56,106 bases of DNA from NCBI GenBank assembly GCA_035255945.1, contig DATEZA010000280.1, positions 1-56,106 of the forward strand, read 5' to 3'. The stretch comes from Thermoanaerobaculia bacterium (GTDB lineage Bacteria > Acidobacteriota > Thermoanaerobaculia > Gp7-AA8). Numbering within the stretch: the first letter of the stretch is position 1; each line of letters begins with the position of its first letter. The notes beneath the pieces were generated by a model that was not told where the DNA came from, searched no databases, and saw nothing but the letters and a program-made list of their open reading frames with translations. This document shows, in pieces, positions 1-56,106 of the stretch. A program made the position numbers and the translations under genes.

Positions 1-143
1 GAATTTCGACCACTTCGCACTGCATGTCGCTCGCTCGATGAAGTTGCCGAATCGTGCCGTCTCACTCCATCACGCTCTACATCACGCCTTCAACTGACGC
101 CGTCTACGAACTTCCTATCCAGCCAAACAGCCAAACTCCAGAG

Positions 144-168
144 AGCGGCGGCATGGCCGCCGCACTCC
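144..168. repeat. REP-like half element (GGAGTGCGGCGGC family) overlapping the stop codon of the gene at 168-1049
   Basis: agcggcggcatggccgccgcactcc matches the right arms at 44410-44434 and 51058-51081; two CAGCCAAA units precede it at 120-135. Confidence 0.8.
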
Positions 169-1049
169 TATTTCCGCAGTTTGCGCAGCAGCTGGTGCAG
201 TTTGTCGAGGCCTGCGCGACGTTCCGCATCGCTTCCGGTCAGCAGGTCCTCGATCGATTGCAGCTCCGCGTAAACGTCCGGTTGCACGGCACTCACATCG
301 ATCGATGTCCCTGCCGTCGTTGGAGTTGCCGGCACGTGCAGATCGCCCTGCATCCGCGCAGCCATCGACCGCATCGACGGCACATCGCTGTGATCGAGCG
401 CCTTCGCGATCGCTTTCGCCGAGTTGACCGCATCGGCGTACGGACTGTCGGCGTTATCGAAGACCTTCGCTTGGATCAGCGTGAGCACGATATTGCCGTA
501 ACCGCCGTCTTTCGCAGCACGTACGTAGACGTGCGCGGTGACCTGACGGCCGATGTCGGGGATGTCGACGTTGCGCGTCTCACCCGCCTCCATCGTCGCC
601 TTGATCGGGAAGTTGACCGTCTTCGTCTGCGATGAGCCCTGCGGGATGTACTCGATCTCGGCGTTCTCGATCCAGAGCGGACGATTTTTCGTGACGACCA
701 TGCGCCGGTTCGGCAGTCCGATCGTCAACCGGTACGCGAACTCGCCGCGGATGTCGACCTTCGTCAGCCGTTCGTCGCTCGACGGCTCGATCGAATACGA
801 CTCCGAAGCGCGCGTCGCTTCCATCCGCTCGTAGCTCGCGTACGCGTACGTGCCGTCCGCGCGATGACCGCGAAGCAGCTCGATGTCTTCATTGATGATG
901 CGCCGCAGCAGGTCTTTCGGCAGATCGCCCTTGCTCGCCTCGGCGACGCGATCGATGACCTTCGCGTCGTCTGCAATGCGCGCGACCGGGACCGGGACCT
1001 GCTGCCCGAAAGCCCCCGTCGCAATCAGCGCAACGACAACCCATCTCAT
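168..1049 (-). CDS. Secreted hypothetical protein (293 aa)
   Basis: Hydrophobic signal-like N-terminus MRWVVVALIATGAFG; host-like codon usage; ATGA overlap with the deoB stop. Confidence 0.75.
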   Translation of the reverse strand: MRWVVVALIATGAFGQQVPVPVARIADDAKVIDRVAEASKGDLPKDLLRRIINEDIELLRGHRADGTYAYASYERMEATRASESYSIEPSSDERLTKVDIRGEFAYRLTIGLPNRRMVVTKNRPLWIENAEIEYIPQGSSQTKTVNFPIKATMEAGETRNVDIPDIGRQVTAHVYVRAAKDGGYGNIVLTLIQAKVFDNADSPYADAVNSAKAIAKALDHSDVPSMRSMAARMQGDLHVPATPTTAGTSIDVSAVQPDVYAELQSIEDLLTGSDAERRAGLDKLHQLLRKLRK

Positions 1050-2215
1050 TTCTTCACCCCCAGCTCACCCAGAGCGCTCTTGCCCGGCATGTCGTCGTGA
1101 CGCAGCCCGAGGTAGTCGCAGATCGTGGCGCCGAGATCGGCGAATGTGCTGCGAGTGCCGAGCGGCTTCTGTTCGGTGATCGCCGGACCGGCGACGAGCA
1201 TCGGGACGTACTCGCGCGTGTGGTCGGTCGAGACGTCGGTCGGATCGCAGCCGTGATCGGCGGTGATGAAGAGCAGATCGTCGGGCCGCATTACCTGCAG
1301 CAGTCCGGCGAGCTCCTGATCGAACGTCTCCAGCGCTTTTGCGTAGCCGTGCGCGTCGTTGCGATGGCCGTACTTCGAATCGAAGTCGACGAGGTTGGTG
1401 AAGATGAAGCCGGCGTTCGACTCGCGAATGAGATCGATCGTCTTGCGCATGCCGTCGGAGTTCGATTCGGTGCGGATCTCTTCGTCGATGCCGACGCGAT
1501 CGAAGATATCGGCGATCTTACCGAGTCCGACGACGCGCCTGCCGTTCTTCGACGCGCGCTCGACGACGGTCTCGCCGGTCGGCCTGACGGAGAAGTCCTT
1601 GCGATTTGCGGTGCGTTTGAACGCGCCTTTGCCCGGTCCGACGAACGGGCGCGCAATGATGCGTCCGATGTTGTGCTCGCCGCGCATGAGCTCACGCGCG
1701 ACGGCGCAAATCCGCCACAGCTCTTCGATCGGGATCACGTCCTCGTGCGCAGCGACCTGGAAGACCGAGTCCGCCGAGGTGTAGACGATCGGCGCGCCGG
1801 TGCGCATGTGCTCTTCGCCTAGCTCGTCGAGGATCACCGTGCCGCTCGCCGGCTTGTTGCCGAGCGTCTTCCGCCCGATGCGCTTCTCGTACTCGCGGAT
1901 GACTTCTTCCGGAAACCCGTTCGGATACGTGCGGAACGGATCCGTGACCACGAGCCCCATCATTTCCCAGTGCCCCGTCGTGGTGTCCTTGCCGGCGCTC
2001 ATCTCCGCCATCCGCCCGAACGCCGACCGCGGCGCCTCCCGGGTGGCCGGGGTGGGGAGGGTGTGGAGGAGCCCGAGCCTGGCGAGAGTGGGCAGGTTCG
2101 GATTCTCCGCGCGCAACACGTGGCCGAGGGTGTTGGAGCCCTCGTCACCAAAGTCTTTCGCGTCGGGAAGCTCGCCGACGCCGAGGGAATCGCAAACGAT
2201 GACTATGCTTCGCAT
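1046..2215 (-). CDS. deoB: Phosphopentomutase
   Basis: Motifs DSLGVGELPDA, GKDTTTGHWE, YTSADSVFQ, FTNLVDFDSKYGHRND, TADHGCDPT, DHTREYVP. Confidence 0.97.
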   Translation of the reverse strand: MRSIVIVCDSLGVGELPDAKDFGDEGSNTLGHVLRAENPNLPTLARLGLLHTLPTPATREAPRSAFGRMAEMSAGKDTTTGHWEMMGLVVTDPFRTYPNGFPEEVIREYEKRIGRKTLGNKPASGTVILDELGEEHMRTGAPIVYTSADSVFQVAAHEDVIPIEELWRICAVARELMRGEHNIGRIIARPFVGPGKGAFKRTANRKDFSVRPTGETVVERASKNGRRVVGLGKIADIFDRVGIDEEIRTESNSDGMRKTIDLIRESNAGFIFTNLVDFDSKYGHRNDAHGYAKALETFDQELAGLLQVMRPDDLLFITADHGCDPTDVSTDHTREYVPMLVAGPAITEQKPLGTRSTFADLGATICDYLGLRHDDMPGKSALGELGVKK

Positions 2216-2247
2216 GAGGGATGAAGGATGAAGGATGAGGGATGAGG
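2213..2247. repeat. Heptamer tandem array GGATGA(A/G) abutting the deoB start codon
   Basis: catgagggatgaaggatgaaggatgagggatgagg; a shorter version is at ~2555-2576. Confidence 0.85.
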
Positions 2248-2258
2248 CGTCAACGTTC

Positions 2259-2360
2259 GGAGCGCGGGCGTCCTCGCCCGCAGTCGTCGGGCGTCTCGCC
2301 CGGCGACAAATAGCGATCGGGCGAGACGCCCGCTCGCTGCGGACGAGACGTCCGCGCTCC
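2259..2360. repeat. REP/REPIN-like palindrome, GGAGCGCGGGCGTCC family (copy 1)
   Basis: Terminal inverted repeats ggagcgcgggcgtcctcgcccgca / tgcggacgagacgtccgcgctcc with an inner gggcgtctcgccc / gggcgagacgccc pair. Confidence 0.9.
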
Positions 2361-2586
2361 TCTCACCGCAAGTGCTCGTGCACCATCGGGCGCGCCGTCG
2401 GCGCTTCACCGATCTCGACGAACGACAGGAACTTCGTTCGAAGCTCGTCTGAATCGCGTTCAGGAGGCCGAGGGTGTTGGAGCCTCGTCGCCAAAGTCTT
2501 TCGCGTCGGAAGCTCGCCGACGCCGAGGGAATCGCAAACGATGACTATGCTTCGCATGAGGGATGAAGGATGAGGGGTCAACGTTC

Positions 2587-2688
2587 GGAGCGCGGGCGTC
2601 CTCGCCCGCAGTCGTCGGGCGTCTCGCCCGGCGACAAATAGCGATCGGGCGAGACGCCCGCTCGCTGCGGACGAGACGTCCGCGCTCC
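2587..2688. repeat. REP/REPIN-like palindrome, GGAGCGCGGGCGTCC family (copy 2), 2 nt from the deoA stop
   Basis: Same sequence as 2259-2360. Confidence 0.9.
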
Positions 2689-2690
2689 TC

Positions 2691-4001
2691 TCACCGCAAA
2701 TGCTCGTGCACCATCGGGCGCGCCGTCGGCGCTTCGCCGATCTCGACGAACGACAGGAACTTCGTTCGAAGCTCCTCCGCGTCGCGCTCCTTTTTGCCGA
2801 GCTGGATGCGTGCGATCACATCGCCGGCGCGCACTTCATCGCCCACATTCCGATCAAACATCACGCCGGCGGCGTAGTCGATTTCGTCGTCGGCTTTTTT
2901 GCGGCCGGCGCCGAGGTCGACGGTGAACATGCCGGCCTGGTAGGTATCGATGGCGAAAATAACGCCGGATTGCGGGGCTTTCACCTCAATCGTCGTGCGC
3001 GGGGTGGGCAACAACGAGTAGTCATCGACGACGGATGCATCTCCGCCCTGCGCGGTGATCCACTTGCGCGCCTGATCGAGTGCGCGGCCGGAGCGGAGCG
3101 CGTCTTCCAAAGCGGCGCGCGCGGAAGATTCGTCGAAGCGGCCGGACATCACGAGAATGCGCTCGGCTTGCGCGCGCGTCACCTCTTCCACATCCGCGGG
3201 ACCTTTGCCCTTCAGCACTTCGATCGTCTCGATGATCTCGTTCGCGTTGCCGGCGGCGACACCGAGCGGGCGGTCCATGTCGGTGATCAGCGCCTCGACC
3301 TTCGTGCCGGACCCTTCCGCCGCCGCGATCAACGACTGCGCGAGCGCCTTCGAATCCTGGTACTTGCGCATGAACGCACCGCTGCCGGTCTTCACATCGA
3401 GGATCAGCGCGGATGCACCCATCGCGAGCTTCTTCGACATGATCGACGCCGTGATCAGCGGCAGCGATTCGACCGTCCCCGTCACATCGCGCAGCGCATA
3501 GATCTTCTTGTCCGCCGGCGCAATGCCTTCCGTCGATGTCGAAATCACGCAGAGCACGTCGTTCACGCAGCGCTCGAACTCCTCGCGTGACAGCCGCGCG
3601 TTGAAGCGCGGGATCGCTTCGAGCTTGTCGAGCGTGCCGCCGGTGTGACCGAGGCCGCGGCCGGAGAGCATGCCGATCTTGATGCCGCATGCGGCGACCC
3701 ACGGCGAGAGCACGAGCGAGACCTTGTCGCCGACGCCGCCGGTGGAGTGCTTGTCGGCGATGAAATCGTACGAATCGCGCAGGTGCCACTGCTCGCCGGA
3801 GCGGAGCATCGCCTGCGTCAGCGTCGCCATCTCGGCACCGGTCATGCCGTTGATCGCGATCGCCATCAGCAGCGCCGACATCTGGTAATCGGGAATCGTT
3901 CCGCGCGTGTAGCCGTCGATGAAGAACTCGATCTCGCGCGGCTCGAGGGGCGCACCGCGCCGCTTGCGGTTGAGGAGCTCGTAAACGCTGTAGTCGCTCA
4001 T
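2691..4001 (-). CDS. deoA: Thymidine/pyrimidine-nucleoside phosphorylase
   Basis: Motifs DKHSTGGVGDK, SGRGLGHTGGTLDKLE, LYALRDVT-like IYALRDVTGTV, ASIMSKK, LDVKTGSGAFM; adjacent to deoB. Confidence 0.96.
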   Translation of the reverse strand: MSDYSVYELLNRKRRGAPLEPREIEFFIDGYTRGTIPDYQMSALLMAIAINGMTGAEMATLTQAMLRSGEQWHLRDSYDFIADKHSTGGVGDKVSLVLSPWVAACGIKIGMLSGRGLGHTGGTLDKLEAIPRFNARLSREEFERCVNDVLCVISTSTEGIAPADKKIYALRDVTGTVESLPLITASIMSKKLAMGASALILDVKTGSGAFMRKYQDSKALAQSLIAAAEGSGTKVEALITDMDRPLGVAAGNANEIIETIEVLKGKGPADVEEVTRAQAERILVMSGRFDESSARAALEDALRSGRALDQARKWITAQGGDASVVDDYSLLPTPRTTIEVKAPQSGVIFAIDTYQAGMFTVDLGAGRKKADDEIDYAAGVMFDRNVGDEVRAGDVIARIQLGKKERDAEELRTKFLSFVEIGEAPTARPMVHEHLR

Positions 4002-4024
4002 GGTCGCGGTAGCATACCGCGCGC

Positions 4025-4702
4025 GTGAAAGCCGTCATCCTCCTCAGCGGCGGACTCGATTCCGCGACCGTCCTGGCGCTCGCCCGCAGCGAAGGGCGCG
4101 AGTGCCACGCGCTGTCAATCATCTATGGACAGCGGCACGAGATCGAGATGAGCGCAGCGAAACGCGTGGCGCAGACGATGAACGTTGCGGAGCACATCAT
4201 CGAGACGCTCGACCTGCGCATCTTCGGTGCGAGCGCGCTGACTGCGGACATCGATGTCCCGAAGGACTCCGTCGGCGCGCCGGGCATCCCGATCACGTAC
4301 GTCCCGGCGCGCAACACGATCTTCCTGGCGCTCGCGCTCGGATTCGCCGAGGCGCGCGGGGCGCAGGAGATCTGGCTGGGTGTGAATGCGGTCGACTACA
4401 GCGGATATCCGGACTGCCGTCCGGAGTTTCTCGACGCATTTCAGCAGGTCATTCTCCGCGGAACGCGCAGCGGCATCGAACAGGGCGAGCCGCGCATCGT
4501 CGCGCCGCTGGTGCAGCTTTCGAAAGCGGACATCATCCGCAAAGGCATCGAGCTCGGCGTCGACTATTCGATGACCCATTCGTGCTACGACCCGGGCGTG
4601 GACGGACTCGCCTGCGGCCACTGCGATTCGTGCATCCTGCGCAGACGCGGATTCGAAGAGGCGGGCGTGACCGATCCGACTCACTATGCGCGTCCGACTT
4701 AG
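4025..4702 (+). CDS. queC: 7-cyano-7-deazaguanine synthase
   Basis: LLSGGLDSAT, YGQRH, TYVPARN, YPDCRPEF, SCY and CGHCDSC zinc motif. Confidence 0.97.
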   Translation: MKAVILLSGGLDSATVLALARSEGRECHALSIIYGQRHEIEMSAAKRVAQTMNVAEHIIETLDLRIFGASALTADIDVPKDSVGAPGIPITYVPARNTIFLALALGFAEARGAQEIWLGVNAVDYSGYPDCRPEFLDAFQQVILRGTRSGIEQGEPRIVAPLVQLSKADIIRKGIELGVDYSMTHSCYDPGVDGLACGHCDSCILRRRGFEEAGVTDPTHYARPT

Positions 4703-6932
4703 CGTTTTGCTCGCAGCCGGAGCGACGATCGCGGCGGCGCTGCTGCGTCTCCCGCATCTGGACCGCACCAGTTTCTGGCTCGACGAGATCATCGACTTCG
4801 ACGCGGCCACGAAGATCATGCATGCGCGGTGGTGGAGCTGGATCACCGGCTTCGGACGAGAGCATGGTCCGCTCTTCTTCGCCACCCAACTGTGCGGCCG
4901 GATCTTCTCCAGCCCGGAGCTCGCGGCACGCATCGCTCCGGCAGTTTTCGGCGTACTGACGATTCCGATGTTGTGGCTCGCCGCGCGCGAGACTCGCGCC
5001 ACGACGACGACGGCGACGGCCGCCGCGCTCCTTCTCGCGATCTCACCCCTGCACGTCTACTACAGCCGCGAGGCCCGTCCGTACGGATTGCTGATGCTGC
5101 TTGCGACACTGGCGTTGATCGCGCTGTTGCGGCGAAACATCGTGCTGTTCGGCGTAGCGATGATCGCGGCGGCGTACACGACCGGAGTCTCGGGTCCGCT
5201 GATCGTTGCCGCGGGAATCGGCGCCGGCGCGGCCGCCGTGCTCACGCGCGATCGTCCGCTGCGCGCGCGTTACGCGATCGCCGTCGCATCCTGCATCGCC
5301 ACGAGCGGTGTGGTCACATGGCTCTATCGCGAGAGGCCGAACACATCGGGCGCTTTTCCGCCGTTGAACGCGCGATTCTTCAACGAGCTCGCGCAGTCAT
5401 TCGCATCGCAGGTGCTGCCGCCGTTCGACACGCCGCGCGCCGCGTATGCGATGCTGCTGCTCGCCATCGCCGGCGCGATTCATCTCCTGCGGCGGGACCG
5501 GGTCAACGGCGCGATCGTGACCGCGTTCGCCATCGGGCCGGTGGCCGTCGGCCTGAGCGCACTGGCATATCTGCGCCACTTTTACAACGTCCGCTACATC
5601 TGCTGTGCGCTGCCCGCGTACCTTCTGCTCGCCGCGACGGGACTGGCGGCCATCGCGTCGTGGGCGAAACGCGAGACGGTCGCCGTCGCGATCGCGGCCG
5701 CGGCATTGCTGGCGTTGGGCGGTGAAATGCTGCCGGCCGCGCGCGAGGAGTCGTATCGCAAATTCGACTGGCGCAGCGCCGCGTCCACCATCTGGCATCA
5801 CGCCGCGCCGGGCGACGCGGTGCTGACCGAGAACGGCTGGACGACCATTTGTCTGGAGTTTTATCTGCGGCAGTTCCCGCCGCGTGTTGAGATCGCGAAC
5901 GCCGCCGAATCGATGGCCATCGCCGGTCACTGGTACCGGACGCACACGCCGCTGTGGATCGTCCGCGCGGGCTACGAGCCCGATTCGTCCGTCTCGGCGT
6001 GGAGCTGCGGCTTTCCCCTCCTCCTGGCGAACCGGCGTGAGGATTTCCGGGTGCACTACGCGCCATCGCTCGCGCACTTCCTGCAGAACCGCGCTCTCGC
6101 CTCGGAGCTGCGCACGCTCAGCGAACAATCCGACGGCGGCTGTTCGATTCTGTTTGGGCCGGACGATGCCGTGTTTGCCATCAGCGGCTGGGCGGGGATC
6201 GAGGGAGCTCCGGGTGGATATCGGCGCTGGGCTGTGAATCACGAGTCGACGGTCCTTCTGCCCATCCGCGGAGCAGCCGATCGCACGATCCGATTCCTCG
6301 CCATGCCGGCGGGCCACGAGCAACGCGTCCGACTCTCGCTCGACGGCCACGACCTCGGCGGGCTCGCGATGAAGCAAGGCTGGAACAACTACGAGGTCGC
6401 CGCTCCAGAGAGCGTGTGGACCGGATTCCGCCACACGCTGACCATGCACTTCGACCAGACCCTCACACCGTCGAGGATCGATCCGCGCTCGAACGACACG
6501 CGCGCGTTGAGCGCGATGTTCGAGAGTATTTCCATCGCTTCGCCGCACGCCGCGCCTCCGGCTCCGCTGCCGCTCCATCCGATCCGCTTGCAGGAATTCG
6601 ATGCGCGAATCGAGAGTCAGCCGTCGCGTTACACATTCGCGGGCGCGGATCCGCGCGCACTGCGCCGGCTCATCGCCCGGCTCGGATTCGATCCCGAGCT
6701 CACTGCCGGCCGGATGACGGTCGAGCAAATGACTGACGCGTTCCTCGATCAATCGGCCTGCATGGACGATGCGACCTTCGCCCGTCACGCATACTGGGCA
6801 TTGGCCGGCCGCGACATCGGTGAGCCGTACGCGCGCTGGCTCGCCGCGCACTGGCAGGACCGCGGGGAACGAGTCCGGCTGCTTCGGGGGATCATGGAGA
6901 CACCGCAATTTCCGGTTCCACGCGCGAAGTAA
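4686..6932 (+). CDS. GT-C (GT39/PMT-like) multipass glycosyltransferase with C-terminal beta-sandwich and DUF4214-like segment
   Basis: SFWLDE, HGPLFF, YYSREARPYGL motifs and ~11 hydrophobic segments; soluble GW..E..RW...DTRAL domain; terminal FARHAYWALAGR...W...R..L...ETPQF. Confidence 0.85.
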   Translation: MRVRLSVLLAAGATIAAALLRLPHLDRTSFWLDEIIDFDAATKIMHARWWSWITGFGREHGPLFFATQLCGRIFSSPELAARIAPAVFGVLTIPMLWLAARETRATTTTATAAALLLAISPLHVYYSREARPYGLLMLLATLALIALLRRNIVLFGVAMIAAAYTTGVSGPLIVAAGIGAGAAAVLTRDRPLRARYAIAVASCIATSGVVTWLYRERPNTSGAFPPLNARFFNELAQSFASQVLPPFDTPRAAYAMLLLAIAGAIHLLRRDRVNGAIVTAFAIGPVAVGLSALAYLRHFYNVRYICCALPAYLLLAATGLAAIASWAKRETVAVAIAAAALLALGGEMLPAAREESYRKFDWRSAASTIWHHAAPGDAVLTENGWTTICLEFYLRQFPPRVEIANAAESMAIAGHWYRTHTPLWIVRAGYEPDSSVSAWSCGFPLLLANRREDFRVHYAPSLAHFLQNRALASELRTLSEQSDGGCSILFGPDDAVFAISGWAGIEGAPGGYRRWAVNHESTVLLPIRGAADRTIRFLAMPAGHEQRVRLSLDGHDLGGLAMKQGWNNYEVAAPESVWTGFRHTLTMHFDQTLTPSRIDPRSNDTRALSAMFESISIASPHAAPPAPLPLHPIRLQEFDARIESQPSRYTFAGADPRALRRLIARLGFDPELTAGRMTVEQMTDAFLDQSACMDDATFARHAYWALAGRDIGEPYARWLAAHWQDRGERVRLLRGIMETPQFPVPRAK

Positions 6933-6938
6933 CATTCC

Positions 6939-7577
6939 ATGGCGATGCGCATCACCGAGATCTTCTTCAGCATCCAGGGCGAGTCCTCCCATGCCGGCCG
7001 CCCGTGCGTCTTCGTCCGCCTGACCGGCTGCAACCTGCGCTGCGTCTGGTGCGATTCGGAGTACACGTTCACCGGCGGCGAGCGGATGCCGATCGACGAG
7101 ATCCTCGATCGCGTGAAGGGCTACGGATGCAATCTCGTTGAGGTCACCGGCGGCGAGCCGCTCGCACAGGCGGAGTCGTTCGAGCTCATCAAGCGACTGT
7201 GCGACGAAGGCCACGAAGTGCTGATCGAGACCTCGGGATCGATCGATGTCACGCCAGTCGATCCGCGCGCGAAGCTGATCCTCGACGTCAAATGTCCCGG
7301 CTCGGGCGAAGTCTCGAAGAACCGCTGGGAAAATCTCGACATCCTCCGGCCGCACGATGAGATCAAGTTCGTCATCGCCGATCGCGCCGACTACGAATGG
7401 GCGCGCAACGTCGTCGCGGAGCGCAAGCTCGAGCGCTGGACCGTGCTCTTCTCGCCGGTGTGGGAACGGATGGACATGAAAGCGCTCGCCGAATGGATGC
7501 TCGCCGATCACGTTCCCGCGCGGTTCCAGACGCAACTGCACAAGCACATCTGGGGAGCTGATGTAAAAGGAGTGTGA
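6939..7577 (+). CDS. queE: 7-carboxy-7-deazaguanine synthase (radical SAM)
   Basis: EIFFSIQGE, VFVRLTGCNLRCVWCD (CX3CX2C), VTGGEPL, IETSG, QLHKHIW. Confidence 0.96.
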   Translation: MAMRITEIFFSIQGESSHAGRPCVFVRLTGCNLRCVWCDSEYTFTGGERMPIDEILDRVKGYGCNLVEVTGGEPLAQAESFELIKRLCDEGHEVLIETSGSIDVTPVDPRAKLILDVKCPGSGEVSKNRWENLDILRPHDEIKFVIADRADYEWARNVVAERKLERWTVLFSPVWERMDMKALAEWMLADHVPARFQTQLHKHIWGADVKGV

Positions 7578-7978
7578 TGAGCTCACCGAAACTCGATCAC
7601 ATCGGAATCGCCGTTCGCTCGCTCGACGCGACGAAGATCTACGAAGCGCTCGGCCTCTCGGTGCAACACACCGAAGTCGTCGAGACGCAGAGAGTCCGCA
7701 CCGCATTTCTCTCGGTCGGCGATTCGAATCTCGAACTACTCGAGCCGACCAGTCCCGATTCGACCATCGCGAAATTCATCGAAAAGCGCGGCGAAGGGAT
7801 TCATCACATCTGCCTGCGCGTCGACGACATCGAATCGCATCTCGCGCGTTTGAAGGCGGAAGGCTATCGATTGATCAATGAGCATCCGGTGCCGGGCGCG
7901 CACGGATGCCGCGTCGCGTTTCTGCATCCTGCCGCGGGCAACGGCGTGCTGATCGAATTGAGCGAGAAGATCGAATGA
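7577..7978 (+). CDS. mce: Methylmalonyl-CoA epimerase (VOC family)
   Basis: LDHIGIAV, LELLEP, KFIEKRGEGIHHICLRV, AFLHP..GNGVLIEL. Confidence 0.92.
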   Translation: MSSPKLDHIGIAVRSLDATKIYEALGLSVQHTEVVETQRVRTAFLSVGDSNLELLEPTSPDSTIAKFIEKRGEGIHHICLRVDDIESHLARLKAEGYRLINEHPVPGAHGCRVAFLHPAAGNGVLIELSEKIE

Positions 7979-8292
7979 TCGAGGGCTTCGAGCAATCGTC
8001 GCTGGTGATCCTGAACCTGGTGAACCCGAAGGAGAAATTCTTCGGCGTTCTCGGCTCGCTCTCCGCCGCCGGCGTGACCATTCGCGCCATCAATCTCGAT
8101 TCCTTCGAAGACTGGATTCGCCAGATCGCGCACAGTGAAGAGGAGCCGGAGATCATCATGGTGACGATGTTCATTCCGCTGTTTCGCGTGGAGCGCATTT
8201 TTCTCGATGAACCGGCGGGAACGATCAAGTCATACGGTGAGCGATTCGAGGACGTCGTAGGGATGCCGGTGAGGAAGTATCTGGGGCTTTAG
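7975..8292 (+). CDS. Hypothetical protein (105 aa), possible Sm/LSm-like fold
   Basis: ATGA overlap with the mce stop; beta-rich pattern VILNLVNPKEKFFGVL...MFIPLFRVERI. Confidence 0.75.
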   Translation: MIEGFEQSSLVILNLVNPKEKFFGVLGSLSAAGVTIRAINLDSFEDWIRQIAHSEEEPEIIMVTMFIPLFRVERIFLDEPAGTIKSYGERFEDVVGMPVRKYLGL

Positions 8293-8341
8293 TGATAGTC
8301 TCCGCGGTCGCAGAAAACGACCCACGGAGGCAGTTCCCATC

Positions 8342-8875
8342 ATGCGAAAAATCCCGGCCATCGCACTGATCGCCGTCGCGTTTTTCATCGGTTGCACGAA
8401 AGAAAAATCGGGACCGGACGAATCGACGTTCGCGTTCGTCGTCTATCCCGGCGCGAAGTACCTCTCGCAGGTGAGCGATCTCTTCAAGCAGGCGCACAAA
8501 GTGCTCAAGCCGAGCGAGGAGCCGCCGGCCACCGCGGTCTACGACACCGATGCACCGATCGACGACGTCGCGAATTACTACGCGCAGTCGTACGGCTACG
8601 GAAAAGTCGCTGCCGATTCGACGAACAACCTCAGCGCGGCGAAGCCGGCCGCGTACTTCCGCACCGGTGATCTCGCCGGCGACACGAAGGCGACCGAGGA
8701 GATCATGAAGAAGGTCGGGATCAATCCGGATGTCACCAAGGCAACCGGCTCGTACCGCGCGGCGGAGATCGAAGCGAAACCGAATCGCCCGCGCGTGACG
8801 ATCCAGCGTCCGTACTTCGATCCGACCAAGTCGCAGGTCGTCGACCGCACGCTGATCCTGATGTTCAGACAATGA
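8342..8875 (+). CDS. Hypothetical lipoprotein
   Basis: Signal peptide with lipobox FFIG-C; GGAGG upstream. Confidence 0.8.
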   Translation: MRKIPAIALIAVAFFIGCTKEKSGPDESTFAFVVYPGAKYLSQVSDLFKQAHKVLKPSEEPPATAVYDTDAPIDDVANYYAQSYGYGKVAADSTNNLSAAKPAAYFRTGDLAGDTKATEEIMKKVGINPDVTKATGSYRAAEIEAKPNRPRVTIQRPYFDPTKSQVVDRTLILMFRQ

Positions 8876-9591
8876 CGCGACGCCGCGCGCTCATCGCCGG
8901 CCTCGGCGCGATGGGAACCTCGATCGCGCTGGCGCTCCGTGAGTCGTGGGACGTCTTTTATATCGATCGCATCGACGACCTGCGCGGCGCGACGAAGGGT
9001 CGCGGCAGTTTTGCGGATGATGTCGATCTCACCATCATCGCCACACCCGAAGATGAAGCGCTGCGAGTGCTGCCGCAGACACGCGGCCTCGTGACATCGA
9101 TCTGCAGCCTGATGGGACCATTGCGGCGCGCGGCAACGGGTGAATTCATCGCCGGACATCCGATGGCGGGCACCGAAAGAAGCGGTCCCGACGCGGCGCG
9201 CGCGGACATGTTCCGCGACGTGACCTGGTACCTCGATCGCGACCACCCGCTCGTGCGCGAGCTGATCGAAACATGCGGCGCAAAGGCCGAGATCATCGAT
9301 GCAGACGAGCACGATCGCGAAGTCGCACTCGGCAGTCACCTCCCGCAGCTCCTCTCCACCGCGCTCGCCGCGTATCTGCACGGCAAACGCGCGATCTCCG
9401 CGACCGGTCTGCGCACGTTTCTCCGTCTCGCCGGCTCGAGCGGTGACATGTGGAAACCGCTGATCGCCGACAATCGCGACAACATCGCGCCGCATGCGGA
9501 GGCGGTCGCGCGCGTCGTGCGCGAGATGCTCGACGGCGATCCGACCGACGCGTTCCGCAAAGCGAACGAGCTCTACGAATCTATTAAATGA
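8872..9591 (+). CDS. tyrA: Prephenate/arogenate dehydrogenase family protein
   Basis: IAGLGAMGTSIA Rossmann motif, FIAGHPMAGTERSG, EHD....SHLPQL, FLRLAGSS..MW. Confidence 0.9.
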   Translation: MTRRRALIAGLGAMGTSIALALRESWDVFYIDRIDDLRGATKGRGSFADDVDLTIIATPEDEALRVLPQTRGLVTSICSLMGPLRRAATGEFIAGHPMAGTERSGPDAARADMFRDVTWYLDRDHPLVRELIETCGAKAEIIDADEHDREVALGSHLPQLLSTALAAYLHGKRAISATGLRTFLRLAGSSGDMWKPLIADNRDNIAPHAEAVARVVREMLDGDPTDAFRKANELYESIK

Positions 9592-11987
9592 ATCCGACCT
9601 GGCTTTACGTGGGAGTGGTCTACGCGCTCGCGATCTGGCTCGCGCGGCGCGGCGGCGTCGTCATTCCGGGCCGAGTCGCCACCTTCTTTTATGCGCTCGT
9701 CCTGATCTTCATGTGGAAGCCGCTGACCGGCGGCTGGGTCAACATCCCGATCGACATCGTCCACTCGCTGCCGCCGTGGAACAAGGTCGCGCACATCCGC
9801 GGCTCGCTCAATTCGCAGATGAACGACATCGTGCTGCAGATCGTGCCGTGGGCGCATCAGTCGCGCGAGGCGCTCAAGTCGTTCACGTTACCGCTCTGGA
9901 ACTCGATGACCGGCTGCGGCTATCCGCTGCTCGCGAACGGCCAGAGCGCGCCGTTCTCGATCGTGCGGCTGCTCGCGCTGCCGCTGCCGCTCGCGTGGGC
10001 GGTGACCGCCGAAGCGGCGTTCAAGCTGCTCGTCGCGATGGTGTTCACGTATCTCTTCGCGCGGCGCCGCACGTACGGCGAGCTGCCGAGCGCGATCGGT
10101 GCGGTCGCCTTCGGCTTCAGCACATTCGTGCACGTCTGGCTGCATTTCCCGCTCGGAACGGCGGCCGCGTTCATCCCCGCGGCGATCTACTCCGTCGATC
10201 TGCTCGCCGAAAAAATCACATACCGCCGCTTCGTCTTCACCGCCGTGCTCTGGGCGGTGATGCTCTACAACGGACATCCTGAAACTGTCTCGCACGCCGG
10301 CTTCCTCTGCGCGATTTACCTGCTCTGGATCTGGATCGTCGAGCGCGGCACCACGTTCCAGCGACTCGCCGGAATCGCGGCTGCACTCGCATGCGGCGCG
10401 CTGCTCGCGATGCCGTTCATCGCGCCGTTCCTCGAAGCGATTCCGCGCTCGAAGCGCTACCAGCAGCTGCTGGTGATGCCGCACGTCATCGGCATATTTT
10501 CCGACTGGCCATCGAAGATCCTGCTGCTCGAGCCGACGTTCTTCGGTCACGTGCCGCTCGAAAAAGCGTGGGTCGGCGCGGCCTCGGCCGAAGGTCTCGA
10601 AGGCGCATGCGGCATCCTCGCCGCCGCGGCGATGATCGCGCTCGCCATCCGCGCGATCGCCTCCCGCCGTTTCCGCGATCGCGAATTCTTCTTCGTTCTC
10701 GCCACCATCTTCTTCATCGGCGTCGTCCTCGGATGGCCGGTGATCAGCACGATCTTCACCGCGATCTTCAAGCTCGCCGCAAATGCGCGATTGCGCTCGA
10801 TGCTCTGCTTTCTCGGCGCGATACAGACCGCGGCGGCGCTCGATTTCGTGCGGCGCGAGCGCGCATGGCCGTACCTGATCGGCATCCTCGCTGCGGCAAC
10901 GACGCTCTTTCTCTTCATCACTCAGATCACCTTCCCCGGCGAGTACGCGAAGTCGGGCTCCGTGATGGCGATCTGGCCGAGCATGATCGTGCTCGCACTC
11001 GCCGCGCTGGTGCCGGTGGCGGGCCGCTTCAAACACGCGGCGACGATGCTCGTCGCAGTCGCCGTCGTGTTCGAGCTCTTCTCGTTCAATTACGGCTGGA
11101 ACCCCAACGAGCCGATCGAGCTCTTCTATCCGAAGACGCCGCTGCTCGAAAAAATGGAAGAGCTGAAGGCAACGCATGCGGCGAACGATCCGTTCCGCAT
11201 CGCCGGCATCGGTCCGGTCTTCTTCCCGAATCTCAACGCGATGTACGGACTGGAAGACGTCCGCGTGCACGATCCGATGGCGAACGGCCGCTACCTCGGC
11301 GTGCTCCGCGTGCGCGGCGACTACGATCCGATGAACTACTTCGCGAAGTGGGAGAAGATCGATTCGCGGATGCTCGACTTTCTCAACGTCCGCTACCTCA
11401 TCACCGACACGTTCGAAGAGATCAGCGACCGCCAGCGCTACGTCGAGGTCTACAACGGCAAGGACGGGCGCATCTTCGAAAACCAGGACGCGATGCCGCG
11501 CTTCTTCACCGTGCCGAACGTCGTGCTCGAATTCCGCCGGCAGGCCTTCGCGGAACTGATCACGAAGCAGAAGGAGTTCCGCGACACGGCCATCGTCGAC
11601 AAGCTGCCGGTCAAAGCCGATCGCGAGCGCAACGATCTGCTCGCGCCGCGGCCCGCGGGTGCGCCGCAGGCGACGCTGGTGCTCGCCGATTCGACGCCGA
11701 CCGACTTCCACATGCACGTCAGCGCGCCGCGCTACACGATGATCGCGAGCAGCACGCCGTCATGGCCGGGATGGCATGTCGAGGCGAACGGCCGCTCGCT
11801 GCGGCCGCTCGAAGTGAACGGCGCATTCCTCGGATTCGTCGCGCCGCCGGGCGAGAGCGACGTGCGCGTGTGGTACGCGCCGTGGTCGTTCCGCATCGGC
11901 GTGATCGTCATGATGTTGACGATCGCCGGCCTGATCGCGCCCCGTGTCATCCTGAGGCGCGAAGACGCCGAAGGACCCGTAACCTGA
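9588..11987 (+). CDS. YfhO-family GT-C membrane protein
   Basis: LPLWN..GCGYPLLANGQSA, GHPET, many TM segments, and the typical YfhO end WPGWHVEANGR...NGAFLGFVAPPGESDVRVWYAPWSFRIG. Confidence 0.9.
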   Translation: MNPTWLYVGVVYALAIWLARRGGVVIPGRVATFFYALVLIFMWKPLTGGWVNIPIDIVHSLPPWNKVAHIRGSLNSQMNDIVLQIVPWAHQSREALKSFTLPLWNSMTGCGYPLLANGQSAPFSIVRLLALPLPLAWAVTAEAAFKLLVAMVFTYLFARRRTYGELPSAIGAVAFGFSTFVHVWLHFPLGTAAAFIPAAIYSVDLLAEKITYRRFVFTAVLWAVMLYNGHPETVSHAGFLCAIYLLWIWIVERGTTFQRLAGIAAALACGALLAMPFIAPFLEAIPRSKRYQQLLVMPHVIGIFSDWPSKILLLEPTFFGHVPLEKAWVGAASAEGLEGACGILAAAAMIALAIRAIASRRFRDREFFFVLATIFFIGVVLGWPVISTIFTAIFKLAANARLRSMLCFLGAIQTAAALDFVRRERAWPYLIGILAAATTLFLFITQITFPGEYAKSGSVMAIWPSMIVLALAALVPVAGRFKHAATMLVAVAVVFELFSFNYGWNPNEPIELFYPKTPLLEKMEELKATHAANDPFRIAGIGPVFFPNLNAMYGLEDVRVHDPMANGRYLGVLRVRGDYDPMNYFAKWEKIDSRMLDFLNVRYLITDTFEEISDRQRYVEVYNGKDGRIFENQDAMPRFFTVPNVVLEFRRQAFAELITKQKEFRDTAIVDKLPVKADRERNDLLAPRPAGAPQATLVLADSTPTDFHMHVSAPRYTMIASSTPSWPGWHVEANGRSLRPLEVNGAFLGFVAPPGESDVRVWYAPWSFRIGVIVMMLTIAGLIAPRVILRREDAEGPVT

Positions 11988-12044
11988 AACCGCAGCGCAC
12001 TCGAGCTGCGGGTCCTTCGCCGTCTTCGCGGCTCAGGATGACAC
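11944..12044. repeat. CGTC/GTCATCC-type palindromic repeat between convergent YfhO and rph; left arm inside the YfhO CDS
   Basis: gtgtcatcctgaggcgcgaagacgccgaaggaccc ... gggtccttcgccgtcttcgcggctcaggatgacac. Confidence 0.9.
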
Positions 12045-12055
12045 GTGGCGCCGCG

Positions 12056-12853
12056 TCAGCGAAACTTGCGATTCAGCCGTTCGCGCGCGATGTTGTCGAC
12101 GCGCGTCAGCGCCGGCGTCAGCACTTCACGCTGCTTCGCCACGAGCTGCGCGATGCCGGCTTTCGCGAGCGCGAGCATCGCCTGCATCTCTTCCTCGCTG
12201 AAGCTCTGCACCTCGGCCGTTCCCTGCAGCTCGACGAAGCGGCCCTTCTCCGTCGCCACGACGTTCATGTCGACGTGCGCCTTCGAGTCCTCTTCGTAAT
12301 TGAGGTCGAGCGACGGCGTCGCTCCGATCATGCCAACCGAAACCGCGGCGACCCATTCGTTCACCGGCCAGTTCGGCAGATTGCCGTCGGTGTAGATCCG
12401 CGACAACGCGAGCACCAGAGCGACATACGCGCCGGTGATCGACGCCGTGCGCGTGCCGCCGTCGGCCTGGATCACATCGCAATCGATCCAGATCGTGCGC
12501 TCGCCGAGGAGCTCCGGATTCACGGCGGCACGGAGCGAGCGTCCGATCAGACGCTGGATCTCCATCGTGCGGCCGCCCTGTTTGCCTTTTGCCGCTTCGC
12601 GCTCGGTGCGCTCGGTCGTTGCGCGCGGCAGCATGCCGTACTCCGCTGTCACCCAGCCTTTGCCGGAGCGGTAGAGAAACGGCGGAACTTTTTCCTGGAT
12701 CGAAGCGGTGCAGATCACGCGCGTGTCGCCGACCTCGATCAGCGCCGAGCCTTCTGCGTGCTTGTTGAAATGCGGTGTGATCTTGACGGGGCGCAGCTCA
12801 TTCGATGCGCGGCCGTCGCTGCGTGGTTTGGTGGTGGGTGTAGTGGTGGTCAT
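12056..12853 (-). CDS. rph: Ribonuclease PH
   Basis: [81 protein letters not shown]; start set at the ATG overlapping the glgC stop. Confidence 0.97.
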
Positions 12854-14127
12854 GACGCGGCGGTTGCAGCGGCAACCTTCTCCTCGATCACCGCGCCCTT
12901 GGGGACGACGACGATCCCCGACTCGGTCACCGTGTAGTGCTGCCGGTCGGCTTCGAGATCGTATCCGATCGTCGATCCGGCCGGAATGCGCACCCCTTTG
13001 TCGATGATCGTGCGGCGGATCTTCGAATGCCGGCCGATCTCCACGCCGTCCATGAGAATCGATTCGTCGACATCGGAGTACGAATGGATGCGCACGCGCG
13101 GATGCAGCACGCAGCGGTTGATCGTGCCGCCGGAGATGATCACGCCGTCGCTCACCATCGAGTCGGTGGCGATCCCGATGCGCTTCGACTGCGCGTCGGC
13201 GAACACGAACTTCGCCGGCGGCAGATGCATCGGCGCGGAGATCAGCGGCCACCGATGATTGTATAAATTGAACAGCGGCGTGACGGCGACGAGATCCATC
13301 GACGCCTCGAAGTACGCGTCGACCGTTCCGACATCGCGCCAGTAGCCGCGGTTGAGCTCCGCCTCGCCGGGGATGAAGTTCTTCGCGAAGTCGTACGCGT
13401 AGACGTTCATGCGCGGATACATGTCCGGGATGATCTCTTTGCCGAAGTCGTGCGCCGAGTCGCGCAAGGCGTTGCGCTGCAGCACGTCGATCATCACGTT
13501 CGCTTTGAAGATGTAGTTGCCCATCGAGGCCAGCACCATGTCGGGCCGGCCCGGAATGGTCTTCGCGCCTTCCTTCGGCTTCTCCACGAATCCGGTGACG
13601 CGCCACTCGTTATCCACTTCCACGATCCCGAAGTGATGCGCTTCGGAGACCGGCACCGGAATCGTGGCAATGGTGAGGTCGGCGTCGTTCGTGATGTGCT
13701 CCTGCAGCATCTGGTTCACATCCATTTTGTAGATGTGATCGCCGCCGAAGACGCAGACGAACTCGGGACGCTCATCGAAGATCAGCTCGAGATTCTGGAA
13801 CACAGCGTCGGCCGTGCCGCGGAACCAGAACGGACCTTTCCGCATCTGCGCCGGAACGACGTCGACGTATTGCCCGATCTCCGGCACGAGCCGCCACGTG
13901 CGCGTGATGTGCTCGATCAGCGAGTTCGATTTGAACTGCGTGAGGATCTTGATCTTCGTGAAGCCGGAGTTCACGAAGTTATTGATGACGAAGTCGATGA
14001 TGCGATAGCGGCCGCCGAACGGAACGGCAGGCTTTGCGCGGTCTCGCGTCAGCGGATAGAGGCGCTCGCCCATTCCGCCCGCGAGGATCATCGTCAGCAC
14101 GTTGCGCCGCGAGAGTAACGAATACAT
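12850..14127 (-). CDS. glgC: Glucose-1-phosphate adenylyltransferase
   Basis: [63 protein letters not shown]; start placed at the MYSLL ATG (14172 is an alternative). Confidence 0.96.
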
Positions 14128-14325
14128 CAGATACCTGCCGAAGATCGATTGTTGTACGACACGCCGAGGCAAAGCAAATGTACTGCCGCATGCGACTCCA
14201 CTGAATGTAGAAAATTTGCTTTTCGCGTGAACCCGAGGGAGCCTCGGTGCTCATGAGCTGGTCACACGCTGTTCTGCCCGACGCTGACATCGACATCGAG
14301 ATCGACGAAACGCCCGCTGTTCGTG

Positions 14326-14356
14326 ATGCACAGATCGTGCATTACCGTGGTACTAT
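14326..14356 (+). promoter_or_regulatory. Putative toxin-antitoxin promoter/operator: extended -10 TGgTACTAT overlapped by two inverted repeats
   Basis: ATGCAC-N5-GTGCAT (14326-14342), TACC-GT-GGTA (14343-14352), TACTAT 14351-14356 lying 7 nt before ATG 14364. Confidence 0.55.
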
Positions 14357-14363
14357 GAAACCC

Positions 14364-14624
14364 ATGGCGCTACCGCAATCGAAAGTCACTGCACAGGGGC
14401 AGATCTCCGTTCCGGCCGAAATTCGGAAGAAACTGGGGATCGGGCCCGGCTCGATTCTCGAGTGGGAACAGGAAGGAGACAAAGTCGTGGTTCGGAAAGC
14501 AGGGAAGTACACATCGCTCGACATTCACAAAGCGCTCTTCAAAACGCCTCCCAAGCCCATCACCGTCGAACAGATGGATGAGGCGATCGGCCGGTACATC
14601 CGGAAAAAATATGCGCGCCGTTGA
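14364..14624 (+). CDS. AbrB/MazE/SpoVT-family antitoxin
   Basis: SKVTAQGQISVPAEIRKKLGIGPGSILEW swapped-hairpin motif; upstream of and overlapping a PIN gene. Confidence 0.92.
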   Translation: MALPQSKVTAQGQISVPAEIRKKLGIGPGSILEWEQEGDKVVVRKAGKYTSLDIHKALFKTPPKPITVEQMDEAIGRYIRKKYARR

Positions 14625-14991
14625 TACCAATGTCCTCGTTCGAATTCTCGTCCGAGACGAGGAAAAGCAGGTCGCGTCGGCTGACGCATTCGTGGCCAAG
14701 GGGGTCTGGGTCTCACCTGTCGTTCTTGCGGAGACAGCGTGGGTTCTGAACGACTGGTACGACCTCAGCCATGACATCGTCGCCGCTGCGATCGAGATGT
14801 TGCTCAATCACGAGACCATCAGCGTTCACGACGCCGAGGTGGTAGCCGCAGCGTTGGGCCATTACCGGCGACGCCCCGCCCTCGGCTTCTCCGACTGCCT
14901 TATCCTCGAGGTCGCCCGCAAAGCCGGCCACCTCCCGCTCGGCACCTTCGACCAATCCCTGAGCAAGCTCGAAGGAACCGAGCGCCTCTGA
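14611..14991 (+). CDS. vapC: PIN-domain (VapC-type) toxin
   Basis: VDTNVLVR, VLAETAWVL, GFSDCLI, TFD acidic PIN motifs. Confidence 0.92.
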   Translation: MRAVDTNVLVRILVRDEEKQVASADAFVAKGVWVSPVVLAETAWVLNDWYDLSHDIVAAAIEMLLNHETISVHDAEVVAAALGHYRRRPALGFSDCLILEVARKAGHLPLGTFDQSLSKLEGTERL

Positions 14992-15021
14992 CGCGCGGCT
15001 ATACTTCCTCCCCGGAAACTC

Positions 15022-15921
15022 ATGGCGGACAAGGACTACTACGACATCCTCGGCGTCAAGAAGTCAGCGGCCGACGACGAGATCAAAAAGGCGTACCGCA
15101 ACCTCGCGAAGAAGTACCACCCCGACAAAAACAAGGGTGACAAGGCCGCGGAGACGAAGTTCAAGGAGATCTCCGAGGCGTATGCGGTTCTGAGCGACAA
15201 AGAGAAACGCGATCAGTACGACCGCCTCGGCAAAGAAGCATTCGGCGGCGGAAATCCGTTCGGTCCCGGCGGTCCGTTCGCAGGCTTCGATTTCTCCCAA
15301 TTCACCAATCGCGGACGCCGCGGCGGTACGCGCAACACCCGCACCACGAACCCCGGCGGCGGCTTCACCGACATCTTCTCCGACCTCTTCGGCGGTGGCG
15401 GGATGGGCGGACCGGGCGGATTCGAGGAGGCGCGTCCGACGATGGAAGCGGAGCTCACCATCGACTTCCGCGACGCAGTCCTCGGCTCGACGATGGACCT
15501 CAACATCAACGGTCAGAACGTCAAGGTGAAGATCCCCGAGGGTGTGGCGGACGGACAGAAAGTGCGCATCCGCACGCGCGACGGAATGGATGTGAACGTG
15601 CTCATTCACGTTCGCGCGCATCCGTTTTTCGAGCGCAAGGGGGACAACATTCACATCGATCTGCCGGTCACCGTCGGCGAAGCCGCACGCGGCGGCGAGA
15701 TCGATGTCCCCACCATTCACGGCCCGGTCCGTGCACGCATTCCGGCCGGAACGCAGGGAGGACAAACGTTTCGGATCTCGGGGAAGGGCGTGAAGAAAAA
15801 AGGCGATCACTACTATCGCGTGCTGATCGTGCTGCCCAAAGATCCTCCGGCCGATGCGGTCGAACAGCTCGAGTCGGCGTATCAGGAAAACCCGCGAGCG
15901 AATCTGAAAACGGCGCTGTGA
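15022..15921 (+). CDS. DnaJ-class co-chaperone without zinc finger (CbpA-like)
   Basis: [16 protein letters not shown]-domain, G/F-rich linker, DnaJ_C domain. Confidence 0.92.
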
Positions 15922-15925
15922 TCGG

Positions 15926-16369
15926 ATGAACATCGAGTTGTTGCGCGCCGACATCTCGTCGATCAAGGTCGACGCCCTGATTTATCCATCGCAATCGCGG
16001 CACGTCGACGGCGTCGGCGAAGTGCCGTCCGGCAACGCCGTCGTGACCAGCGCCGGCAACCTGCTCTGCAAGTTCGTCATTCACGCGATCGGACCGCAGG
16101 TCACCGACGTCGATCAGAAGAAGATCCTGCACGACGCAACGCGCTCCGCGCTCGAGCGCGCGGAGGAGCTCGCGATCGCATCGGTCGCATTCATGGCGTC
16201 GCGGAACGGAATGTTCGGGTTCCCGATCGATTTTTGTGCGCCCGTGATGCTCGGCGCCACGCTCGAATTCCGCCCCCGTGCGCGATCGCTGCAGCGCGTC
16301 ATCTACTGCCTCTTCGGCACCGAGTCGTACGAACGCTTTCGCCACGTGCTCGAGGAGATCGAGTCGTGA
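15926..16369 (+). CDS. Macro-domain protein with degenerate ligand-binding motifs
   Basis: RADIS..KVDAL, AVVTSAGNLLCKFVIHAIGP, SVAF...GMFGFP layout; lacks VNAAN and GGGV. Confidence 0.8.
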   Translation: MNIELLRADISSIKVDALIYPSQSRHVDGVGEVPSGNAVVTSAGNLLCKFVIHAIGPQVTDVDQKKILHDATRSALERAEELAIASVAFMASRNGMFGFPIDFCAPVMLGATLEFRPRARSLQRVIYCLFGTESYERFRHVLEEIES

Positions 16370-17082
16370 GCGGGAAGGCATTCGTCATCGGCGACTCACA
16401 CATCGGACTCGGCGAAGGCGCCGAAAAAGATGTCCTCGCGTGGATCGATCGCCTCGAGCAACACAAACCGGCGTCGCTCTACCTCAACGGCGATCTGTTC
16501 CACTACTTCATCGCGCACAAGAAGTTCTACACGCCGGCGGTCGGCAAAGTGTTTGATCGCTTGCGCGCGCTGCGTGACTCCGGCACGGCCGTGCACTACG
16601 TCGAAGGCAATCGCGATTTCTTTCTCAAAGGCTCATTCGCGGAAAAGGCGGTGACCGACGTCGGACTCGAATACACGATCGCTGCCGGCGCGAAAAAGTA
16701 CCTCGTCGTGCATGGCGACATGATCAACGATCGCGACTGGCAGTACCGCTTCTGGCGCGTCGCATCGAAAAATCCGATCTCGAAGCTGGGCGTGACTCTG
16801 ATTCCCGGAAGTGTTGCGCGCAACTTCGTCGACAGCGTCGAAGCGCGACTGTCCAACTCGAACTTCAAACACAAATCGGTGCTGCCGGTCGACCTGATGA
16901 AAGCCTACGGCCGCAAGCGCGCCGCCGAAGGCGTCACCGATGTGATCCTCGGACATTTCCACGAAAAGAAGACCATCGACGCAGGCCCGACGACAGTCAC
17001 GATCCTCCCGCCGTGGTACGAGACCGGCGAAGCGATGGCCATCGATCTCGCCACCGGCGCGTACGAGTTCGTCACCGTATGA
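16366..17082 (+). CDS. Calcineurin-like metallophosphoesterase, LpxH-like UDP-2,3-diacylglucosamine diphosphatase
   Basis: GDSHIG, LNGDLF, EGNRD, VHGD, GHFH; GTG start overlapping the upstream stop. Confidence 0.85.
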   Translation: MSGKAFVIGDSHIGLGEGAEKDVLAWIDRLEQHKPASLYLNGDLFHYFIAHKKFYTPAVGKVFDRLRALRDSGTAVHYVEGNRDFFLKGSFAEKAVTDVGLEYTIAAGAKKYLVVHGDMINDRDWQYRFWRVASKNPISKLGVTLIPGSVARNFVDSVEARLSNSNFKHKSVLPVDLMKAYGRKRAAEGVTDVILGHFHEKKTIDAGPTTVTILPPWYETGEAMAIDLATGAYEFVTV

Positions 17083-17849
17083 TCGTCACGTTTCTCGGCA
17101 CCGGCACGTCCACCGGCGTTCCCGTCGTCGGATGTCATTGCCCCGTCTGCACCTCGGACGATCCCCGCAACAAGCGCCTGCGCCAGTCTGTGAAGATCGA
17201 AACGCGGGGCAGGCACTTCCTGATCGACACCACGCCGGACCTCCGCCTGCAATTGCTTCGCGATCCGATTCCGCGCCTCGACTTCCTGCTCTACACGCAC
17301 TCGCACGCCGATCACCTGATGGGCCTCGACGACATCCGCCCGTTCAACTTCCGGCAGCACGAAACGATCGTGGCGTACGCGAGCCCGTTCACCGCGAAAG
17401 CGATCAAGCGCGCCTTCAGCTACATCTGGGATCCGAACGCGCAGACCGGCGGCGGCAAGCCGCAGCTCGAAGTGGTCGAAATCGACGAGCGGTTTTCGCA
17501 CGACGGCATCGACATCATTCCGCTGCCCGTGATCCATGGCGACTGGACGATTCTCGGATTCCGCATCGGCGCGTTCGCGTACATCACCGACACGAACGGC
17601 ATCCCCGACGAGACGCTGCAATTACTCGATGGCGTCGAAGAGCTCGCGCTCGACGGACTGCGTCCCGCGAAGCCGCACCCGACGCACTTCATCATCCCCG
17701 AGGCAGTCGAGGTCGCGAGGCGCATCGGCGCGAAACGCACGTGGATCATCCACGTCGCGCACGAAGTCGATCACGCGACGGTCGAAGCGACGCTGCCGGA
17801 CGACGTGCGCCTCGCGTACGACGGATTGCGCCTGGAGCTCCCGGAGTGA
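17079..17849 (+). CDS. Metallo-beta-lactamase-fold hydrolase (PhnP-like)
   Basis: FLGTGTSTGVP..GC.C.VC, LIDTTPD, THSHADHLMGLDD, YITD, HPTH. Confidence 0.92.
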   Translation: MIVTFLGTGTSTGVPVVGCHCPVCTSDDPRNKRLRQSVKIETRGRHFLIDTTPDLRLQLLRDPIPRLDFLLYTHSHADHLMGLDDIRPFNFRQHETIVAYASPFTAKAIKRAFSYIWDPNAQTGGGKPQLEVVEIDERFSHDGIDIIPLPVIHGDWTILGFRIGAFAYITDTNGIPDETLQLLDGVEELALDGLRPAKPHPTHFIIPEAVEVARRIGAKRTWIIHVAHEVDHATVEATLPDDVRLAYDGLRLELPE

Positions 17850-19102
17850 AAGTGATTCCGAAAGTCGACCGCTTCGATGCGACCGTCACCGTGCCGCCGT
17901 CGAAGTCGTACTCCGTCCGCGCACTGCTCGTCGGCGCGATGTCGGAAGGAACGACAACGATCACGAACTGCCTCGACTCCGACGACACGCGCTACGCATT
18001 TGAAGCGCTGCGCGCGATCGGCTTCGAAGTGGGCGGTGCATTCGCGAAAGGGCTGACGATCGGTCCGCGCGTCAGCATGTCGGCGAACGAAGTGAATCTC
18101 TTCATCGGCAACGCCGGCACCGCGATGCGTTTCCTCACCGGCTGGCTCGCATTCACGCCGGGACGTTTCCTGCTCGACGGCGAAGAGCGGATGCGCAATC
18201 GTCCGATCGGCGATCTCGTCGAGGTGCTGCTGCAGATCGGCGCGGAAGTCGAGTACGTCGAACGCGAGGGCTATCCGCCGCTGCGCATTCGCGGCAAAAA
18301 GATGCGCGGCGGATTCGAAGTCGCGATCTCCGCCGACACCTCGAGCCAGTTCGCGTCGGCGTTGATGATGGGCGGCGCGACATTGCCCGGCGGGATCACC
18401 GTCGTGCTCGAGCGTGTGGCATCCGCGCCGTACATCGACATCACGGCCGACATCCTGATTTCGTTCGGCGCACGCGTGGAGCGCGACGGCAATCGCGTGA
18501 CGGTCTCCGCGCGCTCGCTGCAGCGCGACGAGTACCGCGTCGAAGGCGATTACTCCTCGGCGTCGTACTGGTTCGCCGCAGCTGCCGCGACGAAAGGCAT
18601 CGCGCGCGTGCGCGGGCTCGCCTCGCCGACCGCACAAGGCGACGCAGGATTCGTCGACATCCTCGCAAAGATGGGATGCAGCATCGATGTCGGCGACGAG
18701 ATCGTCGTGCGAGGCCCGCAGCAATTGCGCGGCGGCACGTTCGATTGCGTGAACACGCCCGACATCGTGCCGAGCCTCGCCGCGATCGCGCCGCTCGCCG
18801 ATTCGCCGGTCGGGATCGTAAACGTCGCGAACCTGCGCGTGAAGGAATCGGATCGCATCGCCACCGTCACCTCGGAATTGCGGCGCCTCGGCGCAACCGT
18901 CGAGGAACGCCCCGACGGCATGCTCATTCAGCCCGGCTGGTCAAATGAGCCCACGGTCATCGAGACGCACAACGATCACCGCATCGCGATGGCATTCGCC
19001 GTCGCCGGACTGGCGCGCGGCAACGTCACGATCGGCGACGAGCGCGTCGTCTCGAAGTCGTATCCCCGTTTCTGGCGTACATTGGATGAAGTAACAGCGT
19101 GA
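17846..19102 (+). CDS. aroA: 3-phosphoshikimate 1-carboxyvinyltransferase (EPSP synthase)
   Basis: PPSKS, GNAGTAMR, RMRNRPI, SSQFAS, EGDYSSASY, LRVKESDRI, DHRIAMAF; GTG start. Confidence 0.96.
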   Translation: MKVIPKVDRFDATVTVPPSKSYSVRALLVGAMSEGTTTITNCLDSDDTRYAFEALRAIGFEVGGAFAKGLTIGPRVSMSANEVNLFIGNAGTAMRFLTGWLAFTPGRFLLDGEERMRNRPIGDLVEVLLQIGAEVEYVEREGYPPLRIRGKKMRGGFEVAISADTSSQFASALMMGGATLPGGITVVLERVASAPYIDITADILISFGARVERDGNRVTVSARSLQRDEYRVEGDYSSASYWFAAAAATKGIARVRGLASPTAQGDAGFVDILAKMGCSIDVGDEIVVRGPQQLRGGTFDCVNTPDIVPSLAAIAPLADSPVGIVNVANLRVKESDRIATVTSELRRLGATVEERPDGMLIQPGWSNEPTVIETHNDHRIAMAFAVAGLARGNVTIGDERVVSKSYPRFWRTLDEVTA

Positions 19103-20442
19103 TGCCCGGTTGGTACCTGTTTCTCGCTTTCATCTTCATTCTCGCGAACGGATTCTTCGTTGCCGCCGAATTCGCGATCATCCGCGTGCGCCCGACGCAG
19201 CTCGCGGAAATCGCGGCCGAGGGCAGCAGCCGCGCGCGCATGGCGCGGCGCATCACCAAGCGGCTCGACAGCTATCTCTCCGCGACGCAGCTCGGCGTCA
19301 CGCTGATGTCGCTCGCCCTCGGCTGGGTCGGCGAGCCCGCGTTCGAAATGCTGATCCGTCCGCACCTGATGAGCACCGGCTTCTTCGGTGCCGCGATCTC
19401 GCATTCGATCGCCGCGACCATCGCATTCACGCTGATCACCGCGCTCCACATCATCATCGGCGAGCTCGGACCGAAGTACATCGCCATCGACAAAACGATG
19501 CCGACCTCGCTCTTCGTCGCGCATCCGCTGCGCGGTTTTTACGTGCTGATGTTTCCGGTGATCTTCGTGTTGAACCGTTTGTCGAACATGCTGCTCAGCG
19601 CGGTCGGCATCAAGCCCGCGTCGGAAGGAGAGATGGCGCACTCGCAGGAAGAGCTGCGCATCATCCTCGCCAGCTCCGAAAAAGCGGGCGTTCTGTCCGA
19701 GGAAAACCGCGAGATCATCGAAGGCGTCTTCCAGTTTTCGAAGCGCACCGCGCGGCAGATCATGGTGCCGCGCACTGATGTCGTCGTCCTCTCGAGCACG
19801 AAATCGATCCAGGAAAATCTCGACATCATCGCCAGGACGCGCCACACGCGTTACCCGCTTTGCGAAGGCACGCTCGATCAGACCATCGGCCTCATTCACA
19901 CGAAGGATCTCTTTCACGCGCAGCTGCGCGGCCCCGGACGGTCGATGATGGACCTCAAGCGCGACATGCTCTTCGTGCCGGAGAACTCGACCGTCGAGCA
20001 GCTGCTGTCGCAATTCATCGAGCACAAGACGCACATGGCGGTCGTGCTCGACGAATACGGCGGCGCCTCGGGCATCGTCTCGCTGGAGAACATCACCGAA
20101 GAGTTGTTCGGACAGATTCAGGACGAGTTCGATCGCGAACGGCCGGAGATCGAGCCGCTCGGCGGCGGACGGTATCGCGTGCGCGGCGATTACCTCATCG
20201 AGGATCTCGCCGATCGATTGAAGGTCGATGTCGGCGAACCGGCGGAAGAGACGATCGGCGGTTATGTCGCGGCGCACATCGGACGCGAAGTCGCGCCCGG
20301 CGACATGTGCGAGCTCGGCGATTTGCGCATTTCCGTCCTTGAAGCCGAGCGCTTCCGCGTGCGATGGGTGTTCGTGCAGCAGACGAAAGCGCCGGAGATC
20401 GAGCTGATCGAAGAGGAAGAAGAAGGCGAAGCGCTGCAGTAG
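19099..20442 (+). CDS. Hemolysin/CNNM (HlyC/CorC) family transporter-associated protein with CBS domains
   Basis: NGFFVAAEFA, QLGVTL.SLALGW, GELGPK, IMVPR, HTRYP, VLDEYGG.SG.V.LE. Confidence 0.93.
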   Translation: MMPGWYLFLAFIFILANGFFVAAEFAIIRVRPTQLAEIAAEGSSRARMARRITKRLDSYLSATQLGVTLMSLALGWVGEPAFEMLIRPHLMSTGFFGAAISHSIAATIAFTLITALHIIIGELGPKYIAIDKTMPTSLFVAHPLRGFYVLMFPVIFVLNRLSNMLLSAVGIKPASEGEMAHSQEELRIILASSEKAGVLSEENREIIEGVFQFSKRTARQIMVPRTDVVVLSSTKSIQENLDIIARTRHTRYPLCEGTLDQTIGLIHTKDLFHAQLRGPGRSMMDLKRDMLFVPENSTVEQLLSQFIEHKTHMAVVLDEYGGASGIVSLENITEELFGQIQDEFDRERPEIEPLGGGRYRVRGDYLIEDLADRLKVDVGEPAEETIGGYVAAHIGREVAPGDMCELGDLRISVLEAERFRVRWVFVQQTKAPEIELIEEEEEGEALQ

Positions 20443-20460
20443 CAACGCCTCGCGAACCCG

Positions 20461-20601
20461 TCACTGACGTTTCATCAGCTTCGTCGGGAGGTGCGCAATG
20501 CGGTGCCACAAGCGGCTGAGGAGCCCTTCCTCATGCTCGTGCGCCGTATTACGCGAAACTCGTGATTCCTTCAGAATTCTGTCGGTTTCTTGAATTCGCA
20601 T
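20461..20601 (-). CDS. Small protein (46 aa)
   Basis: AGGAGG 7 nt upstream of ATG; fills the gap just downstream of the LOG-family gene. Confidence 0.55.
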   Translation of the reverse strand: MRIQETDRILKESRVSRNTAHEHEEGLLSRLWHRIAHLPTKLMKRQ

Positions 20602-20614
20602 CTGCGACCTCCTT

Positions 20615-21376
20615 TCACTCCTGATTACTGCGAGATCCATGCTCAATGGCGCGGTCGTGATACTCGACGACGATGTCGCGCACGCGCTCCGGATCGTCGA
20701 CGACATGAATGCTCTCCACGTCCTCGCGCAGGATGTTGTTCTCCGCGAGCACGACGTTCTTCAGCCAGTCGATCATGCCGCCCCAGTACTCGCTGCCGAA
20801 CAGGATCACCGGAAAGTCGGAGATCTTCTTCGTCTGGATCAGCGTGAGCACGCCGTAGATCTCGTCGAGCGTGCCGAAGCCTCCCGGAAACGTGATGAAC
20901 GCCTCGGAGTACTTCACGAACATCGTCTTGCGCACGAAGAAGTAGCGGAACGTCATCGACTTGTCGACGAACGGATTGAGCGTCTGCTCGAACGGCAGCT
21001 CGATGTTGCAGCCGATCGACAACGCACCCGCTTTGCGCGCGCCTTTGTTCGCCGCTTCCATGATGCCGGGACCGCCGCCGGTGATGATCGCGAATCCCGC
21101 TTTGCCGATCAGCTCCGCGGTGCGCACCGCGAGGTCGTAGTAGCGATTCGAAAGCTGCGTGCGCGCCGAGCCGAAGATCGACACGGCCGGATACACCTCG
21201 GCGAGATGATCGAATCCTGCGACGAATTCGCTCGTGATGCGCAGCACGCGCCACGATTCGCTCTGCAGCGTCTCTTCGCGAGACGGACGATCGAGAAGCT
21301 TTCGATCCTCCAGGGATTCGCGCGGTTTCGGCGGAATGTGGATCTCGGTCTTCGGATCTTCAGTCGGCATCGGCAC
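20615..21376 (-). CDS. LOG-family (TIGR00730-like) nucleotide phosphoribohydrolase
   Basis: VSIFGSAR, TGGGPGIMEAANKGA, ELPFEQ, FRYFFVRK, FPGGFGTLDE. Confidence 0.93.
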   Translation of the reverse strand: MPMPTEDPKTEIHIPPKPRESLEDRKLLDRPSREETLQSESWRVLRITSEFVAGFDHLAEVYPAVSIFGSARTQLSNRYYDLAVRTAELIGKAGFAIITGGGPGIMEAANKGARKAGALSIGCNIELPFEQTLNPFVDKSMTFRYFFVRKTMFVKYSEAFITFPGGFGTLDEIYGVLTLIQTKKISDFPVILFGSEYWGGMIDWLKNVVLAENNILREDVESIHVVDDPERVRDIVVEYHDRAIEHGSRSNQE

Positions 21377-21380
21377 ATTA

Positions 21381-21516
21381 AACAGCAGACAGCGGGTCCG
21401 AGCGTGTCATGGCGAGCGAAGTCGAGCCATCCCCTGCCGGAGCACGTTCAGCGTGCGACTCGGAGGGGATCCCTCGACTCCGCTCGGGATGACACAGGTC
21501 CGCTGTCCGCTGTCCG
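21381..21516. repeat. Composite repeat: CAGC(A/G)GA heptamers, GTCAT-type palindrome (21404-21495), inverted heptamers
   Basis: Left arm gtgtcatggcgagcg.agtcgagccatcccc and right arm ggggatccctcgact.cgctcgggatgacac shared with 32779-32869. Confidence 0.85.
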
Positions 21517-21522
21517 AATCAA

Positions 21523-21996
21523 CTACGGTCTCAGTTTGATCACCGCCGTCTCGATCAGCTTGTCGCCCGGCAGATCGCGCTGCCATGCAGTCGCCTTCAC
21601 GCTGCCCGTCTCTCGCATCGTTCCGAACGCGGTGCGCACGTGGAAGCGCATCATCGAGCTCTCACCCGGCTGGATGTTGCCGAACGTGAAGTGATACATG
21701 TTCGAGCCCGGATCATGCGATGCAACGACGCCGCGATCCTGAGTCGCATCGAGCACGACCAGCTGCGGCGGCAACTCGACATCGACCAGCACGTCCTTCA
21801 CATTGTTCACGCCGCGGTTCGAGATCGAGATGTCGAGATTGTCCTCACCCGCCTCGGGGAGATCCGTCGGATGATTGATGTTGAGCTTGAGCAGCTGGCC
21901 GCGCGAAGTCAGCGCCATGCCGCTCGTCTTGCAGCCTGCGAGACCGATCGCCAGCAGCGCGATCGAAATGATGGCAAGTATTGTGTTTCTCTTCAT
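21523..21996 (-). CDS. Lipoprotein with DUF11-like Ig fold
   Basis: MKRNTILAII...LAG-C lipobox; ISNRG...DVLVDVELP, FTFGNIQPGES. Confidence 0.75.
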   Translation of the reverse strand: MKRNTILAIISIALLAIGLAGCKTSGMALTSRGQLLKLNINHPTDLPEAGEDNLDISISNRGVNNVKDVLVDVELPPQLVVLDATQDRGVVASHDPGSNMYHFTFGNIQPGESSMMRFHVRTAFGTMRETGSVKATAWQRDLPGDKLIETAVIKLRP

Positions 21997-22034
21997 TGGT
22001 TCGATACCTCCGAGATGAAAATGAGTGCAAAGAG

Positions 22035-22973
22035 ATGACCTGGTTTCTGGGAGTTGACGGCGGCGCGTCGAAGACGGCAGCAATCGTGACGGACGAGCAT
22101 GGCGTCATTGCCGGACGCGGCCTTGCAGGTGGATCGAATCACCTCCGCCTCGGCATCGAAGAGGCCACACGCAATGTCGAGCGCGCCGTGAACATCGCGT
22201 TGGTCGAGGCCGGCATCGCCATTCGCGAGATCGAATATGCGTACTGCGGAATCGCCGGCTCCGATCATCCCGCGCATCACGAGCGCGTGGTCGAAGCATT
22301 GCGCGTTTTCTTTCCGCGCGGCAACTTCATCGTCGATACCGACGCCCGCGTGGCGCTCACCGGCGCGGTCGGATTCGGCGCAGGCGTGGTGATCATCGCC
22401 GGCACCGGCTCGGTCGCATTCGGACGCAACGAGCTCCGCCGCGAGGCACGCGCCGGCGGATGGGGACCGACGCTCGGCGACGAAGGAAGCGGCTACGCGA
22501 TCGCACGCGAAGGACTCGCCGCGATCGTGCGCGCGTACGACGGCCGCGGCGAATCGACGGCGATGACGCAGCTCCTCTGCAATGAATACAGCATGTGCGA
22601 TCCGAAGGACCTGCCGAGGTTCGTCTACGCGGCGACGACGCACGCGGATGACATCGCGCGCTACGGCAAGCTGGTGATCGAAGCGGCGCAGACCGGCGAT
22701 CCGGTCGCGCTCGGCATCATTGACAACGCCGGACACGAGCTCGCGTCGTGCGTAATCGCAGTCGCGGAGAAGCTCGAGATGTTGTCGATTGCGTTTCCGG
22801 TCGCGTTCGTCGGCGGCGCGTTCAAGGCGGGGGAAGTGCTGCTCGGTCCGATGCGCGACGCGATCAACGCGAGTGCGCCGAACGCGACGATCGCGCCGCC
22901 GCTCTGCACCCCGGTCGAAGGCGCGGCGATGATGGCCGTTCGTGCCGCGAGTGGAGTGCGGCGCGAGCGGTGA
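22035..22973 (+). CDS. BadF/BadG/BcrA/BcrD-family sugar kinase (N-acetylglucosamine kinase-like)
   Basis: LGVDGGASKT, CGIAG, IIAGTGS, RAGGWG..LGDEGSGY, VGGAF. Confidence 0.9.
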   Translation: MTWFLGVDGGASKTAAIVTDEHGVIAGRGLAGGSNHLRLGIEEATRNVERAVNIALVEAGIAIREIEYAYCGIAGSDHPAHHERVVEALRVFFPRGNFIVDTDARVALTGAVGFGAGVVIIAGTGSVAFGRNELRREARAGGWGPTLGDEGSGYAIAREGLAAIVRAYDGRGESTAMTQLLCNEYSMCDPKDLPRFVYAATTHADDIARYGKLVIEAAQTGDPVALGIIDNAGHELASCVIAVAEKLEMLSIAFPVAFVGGAFKAGEVLLGPMRDAINASAPNATIAPPLCTPVEGAAMMAVRAASGVRRER

Positions 22974-23600
22974 CCATCATCCCGGGGGTGTGGGCCGCCG
23001 ACTCGGCGGCCTGCGCCGCCGGGTCGGCGGCGCCACACACCGGGATGACGCTCATGAGAAAGCACGTGCTCTTAGCGCTGCTCTGCGCGAGTCGGCACCG
23101 CCGCTCTGCACGCTGTTGAGAGTGTGGTGATGATGGCCGTTCGTGCGGCGCGAGCAGTAACGTCGTCCCGAGCGTAGTCGAGGGTGTGGGGCCGCCGACT
23201 CGGCGGCCTGCGCCGCCGGGGTCGGCGGCGCCACACAGGGATGACGGCTCATGAGAAAGTACGTGCTCTTCGCGCTGCTGGTCACGGTCGAGATCCTGCG
23301 CGAGTCGGCACCGCCGCTCTGCACGCCGTTCGAAGGCACGGCGAGTGGAGTGCGGCGCGAGCGGTGACGAGGGACCCGGGCGTGTGGCGGCTCGCGAACT
23401 GCGCCTTCCGTCCTCCCAGGTCCCTCGACTACGCTCGGGATGACGGCTCATGAGAAAGCACGCGCTCACGATCGGCACCGGACTGCTCGCAATCGCATTC
23501 CTCATCACCGGCCGCGTCACGCTCGCTGCGGCGAAGCGAGCAATCGACGTCGATCTGCTGCTCGTGCTTTTCGCGCTGCTCGTGGCGGTCGAGATCCTGC
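22900..23600. repeat. Scrambled triplication of kinase 3' end, REP and permease 5' end
   Basis: gggatgac(g)gctcatgagaaag recurs at ~23042, ~23239 and ~23438; fragments of the kinase end (gatgatggccgttcgtg, gcgagtggagtgcggcgcgagcggtgac) and permease start (gagatcctgcgcgagtcgg) recur with deletions. Confidence 0.9.
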
Positions 23601-24502
23601 GCGAGTCGGGCTGGCTCGATCAGCTGGTGGCGTTCACGATCTCGCGCTTTCACACGACACGCGGATTCGCCATCGCATTGATCGCGATGACCGGCCTGCT
23701 TGCATCGCTGGTCACGAACGACGTCACGCTGTTCGTGGTGATCCCGTTCACGGTCGTCGCGAGCCGCTTCTCCGATTTCGATCTCGAAGACGCCGTGATT
23801 CTCGAGATCATCGCCGCGAATCTCCTCGGCTGCCTCACGCCGCTCGGCAATCCGCAGAACCTGTTCGTCTTTCATCGCTCCGGCTGGAGCGCGGCGCATT
23901 TCGTCGTCGTGATGCTGCCGTTCGTCGCCGCGAGTGCCGCCGGTCTGCTCGCCGCGGTCTTTCTCCTCGGCGCGTCACGTCCGCTCATCAAAGCAGATGT
24001 CGAGCTGCCGAAACGCAACGTGCTCGGCGGCGTCGCCGGCGCGATCTGCTTCGCGCTCGTGCTGCTCGAGATCGCGCGCGTCATCAACGGCTGGCCCGCG
24101 GCAATCGTCGCGCTGATCGCCGGAATCGTGTTTCTTCCGCGAAAACTGTTCGCGCTCGATCTCTCGATCGTGCCTCTGTTCCTCTTCGCATTCGTGATCG
24201 TCGAAGGATTGCCGCGCGTGCAGCTCGGCGGACACATCTACTTCAGCGCGATCGCGTTGTCGCAGGTGATCTCGAATGTGCCGGCGACGATTCTCCTTTC
24301 GCCGCTCGTGCACGACTGGAAGCCGCTGCTCTACGGCGCGAACGCCGGCGGCTGCGGCACCATCATCGCCTCGCTCGCCAACCTCCTCGGCTGGCGCATC
24401 TACGCAAAAGAATCGGGCCGTGACCCGCGGTTTTTCCGCAGGCTCACGGCCCTGAACTTCGCGTTTCTCGCGTGGATCGGCGTTATTGCCTGGCTGCTTT
24501 GA
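23450..24502 (+). CDS. SLC13/ArsB/CitT-type anion permease (YbiR-like)
   Basis: SLVTNDVTLFVVIP, AANLLGCLTPLGNPQN, SQVISNVPAT, GGCGTIIASLANL. Confidence 0.9.
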   Translation: MRKHALTIGTGLLAIAFLITGRVTLAAAKRAIDVDLLLVLFALLVAVEILRESGWLDQLVAFTISRFHTTRGFAIALIAMTGLLASLVTNDVTLFVVIPFTVVASRFSDFDLEDAVILEIIAANLLGCLTPLGNPQNLFVFHRSGWSAAHFVVVMLPFVAASAAGLLAAVFLLGASRPLIKADVELPKRNVLGGVAGAICFALVLLEIARVINGWPAAIVALIAGIVFLPRKLFALDLSIVPLFLFAFVIVEGLPRVQLGGHIYFSAIALSQVISNVPATILLSPLVHDWKPLLYGANAGGCGTIIASLANLLGWRIYAKESGRDPRFFRRLTALNFAFLAWIGVIAWLL

Positions 24503-26186
24503 GCGATGCGTCGCGGATGCCGCGGAACTCATCGCCCGGATTCCAGTTCGGCATCTCCACCGCGTTCGCCGCTTCCCATCCAAGCCAGAAGCCGAGCTGT
24601 CCCATCTCCACCGCTTCCGACCAATCCCAATTCGGATTGAACTCGTCGCTCGGCTGGTGATAGCGATGCTCGCGGTAATCGGTCGACTGCTCCTTGCCCC
24701 ATCCCGCCGGCTTGCCGATCACATCCTGTCCCGGATCGACCGACACCGCCGGCACGCCGACCTTGCCGAGGCTGAAGTGATCGGAGCGGTAGTAATGCCC
24801 CTGCTCCGGTTCCGGATCGGGCACGATCGTGATGCCCATCGCCTTCGTCACTCGCTGCGCGGTCGGGAAGAACGTCGTGCGCTCGATGCCGTTCATGTTC
24901 ACGTCGCGCACGCGGCCGAGCTCGGGGATCGCATCGAAGTTCAGATTGAGGGCGATGCGGCCCGCGGGGATCGACGGATGCTTGCCGTAGTACTCCGATC
25001 CGATCAGCCCCTGCTCTTCCGCGGCGACCGAGTTGAAGATGATGGAGCGCTTCGGTTTCGGCGTGGTGTTCGCCCACACGCGCGCCATCTCGATGAGCAG
25101 CGCGCAACCCGACGCGTTGTCGATCGCGCCGTTGTAGATGTTGTCGCCCTGGATCGTCGCGTCCATGCCGAGGTGATCGTGATGCGCGGAGTAGAGAATC
25201 GCTTCCTTGCTCAGCACCGGATCGGAGCCTTCGAGCTTCGCCACGACATTCGCCGAATCGAACGAGCGCGACTTGCTGTTGATCGTGCCGCCCAGGTGAT
25301 AACCGCCGAGGACTACCGGTTTGAAATCGCGTGACGCGGCGGCTTTCGTCAAGCCATCGAGATCCTGACCCGCCGCTGCGAAGAGCTGCTTCGCGACGTC
25401 GTACGTGACCCAGCCCGCAAACTTCAGCGCCGGATCATTCGGACCGCGCTTCAGATACGAATGCTCGGCGCCCCACGAGTTGCGCACGACGCTCCACGGA
25501 TAACCGGCCGCTTCATTCGTGTGCACGAGCAGCACGGCGTCCGCGCCTTTCGCGCCGCCGATCTCGTACTTGTACGTCCAGCGGCCGTAATACGTGCGCG
25601 CTTTGCCTTTGAACAGATCGGGCTCCGACGCATTCGCCGGCGGATCGTCGACGAGCATCACGAGCGTCTTGCCCTTCGTGTCGAGGCCTTTGTAGTCGTC
25701 CCATTTGTACTCCGGCGCGACGACGCCGTGGCCGACGAACACGAGCTCGGAATCGAGTGCGTTCGTGTTCGTCACGTTCTTCGACTGCGATTCGTCGGCA
25801 CCGACGATCTTATCGAGGTACTTCAGCGGACCGATCGGCGTCGCGCCGTTCTTCGTGAACGTGAACGTCGTCTTGTCCGAGTCGGTCGTCACGCCGAGGA
25901 GCGGGACCTTCTGGTAGTAGGTGCCGTTGTCGCCGTCCGGCTTGAGGCCGAGCGCTTCGAACTGTGCGGCGATGTACTCCATCGCCAGCTGATCGCCGCG
26001 CGTGCCGGGGCCGCGTCCTTCGAGCAGATCGCTGGCCAGGAACTTGTCGTGTGCGGCGATCGCATCTCCGCTGAACATGCGCACCGCGCGTGAGACGGCG
26101 GCGGGCGGCGTGACGGTGGAGTCGGCCGCGGAGAGCGGAAACGCGACGGCTGCCGCGAGGGGAAGCAGGAACCTCAGTCGATGCAT
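24483..26186 (-). CDS. M28-family metallopeptidase with PA domain, secreted
   Basis: Signal peptide; LEGRGPG, SAHHDHLG, NGAIDNASG, AEEQGL, RSDH, YHQPSD; AAGGAG upstream of ATG 26186. Confidence 0.93.
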   Translation of the reverse strand: MHRLRFLLPLAAAVAFPLSAADSTVTPPAAVSRAVRMFSGDAIAAHDKFLASDLLEGRGPGTRGDQLAMEYIAAQFEALGLKPDGDNGTYYQKVPLLGVTTDSDKTTFTFTKNGATPIGPLKYLDKIVGADESQSKNVTNTNALDSELVFVGHGVVAPEYKWDDYKGLDTKGKTLVMLVDDPPANASEPDLFKGKARTYYGRWTYKYEIGGAKGADAVLLVHTNEAAGYPWSVVRNSWGAEHSYLKRGPNDPALKFAGWVTYDVAKQLFAAAGQDLDGLTKAAASRDFKPVVLGGYHLGGTINSKSRSFDSANVVAKLEGSDPVLSKEAILYSAHHDHLGMDATIQGDNIYNGAIDNASGCALLIEMARVWANTTPKPKRSIIFNSVAAEEQGLIGSEYYGKHPSIPAGRIALNLNFDAIPELGRVRDVNMNGIERTTFFPTAQRVTKAMGITIVPDPEPEQGHYYRSDHFSLGKVGVPAVSVDPGQDVIGKPAGWGKEQSTDYREHRYHQPSDEFNPNWDWSEAVEMGQLGFWLGWEAANAVEMPNWNPGDEFRGIRDASLKAARQ

Positions 26187-26270
26187 GGAGTTCTCCTTCG
26201 GGGAAGTAATCAGTGCCGCAGGGCTGCGGGCCGGGGTAGCATATCGAAGCCCGGGGAGAAAGGAGATGTC

Positions 26271-26516
26271 ATGAAACGTCGAAATCTTCTGTCCACCCTC
26301 GTTCTCTTCCTCACTCTCGCCGTAGGTTTCATTGCCGGTCAGGTTTCTGCGGACCAGCCGCGTATGCAGGCGGCACTCGAGCATCTGCGAGCCGCGAAAC
26401 ACGAGCTCGAGCGCGCTGACGCCGACAAAGGCGGACATCGCGAAAAGGCCATCGCGTACGTGAATGACGCGATCGACCAGGTCGAGCGCGGAATGCACTT
26501 CGACCGGCGCCACTGA
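26271..26516 (+). CDS. Small secreted helical protein
   Basis: AAGGAG RBS; signal peptide, then DQPRMQAALEHL...DKGGHR.KAI. Confidence 0.8.
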   Translation: MKRRNLLSTLVLFLTLAVGFIAGQVSADQPRMQAALEHLRAAKHELERADADKGGHREKAIAYVNDAIDQVERGMHFDRRH

Positions 26517-26570
26517 ATTCTTCGCCTCCGGGGGTAGGGACTTCGGGACTTATGTCACTCCTAGATCAGA

Positions 26571-26798
26571 GTGAGCATCAAGCAAGCCGACGTTTCTCCC
26601 CTCGGGGGCTGGCCGCATCTTCCCTTGTCCGAACGGGTGATCGACCGCCTCTGCGACATCCTCTACGCCACCGACGAGATCCGCGACATGATCCGCGTCG
26701 AGAACCGGGCGACAGACGACCGAATGACTGAGGTGGATGCGGCCGTGAGGCGCGTGTACGACGAAGTCAATGAGTTGATGAAGCGGATTGTCGATTAA
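26571..26798 (+). CDS. Hypothetical protein (75 aa)
   Basis: GTG-start ORF fills the gap; helical, charged composition; weak RBS. Confidence 0.55.
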   Translation: MSIKQADVSPLGGWPHLPLSERVIDRLCDILYATDEIRDMIRVENRATDDRMTEVDAAVRRVYDEVNELMKRIVD

Positions 26799-26801
26799 TT
26801 C

Positions 26802-26914
26802 AGTTGCTGAGTTGCTGAGTTTCTAAGTTGCTGGCGCTCTGTCTCGTGCACGCTCCCAGCAACCCAGCAACCCAGCAACCCAGTAACCCAGCAGCAACCC
26901 AGCACCTCAGCAAC
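26802..26914. repeat. Inverted pair of heptamer arrays (AGTTGCT / CAGCAAC)
   Basis: cagttgctgagttgctgagtttctaagttgctgg ... cccagcaacccagcaacccagcaacccagtaacccagcagcaacccagcacctcagcaact. Confidence 0.85.
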
Positions 26915-26920
26915 TAACTC

Positions 26921-26962
26921 TTGACTTTCTAAACGCGCGAACCTAACTTAACACTGTTAAGT
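26921..26962 (+). promoter_or_regulatory. Sigma70-type promoter with overlapping TetR-type operator
   Basis: TTGACT (26921-26926), 17 nt, TAACTT; perfect inverted repeat ACTTAACA-C-TGTTAAGT at 26946-26962; GGAGG at 26966. Confidence 0.75.
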
Positions 26963-26976
26963 AACGGAGGCGCGTT

Positions 26977-27618
26977 TTGGGACCTATCGAACGTCGACAA
27001 CGAGAGCGCGAAGAAATCAGGACCCGCATCCTCGATGCAGCCCGCGAGCTCTTCGTCGCTGAAGGCTACGAAGCAGTGACGATGCGCCGCATCGCCGATC
27101 GCATCGAGTACTCGCCCACCGCGATCTACTTCCACTTCAAAGACAAGGACGCCCTGATGGGCGAGCTGTGCGCGGTCGATTTCTACACCCTCGCCACGCA
27201 GCTCACGAAGATCGCGCGCGTCGAGGATCCGATCGAGCGCCTGCGCCGCATCGGCAAGGCGTACGCCGGCTTCGCCGCCGAGTTTCCGAATCACTACCGC
27301 CTGATGTTCATGACGCCGCATCCGGTCGGCACTCTCCCCGAGGATGCGATGCAGCGGCACGGCAATCCGGAAGAAGACGCGTATGCGTTCCTCAAGGCTA
27401 CCGTCGCCGAAGCGATCGCGCAGAACCGGCTGAAGCCCGAGCATGACGACGCCGAGCTCGTGTCGCAGACGATGTGGGCCGGCGTGCACGGCGTCGTCTC
27501 GCTCCACATCGCGAAGGAATGCGATCCATGGGTCGAATGGCGTTCGATCAAGACGCGCGTCTCGACGATGATCGACATCCTGGTCGACGGCCTGTCGAAG
27601 CAGAAGCGGAGCAAGTGA
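26977..27618 (+). CDS. TetR/AcrR-family regulator
   Basis: ILDAARELF...G..AVTMRRIA.RIEYSPTAIYFHF.DK HTH; WHG-like C-terminus WAGVHG. Confidence 0.95.
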   Translation: MGPIERRQREREEIRTRILDAARELFVAEGYEAVTMRRIADRIEYSPTAIYFHFKDKDALMGELCAVDFYTLATQLTKIARVEDPIERLRRIGKAYAGFAAEFPNHYRLMFMTPHPVGTLPEDAMQRHGNPEEDAYAFLKATVAEAIAQNRLKPEHDDAELVSQTMWAGVHGVVSLHIAKECDPWVEWRSIKTRVSTMIDILVDGLSKQKRSK

Positions 27619-28748
27619 TGGTCGATCTCGCAACCAAATCGCTCCTCCACGACAAGCTGCGCTTCCTGATCACCGTCAGCGGCGTCGCGTTCGCCGTAAC
27701 GCTCGTGTTCGTGCAGGTCGGCCTCTTCCTCGGCCTGATGGACAACGCGTCGCTCACGATCGAGCACCTCAACGCCGACCTCTGGGTCACCTCGCACGAC
27801 ACGAAGAACATCGACTTCGCGCATACGTTCTCGGAGACGCACGTGAAGCGCGTGCGCGCGATTCCGGGCGTCGAGCACGCCGACAACCTGATCGTCTGGT
27901 TCATGAACGTGAGCCTGCCGAACGGCGCGGTGGAAGGCACCGAGGTGTATGCGCTCGAGGACTTCACGCGGTGGAACTTCCCGTGGAAGATCGAAGGCGG
28001 CAACCTCGAAGACCTGCGCCGCGGCAACTACATGTTCCTCGACGCGTCGGCGGAGAAGCGCTACGGCGGACCGTTCTCCATCGGCGAATACCGCGAAGTC
28101 ATCGGACGGCGGCTGAAGATCATCGGCCGCTCCGTCGATGCGAAGTCGTTCACCACGACCCCCATCACGTTCCTCGATTTCACGCTCGCGCAGAGCCTCG
28201 TGCCGAGCGAGCTGCGCGGCAATACGACGTACATCCTGGTGAAGCTCGCGCCAGGCGCGAACGCCGAGCAGGTGCGCGCGGATATCAAACGCCGCCTGCC
28301 GTACAACGACGTGTACACCGGCCGCGAATGGGCGCAGCGCTCGCGCAGCTACTGGATCGACTCGACGGGACTCGGCCTCAACATGTACCTGACGGTCTTC
28401 CTCGGATGTCTCGTCGGCATCGTCGTCGTGGCGCAGACGCTCTACACGTCGACGATGGAGCACATCAAGGAATTCGGCACGGTGAAAGCGATCGGCGGCG
28501 GCAACGCCGACATCTACGCGATCCTCGGCAAGCAGGCGGCGATCGCGGCGGTGCTCGGATTCGCGCTCGGCGCCGTGATGGCGTACGCGCTCCGGCCGCT
28601 CATCTACAAGATCGATCTCAAGCTCGTCATCCCGCCGCAACTCTTCGCGATCGTCTTCGCCGGATCGATCGTGCTCTGCCTCGCGGCGGCAATGATCTCG
28701 TTCAGAAAAGTCGCGTCCATCGATCCGGCACTGGTGTTTAGAAATTAG
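27618..28748 (+). CDS. ABC exporter permease (FtsX/MacB/DevC-like)
   Basis: HDKLRFLITVSGV, periplasmic domain, EHIKEFGTVKAIG, IDPALVF. Confidence 0.92.
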   Translation: MVDLATKSLLHDKLRFLITVSGVAFAVTLVFVQVGLFLGLMDNASLTIEHLNADLWVTSHDTKNIDFAHTFSETHVKRVRAIPGVEHADNLIVWFMNVSLPNGAVEGTEVYALEDFTRWNFPWKIEGGNLEDLRRGNYMFLDASAEKRYGGPFSIGEYREVIGRRLKIIGRSVDAKSFTTTPITFLDFTLAQSLVPSELRGNTTYILVKLAPGANAEQVRADIKRRLPYNDVYTGREWAQRSRSYWIDSTGLGLNMYLTVFLGCLVGIVVVAQTLYTSTMEHIKEFGTVKAIGGGNADIYAILGKQAAIAAVLGFALGAVMAYALRPLIYKIDLKLVIPPQLFAIVFAGSIVLCLAAAMISFRKVASIDPALVFRN

Positions 28749-28843
28749 GGGTACGTGGGCGCGTGGGTTCGTGGGCGCGTGGTGAAAACCTCCCCCGAGC
28801 CCCCGCACCCACGAGCCCACGCACCCTCGCACCCTCGCACCCA
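28749..28843. repeat. Inverted pair of octamer arrays (GGGTNCGT / GCACCC(A/T)C)
   Basis: gggtacgtgggcgcgtgggttcgtgggcgcgtgg ... gcacccacgagcccacgcaccctcgcaccctcgcaccc. Confidence 0.8.
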
Positions 28844-28855
28844 AGAGGTCACAAA

Positions 28856-29512
28856 ATGATCATCGAAGCACGCAACATCCAAAAACACTTCACCGACGGC
28901 AAGGAATCGATCCCCGTCCTGCGCGGCATCGACTTCGGCGTCGAGCGTGGCGAGATCGTTTCGCTCGAAGGACCGTCGGGCTCCGGCAAGACGACGTTCC
29001 TCTCGATCCTCGGCTGCATTCTCACGCCGACGAAAGGCGATGTCGTCATCGACGGCGAGCGCGTCGAAGCGAAGAAACTGAACGCGATCCGCAAGCGCTC
29101 GCTCGGCTTCGTCTTTCAGCAGTTCAACCTGTTTCCGTCGCTCACCGCGCTCGAGAACATCGAGTACGCGCTGAACGTGAAAGGTATGCGCGGCAAAGAA
29201 GCGCGCACCGAAGCGCAGCGCGTGATCGAGGCGGTCGGCCTCGGCGATCGCCAGGCGTTCCTGCCGCGCGATCTGAGCGGCGGACAGAAACAGCGCGTCG
29301 CGGTTGCGCGCGCGCTCGCCGGCAACGCGCCGATCCTCCTCGCTGATGAACCGACTGCGAATCTCGACTCGGTCGTCGGCACGCAGGTGCTGGAGATGTT
29401 CCGCACCCTGGCGAAGCAGGAGAACCGCGCGCTCGTCATCGTCACTCACGACCCCAAAGTCCGCGCGGTCGCCGATCGCGTGGTGAAGATCCACGACGGG
29501 AGATTGTCATGA
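28856..29512 (+). CDS. ABC transporter ATP-binding protein
   Basis: GPSGSGKTT Walker A, LSGGQKQRVA, LLADEPT, VTHD. Confidence 0.96.
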   Translation: MIIEARNIQKHFTDGKESIPVLRGIDFGVERGEIVSLEGPSGSGKTTFLSILGCILTPTKGDVVIDGERVEAKKLNAIRKRSLGFVFQQFNLFPSLTALENIEYALNVKGMRGKEARTEAQRVIEAVGLGDRQAFLPRDLSGGQKQRVAVARALAGNAPILLADEPTANLDSVVGTQVLEMFRTLAKQENRALVIVTHDPKVRAVADRVVKIHDGRLS

Positions 29513-30360
29513 AGAAGTTGATTGCCCCCGCCCTCGGAATGCTCATCGTCATCATCACGGTCGTGCAGGTGCGCGCGAATCGTGTGACTCCGTCTCAACC
29601 CTCTGCGCGGGTATCCGCGCCTGCACATGTCGTCGCCGAGGGCCGCGTCGCGACGTATCCCGGCGCCGAAGTCACCGTCGGCAGCGATGTCGCGGGCACG
29701 ATCGACAAGCTCGAAGTTCGCGAACAGGACGTCGTCCACAAAGGCGACGTGATCGCGACCCTGCGCGCGGACGATCAGCGCGCGTCGTTGCGGGAAGCAC
29801 GCGCCCGCGTCGGCGAAGCGGACGCGGACATCAGGCTTTTCGAGCTCGAGACCGAGCGCGCGGAGCGGCTCTATCGCGAGAACATCGGCTCGAAGCAGAC
29901 GTGGGAGCGGAGCGAACGCGATCTCGATGCGGCGCGTGCGCGTCGTGCGTCGGCGCAGGCGGAAGCGCTGCGACTCGAAGCAGTCGTCGAGAAGACCGTC
30001 ATCAAAGCGCCGATCGACGGCGTGGTCATCGCCCGGATGCATCAGCGCGGCGAGACCATCAACGCAGGCGATTCGCTGATCACGATCGCCGACCTGCACC
30101 GCACGCGCATCGAAGCGGAAGTCGACGAGTTCGACTCCGCACGCGTGCGCAACGGCGGCGAAGTCTCGATCGCGGCGGAGGGCTACGACCAGCGCTGGAA
30201 AGGCGTGATCGAGGAAGTGCCGGGAAATGTGGTGAGCCGGCGGCTGAAGCCGCAGGATCCGTCGAAGCCGATCGACACACGCGTGCTGCTGGTGAAAGTC
30301 GCGATGGCCGAGGCGACACCGTTGAAGCTGGGGCAAAGGGTGGAAGTGGAGTTTCGGTAA
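29509..30360 (+). CDS. HlyD/periplasmic adaptor subunit of efflux system
   Basis: N-terminal anchor, lipoyl-like V.EQDVVHKGDVI, coiled coil, IKAPIDGVV, VEEFD-like VDEFD. Confidence 0.92.
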   Translation: MKKLIAPALGMLIVIITVVQVRANRVTPSQPSARVSAPAHVVAEGRVATYPGAEVTVGSDVAGTIDKLEVREQDVVHKGDVIATLRADDQRASLREARARVGEADADIRLFELETERAERLYRENIGSKQTWERSERDLDAARARRASAQAEALRLEAVVEKTVIKAPIDGVVIARMHQRGETINAGDSLITIADLHRTRIEAEVDEFDSARVRNGGEVSIAAEGYDQRWKGVIEEVPGNVVSRRLKPQDPSKPIDTRVLLVKVAMAEATPLKLGQRVEVEFR

Positions 30361-30403
30361 AGATCGATGATGACGTGTCGATCGCAGTCATCCGATTTGC
30401 CGC

Positions 30404-30486
30404 GTGTCATCCTGAGCGAAGCGAAGGACCCGTATGTCGAGCTCGATGAACGGGTCCTTCGCCGTCTTCGCGGCTCAGGATGACAC
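30404..30486. repeat. CGTC/GTCATCC-type palindrome abutting the amidase stop
   Basis: gtgtcatcctgagcgaagcgaaggacccg ... cgggtccttcgccgtcttcgcggctcaggatgacac. Confidence 0.9.
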
Positions 30487-31830
30487 TTACGACACGCTTG
30501 GTGGCGTCTTCGTGTGCCAGCTCGTACTCAGCTGAAACAGATTCGCCGCCGCGAGCACCGCATCCTCATCGCCGAACTTGCCCACGAACTGAATCCCCGC
30601 GGGCAGTCCCTTCGACGTGAAGCCGGACGGCACGCTGATCGCCGGAAGTCCGCAGAAGTTGCCGATACCGCCGAGCGGATCGGAGAACGCGAGATCGGTT
30701 TCGAGGTTCGTCTCCATCGTCGTCGCGGCGACCGGCAGTGATGCGGCTGCGAGCACGTCGACGTGCTTGAACATGTCGTCCATCTTCTTGCGAATGATCG
30801 TGCGGATGCGCTGCGCGCGAACGTAATCGGCACCGGAGACCGTCGCGTTGACGTAGCCGCCGATCTTCCCAAGTGGATCAGTGAGCTCATTCAATCGTCC
30901 ACTTTCGATCAGCATGTCGAACGCCGACGCGCCTTCAACCGAGATCGTCACGCCCGCCGCGATCTCCCACGGTCCTTCCGGCAGCGCGGCATCCTCGACC
31001 TTCGCGTGGGACTTCAACACGTTCAGCGCATCGCTCGTGATCCGCGCGATGTCGGGCTGCACGGTCGTCCACGCGTTCGTCACCCAGCCGATGCGCAGCG
31101 ATCGCGGCGCGCGGGTGTACTTGAACGACGACAGCTCGGCGAGCACCAGTCCGCAATCGTCGGCGGTGCGCGCCATCGGTCCGATCTTGTCCATCGAGTA
31201 CGCGAGCGCCATCGCGCCTTCGCGGCTCACGCGATCGAATGTCGGGCGCAGTCCGGAGATCCCGCAATACGCCGACGGGCAGATGATCGAGCCCCACGTC
31301 TCGGTTCCGATCGCGAACGGCGCGAGCATCGCGGAGACGATCGCACCCGATCCGCTCGATGAGCCGCACGTCCAGCACGTCTCGTCCCACGGATTCTTCG
31401 CGCCGCCCTGCAGCGATGCTGTCCCGAATCGATAACCCATGCCGCCGGCGAGCTCGATCATCGCAGCCTTGCCGATCAGCACCGCGCCGGCGTCGTGTAG
31501 TTTGCGAATCACCGCCGCGTCGCGATCGAACATCTGCTTCGCAAACGGACGCGCGCCCCACGTCGTCGGATAGCCCTTCGCCGCGAGCAGGTCCTTCGCC
31601 GCGTACGGAATGCCGTGCAGCGGTCCGCGATATTTGCCCGCCGCGATCTCGCCTTCCGCCGCACGCGCTTCGTTCATCGCGCGTTCGCGGGTCAGCGTCG
31701 CGTACGCGTTGAGCTTCGATCCGATGCGGTCGCTGCGATCGAGAAACGTCTGCGTCACTTCGACCGGCGAGATCTCCTTCTTGCGAATGTGCTCGCCCAA
31801 TTCGCGGACACTCATTCCGACGATGTTCAT
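30487..31830 (-). CDS. Amidase-signature family enzyme (GatA/AtzE-like), no signal peptide
   Basis: GPLHGIPYAAKD, GSSSGS, GTETWGSI catalytic Lys/Ser/Ser positions, GLRPT, DKIGPMAR, GLPAISVP. Confidence 0.93.
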   Translation of the reverse strand: MNIVGMSVRELGEHIRKKEISPVEVTQTFLDRSDRIGSKLNAYATLTRERAMNEARAAEGEIAAGKYRGPLHGIPYAAKDLLAAKGYPTTWGARPFAKQMFDRDAAVIRKLHDAGAVLIGKAAMIELAGGMGYRFGTASLQGGAKNPWDETCWTCGSSSGSGAIVSAMLAPFAIGTETWGSIICPSAYCGISGLRPTFDRVSREGAMALAYSMDKIGPMARTADDCGLVLAELSSFKYTRAPRSLRIGWVTNAWTTVQPDIARITSDALNVLKSHAKVEDAALPEGPWEIAAGVTISVEGASAFDMLIESGRLNELTDPLGKIGGYVNATVSGADYVRAQRIRTIIRKKMDDMFKHVDVLAAASLPVAATTMETNLETDLAFSDPLGGIGNFCGLPAISVPSGFTSKGLPAGIQFVGKFGDEDAVLAAANLFQLSTSWHTKTPPSVS

Positions 31831-32090
31831 TTCGGCGCCTCGTCCGGCATCACGCCGTTGTCGAGCGCGTACTTGCGCATCGTGACCAGGCTCCGCTCGT
31901 TGTCGCTGATCAGCCGCATGAGATCGACCTTCTGCTCATCGGTGAAGCTCGCGCCCCACTTCCTGACGATCCAGTCGTACCGCGCCAGCGCCTCGGGTGG
32001 CGTGATGGGAGGCGACTCCGTTCCGTACGCGGCGACACCCGCTGCACCGGCTGCCGTCGTGACGAAGAAATTGCGGCGACTCACTTTCAT
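31827..32090 (-). CDS. Small Tat-signal protein (87 aa), candidate amidase small subunit
   Basis: MKVSRRNFFV twin-arginine motif and A/G-rich h-region; ATGA overlaps with both neighbours. Confidence 0.8.
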   Translation of the reverse strand: MKVSRRNFFVTTAAGAAGVAAYGTESPPITPPEALARYDWIVRKWGASFTDEQKVDLMRLISDNERSLVTMRKYALDNGVMPDEAPK

Positions 32091-32740
32091 CGCTGATCTC
32101 CTTTGCGAACGATCTCCACACCCTGGTGGCCGCGACGGCCCGCGCCGCCGCGCTTTGCTTTTTCGAGCGTCATCAGGAATCCGAATGCGGGATCTTTGAA
32201 CTGCAGGTGCCGGAGCAGGTTCCAGTGTTTGCGCACGTAATTCTGCAGAAACTCGAGGACGTGTCCGAGGGAGATGATGCGGCAGGGCGGAACGGCGGCG
32301 CCGGGTGGAAACGATGCGAACACGATCAGCCGCACGCTGTAGCCCGACGGCAGATGCGTAGTGCCGGTCTCGAGCAGCTCGTTGACGCCGCGGTCTTCGT
32401 CGTCGGGCGTTTCGCCGAACCGCGAGATCACCGCGCGCAGCACGCCCGGATCGCGCACCGCGCTGTTGATGCCGACGCGTCCTTCCTTCACCTCGCCGAT
32501 GATCATGTCGACCGTCTTGCGCGGGATGCCGAGACCGGGATCGGTCTCGGTGATGTCGAGCCCTTTCGGTTGCCTGCGCGGGATCGCCGGCGCGATTGTC
32601 GGAAAGCGGAACGCGAGCATGTCGATGTCGGTGATGGTTCGCGTGCGGCGCCCTGCGCCAGCCATGATCGGATACTCGGCGGAGGTGAAATAGCCGTTGA
32701 GCTGGAGGTACGCCTGCACGAGCGCGACAGCGTGATCCAT
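32087..32740 (-). CDS. Hypothetical protein with a PD-(D/E)xK-like motif
   Basis: ALVQAYLQLNGY helix, TDIDMLAFR, IIGEVKEG; start taken at MDHAV (the longer ORF runs through a REP). Confidence 0.7.
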   Translation of the reverse strand: MDHAVALVQAYLQLNGYFTSAEYPIMAGAGRRTRTITDIDMLAFRFPTIAPAIPRRQPKGLDITETDPGLGIPRKTVDMIIGEVKEGRVGINSAVRDPGVLRAVISRFGETPDDEDRGVNELLETGTTHLPSGYSVRLIVFASFPPGAAVPPCRIISLGHVLEFLQNYVRKHWNLLRHLQFKDPAFGFLMTLEKAKRGGAGRRGHQGVEIVRKGDQR

Positions 32741-32751
32741 GGGACGAAGAT

Positions 32752-32906
32752 AGCAGACAGCAGACAGCGGACAGCACCGTGTCATGGCGAGCGCAGTCGA
32801 GCCATCCCCCTGCCGAAGCACGCTCCTCGCGCAATTCAGGGGATCCCTCGACTTCGCTCGGGATGACACGCGTCGTCATCGGGATGACACGCGTCGTCCG
32901 CTGTCT
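32752..32906. repeat. Composite repeat: heptamers, GTCAT-type palindrome (32779-32869), ~21-bp terminal duplication, inverted heptamer
   Basis: agcagacagcagacagcggacagc; arms match 21404-21495; cgggatgacacgcgtcgtc occurs twice. Confidence 0.85.
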
Positions 32907-32930
32907 ACGCTACACTTCCCTCACATCAAA

Positions 32931-33305
32931 ATGGAAAACGGCAAGCGCCCGCTTTACGACTGTTCGAAGTGCCCCGCTTACTGCTGCAGTTACGAGCGGA
33001 TCATCGTCAACAAGCGCGACCTCGCGCGGCTGGCAAAGCACTTCGAGATCGACGTGGAGACGGCGCGCCTGCGTTTCACGAAAGTCGTCGAGAAGGAACA
33101 GGTCCTCCGTCATCAGAAGGACGAGATCTACGGCTCTGTTTGCATGTTCCTCGATAAGAAGACGCGCCGCTGCACGATCTACGATGCGCGTCCCGGCGTC
33201 TGTCACGAGTACCCGGACTGGTCGCGCTGCGGCTATTACGAATTTCTGAAGTGGGAGCGCCGTCAACAGGATGATCCAGACTTCATCCCGCTCAAGCTCG
33301 GCTGA
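32931..33305 (+). CDS. YkgJ-family cysteine-cluster protein
   Basis: CSKCPAYCC, CMFLD...CTIYDARP.VC..YP. Confidence 0.9.
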   Translation: MENGKRPLYDCSKCPAYCCSYERIIVNKRDLARLAKHFEIDVETARLRFTKVVEKEQVLRHQKDEIYGSVCMFLDKKTRRCTIYDARPGVCHEYPDWSRCGYYEFLKWERRQQDDPDFIPLKLG

Positions 33306-33348
33306 GGCCGCTGAAATCGCGTCCGCGCGACACACTGTTATTTGCAGC

Positions 33349-34320
33349 ATGTTGTACCGCGGTATCACTCTGTTTCTTCTCGCCCTGCTCCTCGCGCCGT
33401 GTCTCCTCGCGCAGGACCAGTCCTCATCACAGCATCTCGACGAGAACGTCTCCGTCGGATACGTGATGATCCCGTTCACGGTCCTCGGCAGGCACAGCGC
33501 CCCGATCACCGATCTTGACGCGCGCGAGGTCTCGCTGCTCGTCGACGACGTGCCGGTCAAGAGCGACATGTTCGAGAAGTCGATGGATGCGCCGGTGTCA
33601 TTCACGATCCTCGTCGACGGCTCCGGCTCGATGGCGCTCTCCGGCAAGATGGAAGCGGCCCGAGCGGCGGTCGAGGCGCTGATCGCGGGCCGCAAGCCGG
33701 GCGACGACTTCTCGCTCTTCGTCTTCGATGCGACCGAGGCGCACGAGATCGTCCCGTTCACCGACAACCCTCAGACAATTCTGACGGCGATGTACGGCAT
33801 CAAGCCGTGGGGCAAGACCGCGTTCTTCGATGCGGTCTCGACCATGCCGGAGAAGAGCCGGCTTGGGCGTAACCCTACACGGGCCATCATTTTGCTGAGT
33901 GACGGCATCGATAATGCTTCGACGCTCACCCGTGAGCAGCTCTCGAGGACTCTCGAGGGTCTCGGTATCCCGATCTATTCGCTCGGGTTGCGTGAAGCGG
34001 CCGAGGCGAAGCTGATGACGGGACAGACGGCGGAAGCGTCGTCGGACATCGCCCTGCTCGAGGATGTGGCGACGCAAACGGGTGGCCGTCTCTTCCTCGG
34101 CAACCGTCCGGAGCAGCTCGGAAAGGCAGTCGACCGTATCGAAAACGATCTGCGGGCCCAGTATCTGATGGGCTTTACTCCCACTGGTAAAGGTGCTGTA
34201 AAGTACCGCCGCATTTCGCTGAAGGTCGCGGGGCGAGTTCAGGCAGTCCGTGTACGCGCGGGGTATCGCGGCACCGAGCCCCCGGTTCTTACTAAAGCGA
34301 ACGAAAGGAAAAGAAGTTGA
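33349..34320 (+). CDS. VWA-domain protein (Acidobacteria-type)
   Basis: Signal peptide; VDGSGSM MIDAS, TAFFDAV, IILLSDGID, IYSLG, TGGRLF, QYLMGF. Confidence 0.9.
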   Translation: MLYRGITLFLLALLLAPCLLAQDQSSSQHLDENVSVGYVMIPFTVLGRHSAPITDLDAREVSLLVDDVPVKSDMFEKSMDAPVSFTILVDGSGSMALSGKMEAARAAVEALIAGRKPGDDFSLFVFDATEAHEIVPFTDNPQTILTAMYGIKPWGKTAFFDAVSTMPEKSRLGRNPTRAIILLSDGIDNASTLTREQLSRTLEGLGIPIYSLGLREAAEAKLMTGQTAEASSDIALLEDVATQTGGRLFLGNRPEQLGKAVDRIENDLRAQYLMGFTPTGKGAVKYRRISLKVAGRVQAVRVRAGYRGTEPPVLTKANERKRS

Positions 34321-34967
34321 TGAGAATCGCAGCCAAGGTATCCCGTGTCCTAACGGTGTCCTTCGTGGCCGGAGCACTCGCAGCCGGATGCGCCACGAAC
34401 AAGGACGTCGACCGGAAGATCGCGGAAGCGACCTCCCAGTCCCAGGCGACCACCAATCAGAAGATCGAGTCGGTGGCGTCGCAGGTGGAGCAGGTTCAGC
34501 AGCATCAGAAAGAGCAGGACGCGCAGCTCGCGACCCTGAGTCAGGAAGCGAAGGACGCGCTCAAGCGCGCCGAAGACGCAGGCATCCTCGCCAAAGGCGC
34601 CGGCAAGGTCGTCTTCGAGCAGACCTTCTCGGACGATAAGGTCAAGTTCAAGAGCGGCAAGTACGACCTCAGCAAGGACGCGAAAGCAGCTCTCGACGAC
34701 CTCGGCAACAAGCTGAAGGGGATGGTCGAGAAGCAGTACTTCGTCGAGATCCAGGGTCATACGGATGACACCGGCGGCACGCGCTACAACGACGAGCTCG
34801 GCCAGCGCCGCGCCGACGAAGTGCGCCGCTACCTCTCGCGCCAGTACGGCGTTCCTCTGAACCGCATGTCGACGATTTCGTACGGCGACACGCTGCCGGT
34901 CGCGCCGAACAAGACCCGCGCCGGACGCTCGCAGAACCGCCGCGTCGTGGTGGTCGTGCTCGAGTAG
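34320..34967 (+). CDS. OmpA/Pal-family lipoprotein
   Basis: LAAG-C lipobox, coiled coil, EIQGHTD, N..LGQRRA..V, SYG..P, NRRV. Confidence 0.93.
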   Translation: MRIAAKVSRVLTVSFVAGALAAGCATNKDVDRKIAEATSQSQATTNQKIESVASQVEQVQQHQKEQDAQLATLSQEAKDALKRAEDAGILAKGAGKVVFEQTFSDDKVKFKSGKYDLSKDAKAALDDLGNKLKGMVEKQYFVEIQGHTDDTGGTRYNDELGQRRADEVRRYLSRQYGVPLNRMSTISYGDTLPVAPNKTRAGRSQNRRVVVVVLE

Positions 34968-34973
34968 TTTCTC

Positions 34974-35330
34974 CTACGCAGCGTTTGCACTCGGGCCGGC
35001 GTTCGCGCCGGCCTTTTTTGTTGCGAGCCCGAGGAGAAGGCCGACGGTGGCGGTCGCGAAAAGCGTGATGTGCACGGGACCGCCTTGCACGGCCCGAATG
35101 CCATAGACGAGATGCGCGACGAACTCCACTGCGACCGGCGCGAGCATCACCGAGAGGATCGCGAACGCGATCATGGTCTTCATTCGATACGCGAGAACCA
35201 GCGCCGCCACAAAGATCACAATATCGACGATCGCGCCCATGATCCAGTCAGTGTGCAGGTGAAGTTTCGTCGTTATGAAAATGAGCGATGCCGTAATGGC
35301 CAGCGGGATCAGATTCCGGATCATTCGCAT
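34974..35330 (-). CDS. Small 4-TM membrane protein (118 aa), candidate bacteriocin immunity factor
   Basis: GGAG RBS overlapping the upstream TAG; four hydrophobic segments; non-host codon usage. Confidence 0.7.
   Translation of the reverse strand: MRMIRNLIPLAITASLIFITTKLHLHTDWIMGAIVDIVIFVAALVLAYRMKTMIAFAILSVMLAPVAVEFVAHLVYGIRAVQGGPVHITLFATATVGLLLGLATKKAGANAGPSANAA
34994..35019 (+). terminator. Intrinsic terminator of the OmpA gene
   Basis: GGCCGGC-gttcgc-GCCGGCC followed by TTTTTT. Confidence 0.85.
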
Positions 35331-35340
35331 GATTGAGCTC

Positions 35341-35969
35341 CTACTCGCAGGCGCCATTACAAGGTTTTTCCCAGAACGTTCCGCAGCCGTCAGGCGTAAA
35401 CACACAGCGGAATACGCGCCTGCAAACTTCAGGACATGTCGGCCAGATGCAACACCAGTCGGAGTCCGTGCTGCACTCGCATTCAAATACGGTCGAGATT
35501 GCATGAAACTTCGTATTCATCGACGGCGCGAGCTGCAGCGCCCCCAAGCGCTGAAATACGAACTTGTATGTGACCGGATCAAATGCGGCTTTGCCATCAG
35601 CATCAGTCGCAGCAGCGGCTGATTCACCCGGGAATCCCACTGTGCGTCGGAGGGGCTTACGTCCATGATCCCGCTGTACAGCAGACCCACGGCCTGAAAA
35701 ATCACGGCACGCTGGCCGGCTGTCAATTCGGGATGTTCAGCAAGATATCGCTCGAGTTGCAGAAGCCACAAATCCGTTTTCAACTGCGGCGTGAAAGCCG
35801 CGAATCGATGTTTCACGCTGGCTACGTCACGCGCAAGCAGCTCATCGTACTTGGACTCCACGGTTGCCCGATCCCCGTGAAGAAGAAATGGCGAATGCCC
35901 CTGCCCACATAAGGTCGATGCGAAGCCTGAAACAATTGCGATCGCAAGACACAGTCGGGAAAACCTCAT
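35341..35969 (-). pseudogene. Fulvocin C-related bacteriocin precursor, split by a 1-nt frameshift near 35598 (real or sequencing error)
   Basis: Signal peptide and helical pro-region (KTDLWLLQL..L....ELTAGQRAVI) in ORF 35517-35978; Cys-rich tail CECSTDSDWC...CVFTPDGCGTFWEKPCNGAC in ORF 35341-35640; AAGGTG RBS before ATG 35969. Confidence 0.85.
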
Positions 35970-36011
35970 ACTAGACACCTTTCCGTTACTATTTCCGGCA
36001 TGACCTACGTC

Positions 36012-36040
36012 AACATGGCGTGTATTGAGCCGCCTGTCAA
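36012..36040 (-). promoter_or_regulatory. Putative sigma70 promoter of the bacteriocin cassette
   Basis: TTGACA, 17 nt, CATGTT on the minus strand, ~40 nt upstream of the start codon. Confidence 0.4.
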
Positions 36041-36105
36041 TGGATTGGATGTCGGTTTATGCTGTCGCAAAATGCGCAAACTGCTCGTTTTCGTGTTCGC
36101 CACAG

Positions 36106-36475
36106 ACCGGCTTCTACAGCGATCCGTATTCCGACTACGGCCGGCTGCAGAGCGACATGGTCCGCGCCATCCGCCTCGTCGTCGACACCGGCATCCACGC
36201 GAAGAAGTGGACTCGTCAACAAGTTGTCGATTACTTCCACGCGCATTCATCGACTGACGAGCCGACGGTGCAGATCGAGACCGATCGCTACATCGCGTGG
36301 CCTGGGCAGGCGCTCGGCTACAAAGTCGGCCAGCTCGAGATCCTGCGGCTGCGCGCGAAAGCGGAGAAGGAGCTCGGGCCGAAGTTCGACCTCAAAGAGT
36401 TTCACGATGTGGTGATCGGCGCGGGCTCGATTCCGCTCGATGTGCTCGCGCAGCGCGTCGACAACTGGATCAAGA
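36106..36475 (+). pseudogene. DUF885-family C-terminal remnant
   Basis: GFYSDPYSDYGRL...RAIRLVVDTGIH..KWTRQQ, ETDRYIAWPGQALGYKVGQL, FDLKEFHD, G.IPLDVL; no start, and no stop before it runs into xth. Confidence 0.85.
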
Positions 36476-37222
36476 CTACGAAAACGTCGCCACCACCGGC
36501 GCGTGATCGCTCGTGCCGGTTTCGCGCAGCGACGGACACGACACCGCGCGCGATGCGAGCGATTGCGATGCGAGCACGTAATCGAGGCGCCAGCCGATGT
36601 TGCGCTGGCGCATGTTCCGCCACGGCGCCCACCACGTGTAGTAATCGTCCGCGCCGGGATAGAGCCTGCGGCCGACATCGTCGAGTCCCTGCGCGATCAG
36701 TTTCTCCAGCAGGTCGCGCTCTTCCTGCCGCTGTCCGATGATGTTCGGCTTGCGCTCCTTCGGATGCACGTCCATGTCGGTGCGCGCGATGTTCATGTCG
36801 CCGCAGAGCACGAGCTTCGTCCCGTCCTTCTGCACGTCGGCGGCGTAATCGATCAACTCGTTCAGGAACGCGATCTTCGCCGCGTAATCCTTGCCGCCGT
36901 TCGGGACGTACACCGATGCGAATACCGTGTCGCCCACGCGCGCCTGCACGATGCGGGTCTCGTTGTCGAAGTGCGGATGCGAGAACTCCGGCGGCGTCTG
37001 TGCGGAGTCGAGCCGGATGTGCAGACCGACGCCCGAATATGCAGCGGCGCCATGCCAGTAGCACTTGAAGCCTTCGAGATCGCAGATGTTTGCAGGGATT
37101 TGCGCGGGTGATGCCTTCAATTCCTGCAGGCAGATCACATCCGGCTGTTCGCTCTGCACGAATGCTGCAAATTGCTCGTGTCGTGCGCGAATGCCGTTGA
37201 CGTTCCAGGTAGCGACTTTCAT
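36476..37222 (-). CDS. xth: Exodeoxyribonuclease III / AP endonuclease
   Basis: ATWNVNGIR, CLQELK, YSGV, SVYVPNG, GDMN, WRLDY, SDHAPV. Confidence 0.96.
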   Translation of the reverse strand: MKVATWNVNGIRARHEQFAAFVQSEQPDVICLQELKASPAQIPANICDLEGFKCYWHGAAAYSGVGLHIRLDSAQTPPEFSHPHFDNETRIVQARVGDTVFASVYVPNGGKDYAAKIAFLNELIDYAADVQKDGTKLVLCGDMNIARTDMDVHPKERKPNIIGQRQEERDLLEKLIAQGLDDVGRRLYPGADDYYTWWAPWRNMRQRNIGWRLDYVLASQSLASRAVSCPSLRETGTSDHAPVVATFS

Positions 37223-37256
37223 GTTGCGCGGATTTTAAACAAACGCAGGAGAACCT

Positions 37257-37934
37257 ATGCGCAAACTGGCCTTTCTCTCACTCCTCCTTCTCGCCTCCAC
37301 ATCCCTGTTCGCGCAGCCGTGGCGCGGTTCCGATCGCGGCCGCCGCGACCGCTACGGCTATCGCGACAACTACTTCGAGCTCACTCCGCTCGCCGGCTAT
37401 CGCTACGGCGGCACGATCTACTCGAGTGATACGGGCCTATTCAATCGCGACGTCGACATTGCCGGTGACGCGACCTACGGACTGAATCTCGGCATCCCGA
37501 TCAACGACTCCGGACTCAAGCTCGAGCTGCTCGTCGATCGGCAGCGCTCGCATCTCACGACCGGCGGCAGTGATCTCTTCGGTTCCGACCTCCGGCTCGC
37601 GCGCATCGACACGACGTACTACCAGGCCGGCATCCTGGTGCCGTTCTCGCGCTCGCGCAATCTCACGCCGTACTTCGCGCTCGACGCCGGCATCGCCACT
37701 CTCGACATCGACGTCCCCGGCACCTCGGCCGCGAACCGCTTCGCCGCATCGGCCGCGATCGGACTGAAGTTCCCGGTCGCCGACAACATCGGCATCAAGA
37801 TCGAAGAGCGCGGCTTCTTCGCGAACACCGGTAGCTACAACAACGATCGCTGCGGCTTCTTCGACTGCAACAGCAGGAACGACACGAATCTGTATCAGGG
37901 GGAGACGACGGTGGGGGTGAGCTTTAAGTTTTGA
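37257..37934 (+). CDS. Outer-membrane beta-barrel protein
   Basis: GGAG RBS, signal peptide, alternating beta strands, C-terminal VSFKF. Confidence 0.85.
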   Translation: MRKLAFLSLLLLASTSLFAQPWRGSDRGRRDRYGYRDNYFELTPLAGYRYGGTIYSSDTGLFNRDVDIAGDATYGLNLGIPINDSGLKLELLVDRQRSHLTTGGSDLFGSDLRLARIDTTYYQAGILVPFSRSRNLTPYFALDAGIATLDIDVPGTSAANRFAASAAIGLKFPVADNIGIKIEERGFFANTGSYNNDRCGFFDCNSRNDTNLYQGETTVGVSFKF

Positions 37935-37942
37935 ATGTTCGG

Positions 37943-38058
37943 GGATTGAACGCAGAACGCAGAACGCAGAGTCAGAATTTAGAAAAAGAGACGTGCGCGA
38001 AGCGCCACCTCAATTCTTGATTCTGCGTTCTGCGCTCTGCGTTCTGCGTTCAATCCCC
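37943..38058. repeat. Long hairpin made of inverted GCAGAAC heptamer arrays between convergent genes
   Basis: gggattgaacgcagaacgcagaacgcagagtcagaatt ... aattcttgattctgcgttctgcgctctgcgttctgcgttcaatccc. Confidence 0.9.
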
Positions 38059-38065
38059 GGTCGGC

Positions 38066-39097
38066 CTACTGCCATTTGAAGAAGCGCAGCGCCAACGCAA
38101 AGCACACCGCTCCCCACGCCACCAGCACGCCCACCGGCGCCGCGATGGCCAGCCATCCGGCACCGTCGTTCATCACGGCGCGCAGCGAATCGTTGAGCGC
38201 GGTCAGCGGCAGCGCGCGGATGAACGGCTTCGCTGCATCGGGGAAACGCTCGTAAGAGAAGAAGACGCCGGAGCAGATCCACATCGGCACCATCACGAGA
38301 TTCATCATGCCGCTCACCGCCTCGATCGTGGCGGCGCGCGACGCAACGAGCAGACCGATCCCGCTGAATGCGAAGCCGCCGATGAGGCAAAGAATCGCGA
38401 ACGTGATCAGCGACCCGTGCACTTTCACGTTGAACACGAGCCACGCGAACACGATCAGGAACGCGACTTCGGCGGTGAGAAAGATCAATCGCGAGAAGAA
38501 CTGCGCGAGCAGGTAGTCGGACTTGCGCATCGGCGTCGCGATGAGCCGCTTGAGCAGCTTCTTCATGCGCGCGTTCACGATGCTGAAGCCGACGCCCCAC
38601 ATGCCGGTGCCCATCAGGTTCATGCCGAGGAGTCCGGGAACGAGGAAGTCGATGTAGCGCGAGCCCTGCTCGCTGACGTGCTCTTCGCGCGATGTGAACT
38701 TGTCCGCACGTCCAGCAGCGCGTTGCAACGCATCATCCGCTTCGACCCGTGCGGTGCGCGCATCGGGGCGCGTCGGATCGAAGCGGTAGACCGGCTGCCG
38801 ATCGCCTTCCACGAGCAGCGTGATCTTGCCGGTGCGCAATTGATCCTTCGCTTGTTCCGGCGACAGCAGGCGCGTCAGCAGCACGGGCGATTTCGACAGC
38901 GCGGCCGCCCACTCCGCCGCGTGCGGACCATGCACGACCGCGATCGGAATCTGGTCGGGCGGCTTCGAGCGGAACGCGAATCCGAGTGCGAGCGTCAGCA
39001 GCAGCGGAAACGCGAAGACCCAGAACACGGCTTCGGGCTCGCGGATGAATTCGCGGACGCGCGACTTGGTCAGTTCGACAATCGCCGGATCAGGCAT
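38066..39097 (-). CDS. ABC-2 type transporter permease
   Basis: REPEAVFWVF.FP, YIDFLVPGLLGM, KRLIATP, SGVFF, LPLT. Confidence 0.93.
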   Translation of the reverse strand: MPDPAIVELTKSRVREFIREPEAVFWVFAFPLLLTLALGFAFRSKPPDQIPIAVVHGPHAAEWAAALSKSPVLLTRLLSPEQAKDQLRTGKITLLVEGDRQPVYRFDPTRPDARTARVEADDALQRAAGRADKFTSREEHVSEQGSRYIDFLVPGLLGMNLMGTGMWGVGFSIVNARMKKLLKRLIATPMRKSDYLLAQFFSRLIFLTAEVAFLIVFAWLVFNVKVHGSLITFAILCLIGGFAFSGIGLLVASRAATIEAVSGMMNLVMVPMWICSGVFFSYERFPDAAKPFIRALPLTALNDSLRAVMNDGAGWLAIAAPVGVLVAWGAVCFALALRFFKWQ

Positions 39098-40016
39098 CGC
39101 GCAGCTCCCGTCCCGTCAATGCGACGAACAGATCTTCGAGTGTCGCCGCATGCGTCGACAGCGTGACCAGCTTCGAGCCGCTCTTCTCCACGATTGCGAT
39201 CAATCGCGGCACCGCTTCCGCGAGCGAGTCGACGCGCAGCTGCCATCCCGGACCGCGTTTCGCGCAGCCGTGGTAGCCAACGCAGAGATCATCGAACGCT
39301 TCGGCCGGCATCGCGGGCTCGCTGGTGAACTCGATGATGTTCGGCGCGTCGAGCTTCGCGATCAACTCATCCGGCGTACCGCGTGCGATGACCTTGCCGT
39401 GATCGACGATCGCGATGTGATCGCAGAGGCGCTGTGCTTCATCCATGTAGTGCGTCGTCAGCAGCACCGTGCCACCGCCCGCGCGAAATCGCGTCACCAC
39501 TTCCCACAACTGCAATCGTGATTGCGGATCGAGTCCCGTCGTCGGCTCATCGAGAAAAAGAATGTCGGGCTGCCCGACCAGCGCGCAGGCGACGGCGAGC
39601 CGCTGCTTCTGTCCGCCCGACAATTTGCCGACGCGCGAATTCCGTTTTTCTTCGAGCGACAGCGTGCGCAGCAGCTCGTCCGGCTCGTGCCCTTCGCGAT
39701 AGAAAGAACGGAAAAGCGTCAGCGTCTCGATGACCGTCAGCTTGTCGGTGAATTGCGTTTCCTGCAGCGAGATGCCGATGCGTTCGCGCAGCTCGCGCGC
39801 GTGACCGTTCCAGCGCATGCCGAGGACTTCGACGTCGCCGCCGTCGGCAGGCGTGAGTCCTTCGAGAATCTCGATGGTCGTCGTTTTGCCCGCGCCGTTC
39901 GGGCCGAGGAGACCGAAGCATTCGCCGCGCGCAATGATCAGATCGACGCCGTCGACTGCTTTGACATCGGGGTAATGCTTGCGCAGATCGCGGCAGTGAA
40001 TCGCGGACTCTGACAT
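39090..40016 (-). CDS. ABC transporter ATP-binding protein
   Basis: GPNGAGKTT, LSGGQKQRL, FLDEPTTGLD, TTHYMDEA. Confidence 0.96.
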   Translation of the reverse strand: MSESAIHCRDLRKHYPDVKAVDGVDLIIARGECFGLLGPNGAGKTTTIEILEGLTPADGGDVEVLGMRWNGHARELRERIGISLQETQFTDKLTVIETLTLFRSFYREGHEPDELLRTLSLEEKRNSRVGKLSGGQKQRLAVACALVGQPDILFLDEPTTGLDPQSRLQLWEVVTRFRAGGGTVLLTTHYMDEAQRLCDHIAIVDHGKVIARGTPDELIAKLDAPNIIEFTSEPAMPAEAFDDLCVGYHGCAKRGPGWQLRVDSLAEAVPRLIAIVEKSGSKLVTLSTHAATLEDLFVALTGRELRDA

Positions 40017-40041
40017 GGTCGCGCGACGATAACATTACGGC

Positions 40042-40356
40042 ATGACGGCACAGAACAAGCCTCCCCGAACCTTCGATGAATTCAGCGCCACGTTTCCCAA
40101 ACTCCGCGAAGCGTGGGACCTCCTCGGCGATGCAGCGAAGGAAGGTCCGCTCGACGAGAAGACGCAGCGGCTGATCAAGCTCGCGGTTGCGGTCGGTGCG
40201 ATGCGCGAAGGCGCGGTGCATTCGAGCGTACGCAAAGGACGTTCGGCCGGCGTGACGGAAGCGGAGATGAATCAGGTCGTGGCGCTCGCATCGAGTGTGA
40301 TCGGGATGCCGAGCGCCGTCGCGGTGTGGACGTGGATTCGCGATGAAAGCAAATGA
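40042..40356 (+). CDS. Carboxymuconolactone decarboxylase (CMD/AhpD-like) family protein
   Basis: PLDEKTQRLIKLAVAV, GAVHSS.RK, V.L....IGMPSA. Confidence 0.85.
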   Translation: MTAQNKPPRTFDEFSATFPKLREAWDLLGDAAKEGPLDEKTQRLIKLAVAVGAMREGAVHSSVRKGRSAGVTEAEMNQVVALASSVIGMPSAVAVWTWIRDESK

Positions 40357-41236
40357 GCTTCGCATCGGCGTCGTCGCTGCCGGCGTGAATCGCGCGGACC
40401 TGTTGCAGGCCGCAGGGCATTACCCGCCACCGCCCGGCGCATCCGAAATTCTCGGTCTCGAATGCGCGGGCATCGTGCGCGAGTGCGGTTCCGGCGTCAT
40501 CGGATTCACGCGCGGCGATCGCGTGATGGCGCTGCTCGCGGGCGGCGGATACGCGGAGGAAGTCGTCGTCGACGCGGGCTCCGCGATGCATGTGCCCGAA
40601 GCGCTGAGCGACGAAGAAGCGGCGGCGATTCCGGAAGTGTTCCTCACCGTCTTCCTCACGATCTTTCAACTCGCGCGAGCGCAGCGCGGCGAGTCGGTGC
40701 TCATTCACGGCGGCGGCAGCGGCATCGGCACCGCAGCGACGACGCTCTGCAAGCTCGCCGGCATGCGCGTGCTCGTCACGGCGGGCTCGGACGATAAATG
40801 CGCGCGTTGCATCGAGCACGGCGCGGATGTCGCGATCAACTACAAAACCGAGGACTTCGCGGAGAAGGCGAAGGGCGTCGATGTCATCCTCGATCACATC
40901 GGCGCGCCGTATCTGCCGCGCGATCTTTCCGCGCTCGCAACCGGCGGACGCGTCGTGATCATCGGCAGCATGGGCGGCTCGCGCATGGCGGAGATCGACG
41001 TCAACTCGCTCCTCGGCAAACGTCAGCAGATCATCGGCTCGACGCTGCGCGCGCGGCCAGTGCACGAGAAGGCTGCGCTGGTCGCGGCGTTCGTCGAGCG
41101 CTTCGGCGACGATCTGCGCGAAGGACGCATTCGTCCGGTGATTTCGGATGTGCTGCCGGTCGATCGTTTTGCGGATGCGCATCGAAAGATGGAGTCATCG
41201 GAGCACTTCGGAAAAATCGTGCTGCGCGTCACGTGA
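40343..41236 (+). CDS. NAD(P)H-quinone oxidoreductase, PIG3/zeta-crystallin family; N-terminus appears ~25 aa short
   Basis: AAGVNRADLLQ..G.YPPPPGASEILGLEC, IHGGGSGIG, IIGSTLRAR, HFGKIVL. Confidence 0.88.
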   Translation: MKANELRIGVVAAGVNRADLLQAAGHYPPPPGASEILGLECAGIVRECGSGVIGFTRGDRVMALLAGGGYAEEVVVDAGSAMHVPEALSDEEAAAIPEVFLTVFLTIFQLARAQRGESVLIHGGGSGIGTAATTLCKLAGMRVLVTAGSDDKCARCIEHGADVAINYKTEDFAEKAKGVDVILDHIGAPYLPRDLSALATGGRVVIIGSMGGSRMAEIDVNSLLGKRQQIIGSTLRARPVHEKAALVAAFVERFGDDLREGRIRPVISDVLPVDRFADAHRKMESSEHFGKIVLRVT

Positions 41237-41699
41237 GCGCGAACCCCGCCCAGATCTTCACGTCGATCAGCACATCGGGATGACTGGCGATCCATGCGCG
41301 GAGGCCGTCGTGTGCGATGAGATGCACGGTGATCGCATCCTCGGCGTCGCCGGTTTTCTTTACCGAGCTCGCGCGATAAAAGCTCACCAGCTCCGAGGTG
41401 ATGCCGGGCGAGGTCGGACACTTCGCGAGGAATTCGACTTCATCGCACGTGTAGCCCGTTTCCTCTTCGAGCTCTTTGCGCGCAGTCGCGGCCGGATCGT
41501 TCTCGCCGTCATCGCCGACGAGTCCGGCCGGCCAGTCGAGCACCTTCGTATCGACAGGGCGCCGGTATTGCTCGACGAAGATGAACTTGCCGTCATCCGT
41601 CGCCGCGATCACCGCGACGGCTTCTTTGCCTTTTTTGCGCTCGACGTACTCCCAGCCGTCGCGCTCGCAGACGATCACGTGCTTGCCTTGGAAGATCAA
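41229..41699 (-). CDS. NUDIX hydrolase (ADP-ribose pyrophosphatase-like)
   Basis: VEQYRRP, PAGLVG...ARKELEEETGY; start uncertain (TTG at 41699 chosen). Confidence 0.85.
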   Translation of the reverse strand: MIFQGKHVIVCERDGWEYVERKKGKEAVAVIAATDDGKFIFVEQYRRPVDTKVLDWPAGLVGDDGENDPAATARKELEEETGYTCDEVEFLAKCPTSPGITSELVSFYRASSVKKTGDAEDAITVHLIAHDGLRAWIASHPDVLIDVKIWAGFALT

Positions 41700-41713
41700 T
41701 CGATACCCCCATC

Positions 41714-41816
41714 GGAGCGCGGGCGTCCTCGCCCGCAGTGCGCGGGCGTCCCGCCCGGGCACCGAATGGTCGCCGGCCGAGACGGCCGCCGACTGCGGAC
41801 GAGACGTCCGCGCTCC
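41714..41816. repeat. REP/REPIN-like palindrome, GGAGCGCGGGCGTCC family (copy 3), 2 nt from the radical SAM stop
   Basis: Outer arms match 2259-2360; the inner stem differs. Confidence 0.9.
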
Positions 41817-41818
41817 AT

Positions 41819-42859
41819 TCAAAACAGCGTTCCTTGTGGCAGCCTGCGCCGGAATGCGGCTGTGCTCAATTCGTAATTGCGTTCGTTCAATCCGAGGCGG
41901 CGGCAGCTGACGTCGAAAATGGCCTGGATCTGCTCGGCGAAGATTCCTTTGCCGCGCTGCCGCACGCGCCACGTCGAATCGTAGAGCTTTCCCTCGCGCA
42001 AATCGCGGATGCGATTCATCACCTTCTCCTTGCGATCGGGGAAATGCTCCTCGAGCCATTTCTCGAACAGCGGCGCGACCGCCCAGGGCAAGCGCAGCAC
42101 GACGAAGCCCGCTTCGACTGCGCCCGCGTCGCGCGCGGCGGTGAGGATCTTCACCATCTCGTGCTCCGTGATCGCCGGTACGACCGGCGCGACCATCACC
42201 GCGACCGGCACTCCTGCCTTCGCAAGCTGCTCGATGGCGGCCAGCCGCAGCTCTGGCGTCGACGCACGCGGCTCCATGATCCGCGCCACCTCGGGGTCGA
42301 GCGTGGTGATCGACAGCGCGACTTTCGCCGTGTTGTACTTGGCGAGCTCGGCGAGGTGATCGACATCGCGCGTGATGAGGTGATTCTTCGTGATCATCGC
42401 GACGGGATTGCGAAATTCGGCGAGGACGCCGAGGCAGCGGCGCGTGAGCTCGAGCTTGCGCTCGACCGGCTGGTACGGATCGGTGACGCCGCACATCATC
42501 AGCGTCTGCGGCTTCCAGCTCTTCGCGTTCAGCTCTTCGCGCAGCAGCTTCGGCGCATCTTCCTTGACCATGATCCTGGTCTCGAAATCGAGTCCGGCGG
42601 ACATGCCGAGGTATTCGTGCGTCGGACGGGCGAAGCAGTAGATACAGCCGTGCTCGCAGCCGCGATACGGATTGAGACTGGCGTCGAAGCCGACATCGGG
42701 ACTGTCGTTGTATGCGATCGCGGTGCGGCTCGGATCGCGCAGGTAGTTCGTGTGCGGCGCGCCGTCGTCCTCGGTGTACTCGTCGTCGCGGATGTACTCG
42801 AGCGTCTCGAAGCGGTTGTGTGGATTCCAGCTGGCGCCGCGGCCTTTGATTGCGCTCAT
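41819..42859 (-). CDS. PA0069/Rv2578c-family radical SAM protein (SplB-like)
   Basis: SLNPYRGCEHGCIYCFARPTHEY, TDPYQP.E, ITKN..I.RD, MEPRA. Confidence 0.93.
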   Translation of the reverse strand: MSAIKGRGASWNPHNRFETLEYIRDDEYTEDDGAPHTNYLRDPSRTAIAYNDSPDVGFDASLNPYRGCEHGCIYCFARPTHEYLGMSAGLDFETRIMVKEDAPKLLREELNAKSWKPQTLMMCGVTDPYQPVERKLELTRRCLGVLAEFRNPVAMITKNHLITRDVDHLAELAKYNTAKVALSITTLDPEVARIMEPRASTPELRLAAIEQLAKAGVPVAVMVAPVVPAITEHEMVKILTAARDAGAVEAGFVVLRLPWAVAPLFEKWLEEHFPDRKEKVMNRIRDLREGKLYDSTWRVRQRGKGIFAEQIQAIFDVSCRRLGLNERNYELSTAAFRRRLPQGTLF

Positions 42860-42912
42860 GTGAGCACCGCCAGGCCGGCCAACTCTCCCGATCGTAGAGT
42901 CGCAGCAAAGCC

Positions 42913-42965
42913 GTGTGGCGCCGCCGACCTCGGCGGCGAACGCCGGCGGGTCGCCGGCGCCACAC
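42913..42965. repeat. GTGTGG-tagged palindromic repeat
   Basis: gtgtggcgccgccgacctcggcggcg ... cgccggcgccacac; related to 22988-23040 and ~23185-23236. Confidence 0.8.
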
Positions 42966-43103
42966 TGCTGGACCAGACGGCTTCGCCCTTTTTCGGTTCA
43001 CACACACTGCTCCGTTCTAAAGACTGTCGCGGGAGGATCATTGGTCTCACGAATCGAGCGTATCGCGGGCGTCAAGAAAATCTACGAGCGGTGGAATCGC
43101 GAG

Positions 43104-44321
43104 CTACGTTTCGTGAAGATTCTTTAATCGGCGGAGCTGCGGAAACCGCATCGCGATCAATGCAACGACCACCAGCGTCATCGTCCCGCCGAAGATCACG
43201 CTCGGCACGACGCCGAGGAGTTTCGCGGCGACGCCTGACTCGAATGCACCGATCTCGTTCGATGCGCCGATGAAAATCTGGTTCACCGACGACACGCGTC
43301 CGAGCATTTCGGTCGGCGTGCGCACCTGCAGCAGCGTGCCGCGGATGATCACGCTGATGTTGTCCGCCATGCCGCTCGCGATGAGGACGGCGAACGACAA
43401 CCAGAAATTGCGCGACACCGCGAACGCGATCATCAGCACGCCGAAGATCGCGACGACCGTGAACAGCGTCACGCCGGCGCGCTGCATCGGCGGACGATGC
43501 GCGATCCACAAGCCGATGAGAATCGATCCGATTGCCGGCGCGGCGCGCAGCATGCCGAGGCCTTCGGGGCCGGCTTTGAGCATCGTCGCGAATGCGGGGA
43601 GGAGTGCGACCGCGCCGCCGAAAAGCACGGCGAAGAGGTCAAGCGTCATCGCGCCGAGCATCACCGGGTCGGCCGTGATGAATTTGATTCCGGCGACGAG
43701 ACTCTCGCTGACCGGCGTCCGTGTTTCGATCACGGGCGCGGTCCGGCGTTTGATCGCAATGACATAGCACAACGAGAGCACGAGCAGCACCGACACGCCG
43801 GCATACGCGCCCGCCGGTCCGATGAATCCGTACGCGATGCCGCCCAGTGCCGGCCCGAGGATCGCGGCGAATTGCCACGTCGAGCTGCGCCACGCGACAG
43901 CGTTCGGATAGATCTCGCGATCGACGACTTCCGCAGACAACGCCGTCACCGCGGGACGGGTGAAACTGCGCGCAATGCCGCTTAGAAAAATGACGAGGTA
44001 GATCGGCCACACGCTTCTGAATCCGGCGAGCGTGAAGAGGAGCAGCGCGATCGCGGAAAGGAGAATGCCGAACGTGCCGGCGATCGCGATCGTGCGTCGC
44101 GTGACGCGATCGGCGAGATGTCCCGCATACAACGCGACGCCGATGAACGGCAGCGCCTCGGCGAGTCCGATGAGGCCGAGAGTCAACGGATCGCCGGTCT
44201 GTGCGTACACCTGCCAGCCGACGACGACGATCTGCGCTTCGCGCGCAACGGTGGCCGTTGCATAACTGAAGAGAATGCGCCGGAAATCGGGGCTGCGGAG
44301 GGAGGCGTAGGCGTCGTGCAA
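43104..44321 (-). CDS. MFS transporter (H+ antiporter/EntS-like)
   Basis: GHLADRVTRR motif A variant, ~12 TM, GPALGG, P.EMLGRV.S; TTG start chosen just downstream of the REP. Confidence 0.9.
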   Translation of the reverse strand: MHDAYASLRSPDFRRILFSYATATVAREAQIVVVGWQVYAQTGDPLTLGLIGLAEALPFIGVALYAGHLADRVTRRTIAIAGTFGILLSAIALLLFTLAGFRSVWPIYLVIFLSGIARSFTRPAVTALSAEVVDREIYPNAVAWRSSTWQFAAILGPALGGIAYGFIGPAGAYAGVSVLLVLSLCYVIAIKRRTAPVIETRTPVSESLVAGIKFITADPVMLGAMTLDLFAVLFGGAVALLPAFATMLKAGPEGLGMLRAAPAIGSILIGLWIAHRPPMQRAGVTLFTVVAIFGVLMIAFAVSRNFWLSFAVLIASGMADNISVIIRGTLLQVRTPTEMLGRVSSVNQIFIGASNEIGAFESGVAAKLLGVVPSVIFGGTMTLVVVALIAMRFPQLRRLKNLHET

Positions 44322-44325
44322 AGGC

Positions 44326-44434
44326 GGAGTGCGGCGGCCGTGCCGCCGCTGCATTGTCGCCGCGACGGCCATGCCGTCGCAACCGCGGCATGGCCGCGGA
44401 GTGTAAACAAGCGGCGGCATGGCCGCCGCACTCC
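44326..44434. repeat. REPIN-like nested palindrome, GGAGTGCGGCGGC family
   Basis: ggagtgcggcggccgtgccgccgc ... gcggcggcatggccgccgcactcc with inner ccgcgacggccatgcc / ggcatggccgcgg. Confidence 0.9.
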
Positions 44435-44448
44435 AAAAGCATAAACTG

Positions 44449-46125
44449 ATGTCCTTCATGCACGAGCAATGGATTCCGCAAAGCCGCGCCGAGCGGCTCA
44501 TTGCGTCGGGGCGATCCGTGCTCGCCGCCGCGTCCCTCGGTGCGGTCTATCTCGAGCCGGCCGCGCATCCACAGCTCACCGCGTGGCTCGCCGGCCTCTA
44601 CACGCTCTACGCGCTCGGCTTCCTCGTCTGGACGCTCTTCGGTCCGGCGGGACTCGAGCTCCGCGTCAGCATCGCGACGCACGCGCTCGACCTCGCGATC
44701 TTCGGCGCGATCAACTATCTCTCCACCGGCGGCACGACCAGTCCGTTTTTCGTCTACTTCGTCTTCAGCATCGTTTGCGCGATGCTCCGCTTCGGGCGCC
44801 GCGGCACGATGATCACCGCGGGCGCCGCGTTTGTCGTCTTCGTCGTCAGTTCTCTCGCGCACATCGAGAGCGGCGAGCTCAATCGCTTTCTGATTCGCGC
44901 CGTGTATCTCGTCGTCGCCGCGTCGCTGCTCGTCTACATGGCCGATTACCTCCAGCGCATCCAGGCCGACCTCGCGCGCATCGCGCGCTGGCCGCGATCG
45001 CTGACGCAGAATCACGAGCGGCTGATCACCGAGGTCCTGCGCGAGCCGGCGCTGATCTTCGATGCGCAACGCGTGCTACTCGCCTACGAGCACGTCGCGA
45101 CGCGCTACGCATTTCTCGGCAAACGCGACGGCAACGATCTGCGCGTCGAGTCTGTGCCGCGGAACATCGCCGATCTCCTGCTCGACAGCAGCAGCGCGAT
45201 CTTCGTCCGCAGCGGATCGTTCGCCGCGGTGACACCGACGGAGACCGGCACGCTGACACAGGTCCGCGCCTCGCGCACGATTCCGCTCGCGGTGATCGCG
45301 CAGTACAACATCGAAGACGTCGTCGCGACGTCGTTCAACGGCGACTTCGTCCGCGGACGATTGTTGCTGCTCGATGGACGCCCGCCGCTGCTCGAAGAAG
45401 TGAACCTCTCGCGCATCGCGGGCGCGGTCATCGCGAGCCGGCTCGATCACTACCACGCGAGCGAGCAGCTGCAGCGCGGCGCGGTCGCGGAGGAGCGCGT
45501 GCGCGTCGCGCGCGACCTGCACGATTCGGTGCTGCAGGCGCTCACCGGCATCGCACTGCAACTGCGCACGATCCCGCGCGTGATGGTGCGCGATCGCGCG
45601 GAAGCGGAGGTGCGCCTCGGCGAGATCGAGCAGGTGATCGTCCGCGCGCAGAAAGATCTCCGCTGGTTCATCGAGCAACTGCATCCGGAGCGGCGCCGCG
45701 ACGACGACGAATCGGCGGCGATCGTGGAGCGCATCGGATCGATGTCGCAGCGCTTCGAACAGCAGTGGGGATTGAAGGTGGAGAACGACGTCGCGGCGGG
45801 GATCCATCAGCTGCCGATCGCGATGCGGCACGAGGTCTACACGCTGGTCAGCGAAGCGGTGGCGAACGCGGCGAAGCATGCGTCGGCGAGATCGGTGCAC
45901 GTTACGGCGGATGTCGACGACGGCGAGGTGTGGATCGATGTCGCCGATGACGGAAAGGGATTTCCGTTTCGCGGGCGCTACGGCGTTACGGAACTGACGA
46001 AGATGAAACAGGGGCCGGCCACATTGAAAGAGCGCGTGACCTCCCTCGGCGGATCGCTGATCGTCGACTCGACCGATCGCGGCTCGCGCATCGAGATCCG
46101 CCTGCCGCTTCCGGAGGGAGCATGA
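44449..46125 (+). CDS. Membrane sensor histidine kinase (HisKA_3/NarX-like)
   Basis: ~5 TM segments, GAF-like region, ERVRVARDLHDSVLQ, EAVANAAKHA, DDGKGF, ERV..LGG. Confidence 0.93.
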   Translation: MSFMHEQWIPQSRAERLIASGRSVLAAASLGAVYLEPAAHPQLTAWLAGLYTLYALGFLVWTLFGPAGLELRVSIATHALDLAIFGAINYLSTGGTTSPFFVYFVFSIVCAMLRFGRRGTMITAGAAFVVFVVSSLAHIESGELNRFLIRAVYLVVAASLLVYMADYLQRIQADLARIARWPRSLTQNHERLITEVLREPALIFDAQRVLLAYEHVATRYAFLGKRDGNDLRVESVPRNIADLLLDSSSAIFVRSGSFAAVTPTETGTLTQVRASRTIPLAVIAQYNIEDVVATSFNGDFVRGRLLLLDGRPPLLEEVNLSRIAGAVIASRLDHYHASEQLQRGAVAEERVRVARDLHDSVLQALTGIALQLRTIPRVMVRDRAEAEVRLGEIEQVIVRAQKDLRWFIEQLHPERRRDDDESAAIVERIGSMSQRFEQQWGLKVENDVAAGIHQLPIAMRHEVYTLVSEAVANAAKHASARSVHVTADVDDGEVWIDVADDGKGFPFRGRYGVTELTKMKQGPATLKERVTSLGGSLIVDSTDRGSRIEIRLPLPEGA

Positions 46126-46757
46126 TCAATATCGTCCTGGCTGACGATCATCCCATCGTCCGTCGCGGACTGACGCAGTTCTTCGAGGAGGTCGATGACC
46201 TGCGCGTGGTCGCGGAGTGCGAAGACGGCGAGAGCGCGCTGGACGAAGTGCGCAAACACAATCCCGACGTGCTGATCGTCGACTTGCGCATGCCGCGCGC
46301 GAGCGGCCTCGAGGTGCTGCGCCGCCTGCGCAGCGAAGAGAAACAACCGGCGACGATCATTCTCGCGGGCAACATCAGCGATGACGAGGTCGTCGAAGCG
46401 ATGCGCCTCGGCGCGAAAGGCGTCGTGTTGAAGGAGATGGCGCCGATGCTGCTCGTGCAGTGCATCCGCAAAGTCGCGGCGGGCGGCGTGTGGCTGGAGA
46501 AGGAAGCGATCGGCCGCACGCTCGGCAAGCTCCTGCAGGGCGCGGGCGAAGCGGCCCGCGCGCGAAACATCCTCACCAATCGGGAGATCGAGATCGTGAG
46601 GATGGTCGCGGAAGGATTCGGAAATCGCGAAGTCGCCGAGCGCCTCTTCATCAGCGAAGGAACGGTGAAGTCGCACCTGCACACGATCTACGAAAAACTC
46701 GCACTGAAAAGCCGCGTGCAGCTGGTCGCCTACGTCCGCGAGAACGGACTGATGTAG
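46122..46757 (+). CDS. NarL/LuxR-family response regulator
   Basis: LADDHPIVR, VDLRMP, GVVLK, LTNREIEI, SEGTVKSHL..IY.KL. Confidence 0.96.
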   Translation: MINIVLADDHPIVRRGLTQFFEEVDDLRVVAECEDGESALDEVRKHNPDVLIVDLRMPRASGLEVLRRLRSEEKQPATIILAGNISDDEVVEAMRLGAKGVVLKEMAPMLLVQCIRKVAAGGVWLEKEAIGRTLGKLLQGAGEAARARNILTNREIEIVRMVAEGFGNREVAERLFISEGTVKSHLHTIYEKLALKSRVQLVAYVRENGLM

Positions 46758-46844
46758 GACAAGCTCTCCAGGGGGTTGGTGTAGGACAAGCTCTCAGCTT
46801 GTCCCCCCAGGGGGCCGGGGGGGCAAGCTGAGAGCTTGCCCTAC
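46754..46844. repeat. GTAG-tagged REPs: partial unit containing the response-regulator stop, then an inverted pair 46781-46844
   Basis: gtaggacaagctctc twice; gtaggacaagctctcagcttgtcc ... gggcaagctgagagcttgccctac. Confidence 0.85.
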
Positions 46845-46946
46845 ACCAGACACAACACACACAACACGCACACACACACACAACACGCACACGCAGACGC
46901 ACACACAACACACCCACGCACACACCCACACACACCCCCCCACCCC
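46845..46946. repeat. Low-complexity AC-rich tract
   Basis: About 100 nt almost entirely A/C with no fixed period. Confidence 0.8.
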
Positions 46947-48419
46947 TCACTGACACGCGCCCGGCCCGATCGTTCCACTGTTGTATTGATCGAGTATCGA
47001 CATCCACGTATTGACCTGCTTCTGCGTGTTCTTGTTCATCGCGGACCAGTCGGCGGAGTTGTTCGATGCGAGGAACGTGTCGACGCTCGAGAGCAGCGAG
47101 CTCACCGCCGCGGGCGAGGCGCCGCGGAAGATGTTGAGCTTCGCAGCGAGCAACTGCGCGTAGAGCTTGTTCACGCCATTCGATGCTTCGCCGTTGAACG
47201 AGAGGACATTCACCGCCTGCGCGGCGGTCGTCACCTTGACGGTTTTCGCGCCGCCGGTCGCGCCGAGGGATTGCGGGAGCTCGGGTGTGACGCGGTCGGG
47301 ATTGTGGCCGGTGAAGCCGGCGTGCGTTTTCCAGTAGCCGATGCCGAGGGTGCAGTTCGGACCACCGCCACCACCGGTGCTGCCGCAGGAGCCGGTGTAA
47401 ATCTGCGTCGTCGCGGCGGCGATGAAGACGTGCTCGCCGTCGAAGAGCGACGCGCCGTTGATCACTGCCGCGACGTTGTCGCAGGTCACCGAGACATTCG
47501 TCACCGGCACCGAGCAGGCGAACGAGCCGCCGTTCGGCGCGGTGTAGAACGCGGACGCCAGCGGGCTCACGAGCGACCAGCCGGTGGAAGTGTTGTCCGC
47601 ATTGGCGACATTCGCGCCGCTGTCAACGACCGACGCGCTGGTATGCAGCTCGGTCGCAGGCCTGCCGAATGTGTAGTCGGCGGAGCCGTCGAATGTCGCG
47701 GCGTTCGCGAGCGTCGCGGTCGCGTTGATCGTGCCATTGACCGGACCGCTTCGAGACATCGAATACGTGCAGACGAGATCGCCGCCGGCGGTGATCGTGT
47801 ACGGCGCGGAGCCGCCGCATTGCAGCGAGGCCGGTGTGCCGGTCAGCGATGTGACCGTTACGGACATCGGCGCGGGATTGTGCACGGTCACCAGGCCGCT
47901 GACTTTCCACGCGCTGTCGACAGCGTTCGGAGTTGCGGTGATCGTGAAGCCGACCGTTGCGGATGCGCCGCGCAGGATGGTGATCGGACCCGGCGAATTC
48001 GAGGTTTTCGTCAGCGTCCAATGCCAGTCGCGCGTGTACGACGCGTCGGCCGACGGCACGACGAGCAAACCCCAGATGTTGGTCGTGCACTGGGCGGCGC
48101 TGCCGGAGTCGTTATCGGCGAAAGCGGTGACGTTGGAGATGTGTGCTCCGGCGACGGCGTCCGTCACGGGGATCGTCCACGAATTCGAGGCGCCGGCTGC
48201 GAGCGTGGCGAGCGAGAGCGTGCCGCCGTCGGAATCGATGACTACGATGTTCGTCAGCGGCGAGCTGCCGGTGTTCGTGACCGTGATCGTCGACGTGAAG
48301 GTGTCGTTGACGAATGCGTCGGATGCGCACGTTTTCCGGACGGAGAGGCTGGAGTCATCCTGAGCAAATGCCGGCATCGCGAAGAGCAGGCAGAGGAACG
48401 TCCATGTGGAGAATCGCAT
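46947..48419 (-). CDS. Secreted Ig-fold/DUF11-like surface protein with a GYWKTH C-terminal domain
   Basis: Signal peptide, T/S/A-rich beta repeats (ITVTNTG, WTLTKTS), CTLGIGYWKTH, LYAQLLAAKLN, LDQYNSG.IGPG.C. Confidence 0.85.
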   Translation of the reverse strand: MRFSTWTFLCLLFAMPAFAQDDSSLSVRKTCASDAFVNDTFTSTITVTNTGSSPLTNIVVIDSDGGTLSLATLAAGASNSWTIPVTDAVAGAHISNVTAFADNDSGSAAQCTTNIWGLLVVPSADASYTRDWHWTLTKTSNSPGPITILRGASATVGFTITATPNAVDSAWKVSGLVTVHNPAPMSVTVTSLTGTPASLQCGGSAPYTITAGGDLVCTYSMSRSGPVNGTINATATLANAATFDGSADYTFGRPATELHTSASVVDSGANVANADNTSTGWSLVSPLASAFYTAPNGGSFACSVPVTNVSVTCDNVAAVINGASLFDGEHVFIAAATTQIYTGSCGSTGGGGGPNCTLGIGYWKTHAGFTGHNPDRVTPELPQSLGATGGAKTVKVTTAAQAVNVLSFNGEASNGVNKLYAQLLAAKLNIFRGASPAAVSSLLSSVDTFLASNNSADWSAMNKNTQKQVNTWMSILDQYNSGTIGPGACQ

Positions 48420-48487
48420 GCGGGCAAATTAGGTGCGACGTTCGGGTGCAACCATCTGCGGAAGGGTAGATTTTTCTATACAGAACG

Positions 48488-48724
48488 ATCTATATCGAAC
48501 GATAGAGGCCGCAAAAACCGCCTGAAAAGACGTTGGGCCGCCGATGCGGCGGCCCTACGTGCCCCCTGTCCCTGCCTTCACAACCTGCGGAGGAGGAAGC
48601 GTTGGACCCGTCCGCCCCATTGTCCGCGAGAGGATGTTGTGAATTGCCGACAAGATACGGACAAAGAGCGCTGGTGACCATCCGGAGGAAGGTAGGTTTT
48701 ATCTATATCTTTCGATATATATCG
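48488..48724. promoter_or_regulatory. Two copies of a candidate operator ATCTATATC-N3-CGATA(G/T)A in the divergent intergenic region
   Basis: 48488-48506 and 48701-48719; the second overlaps the perfect palindrome CGATATATATCG (48713-48724). Confidence 0.6.
48535..48558 (-). repeat. Single GTAG-tagged REP hairpin
   Basis: Reverse complement reads GTAGGGCCGCCGCATCGGCGGCCC. Confidence 0.7.
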
Positions 48725-48732
48725 TTTTCGAA

Positions 48733-49008
48733 ATGCTCTTCACGAAGTACCTGCGCGACGGCGTCCGCTCCGGTGCAATCACCTGCAGCGTTCGGGTGTG
48801 GCACCGGCCGCGCGTGTCGGCCGGCAAGCGGTACGCGATGGAAGGCGGCGAGATCGAAGTCGATTCGATCGAAGAGATCACGTTCGATGACGTCACGCCG
48901 GGGCTCGCGCGCGCCTGCGGCTTCGGAAGCGTCGCCGATCTGCTGAAAGTGGCGAAGCACGGAAGCGGCGAGAACGTTTATCTCGTACGCTTTCACTACA
49001 TCGCTTAA
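48733..49008 (+). CDS. ASCH/PUA-like domain protein
   Basis: GVRSGAITCSVR.W, GKRY, IEVDSI, LARACGF...LL, YLVRF. Confidence 0.75.
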   Translation: MLFTKYLRDGVRSGAITCSVRVWHRPRVSAGKRYAMEGGEIEVDSIEEITFDDVTPGLARACGFGSVADLLKVAKHGSGENVYLVRFHYIA

Positions 49009-49089
49009 CCGGGCGGAACGCCGGCGACCTCCGTGGTTTTTGCACTGAATCGTTTATGCTGCGTGCTGGTCAGTCCAAGGGGTCCCATC

Positions 49090-49707
49090 ATGCTCAGAGA
49101 GGAACGGTCGGAGCGGTGCCGGCGACAGGTGCTGGACGCCGCATTGCGATTGTTCGCCCAACACGGCTACGGCGCGACGAGCGTCCGTGAGATTGCGGAA
49201 GAAGCCAAAGTCTCGGTCGGCGCGGTCTATCACCACTTTCCCGACAAAGAAGCGATGTTCCGGACGCTGATCGACGAGTACAAGACGATCACGACCGAGC
49301 CGCGCTTTCCGTTTTACCGCGCCATCCGCACGGGGTTGTTTCCGAACAATCTCGAGCAGCTCGGCTACGCGGCGCGCGACAGCGTCCGCCAGTACCGCGA
49401 TTACCAGGTGCTGTTCTTCGTCGACGTGATCGAGTTCCAGGGCGAGCACGTGCGCCAGTTCTACGAAGGCCTCGCCGAGCGGTTCACCACGTTTCTCGAC
49501 GAACAGAAAGCGCGCGGCGACGACATGACCTCGCGCCTCCGCCCCGGCGTCTCCCCGAAGTCCGCGCTCATGCTCGCGTCGCGGATCTTCTTCAACTATT
49601 TCCAGATGGAAGTGCTGTTCGGAGTATCGGAGCCGTTCGGAAAGAGCTCGGCGGAGATGGTGAGAGAAGTGGCGGATATTCTTCGCTTCGGTGTCGGGAC
49701 GGAGTGA
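49090..49707 (+). CDS. TetR/AcrR-family regulator
   Basis: VLDAALRLFAQHGYGATSVREIAEEAKVSVGAVYHHFPDKE. Confidence 0.95.
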   Translation: MLREERSERCRRQVLDAALRLFAQHGYGATSVREIAEEAKVSVGAVYHHFPDKEAMFRTLIDEYKTITTEPRFPFYRAIRTGLFPNNLEQLGYAARDSVRQYRDYQVLFFVDVIEFQGEHVRQFYEGLAERFTTFLDEQKARGDDMTSRLRPGVSPKSALMLASRIFFNYFQMEVLFGVSEPFGKSSAEMVREVADILRFGVGTE

Positions 49708-49708
49708 T

Positions 49709-49785
49709 AGAGAAACTGAGAGACGAAGAGACTGAGAGACGAAGAGACTGAGATTCGTGGCTCCTCAGTCTCGCCGTCTCTCTGT
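49709..49785. repeat. 8/16-mer array (GAGACTGA/GAGACGAA) with a partial inverted counterpart
   Basis: gagaaactgagagacgaagagactgagagacgaagagactgaga ... ctcagtctcgccgtctctctg. Confidence 0.75.
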
Positions 49786-49798
49786 ATCTTTGTCTTAC

Positions 49799-50542
49799 AT
49801 GTGGAACCCTGATCAATACGAACGATTCAAAGCCGAGCGCGCGCAGCCGTTTCACGATCTGGTTGCGCTGATCGAAAAACGTCCTCGCATGCATGTCGTC
49901 GATTTCGGATGCGGGACGGGCGAGCTGACTCGTTCCCTGCACGAGCATCTCGCGGCGGAAGAAACGCTCGGCATCGATAACTCGGAGACGATGCTTTTGA
50001 AGTCGAGCGCGTTCGGGGGCGAAGTCGTTCACTTTCGCAAAGGCGACATCGAAGCGTTCGTCGCCGATCGTCCGTTCGATCTCGTGTTTTCCAACGCTGC
50101 ATTGCATTGGGTCGAAGAGCACGAAGCGCTCTTCACGAAGCTCGCGGGCTTCCTCACTCCGCACGGACAGCTCGCCATCCAGATGCCGGCGAACGAAGAC
50201 CACCCATCACACGCCGTCGCCCGCGAGGTCGCCCAGTCCCTCGGACACGCACCGCGCATCTCGTCCGTTCTTCCCGTGGAGCGTTACGCGGCGCTGCTCC
50301 ATCGACTCGGCTTCGCACGTCAGCACGTGCGGATGCAGATCTACGGACACGTGCTCGACGAGCCGCGCGATGTGATCGAGTGGGTGCGCGGATCGCTGCT
50401 GACGGATTACCAGCAGCGGATGTCGGAGGCCGGCTTCACGCGCTTCCTCCAGGTGTACGAAGAACGGCTGCTGCCGGTCCTCGGCGATTCGCGGCCGTTC
50501 TTCTACACCTACAAGCGGATCCTGATCTGGGGCAGCTACTAG
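49799..50542 (+). CDS. tam: Trans-aconitate 2-methyltransferase-like SAM methyltransferase
   Basis: WNPDQYERF..ER.QPF.DL, DFGCGTG, GIDNS..ML, FSNAALHWV, QMPAN. Confidence 0.85.
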   Translation: MWNPDQYERFKAERAQPFHDLVALIEKRPRMHVVDFGCGTGELTRSLHEHLAAEETLGIDNSETMLLKSSAFGGEVVHFRKGDIEAFVADRPFDLVFSNAALHWVEEHEALFTKLAGFLTPHGQLAIQMPANEDHPSHAVAREVAQSLGHAPRISSVLPVERYAALLHRLGFARQHVRMQIYGHVLDEPRDVIEWVRGSLLTDYQQRMSEAGFTRFLQVYEERLLPVLGDSRPFFYTYKRILIWGSY

Positions 50543-50928
50543 TGCTCCTGTGAGGTTCGCTTGCGCGCGCGTGTGGACGCGGGCGGCGTGTACAGCTCCT
50601 CATCCTCGAAGCTCATCTCACCGGAGCGGCGCGCCTCCAGAAACACAATCAGTCCCGCGGTCACGGTGACCGCGCCGAGGACTGCGACGAGCACTTCCGG
50701 GTTGCGGCGGACGTAGTCGACGGCATCGTCGAGCCACGCTTCAAAGTCGATGTTTTCCAGCCGCGTGCGCAAGTGACCGACGACCAGGTCCTTCACGCCG
50801 AGCTTGTCGATGAGCTCCATGATGGCGTCGGGTGAGAGCGCTGCCGCGGCCACATCGCGTACTGCGGCGGTCTTCGCGCGCGTCTTCCCCGTCCGCCCGT
50901 TACCGCTTTCTTTCGCAGTGGTAGGCAT
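50539..50928 (-). CDS. Small protein with a C-terminal TM helix (weakly YqjD/ElaB-like)
   Basis: GGAGG RBS; basic N-terminus; DYVRRNP followed by a hydrophobic helix. Confidence 0.7.
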   Translation of the reverse strand: MPTTAKESGNGRTGKTRAKTAAVRDVAAAALSPDAIMELIDKLGVKDLVVGHLRTRLENIDFEAWLDDAVDYVRRNPEVLVAVLGAVTVTAGLIVFLEARRSGEMSFEDEELYTPPASTRARKRTSQEH

Positions 50929-50973
50929 AGTTTCCTCCACTGTTTGAAAGTGCAAGCGGCAGGCCGCACGCTC

Positions 50974-51081
50974 GGAGTGCGGCGGCCATGCCGCCGCTGA
51001 TTTCTTCCGCGACGGCCATGCCGTCGCGCTGCCGCGGCATGGCCGCGGCTGTCTAGAGCGGCGGCATGGCCGCCGCACTCC
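50974..51081. repeat. REPIN-like nested palindrome, GGAGTGCGGCGGC family, abutting the anti-sigma stop
   Basis: Same architecture as 44326-44434. Confidence 0.9.
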
Positions 51082-51546
51082 TCATTCCTCTGCGAGGATG
51101 GTGTGCAGGGCGACCATGATGGTCAGCGACGCCAGGATGACGAGCGCGACCAGGAATGTGATCGAGAACTGCGCAGTCGCCGCATCGGTCGACGTGCCGA
51201 TGACGAACGCGCCCGGCGTCAGGCGATGAATCCAGCGGCTGAGCACGTCCCACTTCCACGTCATCACCGCGGCCCAGCACGCCGCGATCACCAGATACGC
51301 GCTCATCTGCACCGTCGTCATCGGACGCGTGACTCGTTCCGCCACCGCAGTGTTGCGCAGCAGTTGCGCTTTCAGCCACACGACGGATGGATCCGGCAGC
51401 ATGTGCTCCCGGTCGGGCATCGCTGCGAATTTCACCATCCACGCGGCGGCCGAGCAATCGGGGCACGTGTCGATGTGCGCGCGGAGCTCGTCGCTCCACC
51501 CGCCTTTCCGAACGTCCGCTTCGCGGCGGCAGACGTCGTCGGTCAT
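51082..51546 (-). CDS. Zinc-binding (ZAS) membrane anti-sigma factor
   Basis: HIDTCPDC (HX3CX2C), two TM helices, overlaps the ECF stop. Confidence 0.85.
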   Translation of the reverse strand: MTDDVCRREADVRKGGWSDELRAHIDTCPDCSAAAWMVKFAAMPDREHMLPDPSVVWLKAQLLRNTAVAERVTRPMTTVQMSAYLVIAACWAAVMTWKWDVLSRWIHRLTPGAFVIGTSTDAATAQFSITFLVALVILASLTIMVALHTILAEE

Positions 51547-52109
51547 GACACGATCCCTTTCTTCCGGAGCAGCTCGGCCAGACGCTTGCGCGCCCGGAAC
51601 AGCAGCACCTTCACACTCTTCGTCTTCACGCCCAAGGCCTCGGCGATGTCCACGTGCTCAGACTCTTCGACGTGCGCCAGCCAGAGAAGTGCCCTCTCGC
51701 GCGGTTTCAGCTCGGCAAACGTTCGCATCATGTCGTGACGAAGATCGGCCGTATCGCGCGACGTGCCTTCCTCGATGATCACCATCTCGCGCCCGCGCTC
51801 GCGCTTCGTTTCGCGGAAATGATCGAACGCGAGATTGGTCGCGGTGCGGAACAGGTAGCGGCGCAGATGATCGTCGTTCGCCACCTGCGGATTCGCGCGA
51901 AGAAAGCGGAAGAACGACTTCTGCAGCAGATCATCGGCGATCGCCGGATCGCCGGTCATGCGATAGATGTACGACCAGAGGCTTCCCGCATTCGCGCGAT
52001 AGAACGCCTCGAAGCGAGCTTCATCCATGGGCCGCGGAGCGCGCTTCGGAGGCGCGGTCCGTTCCATCGGAAGAGTCGCAGGCAACAGCATCATCGCGTC
52101 CGCAGTCAT
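51543..52109 (-). CDS. ECF RNA polymerase sigma factor
   Basis: ADDLLQKSFFRF region 2, YLFRTATN, LKPRER, IAEALGV...VKVLLFRARKRL region 4. Confidence 0.95.
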   Translation of the reverse strand: MTADAMMLLPATLPMERTAPPKRAPRPMDEARFEAFYRANAGSLWSYIYRMTGDPAIADDLLQKSFFRFLRANPQVANDDHLRRYLFRTATNLAFDHFRETKRERGREMVIIEEGTSRDTADLRHDMMRTFAELKPRERALLWLAHVEESEHVDIAEALGVKTKSVKVLLFRARKRLAELLRKKGIVS

Positions 52110-52115
52110 GAGTCA

Positions 52116-52577
52116 TCACACGTGCAGTTCGGACGACTCCTGGTCCATCAATCCCCAGTTACGCGACAGCTTGAGCGAAAGAAGGGCGGAGAGGAAGAGG
52201 CCGGCGCCGAGGAAGAGCAAAAGAAAACCGGTGACGATGCAGAACTCGTTGTAGGTCGCGGGGAGGAATCCGATGATCAGGAAACCGAGACCGACCATCG
52301 TGATGACGAGCGACTTGCCGATTCCGCGGATGATGCGATCGCGCGCGCTGCGCTTCGGTCCGCTCTCGATCTCGCCGAGGAACTGCCGGCCTTCGTCAGT
52401 CTTGAGGAACGCGAGCAGCTCGGGCGCGGAGCCGAATTTGTCGATCAGTTTGGTCTGAACCCCGGCCTGCATCTGAGCGCGGCGTTCTTTTCCTCTGACC
52501 GCCGCGACGATGATGATCGTGACCATCGCCATCCCCGCAGGCCCGCAAATGAGCGGAACCAGAAACCAGAATTCCAT
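52116..52577 (-). CDS. DUF6249-like membrane protein
   Basis: N-terminal TM, KLIDKFGSAPEL..FL.TDEG..F, two C-terminal TMs; first gene of the ECF cassette. Confidence 0.7.
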   Translation of the reverse strand: MEFWFLVPLICGPAGMAMVTIIIVAAVRGKERRAQMQAGVQTKLIDKFGSAPELLAFLKTDEGRQFLGEIESGPKRSARDRIIRGIGKSLVITMVGLGFLIIGFLPATYNEFCIVTGFLLLFLGAGLFLSALLSLKLSRNWGLMDQESSELHV

Positions 52578-52578
52578 G

Positions 52579-52611
52579 AAAAAGCCTCCAGAAGTGTGAA
52601 TCCGGAGGCTT
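52579..52611 (-). terminator. Hairpin plus T-run that contains the RBS of the DUF6249-like gene
   Basis: Minus strand AAGCCTCC-14 nt-GGAGGCTTTTTC-ATG. Confidence 0.5.
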
Positions 52612-52612
52612 A

Positions 52613-52639
52613 TACGGGGCGGGCGGGGTTTGGGTTAAC
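52613..52639 (-). promoter_or_regulatory. ECF-type promoter GTTAACC-N16-CGTA
   Basis: AAC -35 and CGT -10 cores with 16-nt spacing, upstream of the ECF cassette. Confidence 0.7.
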
Positions 52640-52646
52640 AGCAATT

Positions 52647-53135
52647 TCAGTCGCGGCGCGGCGGGATGGCCGTCGCGCTCGCGGGGATCTTCGCCTTCTC
52701 CGCGTTCGCCCAGTCGCAGATCGCGTTGCGGTCCGCCGGCGAGAGCGGCGCGTCGTGATGCATCCACAAGTACGACGGCAACGGCATCTCGCGCTTGTTC
52801 ACCTGTTCGCAGATCTCCTGGAGCTTGCGCGCCTTCCGCTTCTGCGAGTAGGTCGCCCACTCCGAAAAGTTCAGCTCCGCGCGGCCGTCCTTCACGTGAT
52901 CGCTCAGCATCCACGACACCGGCGCGATGTTGGTGTACCACGGCCAGATCGTCTTGCTCGAGTGGCAGTCGTTGCACGAACGGCTGAGGATCGTCTGCAC
53001 GTTCGGCGGGATCGACATCGTCTGCTCCATCGTCTTCGTCTGATCGACCGGCGGATTGGTGCGCGACGGCCGGTAGAGCTGCATCAACACGAAGATGACG
53101 ACGAGCGCGAGGAGGATCCGTTTGAAGATTCTCAT
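52647..53135 (-). CDS. Haem-binding domain (cytochrome c-like) protein
   Basis: RTNPP, SCNDCHS (CXXCH), WPWY..IAP.SW, GR.ELNFSEW, MPL.SY..MH. Confidence 0.9.
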   Translation of the reverse strand: MRIFKRILLALVVIFVLMQLYRPSRTNPPVDQTKTMEQTMSIPPNVQTILSRSCNDCHSSKTIWPWYTNIAPVSWMLSDHVKDGRAELNFSEWATYSQKRKARKLQEICEQVNKREMPLPSYLWMHHDAPLSPADRNAICDWANAEKAKIPASATAIPPRRD

Positions 53136-53141
53136 GACGTA

Positions 53142-54413
53142 CTAACGATTGACCCAGATCTTTCCATCCTTCATCACGAAGCGGACTTTCTCCATCACGC
53201 TGATGTCATCGAGCGGATTGCCGGGCACGGCGACGATGTCCGCGAGCTTGCCCGATTCGATCGAGCCGAGCTGATCGTCCTGCCCGAGGAGTTGCGCGGC
53301 GACGATCGTTGCGGAGCGGATCGCCTGCATCGGCGTCATACCGAACTTCGTCTCGTACGTGAACTCGCGCGCCTCGTTCAAATCCCACGGAAAACCGCCG
53401 ACATCCGTGCCGAACGCAATCTTCACGCCCTTCTTCAGCGCGCGCTGGAACGAGTCGTGGTGATACGCCGGCATCTTTCCCCAGATCGCGCCGCCCGCCG
53501 CGGTCCGGCCCGGCGCGACGTACTCCGTCACCGTCAGCGTCGGCACGAGGTACGTGCCGTTCTTCACCATCACGTCGAGCAGCTCGTCGGGAATCGCGAC
53601 GCCGTGCTCGATCGTATCGACGCCGGCAGTCAGCGCGTTCGTGATTCCCGGCCGCGCCATCGCATGCGCCGCGACTTTGTGCCGCAGGCGATGCGCTTCA
53701 TCGACGATCGCCTTCATCTCGTCGGGCGTGAAGGTCGGGATCGATGACAGCGTGCCGTCCTTCGCCACGAAGTACGAACGATCGGCGTAGACCTTGATCC
53801 AGTCCGCGCCGTGCGCGATCTGTTCGCGCACCGCCTTGCGCGCGTTCTCCACGCCGTCGACGATCTGCACGCCCATCGGATACGACACCTCGGGCGCATA
53901 GCCGCTCGGTCCGTAGCCGCCGGTGACCGACATCGCGCGCGTCGACACGAACATGCGCGGCCCTTCGATCACGCCGTTGTTGATGGCGTGCTTGACGTCG
54001 ACGTCGGTGTACATCGCGCCTTCGGTCTCCAGATCGCGCATCGTGGTGAAGCCGTTCTCCAGTCCGATCTTCACCGCGCGGCTCGCCCGCAGCGCGCGAT
54101 ACGCCAGCGATTCCTTGAACAGCTGCGCGTCGTAATCCTCGGCCGTGATGTCGCCCTGCAGCAGGATGTGCGTGTGCGTGTCGATGAGTCCCGGCAACAG
54201 CGTGGCGTCGCCGAGGTCGATCACCTTCGCGTTCGCGGGAACGGCGATGTTCGAGCCGGCGGCTTCGATGTGATTGCCGCGGATCACGATCACGGCGGGC
54301 GCGATCACGGCGTCCGATTTGCCGTCGATCATGCGCGCGGCGCGGAGGACCGTGATGTCGTCGGCGGCGAAGAGCGGCGTCGCAAAGAGAAGCGCAAGGA
54401 TCAGGCGTTTCAT
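53142..54413 (-). CDS. Secreted metal-dependent amidohydrolase (Xaa-Pro dipeptidase-like)
   Basis: LPGLIDTHTH, GFTTMRD, GADWIK, KVAAHA, TIEHG, AFGTD, GKLADIVAV. Confidence 0.93.
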   Translation of the reverse strand: MKRLILALLFATPLFAADDITVLRAARMIDGKSDAVIAPAVIVIRGNHIEAAGSNIAVPANAKVIDLGDATLLPGLIDTHTHILLQGDITAEDYDAQLFKESLAYRALRASRAVKIGLENGFTTMRDLETEGAMYTDVDVKHAINNGVIEGPRMFVSTRAMSVTGGYGPSGYAPEVSYPMGVQIVDGVENARKAVREQIAHGADWIKVYADRSYFVAKDGTLSSIPTFTPDEMKAIVDEAHRLRHKVAAHAMARPGITNALTAGVDTIEHGVAIPDELLDVMVKNGTYLVPTLTVTEYVAPGRTAAGGAIWGKMPAYHHDSFQRALKKGVKIAFGTDVGGFPWDLNEAREFTYETKFGMTPMQAIRSATIVAAQLLGQDDQLGSIESGKLADIVAVPGNPLDDISVMEKVRFVMKDGKIWVNR

Positions 54414-54436
54414 GCCGCGGTATTGTAGAGAGCGAA

Positions 54437-54844
54437 ATGCGCTACACGATCTCCGAATACGTGCGATGGGAAGACATCGACGCCGCCGGCATCATCAACT
54501 ACCAGGCGTATCTCCGCTTCTTCGGACTGGCGGAGGTGGAGCTGTTCCGCCACTGCAATCTGTCGTACAAGGTGATGTTCGACGAGCTCGGGATCTGGCT
54601 CCCGCGCGTGCACGTCGAGTGCGATTTTCACCAGCCGGTGCGGCTCGATGACCTGCTCGCCGTCGACGCCTGGTTCGGCCACATCGGCACGAGCTCGATC
54701 CACCTGAACTTCGCCGCGCGGCAAGGAGATGTGGTGGTGGCGACCGGGAAGTACATCCTCGTCGCGGTGGCGCAGGGGACGTTTCAGCCGATGCGCGTGC
54801 CGGACGAATTGCGCGAGCGCGTGGCGGAGTACGTCGAGCAATAA
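54437..54844 (+). CDS. Acyl-CoA thioesterase (YbgC/FadM hotdog fold)
   Basis: VRWEDIDAAGIINY..Y, CDFHQPVRLDD, GTSS. Confidence 0.9.
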   Translation: MRYTISEYVRWEDIDAAGIINYQAYLRFFGLAEVELFRHCNLSYKVMFDELGIWLPRVHVECDFHQPVRLDDLLAVDAWFGHIGTSSIHLNFAARQGDVVVATGKYILVAVAQGTFQPMRVPDELRERVAEYVEQ

Positions 54845-54884
54845 CGTGACAGACATCTGATCGCAACCGCCTCACGCTGCGATC

Positions 54885-55925
54885 ATGAAACTGCTCATCT
54901 CTCTGCTGCTTTTTGCCTCGATCGCGCGTGCAAATCCATTCCAATACTCGTGGCAGGAGCTCGCGCCCGGCGTGTGGGCGGCGATCCGTCAGGATCCGTT
55001 CGAGTTGCCGCAGGAGGGGAACGCCGTCTTCGTCGTGACCGATCAGGGCGTGGTCCTCTTCGACGCCGGCGGCTCTCCGCGCATGGGCGAATCGATTGTG
55101 GCAAAGGTGCGCTCGGTAACGGACAAGCCGGTCACGCACGTGGTGCTCAGTCACTGGCACGGCGATCACATGCGCGGGCTGCAATCGATTCAGGCGGCGT
55201 TTCCGCACGTCGCGATCCTCGCCCATCCGTTCGCGCGCGACTTCATCTCATCGACGCAGGATCGCTGGCTGAAGCGGCGCGTGAGCATGGTGCCGAACAT
55301 CCGGAAAAACGTCGGCGCGATGCTGAAGAACGACCTGATTCCTGAAGAAAAGAGGTGGTTGCTCAACGGACTGCAAGCGACCGAGGAGCTCGATCGCGAG
55401 AACAACCGCACGACGTTCGTCGTCCCGAACGCGACGTTCACCGATCGCCTCACGCTGCACCTCGGCACACGCGAGATTCAGTTCCTCCATCTCGGCAACG
55501 CGCACACCGCGGGCGACATCATCATGTGGCTGCCGCAGGAGCGCATAGTCGCGACAGGCGACATCGTCACCGCGCCGATTCCGCTGATGCCGAGTGCGTA
55601 CACGCGTGATTACGCCGAAGTGCTGGCGAAGATCAAAGCACTGGAGTTCCGCACGCTCGTTCCCGGACACGGCCTCGTGCAACACGATGCGGCGTATCTC
55701 GGTCTGCTGACCGATCTGCTGCGCGTCGTCACCTCGCAGATGAAGTCGCTGACCGGCATGACGAAAGAGGAGGCGATCGCGAAAATCGATTTCAGTTCCG
55801 TCGAGAATCGCTTCACACACGGCGATGCGTTTCTGGCGAATCGACTTCACGATTACGTGAGCATCGGCTTGCCGGCGGCCGCGTATGACGTGGAGAAGGG
55901 AGTGGAAATGAAGGAAGTGTTTTGA
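54885..55925 (+). CDS. Secreted metallo-beta-lactamase-fold hydrolase
   Basis: Signal peptide, SHWHGDHMRG, AHTAGD, ATGD, VPGHG. Confidence 0.92.
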   Translation: MKLLISLLLFASIARANPFQYSWQELAPGVWAAIRQDPFELPQEGNAVFVVTDQGVVLFDAGGSPRMGESIVAKVRSVTDKPVTHVVLSHWHGDHMRGLQSIQAAFPHVAILAHPFARDFISSTQDRWLKRRVSMVPNIRKNVGAMLKNDLIPEEKRWLLNGLQATEELDRENNRTTFVVPNATFTDRLTLHLGTREIQFLHLGNAHTAGDIIMWLPQERIVATGDIVTAPIPLMPSAYTRDYAEVLAKIKALEFRTLVPGHGLVQHDAAYLGLLTDLLRVVTSQMKSLTGMTKEEAIAKIDFSSVENRFTHGDAFLANRLHDYVSIGLPAAAYDVEKGVEMKEVF

Positions 55926-55927
55926 GT

Positions 55928-56031
55928 CACCCGTCATCCCGAGCGTAGTCGAGGGACCTGGGGGGCGGGGGGCTCGGTTCGCGTGCCTCCACCCCCCCCA
56001 GGTCCCTCGACTACGCTCGGGATGACGGGTG
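55928..56031. repeat. CGTC-type palindromic repeat, 2 nt after the MBL stop
   Basis: cacccgtcatcccgagcgtagtcgagggacctggggg ... cccccaggtccctcgactacgctcgggatgacgggtg. Confidence 0.9.
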
Positions 56032-56045
56032 GAACCACAGCACTC

Positions 56046-56106
56046 TCACTTTCGTTCGAACACCGACGCGATCGTCTCGATCGGCACGCTGCGCTCGAGG
56101 TACTCC
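56046..56106 (-). CDS. 3' end of a gene running off the window
   Basis: Frame reads EYLERSVPIETIASVFERK-stop with host codon usage. Confidence 0.55.
   Translation of the reverse strand, partial: EYLERSVPIETIASVFERK

What the first reader, a model, noticed from the sequence alone, without database searches (positions are those of the whole stretch)
34974..35345. Coupled 4-TM protein as candidate immunity partner of the fulvocin-like gene
Seen in sequence: it starts 10 nt after the bacteriocin stop, its GGAG RBS overlaps that TAG, it shares the foreign codon usage, and it has four hydrophobic segments. Its tail runs through the host ompA terminator, suggesting the insert edge is near 35020. 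Established: small membrane proteins downstream of bacteriocin genes often give immunity. Inference: a two-gene toxin/immunity cassette. I am not aware of a described immunity factor for fulvocin-type peptides.
Basis: partly seen in the sequence, partly recalled or inferred. Interest (0 to 1): 0.65.

Follow-up and report, generated by a model that had tools for sequence, protein, structure and literature searches.

The report
Membrane partner gene of fulvocin-like bacteriocin
This is a real gene for a small four-helix membrane protein of an unnamed family that repeatedly sits just downstream of fulvocin-type bacteriocin genes in soil Acidobacteria, so it is a credible but untested immunity partner, here left beside a toxin gene that is broken by a frameshift.

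Summary
The ORF 34974-35330 (minus strand, 118 aa) is a real gene. It has four hydrophobic helices, dN/dS is 0.19 against a 74-75% identical relative, and the AlphaFold model has pLDDT 89. It starts 10 nt after the stop of the fulvocin-like gene, GGAG overlaps that TAG, and its tail runs through the ompA terminator.

- Its GC3 (0.76) matches host genes, not the fulvocin-like gene (0.61).
- The variable segment ends at the 4-TM start codon, not near 35020. Fulvocin-less relatives (L005, L081) keep the 4-TM gene at the same ompA/DUF885 site, behind the same 5' leader that precedes the fulvocin-like gene here.

The partner idea still gains comparative support. The protein belongs to an unnamed family, "family A", with no Pfam, NCBIfam or PDB match. 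Seven of 22 loci with known context lie 10-51 nt downstream of a fulvocin_rel gene on the same strand. An unrelated 4-TM family ("B") holds that position for another fulvocin clade.

The fulvocin-like gene here is frameshifted in all ten independently assembled contigs.

Best reading (about 0.5): a membrane immunity protein kept after the toxin decayed. Nothing has been tested functionally. Earlier notes from this scan reported membrane-thioredoxin partners of fulvocin-type genes on other DNA, but not this family.

The parts
34974..35330 (-). 4-TM gene (118 aa, P0001), a member of the unnamed 'family A'. Conserved residues in P0001 numbering: R49, E69, H73, Y76-G77, Q82-G83, P85, H87, G97, G101.
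35331..35343 (-). Junction TAGGAGCTCAATC: the stop codon of the fulvocin-like gene (35343-35341), GGAG (35341-35338) and the 10-nt spacer before the 4-TM ATG.
   Evidence: An equivalent junction, TGAGGAGAACCCC-ATG, is found at L068.
35341..35640 (-). C-terminal piece of the fulvocin-like gene, the 10-Cys domain. It matches NF033852 positions 66-150 at 50.9 bits.
35517..35969 (-). N-terminal piece of the fulvocin-like gene: Sec-type signal plus helical pro-region, ATG at 35969. It is in a different frame from the C-terminal piece.
35581..35621 (-). Frameshift zone. Homology to the family leaves one frame after ..VNQPLLRL and resumes in the -1 frame at DADGKAAF... The sequence is identical in 10 independently assembled contigs.
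35972..36079 (-). Shared promoter and 5' leader region (TTGACA box at 36040-36035; ..TAGTAACGGAAAGGTGTCTAGT before the ATG). In the fulvocin-less relatives L081 and L005 the homologous region sits directly in front of the 4-TM start codon.
36072..36498 (+). DUF885 pseudogene. The start codon and about 11 codons are kept. About 1.35 kb is deleted internally, and the 3' part (36103-36498) matches residues 460-588 of an intact homologue.
34993..35014 (+). Intrinsic terminator hairpin of the convergent ompA-family gene. It lies inside the 3' end of the 4-TM ORF.
   Evidence: conserved in L005
34317..34967 (+). OmpA-family lipoprotein gene, convergent with the 4-TM gene. The two stop codons are 6 nt apart.

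Best explanation
The ORF encodes a 118-aa inner-membrane protein of four helices. The positive-inside rule suggests that both termini are cytoplasmic and that the conserved loop YGI-x-AVQGGP-x-H faces the periplasm (inference).

It is the second gene of a two-gene operon, read from one promoter and leader. The first gene encodes a Sec-exported fulvocin C-related precursor with a cysteine-knot domain.

The most likely role is self-protection (immunity): it would block the mature peptide at the periplasmic face of the producer's inner membrane.

In this organism the toxin gene is frameshifted while the membrane gene is intact and under purifying selection. The locus therefore looks like an intermediate between a producer (intact pairs such as L068) and a 'resistant non-producer' (L005 and L081, where the toxin ORF is missing exactly and the membrane gene sits directly behind the same leader).

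Shown: the gene is real, its family exists, the linkage recurs, the leader is shared, and the frameshift is reproducible. Inferred: co-transcription, topology, immunity, and the direction of change (loss rather than gain).
For: 1. Real gene. dN/dS is 0.19. The family has 56 cluster representatives. The AlphaFold model has pLDDT 89.4 and four helices.
2. Recurrent linkage. In 127 genomes of the order, 17 family-A loci were found. Six of them are immediately downstream of a fulvocin_rel gene on the same strand. A metagenomic pair, L068-L070, adds a seventh. These lie at about six different genomic sites. With 1-5 fulvocin_rel genes among roughly 4,500 genes per genome (my estimate), about 0.01 such adjacencies would be expected by chance.
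3. Linkage is scattered over the family-A tree: 6 changes, no fewer than in shuffles. It therefore does not trace to one inherited arrangement.
4. An unrelated 4-TM family B (hhalign probability 0.7%) holds the same position at 7 loci. Partner type clusters on the fulvocin tree: 6 changes against a shuffled mean of 11.0, matched by 0 of 200 shuffles. This is what cognate toxin/immunity pairs would show.
5. The same leader precedes the fulvocin-like gene in the window and the 4-TM gene in L081 and L005. At a second site the breakpoint again falls at the 4-TM ATG.
6. Toxin genes decay while the partner stays intact. This is seen in the window and at L037 and L043.
7. The 4-TM gene evolves faster than its flanks. 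dN is 0.18 against 0.04-0.10 at this site, and 0.16 against 0.03-0.06 at the second site.
Against: - No functional data exist, and no homology to any known immunity protein was found.
- Fifteen of 22 family-A loci have no fulvocin gene next to them. Two genomes with family A (G089, G092) have no NF033852 match at all.
- No remnant of a fulvocin gene is detectable upstream of the stand-alone copies.
- The family keeps an invariant polar set (E69, H73, Q82, H87). That looks more like a catalytic or ion-binding site than like a fast-evolving binding protein.
- Nineteen of 31 fulvocin_rel genes examined carry neither 4-TM partner. Some have other partners: a membrane thioredoxin or a ClpX-type zinc-finger protein.
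- Related genomes share labels, so the counts overstate independence.
Confidence: 0.5

Rival explanations
1. The 4-TM protein is a dedicated partner of fulvocin-like proteins, but not an immunity protein. It would be an accessory for maturation, membrane docking or release. One example would be an intramembrane Glu/His hydrolase that cuts the long pro-region from the Cys-rich peptide.
For: - The linkage evidence is the same as for the best explanation.
- E69 and H73 (one helix turn apart), Q82 and H87 are invariant or nearly so. That suggests chemistry rather than mere binding.
- Other fulvocin_rel genes carry a clear maturation-type partner, a membrane thioredoxin.
Against: - Most fulvocin_rel genes lack any family-A or family-B gene, so the protein cannot be generally needed for biosynthesis.
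- An accessory would be useless without its substrate. Yet the gene stays intact under purifying selection next to a frameshifted toxin gene, and stands alone in 15 of 22 loci.
- No match to the Rce1/CPBP family or any other protease family was found by sequence or fold.
Confidence: 0.2
2. The 4-TM protein is an ordinary resident membrane protein with a function of its own. Fulvocin-like ORFs merely tend to lodge between a promoter and the first gene of small transcription units, so the adjacency has no functional meaning.
For: - The gene is present without a fulvocin gene at the same site in relatives and at a second site.
- Its GC3 is host-like, whereas the fulvocin-like gene has lower GC3 in 9 of 11 pairs.
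- Most loci are stand-alone, including a paralogue in this genome at G000:C108.
- The polar motif is conserved.
Against: - Seven adjacencies at about six sites, all with the same polarity and with short spacers carrying a Shine-Dalgarno sequence, are far more than chance.
- The same holds for the unrelated family B.
- Partner type follows the fulvocin clade.
- No mechanism is known that would insert a promoterless ORF exactly at a start codon again and again.
Confidence: 0.2
3. The ORF is a chance open frame in G+C-rich DNA and is not a gene.
For: It is short, overlaps a terminator at its 3' end, and has no database name.
Against: - dN/dS is 0.19, with differences mainly at third codon positions.
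- It belongs to a family of 56 cluster representatives with conserved motifs.
- The structure model is confident.
Confidence: 0.01

Closest known systems
Integral-membrane immunity proteins of pore-forming colicins and microcins (for example the colicin A, E1 and Ia immunity proteins, about 110-180 aa with 3-4 TM helices; recalled from general knowledge)
   Same: It is a small polytopic inner-membrane protein encoded right beside the toxin gene. Stand-alone ('orphan') copies occur. Size and helix number are similar.
   Different: No sequence or fold similarity was found. The gene lies downstream on the same strand and is translationally close-coupled, unlike the opposite-strand arrangement of pore-former colicin immunity genes. 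The toxin is a Sec-exported cysteine-knot peptide, not a colicin. Protection has not been tested.
CPBP/Abi (Rce1-like, Pfam PF02517) intramembrane proteases that act as bacteriocin self-immunity proteins in Gram-positive bacteria (recalled from memory; a lead only)
   Same: It is a membrane protein next to a bacteriocin gene, with conserved Glu and His residues in or near transmembrane helices.
   Different: PF02517 gives no match even at E<=1. No Rce1 structure appears among the Foldseek matches. The protein has four helices in 118 aa, against 6-8 in that family. Its motif is E-x3-H ... Q-G-x-P-x-H, not EExxxR / FxxxH / HxxxN.
Fulvocin C of Myxococcus fulvus and NCBIfam NF033852 'bacteriocin fulvocin C-related protein' (Hirsch 1977; Tsai and Hirsch 1981, as cited in PMC8708641)
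   Same: The upstream gene matches NF033852. The partner studied here is defined by its linkage to that family.
   Different: The searchable literature describes no immunity or accessory gene for fulvocin-type peptides: 14 papers mention the word and none deals with immunity. The gene in the window is split by a frameshift.
Membrane-thioredoxin partners of fulvocin-type genes
   Same: It is a polytopic membrane protein encoded a few bases downstream of a fulvocin_rel gene.
   Different: That partner carries a periplasmic AhpC/TSA-type thioredoxin domain with CxxC. Its membrane part is unrelated to family A or family B (hhalign probability <=0.2%). P0001 has no cysteine at all.

Membership tests
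Bacteriocin immunity protein (functional class) | Encoded next to, and co-expressed with, the toxin gene | tested here: met
   The spacer is 10 nt with GGAG. The leader is shared with fulvocin-less relatives. Adjacency recurs in 7 of 22 loci.
Bacteriocin immunity protein (functional class) | Protects the producer, or a sensitive strain, against the cognate toxin | not testable with these tools
   This needs a protection assay.
Bacteriocin immunity protein (functional class) | Specificity: partner type follows toxin type | tested here: inconclusive
   Partner family (A, B or none) is clustered on the fulvocin tree: 6 changes against 11.0 in shuffles. However, deep branches are weakly supported, relatives are not independent, and within family A no congruence between the two trees could be shown.
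Bacteriocin immunity protein (functional class) | A working toxin gene in the same locus | tested here: not met
   The fulvocin-like gene is split between two frames. The split is identical in 10 independent contigs.
Family A (unnamed 4-TM family defined here, alignment A5) | About 113-135 aa, four TM helices, and the motifs A-x-R, E-x3-H-x2-YG and VQG-x-P-x-H | tested here: met
   P0001 seeded the profile that recovered the family and carries all the motifs. The most distant linked member, L016_dn, matches the profile at 98.9% probability.
CPBP / Abi (Pfam PF02517) | Match to the family profile and its three motifs | tested here: not met
   No Pfam match at E<=1. No PDB sequence or fold match.
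Any curated family (Pfam, NCBIfam, PADLOC) | Profile match above the curated cut-off | tested here: not met
   The best Pfam hit is AGTRAP at 17.1 bits, against a cut-off of 25. NCBIfam and PADLOC give none.
NF033852 fulvocin_rel (the neighbouring gene) | Full-length match in one reading frame | tested here: not met
   Profile positions 4-43 and 66-150 are matched by two different frames.

The most novel reading that the evidence does not exclude
Families A and B are the missing immunity determinants of fulvocin-type bacteriocins. Soil Acidobacteria of this family would then cycle between producers (toxin plus immunity), decaying producers (frameshifted toxin plus immunity, as in this window) and resistant non-producers (toxin ORF excised exactly, immunity gene left behind the same promoter). 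That would be a natural rock-paper-scissors series captured in metagenomes.
Probability: 0.4. Interest if true: 0.65.

Novelty: new variant of a known kind. Interest (0 to 1): 0.55.

Why it matters
Fulvocin C was described more than 40 years ago, and its relatives are annotated in many genomes. I found no description of an immunity or accessory gene for them.

This finding names a specific candidate family of small membrane proteins, plus a second unrelated family in the same position. It also supplies intact toxin/partner pairs that could be cloned, and conserved residues (E69, H73, Q82, H87) that could be mutated.

The with/without alleles at two conserved sites, and the reproducibly frameshifted toxin gene, give a concrete case for studying how bacteriocin producers turn into resistant non-producers in uncultured soil bacteria.

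Tried and rejected
- My first reading was that the fulvocin gene arrived with a deletion of the 5' part of DUF885, so that the 4-TM gene was an unrelated resident. This rested on the 755-bp contig L005 and on GC3. I dropped it. The longer contig L081 shows that the DUF885 start and the intergenic leader are still present upstream of the fulvocin gene, and that the DUF885 damage is a separate internal deletion. Fulvocin genes also have lower GC3 than their partners in 9 of 11 pairs.
- Homology of P0001 to the 4-TM family B was rejected (hhalign probability 0.7%). Homology to the membrane part of the thioredoxin partner was also rejected.
- The search for related loci with alignment A5 failed because no stretch was conserved enough. 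With the narrower alignment A6 it found nothing, in genome contigs or in metagenome contigs.
- A scan of a 400-genome sample of the phylum found family A only in the window's own genome. That sample held just 7 genomes of the window's family, and only 10 candidates per genome were scored.
- A search for remnants of fulvocin genes upstream of stand-alone 4-TM genes found nothing significant.
- Sequence and fold searches against PDB gave no usable match.
- The promoter scan found no consensus sigma-70 site. The conserved TTGACA box is my own reading.
Ten independent assemblies were used instead.
- Programmed -1 frameshifting was considered. No slippery heptamer is present at 35581-35621, and other split fulvocin genes break at different positions. 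It is therefore judged unlikely, but it is not excluded.

Full report
**Observation**

On the minus strand an ORF runs from ATG 35330 to the stop at 34974-34976 and encodes 118 aa (P0001). The upstream Cys-rich ORF ends with TAG at 35343-35341. Ten bases separate that stop from the ATG, and GGAG (35341-35338) shares its first G with the TAG.

Hydropathy gives four hydrophobic segments. An AlphaFold model built on 27 homologues is confident (pLDDT 89.4, pTM 0.77) and shows helices 7-22, 29-49, 53-76 and 84-110.

The terminator hairpin of the convergent ompA-family gene (34993-35014, plus strand) lies inside the last ~14 codons.

**Is it a gene?**

Yes. Against a 75% identical homologue from a metagenome contig (L005), substitutions fall 20/18/56 on codon positions 1/2/3 and dN/dS is 0.19. 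Against L081 the value is also 0.19.

A profile search of 1.84 billion cluster representatives found 56 proteins at E<=1e-3. Most are 113-135 aa long. They share A-x-R at the end of helix 2, E69-x3-H73-x2-Y76-G77 in helix 3, and Q82-G83-x-P85-x-H87 in the loop before helix 4.

Nothing in Pfam, NCBIfam or PADLOC reaches threshold, no PDB sequence matches, and Foldseek against PDB gives no hit better than E = 3. I call this unnamed group family A. Source names are 'hypothetical protein', from MAGs labelled Thermoanaerobaculia.

Family A occurs in 15 of 127 genomes of the window's order, all of them in the window's family. It was not found in the two same-genus genomes. In a 400-genome sample of the phylum it was found only in the window's own genome.

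**The neighbouring gene**

NF033852 (fulvocin_rel) is matched by two ORFs in different frames:
- 35517-35978 matches profile positions 4-43.
- 35341-35640 matches profile positions 66-150.

With a full-length profile built from relatives, one frame aligns through ..VNQPLLRL and the -1 frame picks up at DADGKAAF.., which places the break within 35581-35621.

The exact protein P0001 is on record on 13 contigs. The ten I fetched come from at least nine sequencing runs and one NCBI MAG. All are 100% identical to the window over 34900-36200, or over the part each contig spans (eight of the ten reach the break zone), and so carry the same break.

The frameshift is therefore a property of this population and not a one-off assembly error. 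There is no slippery heptamer at the break. Split fulvocin genes in other genomes break elsewhere. I read it as a broken gene.

- GC3 of the 4-TM gene is 0.756, and 0.775 in L005. That is like VWA (0.763), ompA (0.857) and xth (0.815), whereas the two fulvocin pieces have 0.61-0.62.
- The edge of the variable DNA is not near 35020. A 9.3-kb contig of a fulvocin-less relative (L081, 4-TM protein 74% identical) carries CxxCxxCC-VWA-ompA, the convergent 4-TM gene and an intact, divergently transcribed DUF885 gene of 598 aa.
- The window aligns to L081 continuously from 32946 to 35318, that is, through the whole 4-TM gene.

**The shared leader**

Window 35972-36079, just upstream of the fulvocin start codon (ATG 35969), is homologous to the stretch just upstream of the 4-TM start codon in L081 and L005. 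The stretch includes a TTGACA box and the string TAGTAACGGAAAGGTGTCTA a few bases before the ATG.

The difference between the two alleles is therefore exactly 'fulvocin ORF plus 10-nt spacer' (35331-35971), set between one leader and the 4-TM ORF. The damage to DUF885 in the window is a separate event: the start codon at 36072 and about 11 codons remain, about 1.35 kb is missing, and the 3' part (36103-36498) matches residues 460-588 of an intact homologue.

The region varies further among relatives. A same-genus genome has ompA directly followed by xth, and another genus has ompA directly followed by DUF885.

**Comparative test of the partner idea**

NF033852 hits 31 of 127 genomes of the order. 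Cross-tabulating those places with the 17 family-A places, and rescanning the loci with my own profiles, gives six family-A genes immediately downstream of a fulvocin_rel gene on the same strand:
- the window;
- G099:C10;
- G147:C249;
- G131:C1;
- G107:C47 (here the 4-TM gene itself is split);
- G004:C14.

Metagenome contigs add a seventh (L068-L070). Spacers are 10-51 nt, each with a good Shine-Dalgarno sequence. L068 has TGAGGAGAACCCC-ATG, closely matching the window's TAGGAGCTCAATC-ATG.

Fifteen loci stand alone, including a paralogue in this genome (G000:C108).

The L068 site repeats the window's pattern. Relatives have esterase, 4-TM, MBL hydrolase and nitroreductase. L068 has esterase, fulvocin (201 aa), a 10-nt spacer and then the 4-TM gene. 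The breakpoint falls within two bases of the 4-TM ATG.

On the family-A tree the linked state is scattered: 6 changes, no fewer than in shuffles. Linkage therefore does not trace to a single inherited arrangement.

**A second partner family, and other partners**

Seven further fulvocin_rel genes are followed at -19 to +90 nt by a 124-146-aa 4-TM protein of another family. This family B carries the motif GGAALI..RG..IF.PY and is unrelated to family A (hhalign probability 0.7%). Family B also has many stand-alone copies, 15 of 22.

On a tree of 31 fulvocin proteins, partner type (A, B or none) needs 6 changes against a shuffled mean of 11.0, and 0 of 200 shuffles are as low. Deep branches are weakly supported and relatives share labels.

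Other fulvocin genes are followed by a membrane thioredoxin (L025) or by a small protein with ClpX-type zinc fingers (L018, L021, L027). The membrane part of the thioredoxin partner is unrelated to family A or B.

**Rates and composition**

The 4-TM gene diverges faster than its flanks. Between the window and L081:

| Gene | dN | dS |
|---|---|---|
| 4-TM | 0.18 | 0.95 |
| ompA | 0.04 | 0.47 |
| VWA | 0.10 | 0.50 |

At the second site dN is 0.16 for the 4-TM gene against 0.03-0.06 for its flanks. This fits either exchange of the module by recombination or a gene-specific rate.

Fulvocin genes have lower GC3 than their 4-TM partner in 9 of 11 pairs. The GC3 gap in the window is therefore typical of such pairs and does not show separate origins.

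**Interpretation**

Several facts argue for a functional tie between family A and fulvocin-like proteins:
- same-strand, closely spaced linkage recurs at several sites;
- an unrelated 4-TM family sits in the same position;
- partner type correlates with toxin clade;
- one leader is shared by the pair.

Several facts fit an immunity protein better than a biosynthetic accessory:
- most fulvocin genes lack such a partner;
- the partner persists intact beside a dead toxin gene, both here and for family B at L037 and L043;
- the partner often stands alone.

The positive-inside rule places R2/R5, R49/K51 and K105/K106 in the cytoplasm and the conserved loop in the periplasm, where a Sec-exported peptide would be met (inference).

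Against this reading:
- nothing has been tested;
- the invariant E/H/Q/H set looks like a catalytic or ion-binding site;
- two genomes have family A but no fulvocin_rel match;
- no toxin remnants lie upstream of the stand-alone copies.

I put immunity at about 0.5, another dedicated partner role at 0.2, and incidental adjacency at 0.2.

The direction of change at this site is not settled. It could be loss of the toxin ORF in L081 and L005, or import of the module into the window's lineage by recombination. An exact excision from an operon is mechanistically simpler than inserting a promoterless ORF at a start codon.

**Novelty**

The kind of system, a small membrane immunity gene beside a bacteriocin gene, is well known. 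The family is unnamed, and the searchable literature describes no immunity or accessory gene for fulvocin-type peptides.

Earlier notes of this scan describe membrane-thioredoxin partners of fulvocin-type genes on other DNA, and one cassette with an out-of-frame toxin gene. None describes this family.

Noticed in passing
window 36072-36498 (+): DUF885 pseudogene. The start codon and about 11 codons are fused out of frame to the last ~130 codons. About 1.35 kb is missing compared with the intact 598-aa gene of L081.
   Followed up: yes
L017, L022, L026, L028, L036, L037, L043 (downstream of fulvocin_rel genes): A second unnamed 4-TM family ('B', 124-146 aa, motif GGAALI..RG..IF.PY) is closely coupled to another fulvocin clade. 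In the order, 15 of its 22 copies stand alone.
   Followed up: partly
L018:1173-1451, L021:2009-2353, L027:1162-1437: One fulvocin clade is followed within 40 nt by a 91-114-aa protein with two ClpX-type C4 zinc fingers (PF06689). This is a cytoplasmic-looking partner of unknown role.
   Followed up: partly
L025:2023-2937: A fulvocin_rel gene is followed at +21 nt by a 304-aa protein with about 5 TM helices and a periplasmic AhpC/TSA-type thioredoxin domain with CxxC. This is the partner type that earlier notes of this scan reported on other DNA.
   Followed up: partly
L037, L043; also G017:C166, G128:C44, G061:C67, G096:C100: Several other fulvocin_rel genes in MAGs of this family are split into two frames or interrupted by a stop, at different positions. 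Where a downstream 4-TM gene is present it is intact.
   Followed up: partly
G000:C330:5378-6022 (L001:1306-1950): The genome has a second, intact fulvocin_rel paralogue of 214 aa. It has no 4-TM partner; a convergent 158-aa gene follows it.
   Followed up: partly
G000:C108 (L009:1507-1854, minus): A stand-alone family-A paralogue of 115 aa, 31% identical to P0001, lies between a GGDEF/EAL gene and a divergently transcribed gene.
   Followed up: partly
L013 (G002), L014 (G004) versus window 34967-36476: The interval between ompA and xth is a variable spot. A same-genus genome has nothing there. Another genus has DUF885 plus a 360-aa gene (tentatively GDSL-type by eye, not checked), with neither the 4-TM gene nor a fulvocin gene.
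   Followed up: partly
L050 (G105) upstream of its stand-alone 4-TM gene; window 36041-36029 (minus): The 13-mer ATTGACAGGCGGC, which contains a -35-like TTGACA, precedes both a stand-alone family-A gene at another site and the window's fulvocin/4-TM pair. This may mean the promoter travels with the module, or it may be chance.
   Followed up: no

Follow-up and report, generated by a model that had tools for sequence, protein, structure and literature searches.

In the window (the whole stretch of DNA analysed, 56,106 nucleotides), a cassette of approximately 1.05 kb lies between the convergent genes OmpA (34317-34967, plus strand) and xth (36476-37222, minus strand). On its minus strand, two ORFs overlap in different frames, namely, 35517-35978 (153 aa) and 35341-35640 (99 aa). 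Joined from the ATG at 35969, these frames give a fulvocin-family precursor of 209 aa, in agreement with the protein of about that length that the original prediction had assembled from them. Immediately downstream of this toxin gene, and translationally coupled to it, lies the gene of a small membrane protein, hereafter the partner. The features of both genes are as follows:

35978-35984, minus strand: ribosome-binding site GGAAAGG of the toxin gene, 8 nt ahead of the ATG at 35969, read from the sequence.
35604-35969, minus strand: 5' part of the toxin gene (frame A), signal peptide and helical N-domain, ending ...QPLLRL; matches positions 4-43 of the NF033852 profile and aligns without gaps with the homologues P0001-3.
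35904-35969, minus strand: Sec-type signal peptide, residues 1-22 (MRFSRLCLAIAIVSGFASTLCG/Q), recognised by inspection.
35603-35604, minus strand: frameshift site with one G missing; ancestral CTG GAT has become CTG AT, and the deletion makes a (CTGATG)x2 repeat.
35341-35604, minus strand: 3' part of the toxin gene (frame B), comprising the rest of the N-domain, the linker and the Cys-rich domain and closing with the TAG stop at 35341-35343; matches NF033852 positions 66-150, with 50.9 bits alone.
35344-35484, minus strand: putative mature peptide, a 47-aa, 10-Cys fulvocin-like domain (ECECSTDSDWCC...CNGACE), 44% identical to P01547 (pairwise E 2e-8).
35338-35341, minus strand: ribosome-binding site GGAG of the partner, overlapping the toxin TAG stop, 7 nt ahead of the ATG at 35330, read from the sequence.
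34974-35330, minus strand: partner, a candidate immunity protein, intact, 118 aa; four membrane helices in the AlphaFold model (mean pLDDT 69).

That the window gene belongs to the fulvocin C family is established at the level of sequence because of its profile score, its identity to the purified peptide and its alignment with the Myxococcus fulvus precursor. First, the read-through protein scores 85.2 bits (E 7.7e-24) against NF033852, 'bacteriocin fulvocin C-related protein', whose curated cut-off is 35 bits, and a scan of the whole genome gave the same result; this is the profile check by which the gene had been expected to prove a fulvocin relative. Second, the fulvocin C pattern put forward by the original prediction, CxCSTxSDxC...CxxTPxGCGTxW...CNG, was correct, since an exact look-up in UniProt identified the 45-aa sequence as P01547, the entry to which the window tail is 44% identical over 45 residues. 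Third, the read-through protein is 29% identical over 170 aa (E 2e-21) to the M. fulvus precursor. It also retains all ten family-invariant residues, and the invariant Cys and the CG motif are all present; it has three intact homologues (P0001-3) of 207-210 aa at 40-54% identity. A Pfam search with the precursor gave no match.

The longer, precursor-like homologues mentioned in the original prediction do exist. P01547 clusters with Myxococcus proteins of 196-202 aa called 'bacteriocin fulvocin C-related protein' (e.g. MCK8504122.1 and WP_223748309.1), and it corresponds to their C-terminal 45 residues, after ...AAGNK. Therefore, purified fulvocin C is the tail cut from a precursor of about 200 aa. 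The genomic M. fulvus precursor (P0189) ends ...GWVYACNGDCFY, and the protein sequence of 1981 (P01547) ends ...GWVYCACNGNFY; the published fulvocin C sequence was probably misread at its final residues. The original work on this bacteriocin is said to be that of Hirsch in 1977 and of Tsai and Hirsch in 1981, and we know of no structure, target, processing step or immunity mechanism for the family.

The window protein shares its architecture with fulvocin C and the NF033852 family: a signal peptide, then a helical N-domain carrying the motif LW...H...HP(E/D)L...Q, then a variable linker and finally, at the C-terminus, the Cys-rich peptide, in which the motifs CxCSTxSDxC, TPxGCGTxW and CNG are also shared. 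The signal peptide is composed of MRFSR, a 12-residue hydrophobic core and ..LCG/Q, which by inspection supports the Sec-type signal previously proposed; the junction x-(G/A)/Q is common to the homologues, and Q23 is invariant across the clade. The predicted helical pro-region is likewise borne out by an AlphaFold model of P0001 (54% identical), computed with 29 family sequences, in which residues ~30-140 form a six-helix N-domain with pLDDT of 88-96, whereas the Cys-rich tail is of low confidence (pLDDT <40). A PDB fold search with the precursor model returned nothing significant (best E 1.6), and a PDB sequence search with the Cys-rich tail had no match.

Unlike fulvocin C of M. fulvus, the window gene is frameshifted and its host is an acidobacterium, as had been thought probable; a neighbouring VWA gene matches the acidobacterial model TIGR03436, and NCBI assigns homologues to Thermoanaerobaculia MAGs. 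The tail also differs. The sequence ECECSTDSDWCCIWPTCPEVCRRVFRCVFTPDGCGTFWEKPCNGACE is present letter for letter as originally given, and it carries ten Cys instead of eight, with one more C following WC, another within PTCP and an insertion of four residues. Both the additional Cys pair, in comparison with the 8-Cys core of the family, and the insertion, in comparison with P01547, are thus as predicted. However, although the 10-Cys pattern is real, it is not special to the window gene. An exhaustive profile search (E <= 1e-3) among 1.84 billion proteins yielded 1,384 family representatives at 50% identity, and in a sample of 172 members there were 8 Cys in 147 and 10 Cys in 18 (about 10%), approximately 11 of these 18 with the WCC motif. 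The extra Cys pair, therefore, marks a recurrent subclade. In one relative from a metagenome (L043), neither the second Cys of WCC nor the Cys of PTCP is present, and because both are missing together, this single case suggests that these two residues pair with each other to form a fifth disulfide.

Of 61 relatives, 7 have a match to NF033852, neither congener among them. Within the taxonomic family of the host, a profile of the clade finds members in 28 of the 124 genomes, spread over 9 genera of 40 and frequently in multiple copies. Close relatives of the 10-Cys clade were also sought in two scans of genome contigs and one of metagenomes, which gave nothing or only two distant loci. The host genome itself harbours a second fulvocin-family gene on another contig (G000:C330, L001 1306-1950), which is intact and codes for 214 aa with 8 Cys (NF033852, 63.5 bits). 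This paralogue has no membrane partner; a DinB-like gene lies convergent to it, followed by the gene of a collagen-repeat membrane protein. As a separate observation, some 25 family representatives (among P0050-P0184) have lengths of 300-370 aa and two separate matches to the profile, which suggests tandem duplication of the N-domain or fused precursors.

The toxin gene of the window, with one G missing at 35603/35604, has no uninterrupted reading frame. The join was placed at ...QPLLRL/DADGKAAFDP by alignment with the intact homologues, which is gapless if the frame is changed there. At the DNA level, the site reads CGG CTG GAT GCC GAT in the homologous cassette of a JGI contig (L004) versus CGA CTG AT GCT GAT in the window. 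Eight contigs from other assemblies or runs, located through the exact partner and exact xth proteins, agree with the window at 100% throughout the part of 34974-36500 (1527 bp) that they have in common with it, the site included. These come from one NCBI MAG assembly, two JGI metagenomes and five Logan assemblies (SRR3954449, SRR3954450, SRR3954453, SRR3954454 and SRR8489912). Moreover, the intact 209/212-aa protein is absent among 15 billion catalogued proteins, where the truncated 150-aa product is present. From the eight identical contigs and the absence of the intact protein it follows, as judged from assembled contigs, that the frame break is a real pseudogene lesion, fixed in the sampled population. 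The lesion appears recent, because both halves are otherwise open and the family-invariant residues are all retained. The working antimicrobial that had been envisaged for this genome is, therefore, contradicted by a fixed 1-bp deletion.

An assembly or sequencing error, leaving the gene intact and functional in the organism, might be suspected in a genome that is an 85%-complete MAG in 360 contigs. This is extremely improbable, given the agreement across the site of the NCBI, JGI and Logan contigs, which derive from several runs; given that the change is from GG to G, with no long homopolymer; and given that gene calls at nine or more contigs report an antisense ORF or the truncated product, never the intact protein.

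A diverged relative from the soil of another run (P0030, from a protein-level (SRC) assembly of SRR5436305), 71% identical to the 3' ORF, starts with MGF... at the same place as this ORF, and its own C-terminus is also broken. Its gene may be interrupted at the corresponding position, in which case an older split that is tolerated would be indicated.

Alternatively, the break could be bypassed, by programmed -1 ribosomal frameshifting or by transcriptional slippage, so that the full-length precursor is made at some level. The two halves are fully open and conserved, the required shift is indeed -1, and P0030, from another soil, starts where the 3' ORF starts; P0030 is, however, a read-level protein assembly with a broken C-terminus. 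At the junction itself, CUG CGA CUG AUG CUG AUG G, there is neither a slippery heptamer X XXY YYZ nor a homopolymer run, and the intact homologues are all single-frame at this point, which makes such a bypass very improbable. We therefore retain the reading of an ordinary member of an already named family that has recently been inactivated.

What is new at this locus is the unannotated four-helix partner, together with a population pattern in which the toxin is lost and the partner kept. The partner protein has no match in Pfam or NCBIfam, and a PDB fold search with its model gave nothing significant (best E 1.1). Its family amounts to 12 clusters at 90% identity, and its pairing with the toxin is conserved. 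First, all three close toxin homologues have a partner homologue (31-53% identity) immediately downstream. Second, in two genomes from the same taxonomic family (L047 and L056), other 10-Cys fulvocin-like genes are succeeded by more distant partner homologues, one of which is also located behind a 222-aa gene on an unrelated contig. In all, the toxin-partner pair is present in at least eight other contexts, namely, L004, L005, L006, L040/41, L047, L056 and L012, and a Logan contig. Third, at L012 (G004:C14:~277.1-278.5 kb) the fulvocin gene directly upstream of an intact partner homologue is broken into three frames, in which the signal peptide, the N-domain motif and pieces of the C-terminal CG...C are still recognisable. 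Finally, in the close relatives L038, L039 and L042 the partner is an orphan, separated by 35-54 bp from the start of a complete DUF885 gene.

The partner is devoid of Cys. Between its helices 3 and 4 it has a conserved loop, YGxxxVQGGxxH, which is predicted from the positive-inside rule to face the periplasm. We considered E69, H73 and H87 as a catalytic or metal site and rejected this, as distant homologues replace E69 and H73.

Other loci of the family have a different neighbour, or none. A non-homologous four-helix protein of 128-146 aa is encoded 4-10 bp downstream of 8-Cys fulvocin-like genes (L007-L009, L053, L054 and L060), and it looks like a second candidate immunity family; homology between the 118-aa and 128-aa types was rejected on an hhalign probability of 0.4%. 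At L064 there is a four-helix ORF similar to the 128-146-aa type, with no Cys-rich ORF called beside it. The authentic fulvocin C locus of Myxococcus differs from the window in that it has no four-helix partner of either kind, and a ceramidase-family gene lies downstream.

Bacteriocins accompanied by small membrane immunity proteins are well known, for instance the immunity proteins of pore-forming colicins and the immunity genes of class II bacteriocins. Such cassettes resemble the window in having a toxin gene followed by a co-transcribed gene for a membrane protein of ~110-130 aa with 3-4 helices, and also in their highly polymorphic alleles and in the orphan immunity genes of non-producers. 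They differ in that the window partner is unlike any solved structure and its immunity role is deduced from linkage only. It is on this linkage that the partner is probably an immunity protein, the role that fits it best because of its conserved association with the toxin gene, its fast divergence and its retention after toxin loss. Nevertheless, because partners differ or are absent at other loci of the family, this role is not universal and could be other than immunity.

The borders of the cassette and its putative promoter include the following features:

36106-36480, plus strand: DUF885 remnant, the last ~120 residues (Pfam profile positions 414-532 of 532, E 1e-54).
36012-36040, minus strand: promoter-like element, TTGACA (36040-36035), 17-nt spacer and CATGTT (36017-36012), of putative function.
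34993-35014, plus strand: OmpA terminator hairpin, from a terminator scan; it falls within the final codons of the partner gene, and the partner tail ..KKAGANAGP.. is the hairpin read as its reverse complement.

Upstream of the toxin gene, TTGACA-N17-xATxTT is kept in the window, L004, L005 and L006, and because it is conserved in all four cassettes, the mobile unit seems to comprise promoter, toxin and partner. A generic promoter scan did not call the element at 36012-36040, whose -10 hexamer matches at 3 of 6 positions only. At the other end, the tail ..KKAGANAGP.. occurs only in partner alleles of the OmpA/xth locus that directly adjoin OmpA.

The low-GC insert that had been proposed stands, in view of its base composition, the empty site of a congener and the truncated DUF885 gene adjoining it. 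The cassette is the 1-kb stretch of lowest G+C in the window (0.548 versus a mean of 0.632, sd 0.024), and the counts given earlier, 88/180 at 35881-36060 and 41/60 at 36301-36360, are exact. Its GC3 is 0.62 versus 0.76-0.86 in the neighbouring genes, and the homologous L004 cassette shows the same contrast. In the congener G002, the spacer between OmpA and xth is just 76 bp long and contains a hairpin, with flanks that are 79-80% identical in DNA, which makes this an empty site. Neither in the cassette nor beside it did we find a transposase, an integrase or flanking repeats, the last of these without a dedicated search.

In the window, the cassette replaces the 5' three-quarters of the DUF885 gene. 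DNA homology to the close relative L038, whose DUF885 gene at the same place is full-length, breaks off at 35171 within the partner gene and is found again from 36109, where the DUF885 remnant lies. The ORF of this remnant (36025-36741, plus strand) overruns the usual end of DUF885 by ~260 bp, antisense into xth. In L038 the ends of DUF885 and xth are ~930 bp apart, with two called ORFs in between (of 114 and 181 aa, neither matching Pfam), and the window lacks all of this; it seems that the DUF885 stop was lost in a second deletion. The xth gene of L038, a JGI relative, is called in two pieces (532-1314, 190 + 63 aa), which suggests a frameshift or an assembly error in that contig.

Other relatives hold still other contents at the OmpA/xth site, namely, a full DUF885 gene and an SGNH-type gene in G004, which belongs to another genus, and a 169-aa secreted ORF in G006. 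The L004 cassette occupies this same site, and identity to the window is 53-81% for the flank proteins and 47-61% for those of the cassette. In genomes whose OmpA is 90-97% identical to that of the window, the partner is merely 47-71% identical, and the toxin gene is present in L040/41 but absent in L038, L039 and L042. Because the same locus holds diverged alleles, orphan partners or no cassette among relatives, the comparison of these sequences identifies the OmpA/xth site as a polymorphic hotspot of long standing, and not as the target of a single recent import. Of the horizontal acquisition put forward by the original prediction, the insertion thus stands, whereas a recent, one-off import does not.

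The same observations bear on whether the family is antibacterial here at all. The Cys-knot peptide could instead be a signal or structural molecule, and the partner its receptor, exporter or maturation factor. Consistent with this, the literature searched documents antibacterial activity for fulvocin C alone (work of 1977-1981), with otherwise passing mentions; partners vary between clades; and the N-domain is well folded while having no PDB match. We consider such a role unlikely. The window protein has direct sequence homology to a purified bacteriocin, and the distribution of the clade, in 28 of 124 genomes of the taxonomic family, is patchy. Furthermore, alleles are strongly diverged between conserved flanks and the toxin is repeatedly lost with the partner kept, as is typical of toxin-immunity systems, and the partner has neither Cys nor any invariant catalytic-type residue across distant homologues.

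We thus favour, with a probability of roughly 0.78, a two-gene cassette composed of a fulvocin-family precursor killed by a one-base deletion and an intact membrane partner that is probably its immunity protein. By analogy with M. fulvus, the ancestral precursor would have left the cytoplasm through Sec and undergone oxidation in the periplasm, and its Cys-rich tail would have been cut off as an antibacterial peptide, as in the 196-aa M. fulvus precursor, which is cut after ...GNK. This peptide of about 47 aa would have five predicted disulfides, compared with four in fulvocin C. The deletion at 35603/35604 breaks the frame before the last helices and the toxin domain, so that the cell can make only a 150-aa truncated N-domain protein and the toxin is dead. 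The partner would most likely still act at the inner membrane as an immunity protein, and the strain would be an immune non-producer. Here the antibacterial activity, the processing site and the disulfide pattern, like the role of the partner, are what we infer for the intact system.

A broader and more tentative proposal, to which we give slightly less than even odds, is that in these uncultured soil Acidobacteriota the OmpA/xth intergenic site is a long-lived polymorphic toxin-immunity hotspot; that the 118-aa protein founds a new and unannotated immunity family specific to the five-disulfide (WCC) clade; that strains repeatedly become immune non-producers, or 'cheaters', by deletion or frameshift of the toxin gene; and that the frameshifted genotype is the form found across the soil assemblies examined.

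The sequence of fulvocin C was reportedly determined in 1981, and little further work has been devoted to it. For its family, this locus shows that the mature bacteriocin derives from the C-terminus of a precursor of ~200 aa with a confidently folded helical N-domain, and that one clade, with a predicted fifth disulfide, travels with a small four-helix membrane protein. This partner is the obvious candidate for immunity and hence would provide a handle on the target of the toxin. Producers, probable immune non-producers, orphan partners and empty sites, all between the same flanks, would amount to a textbook toxin-immunity dynamic in uncultured bacteria.
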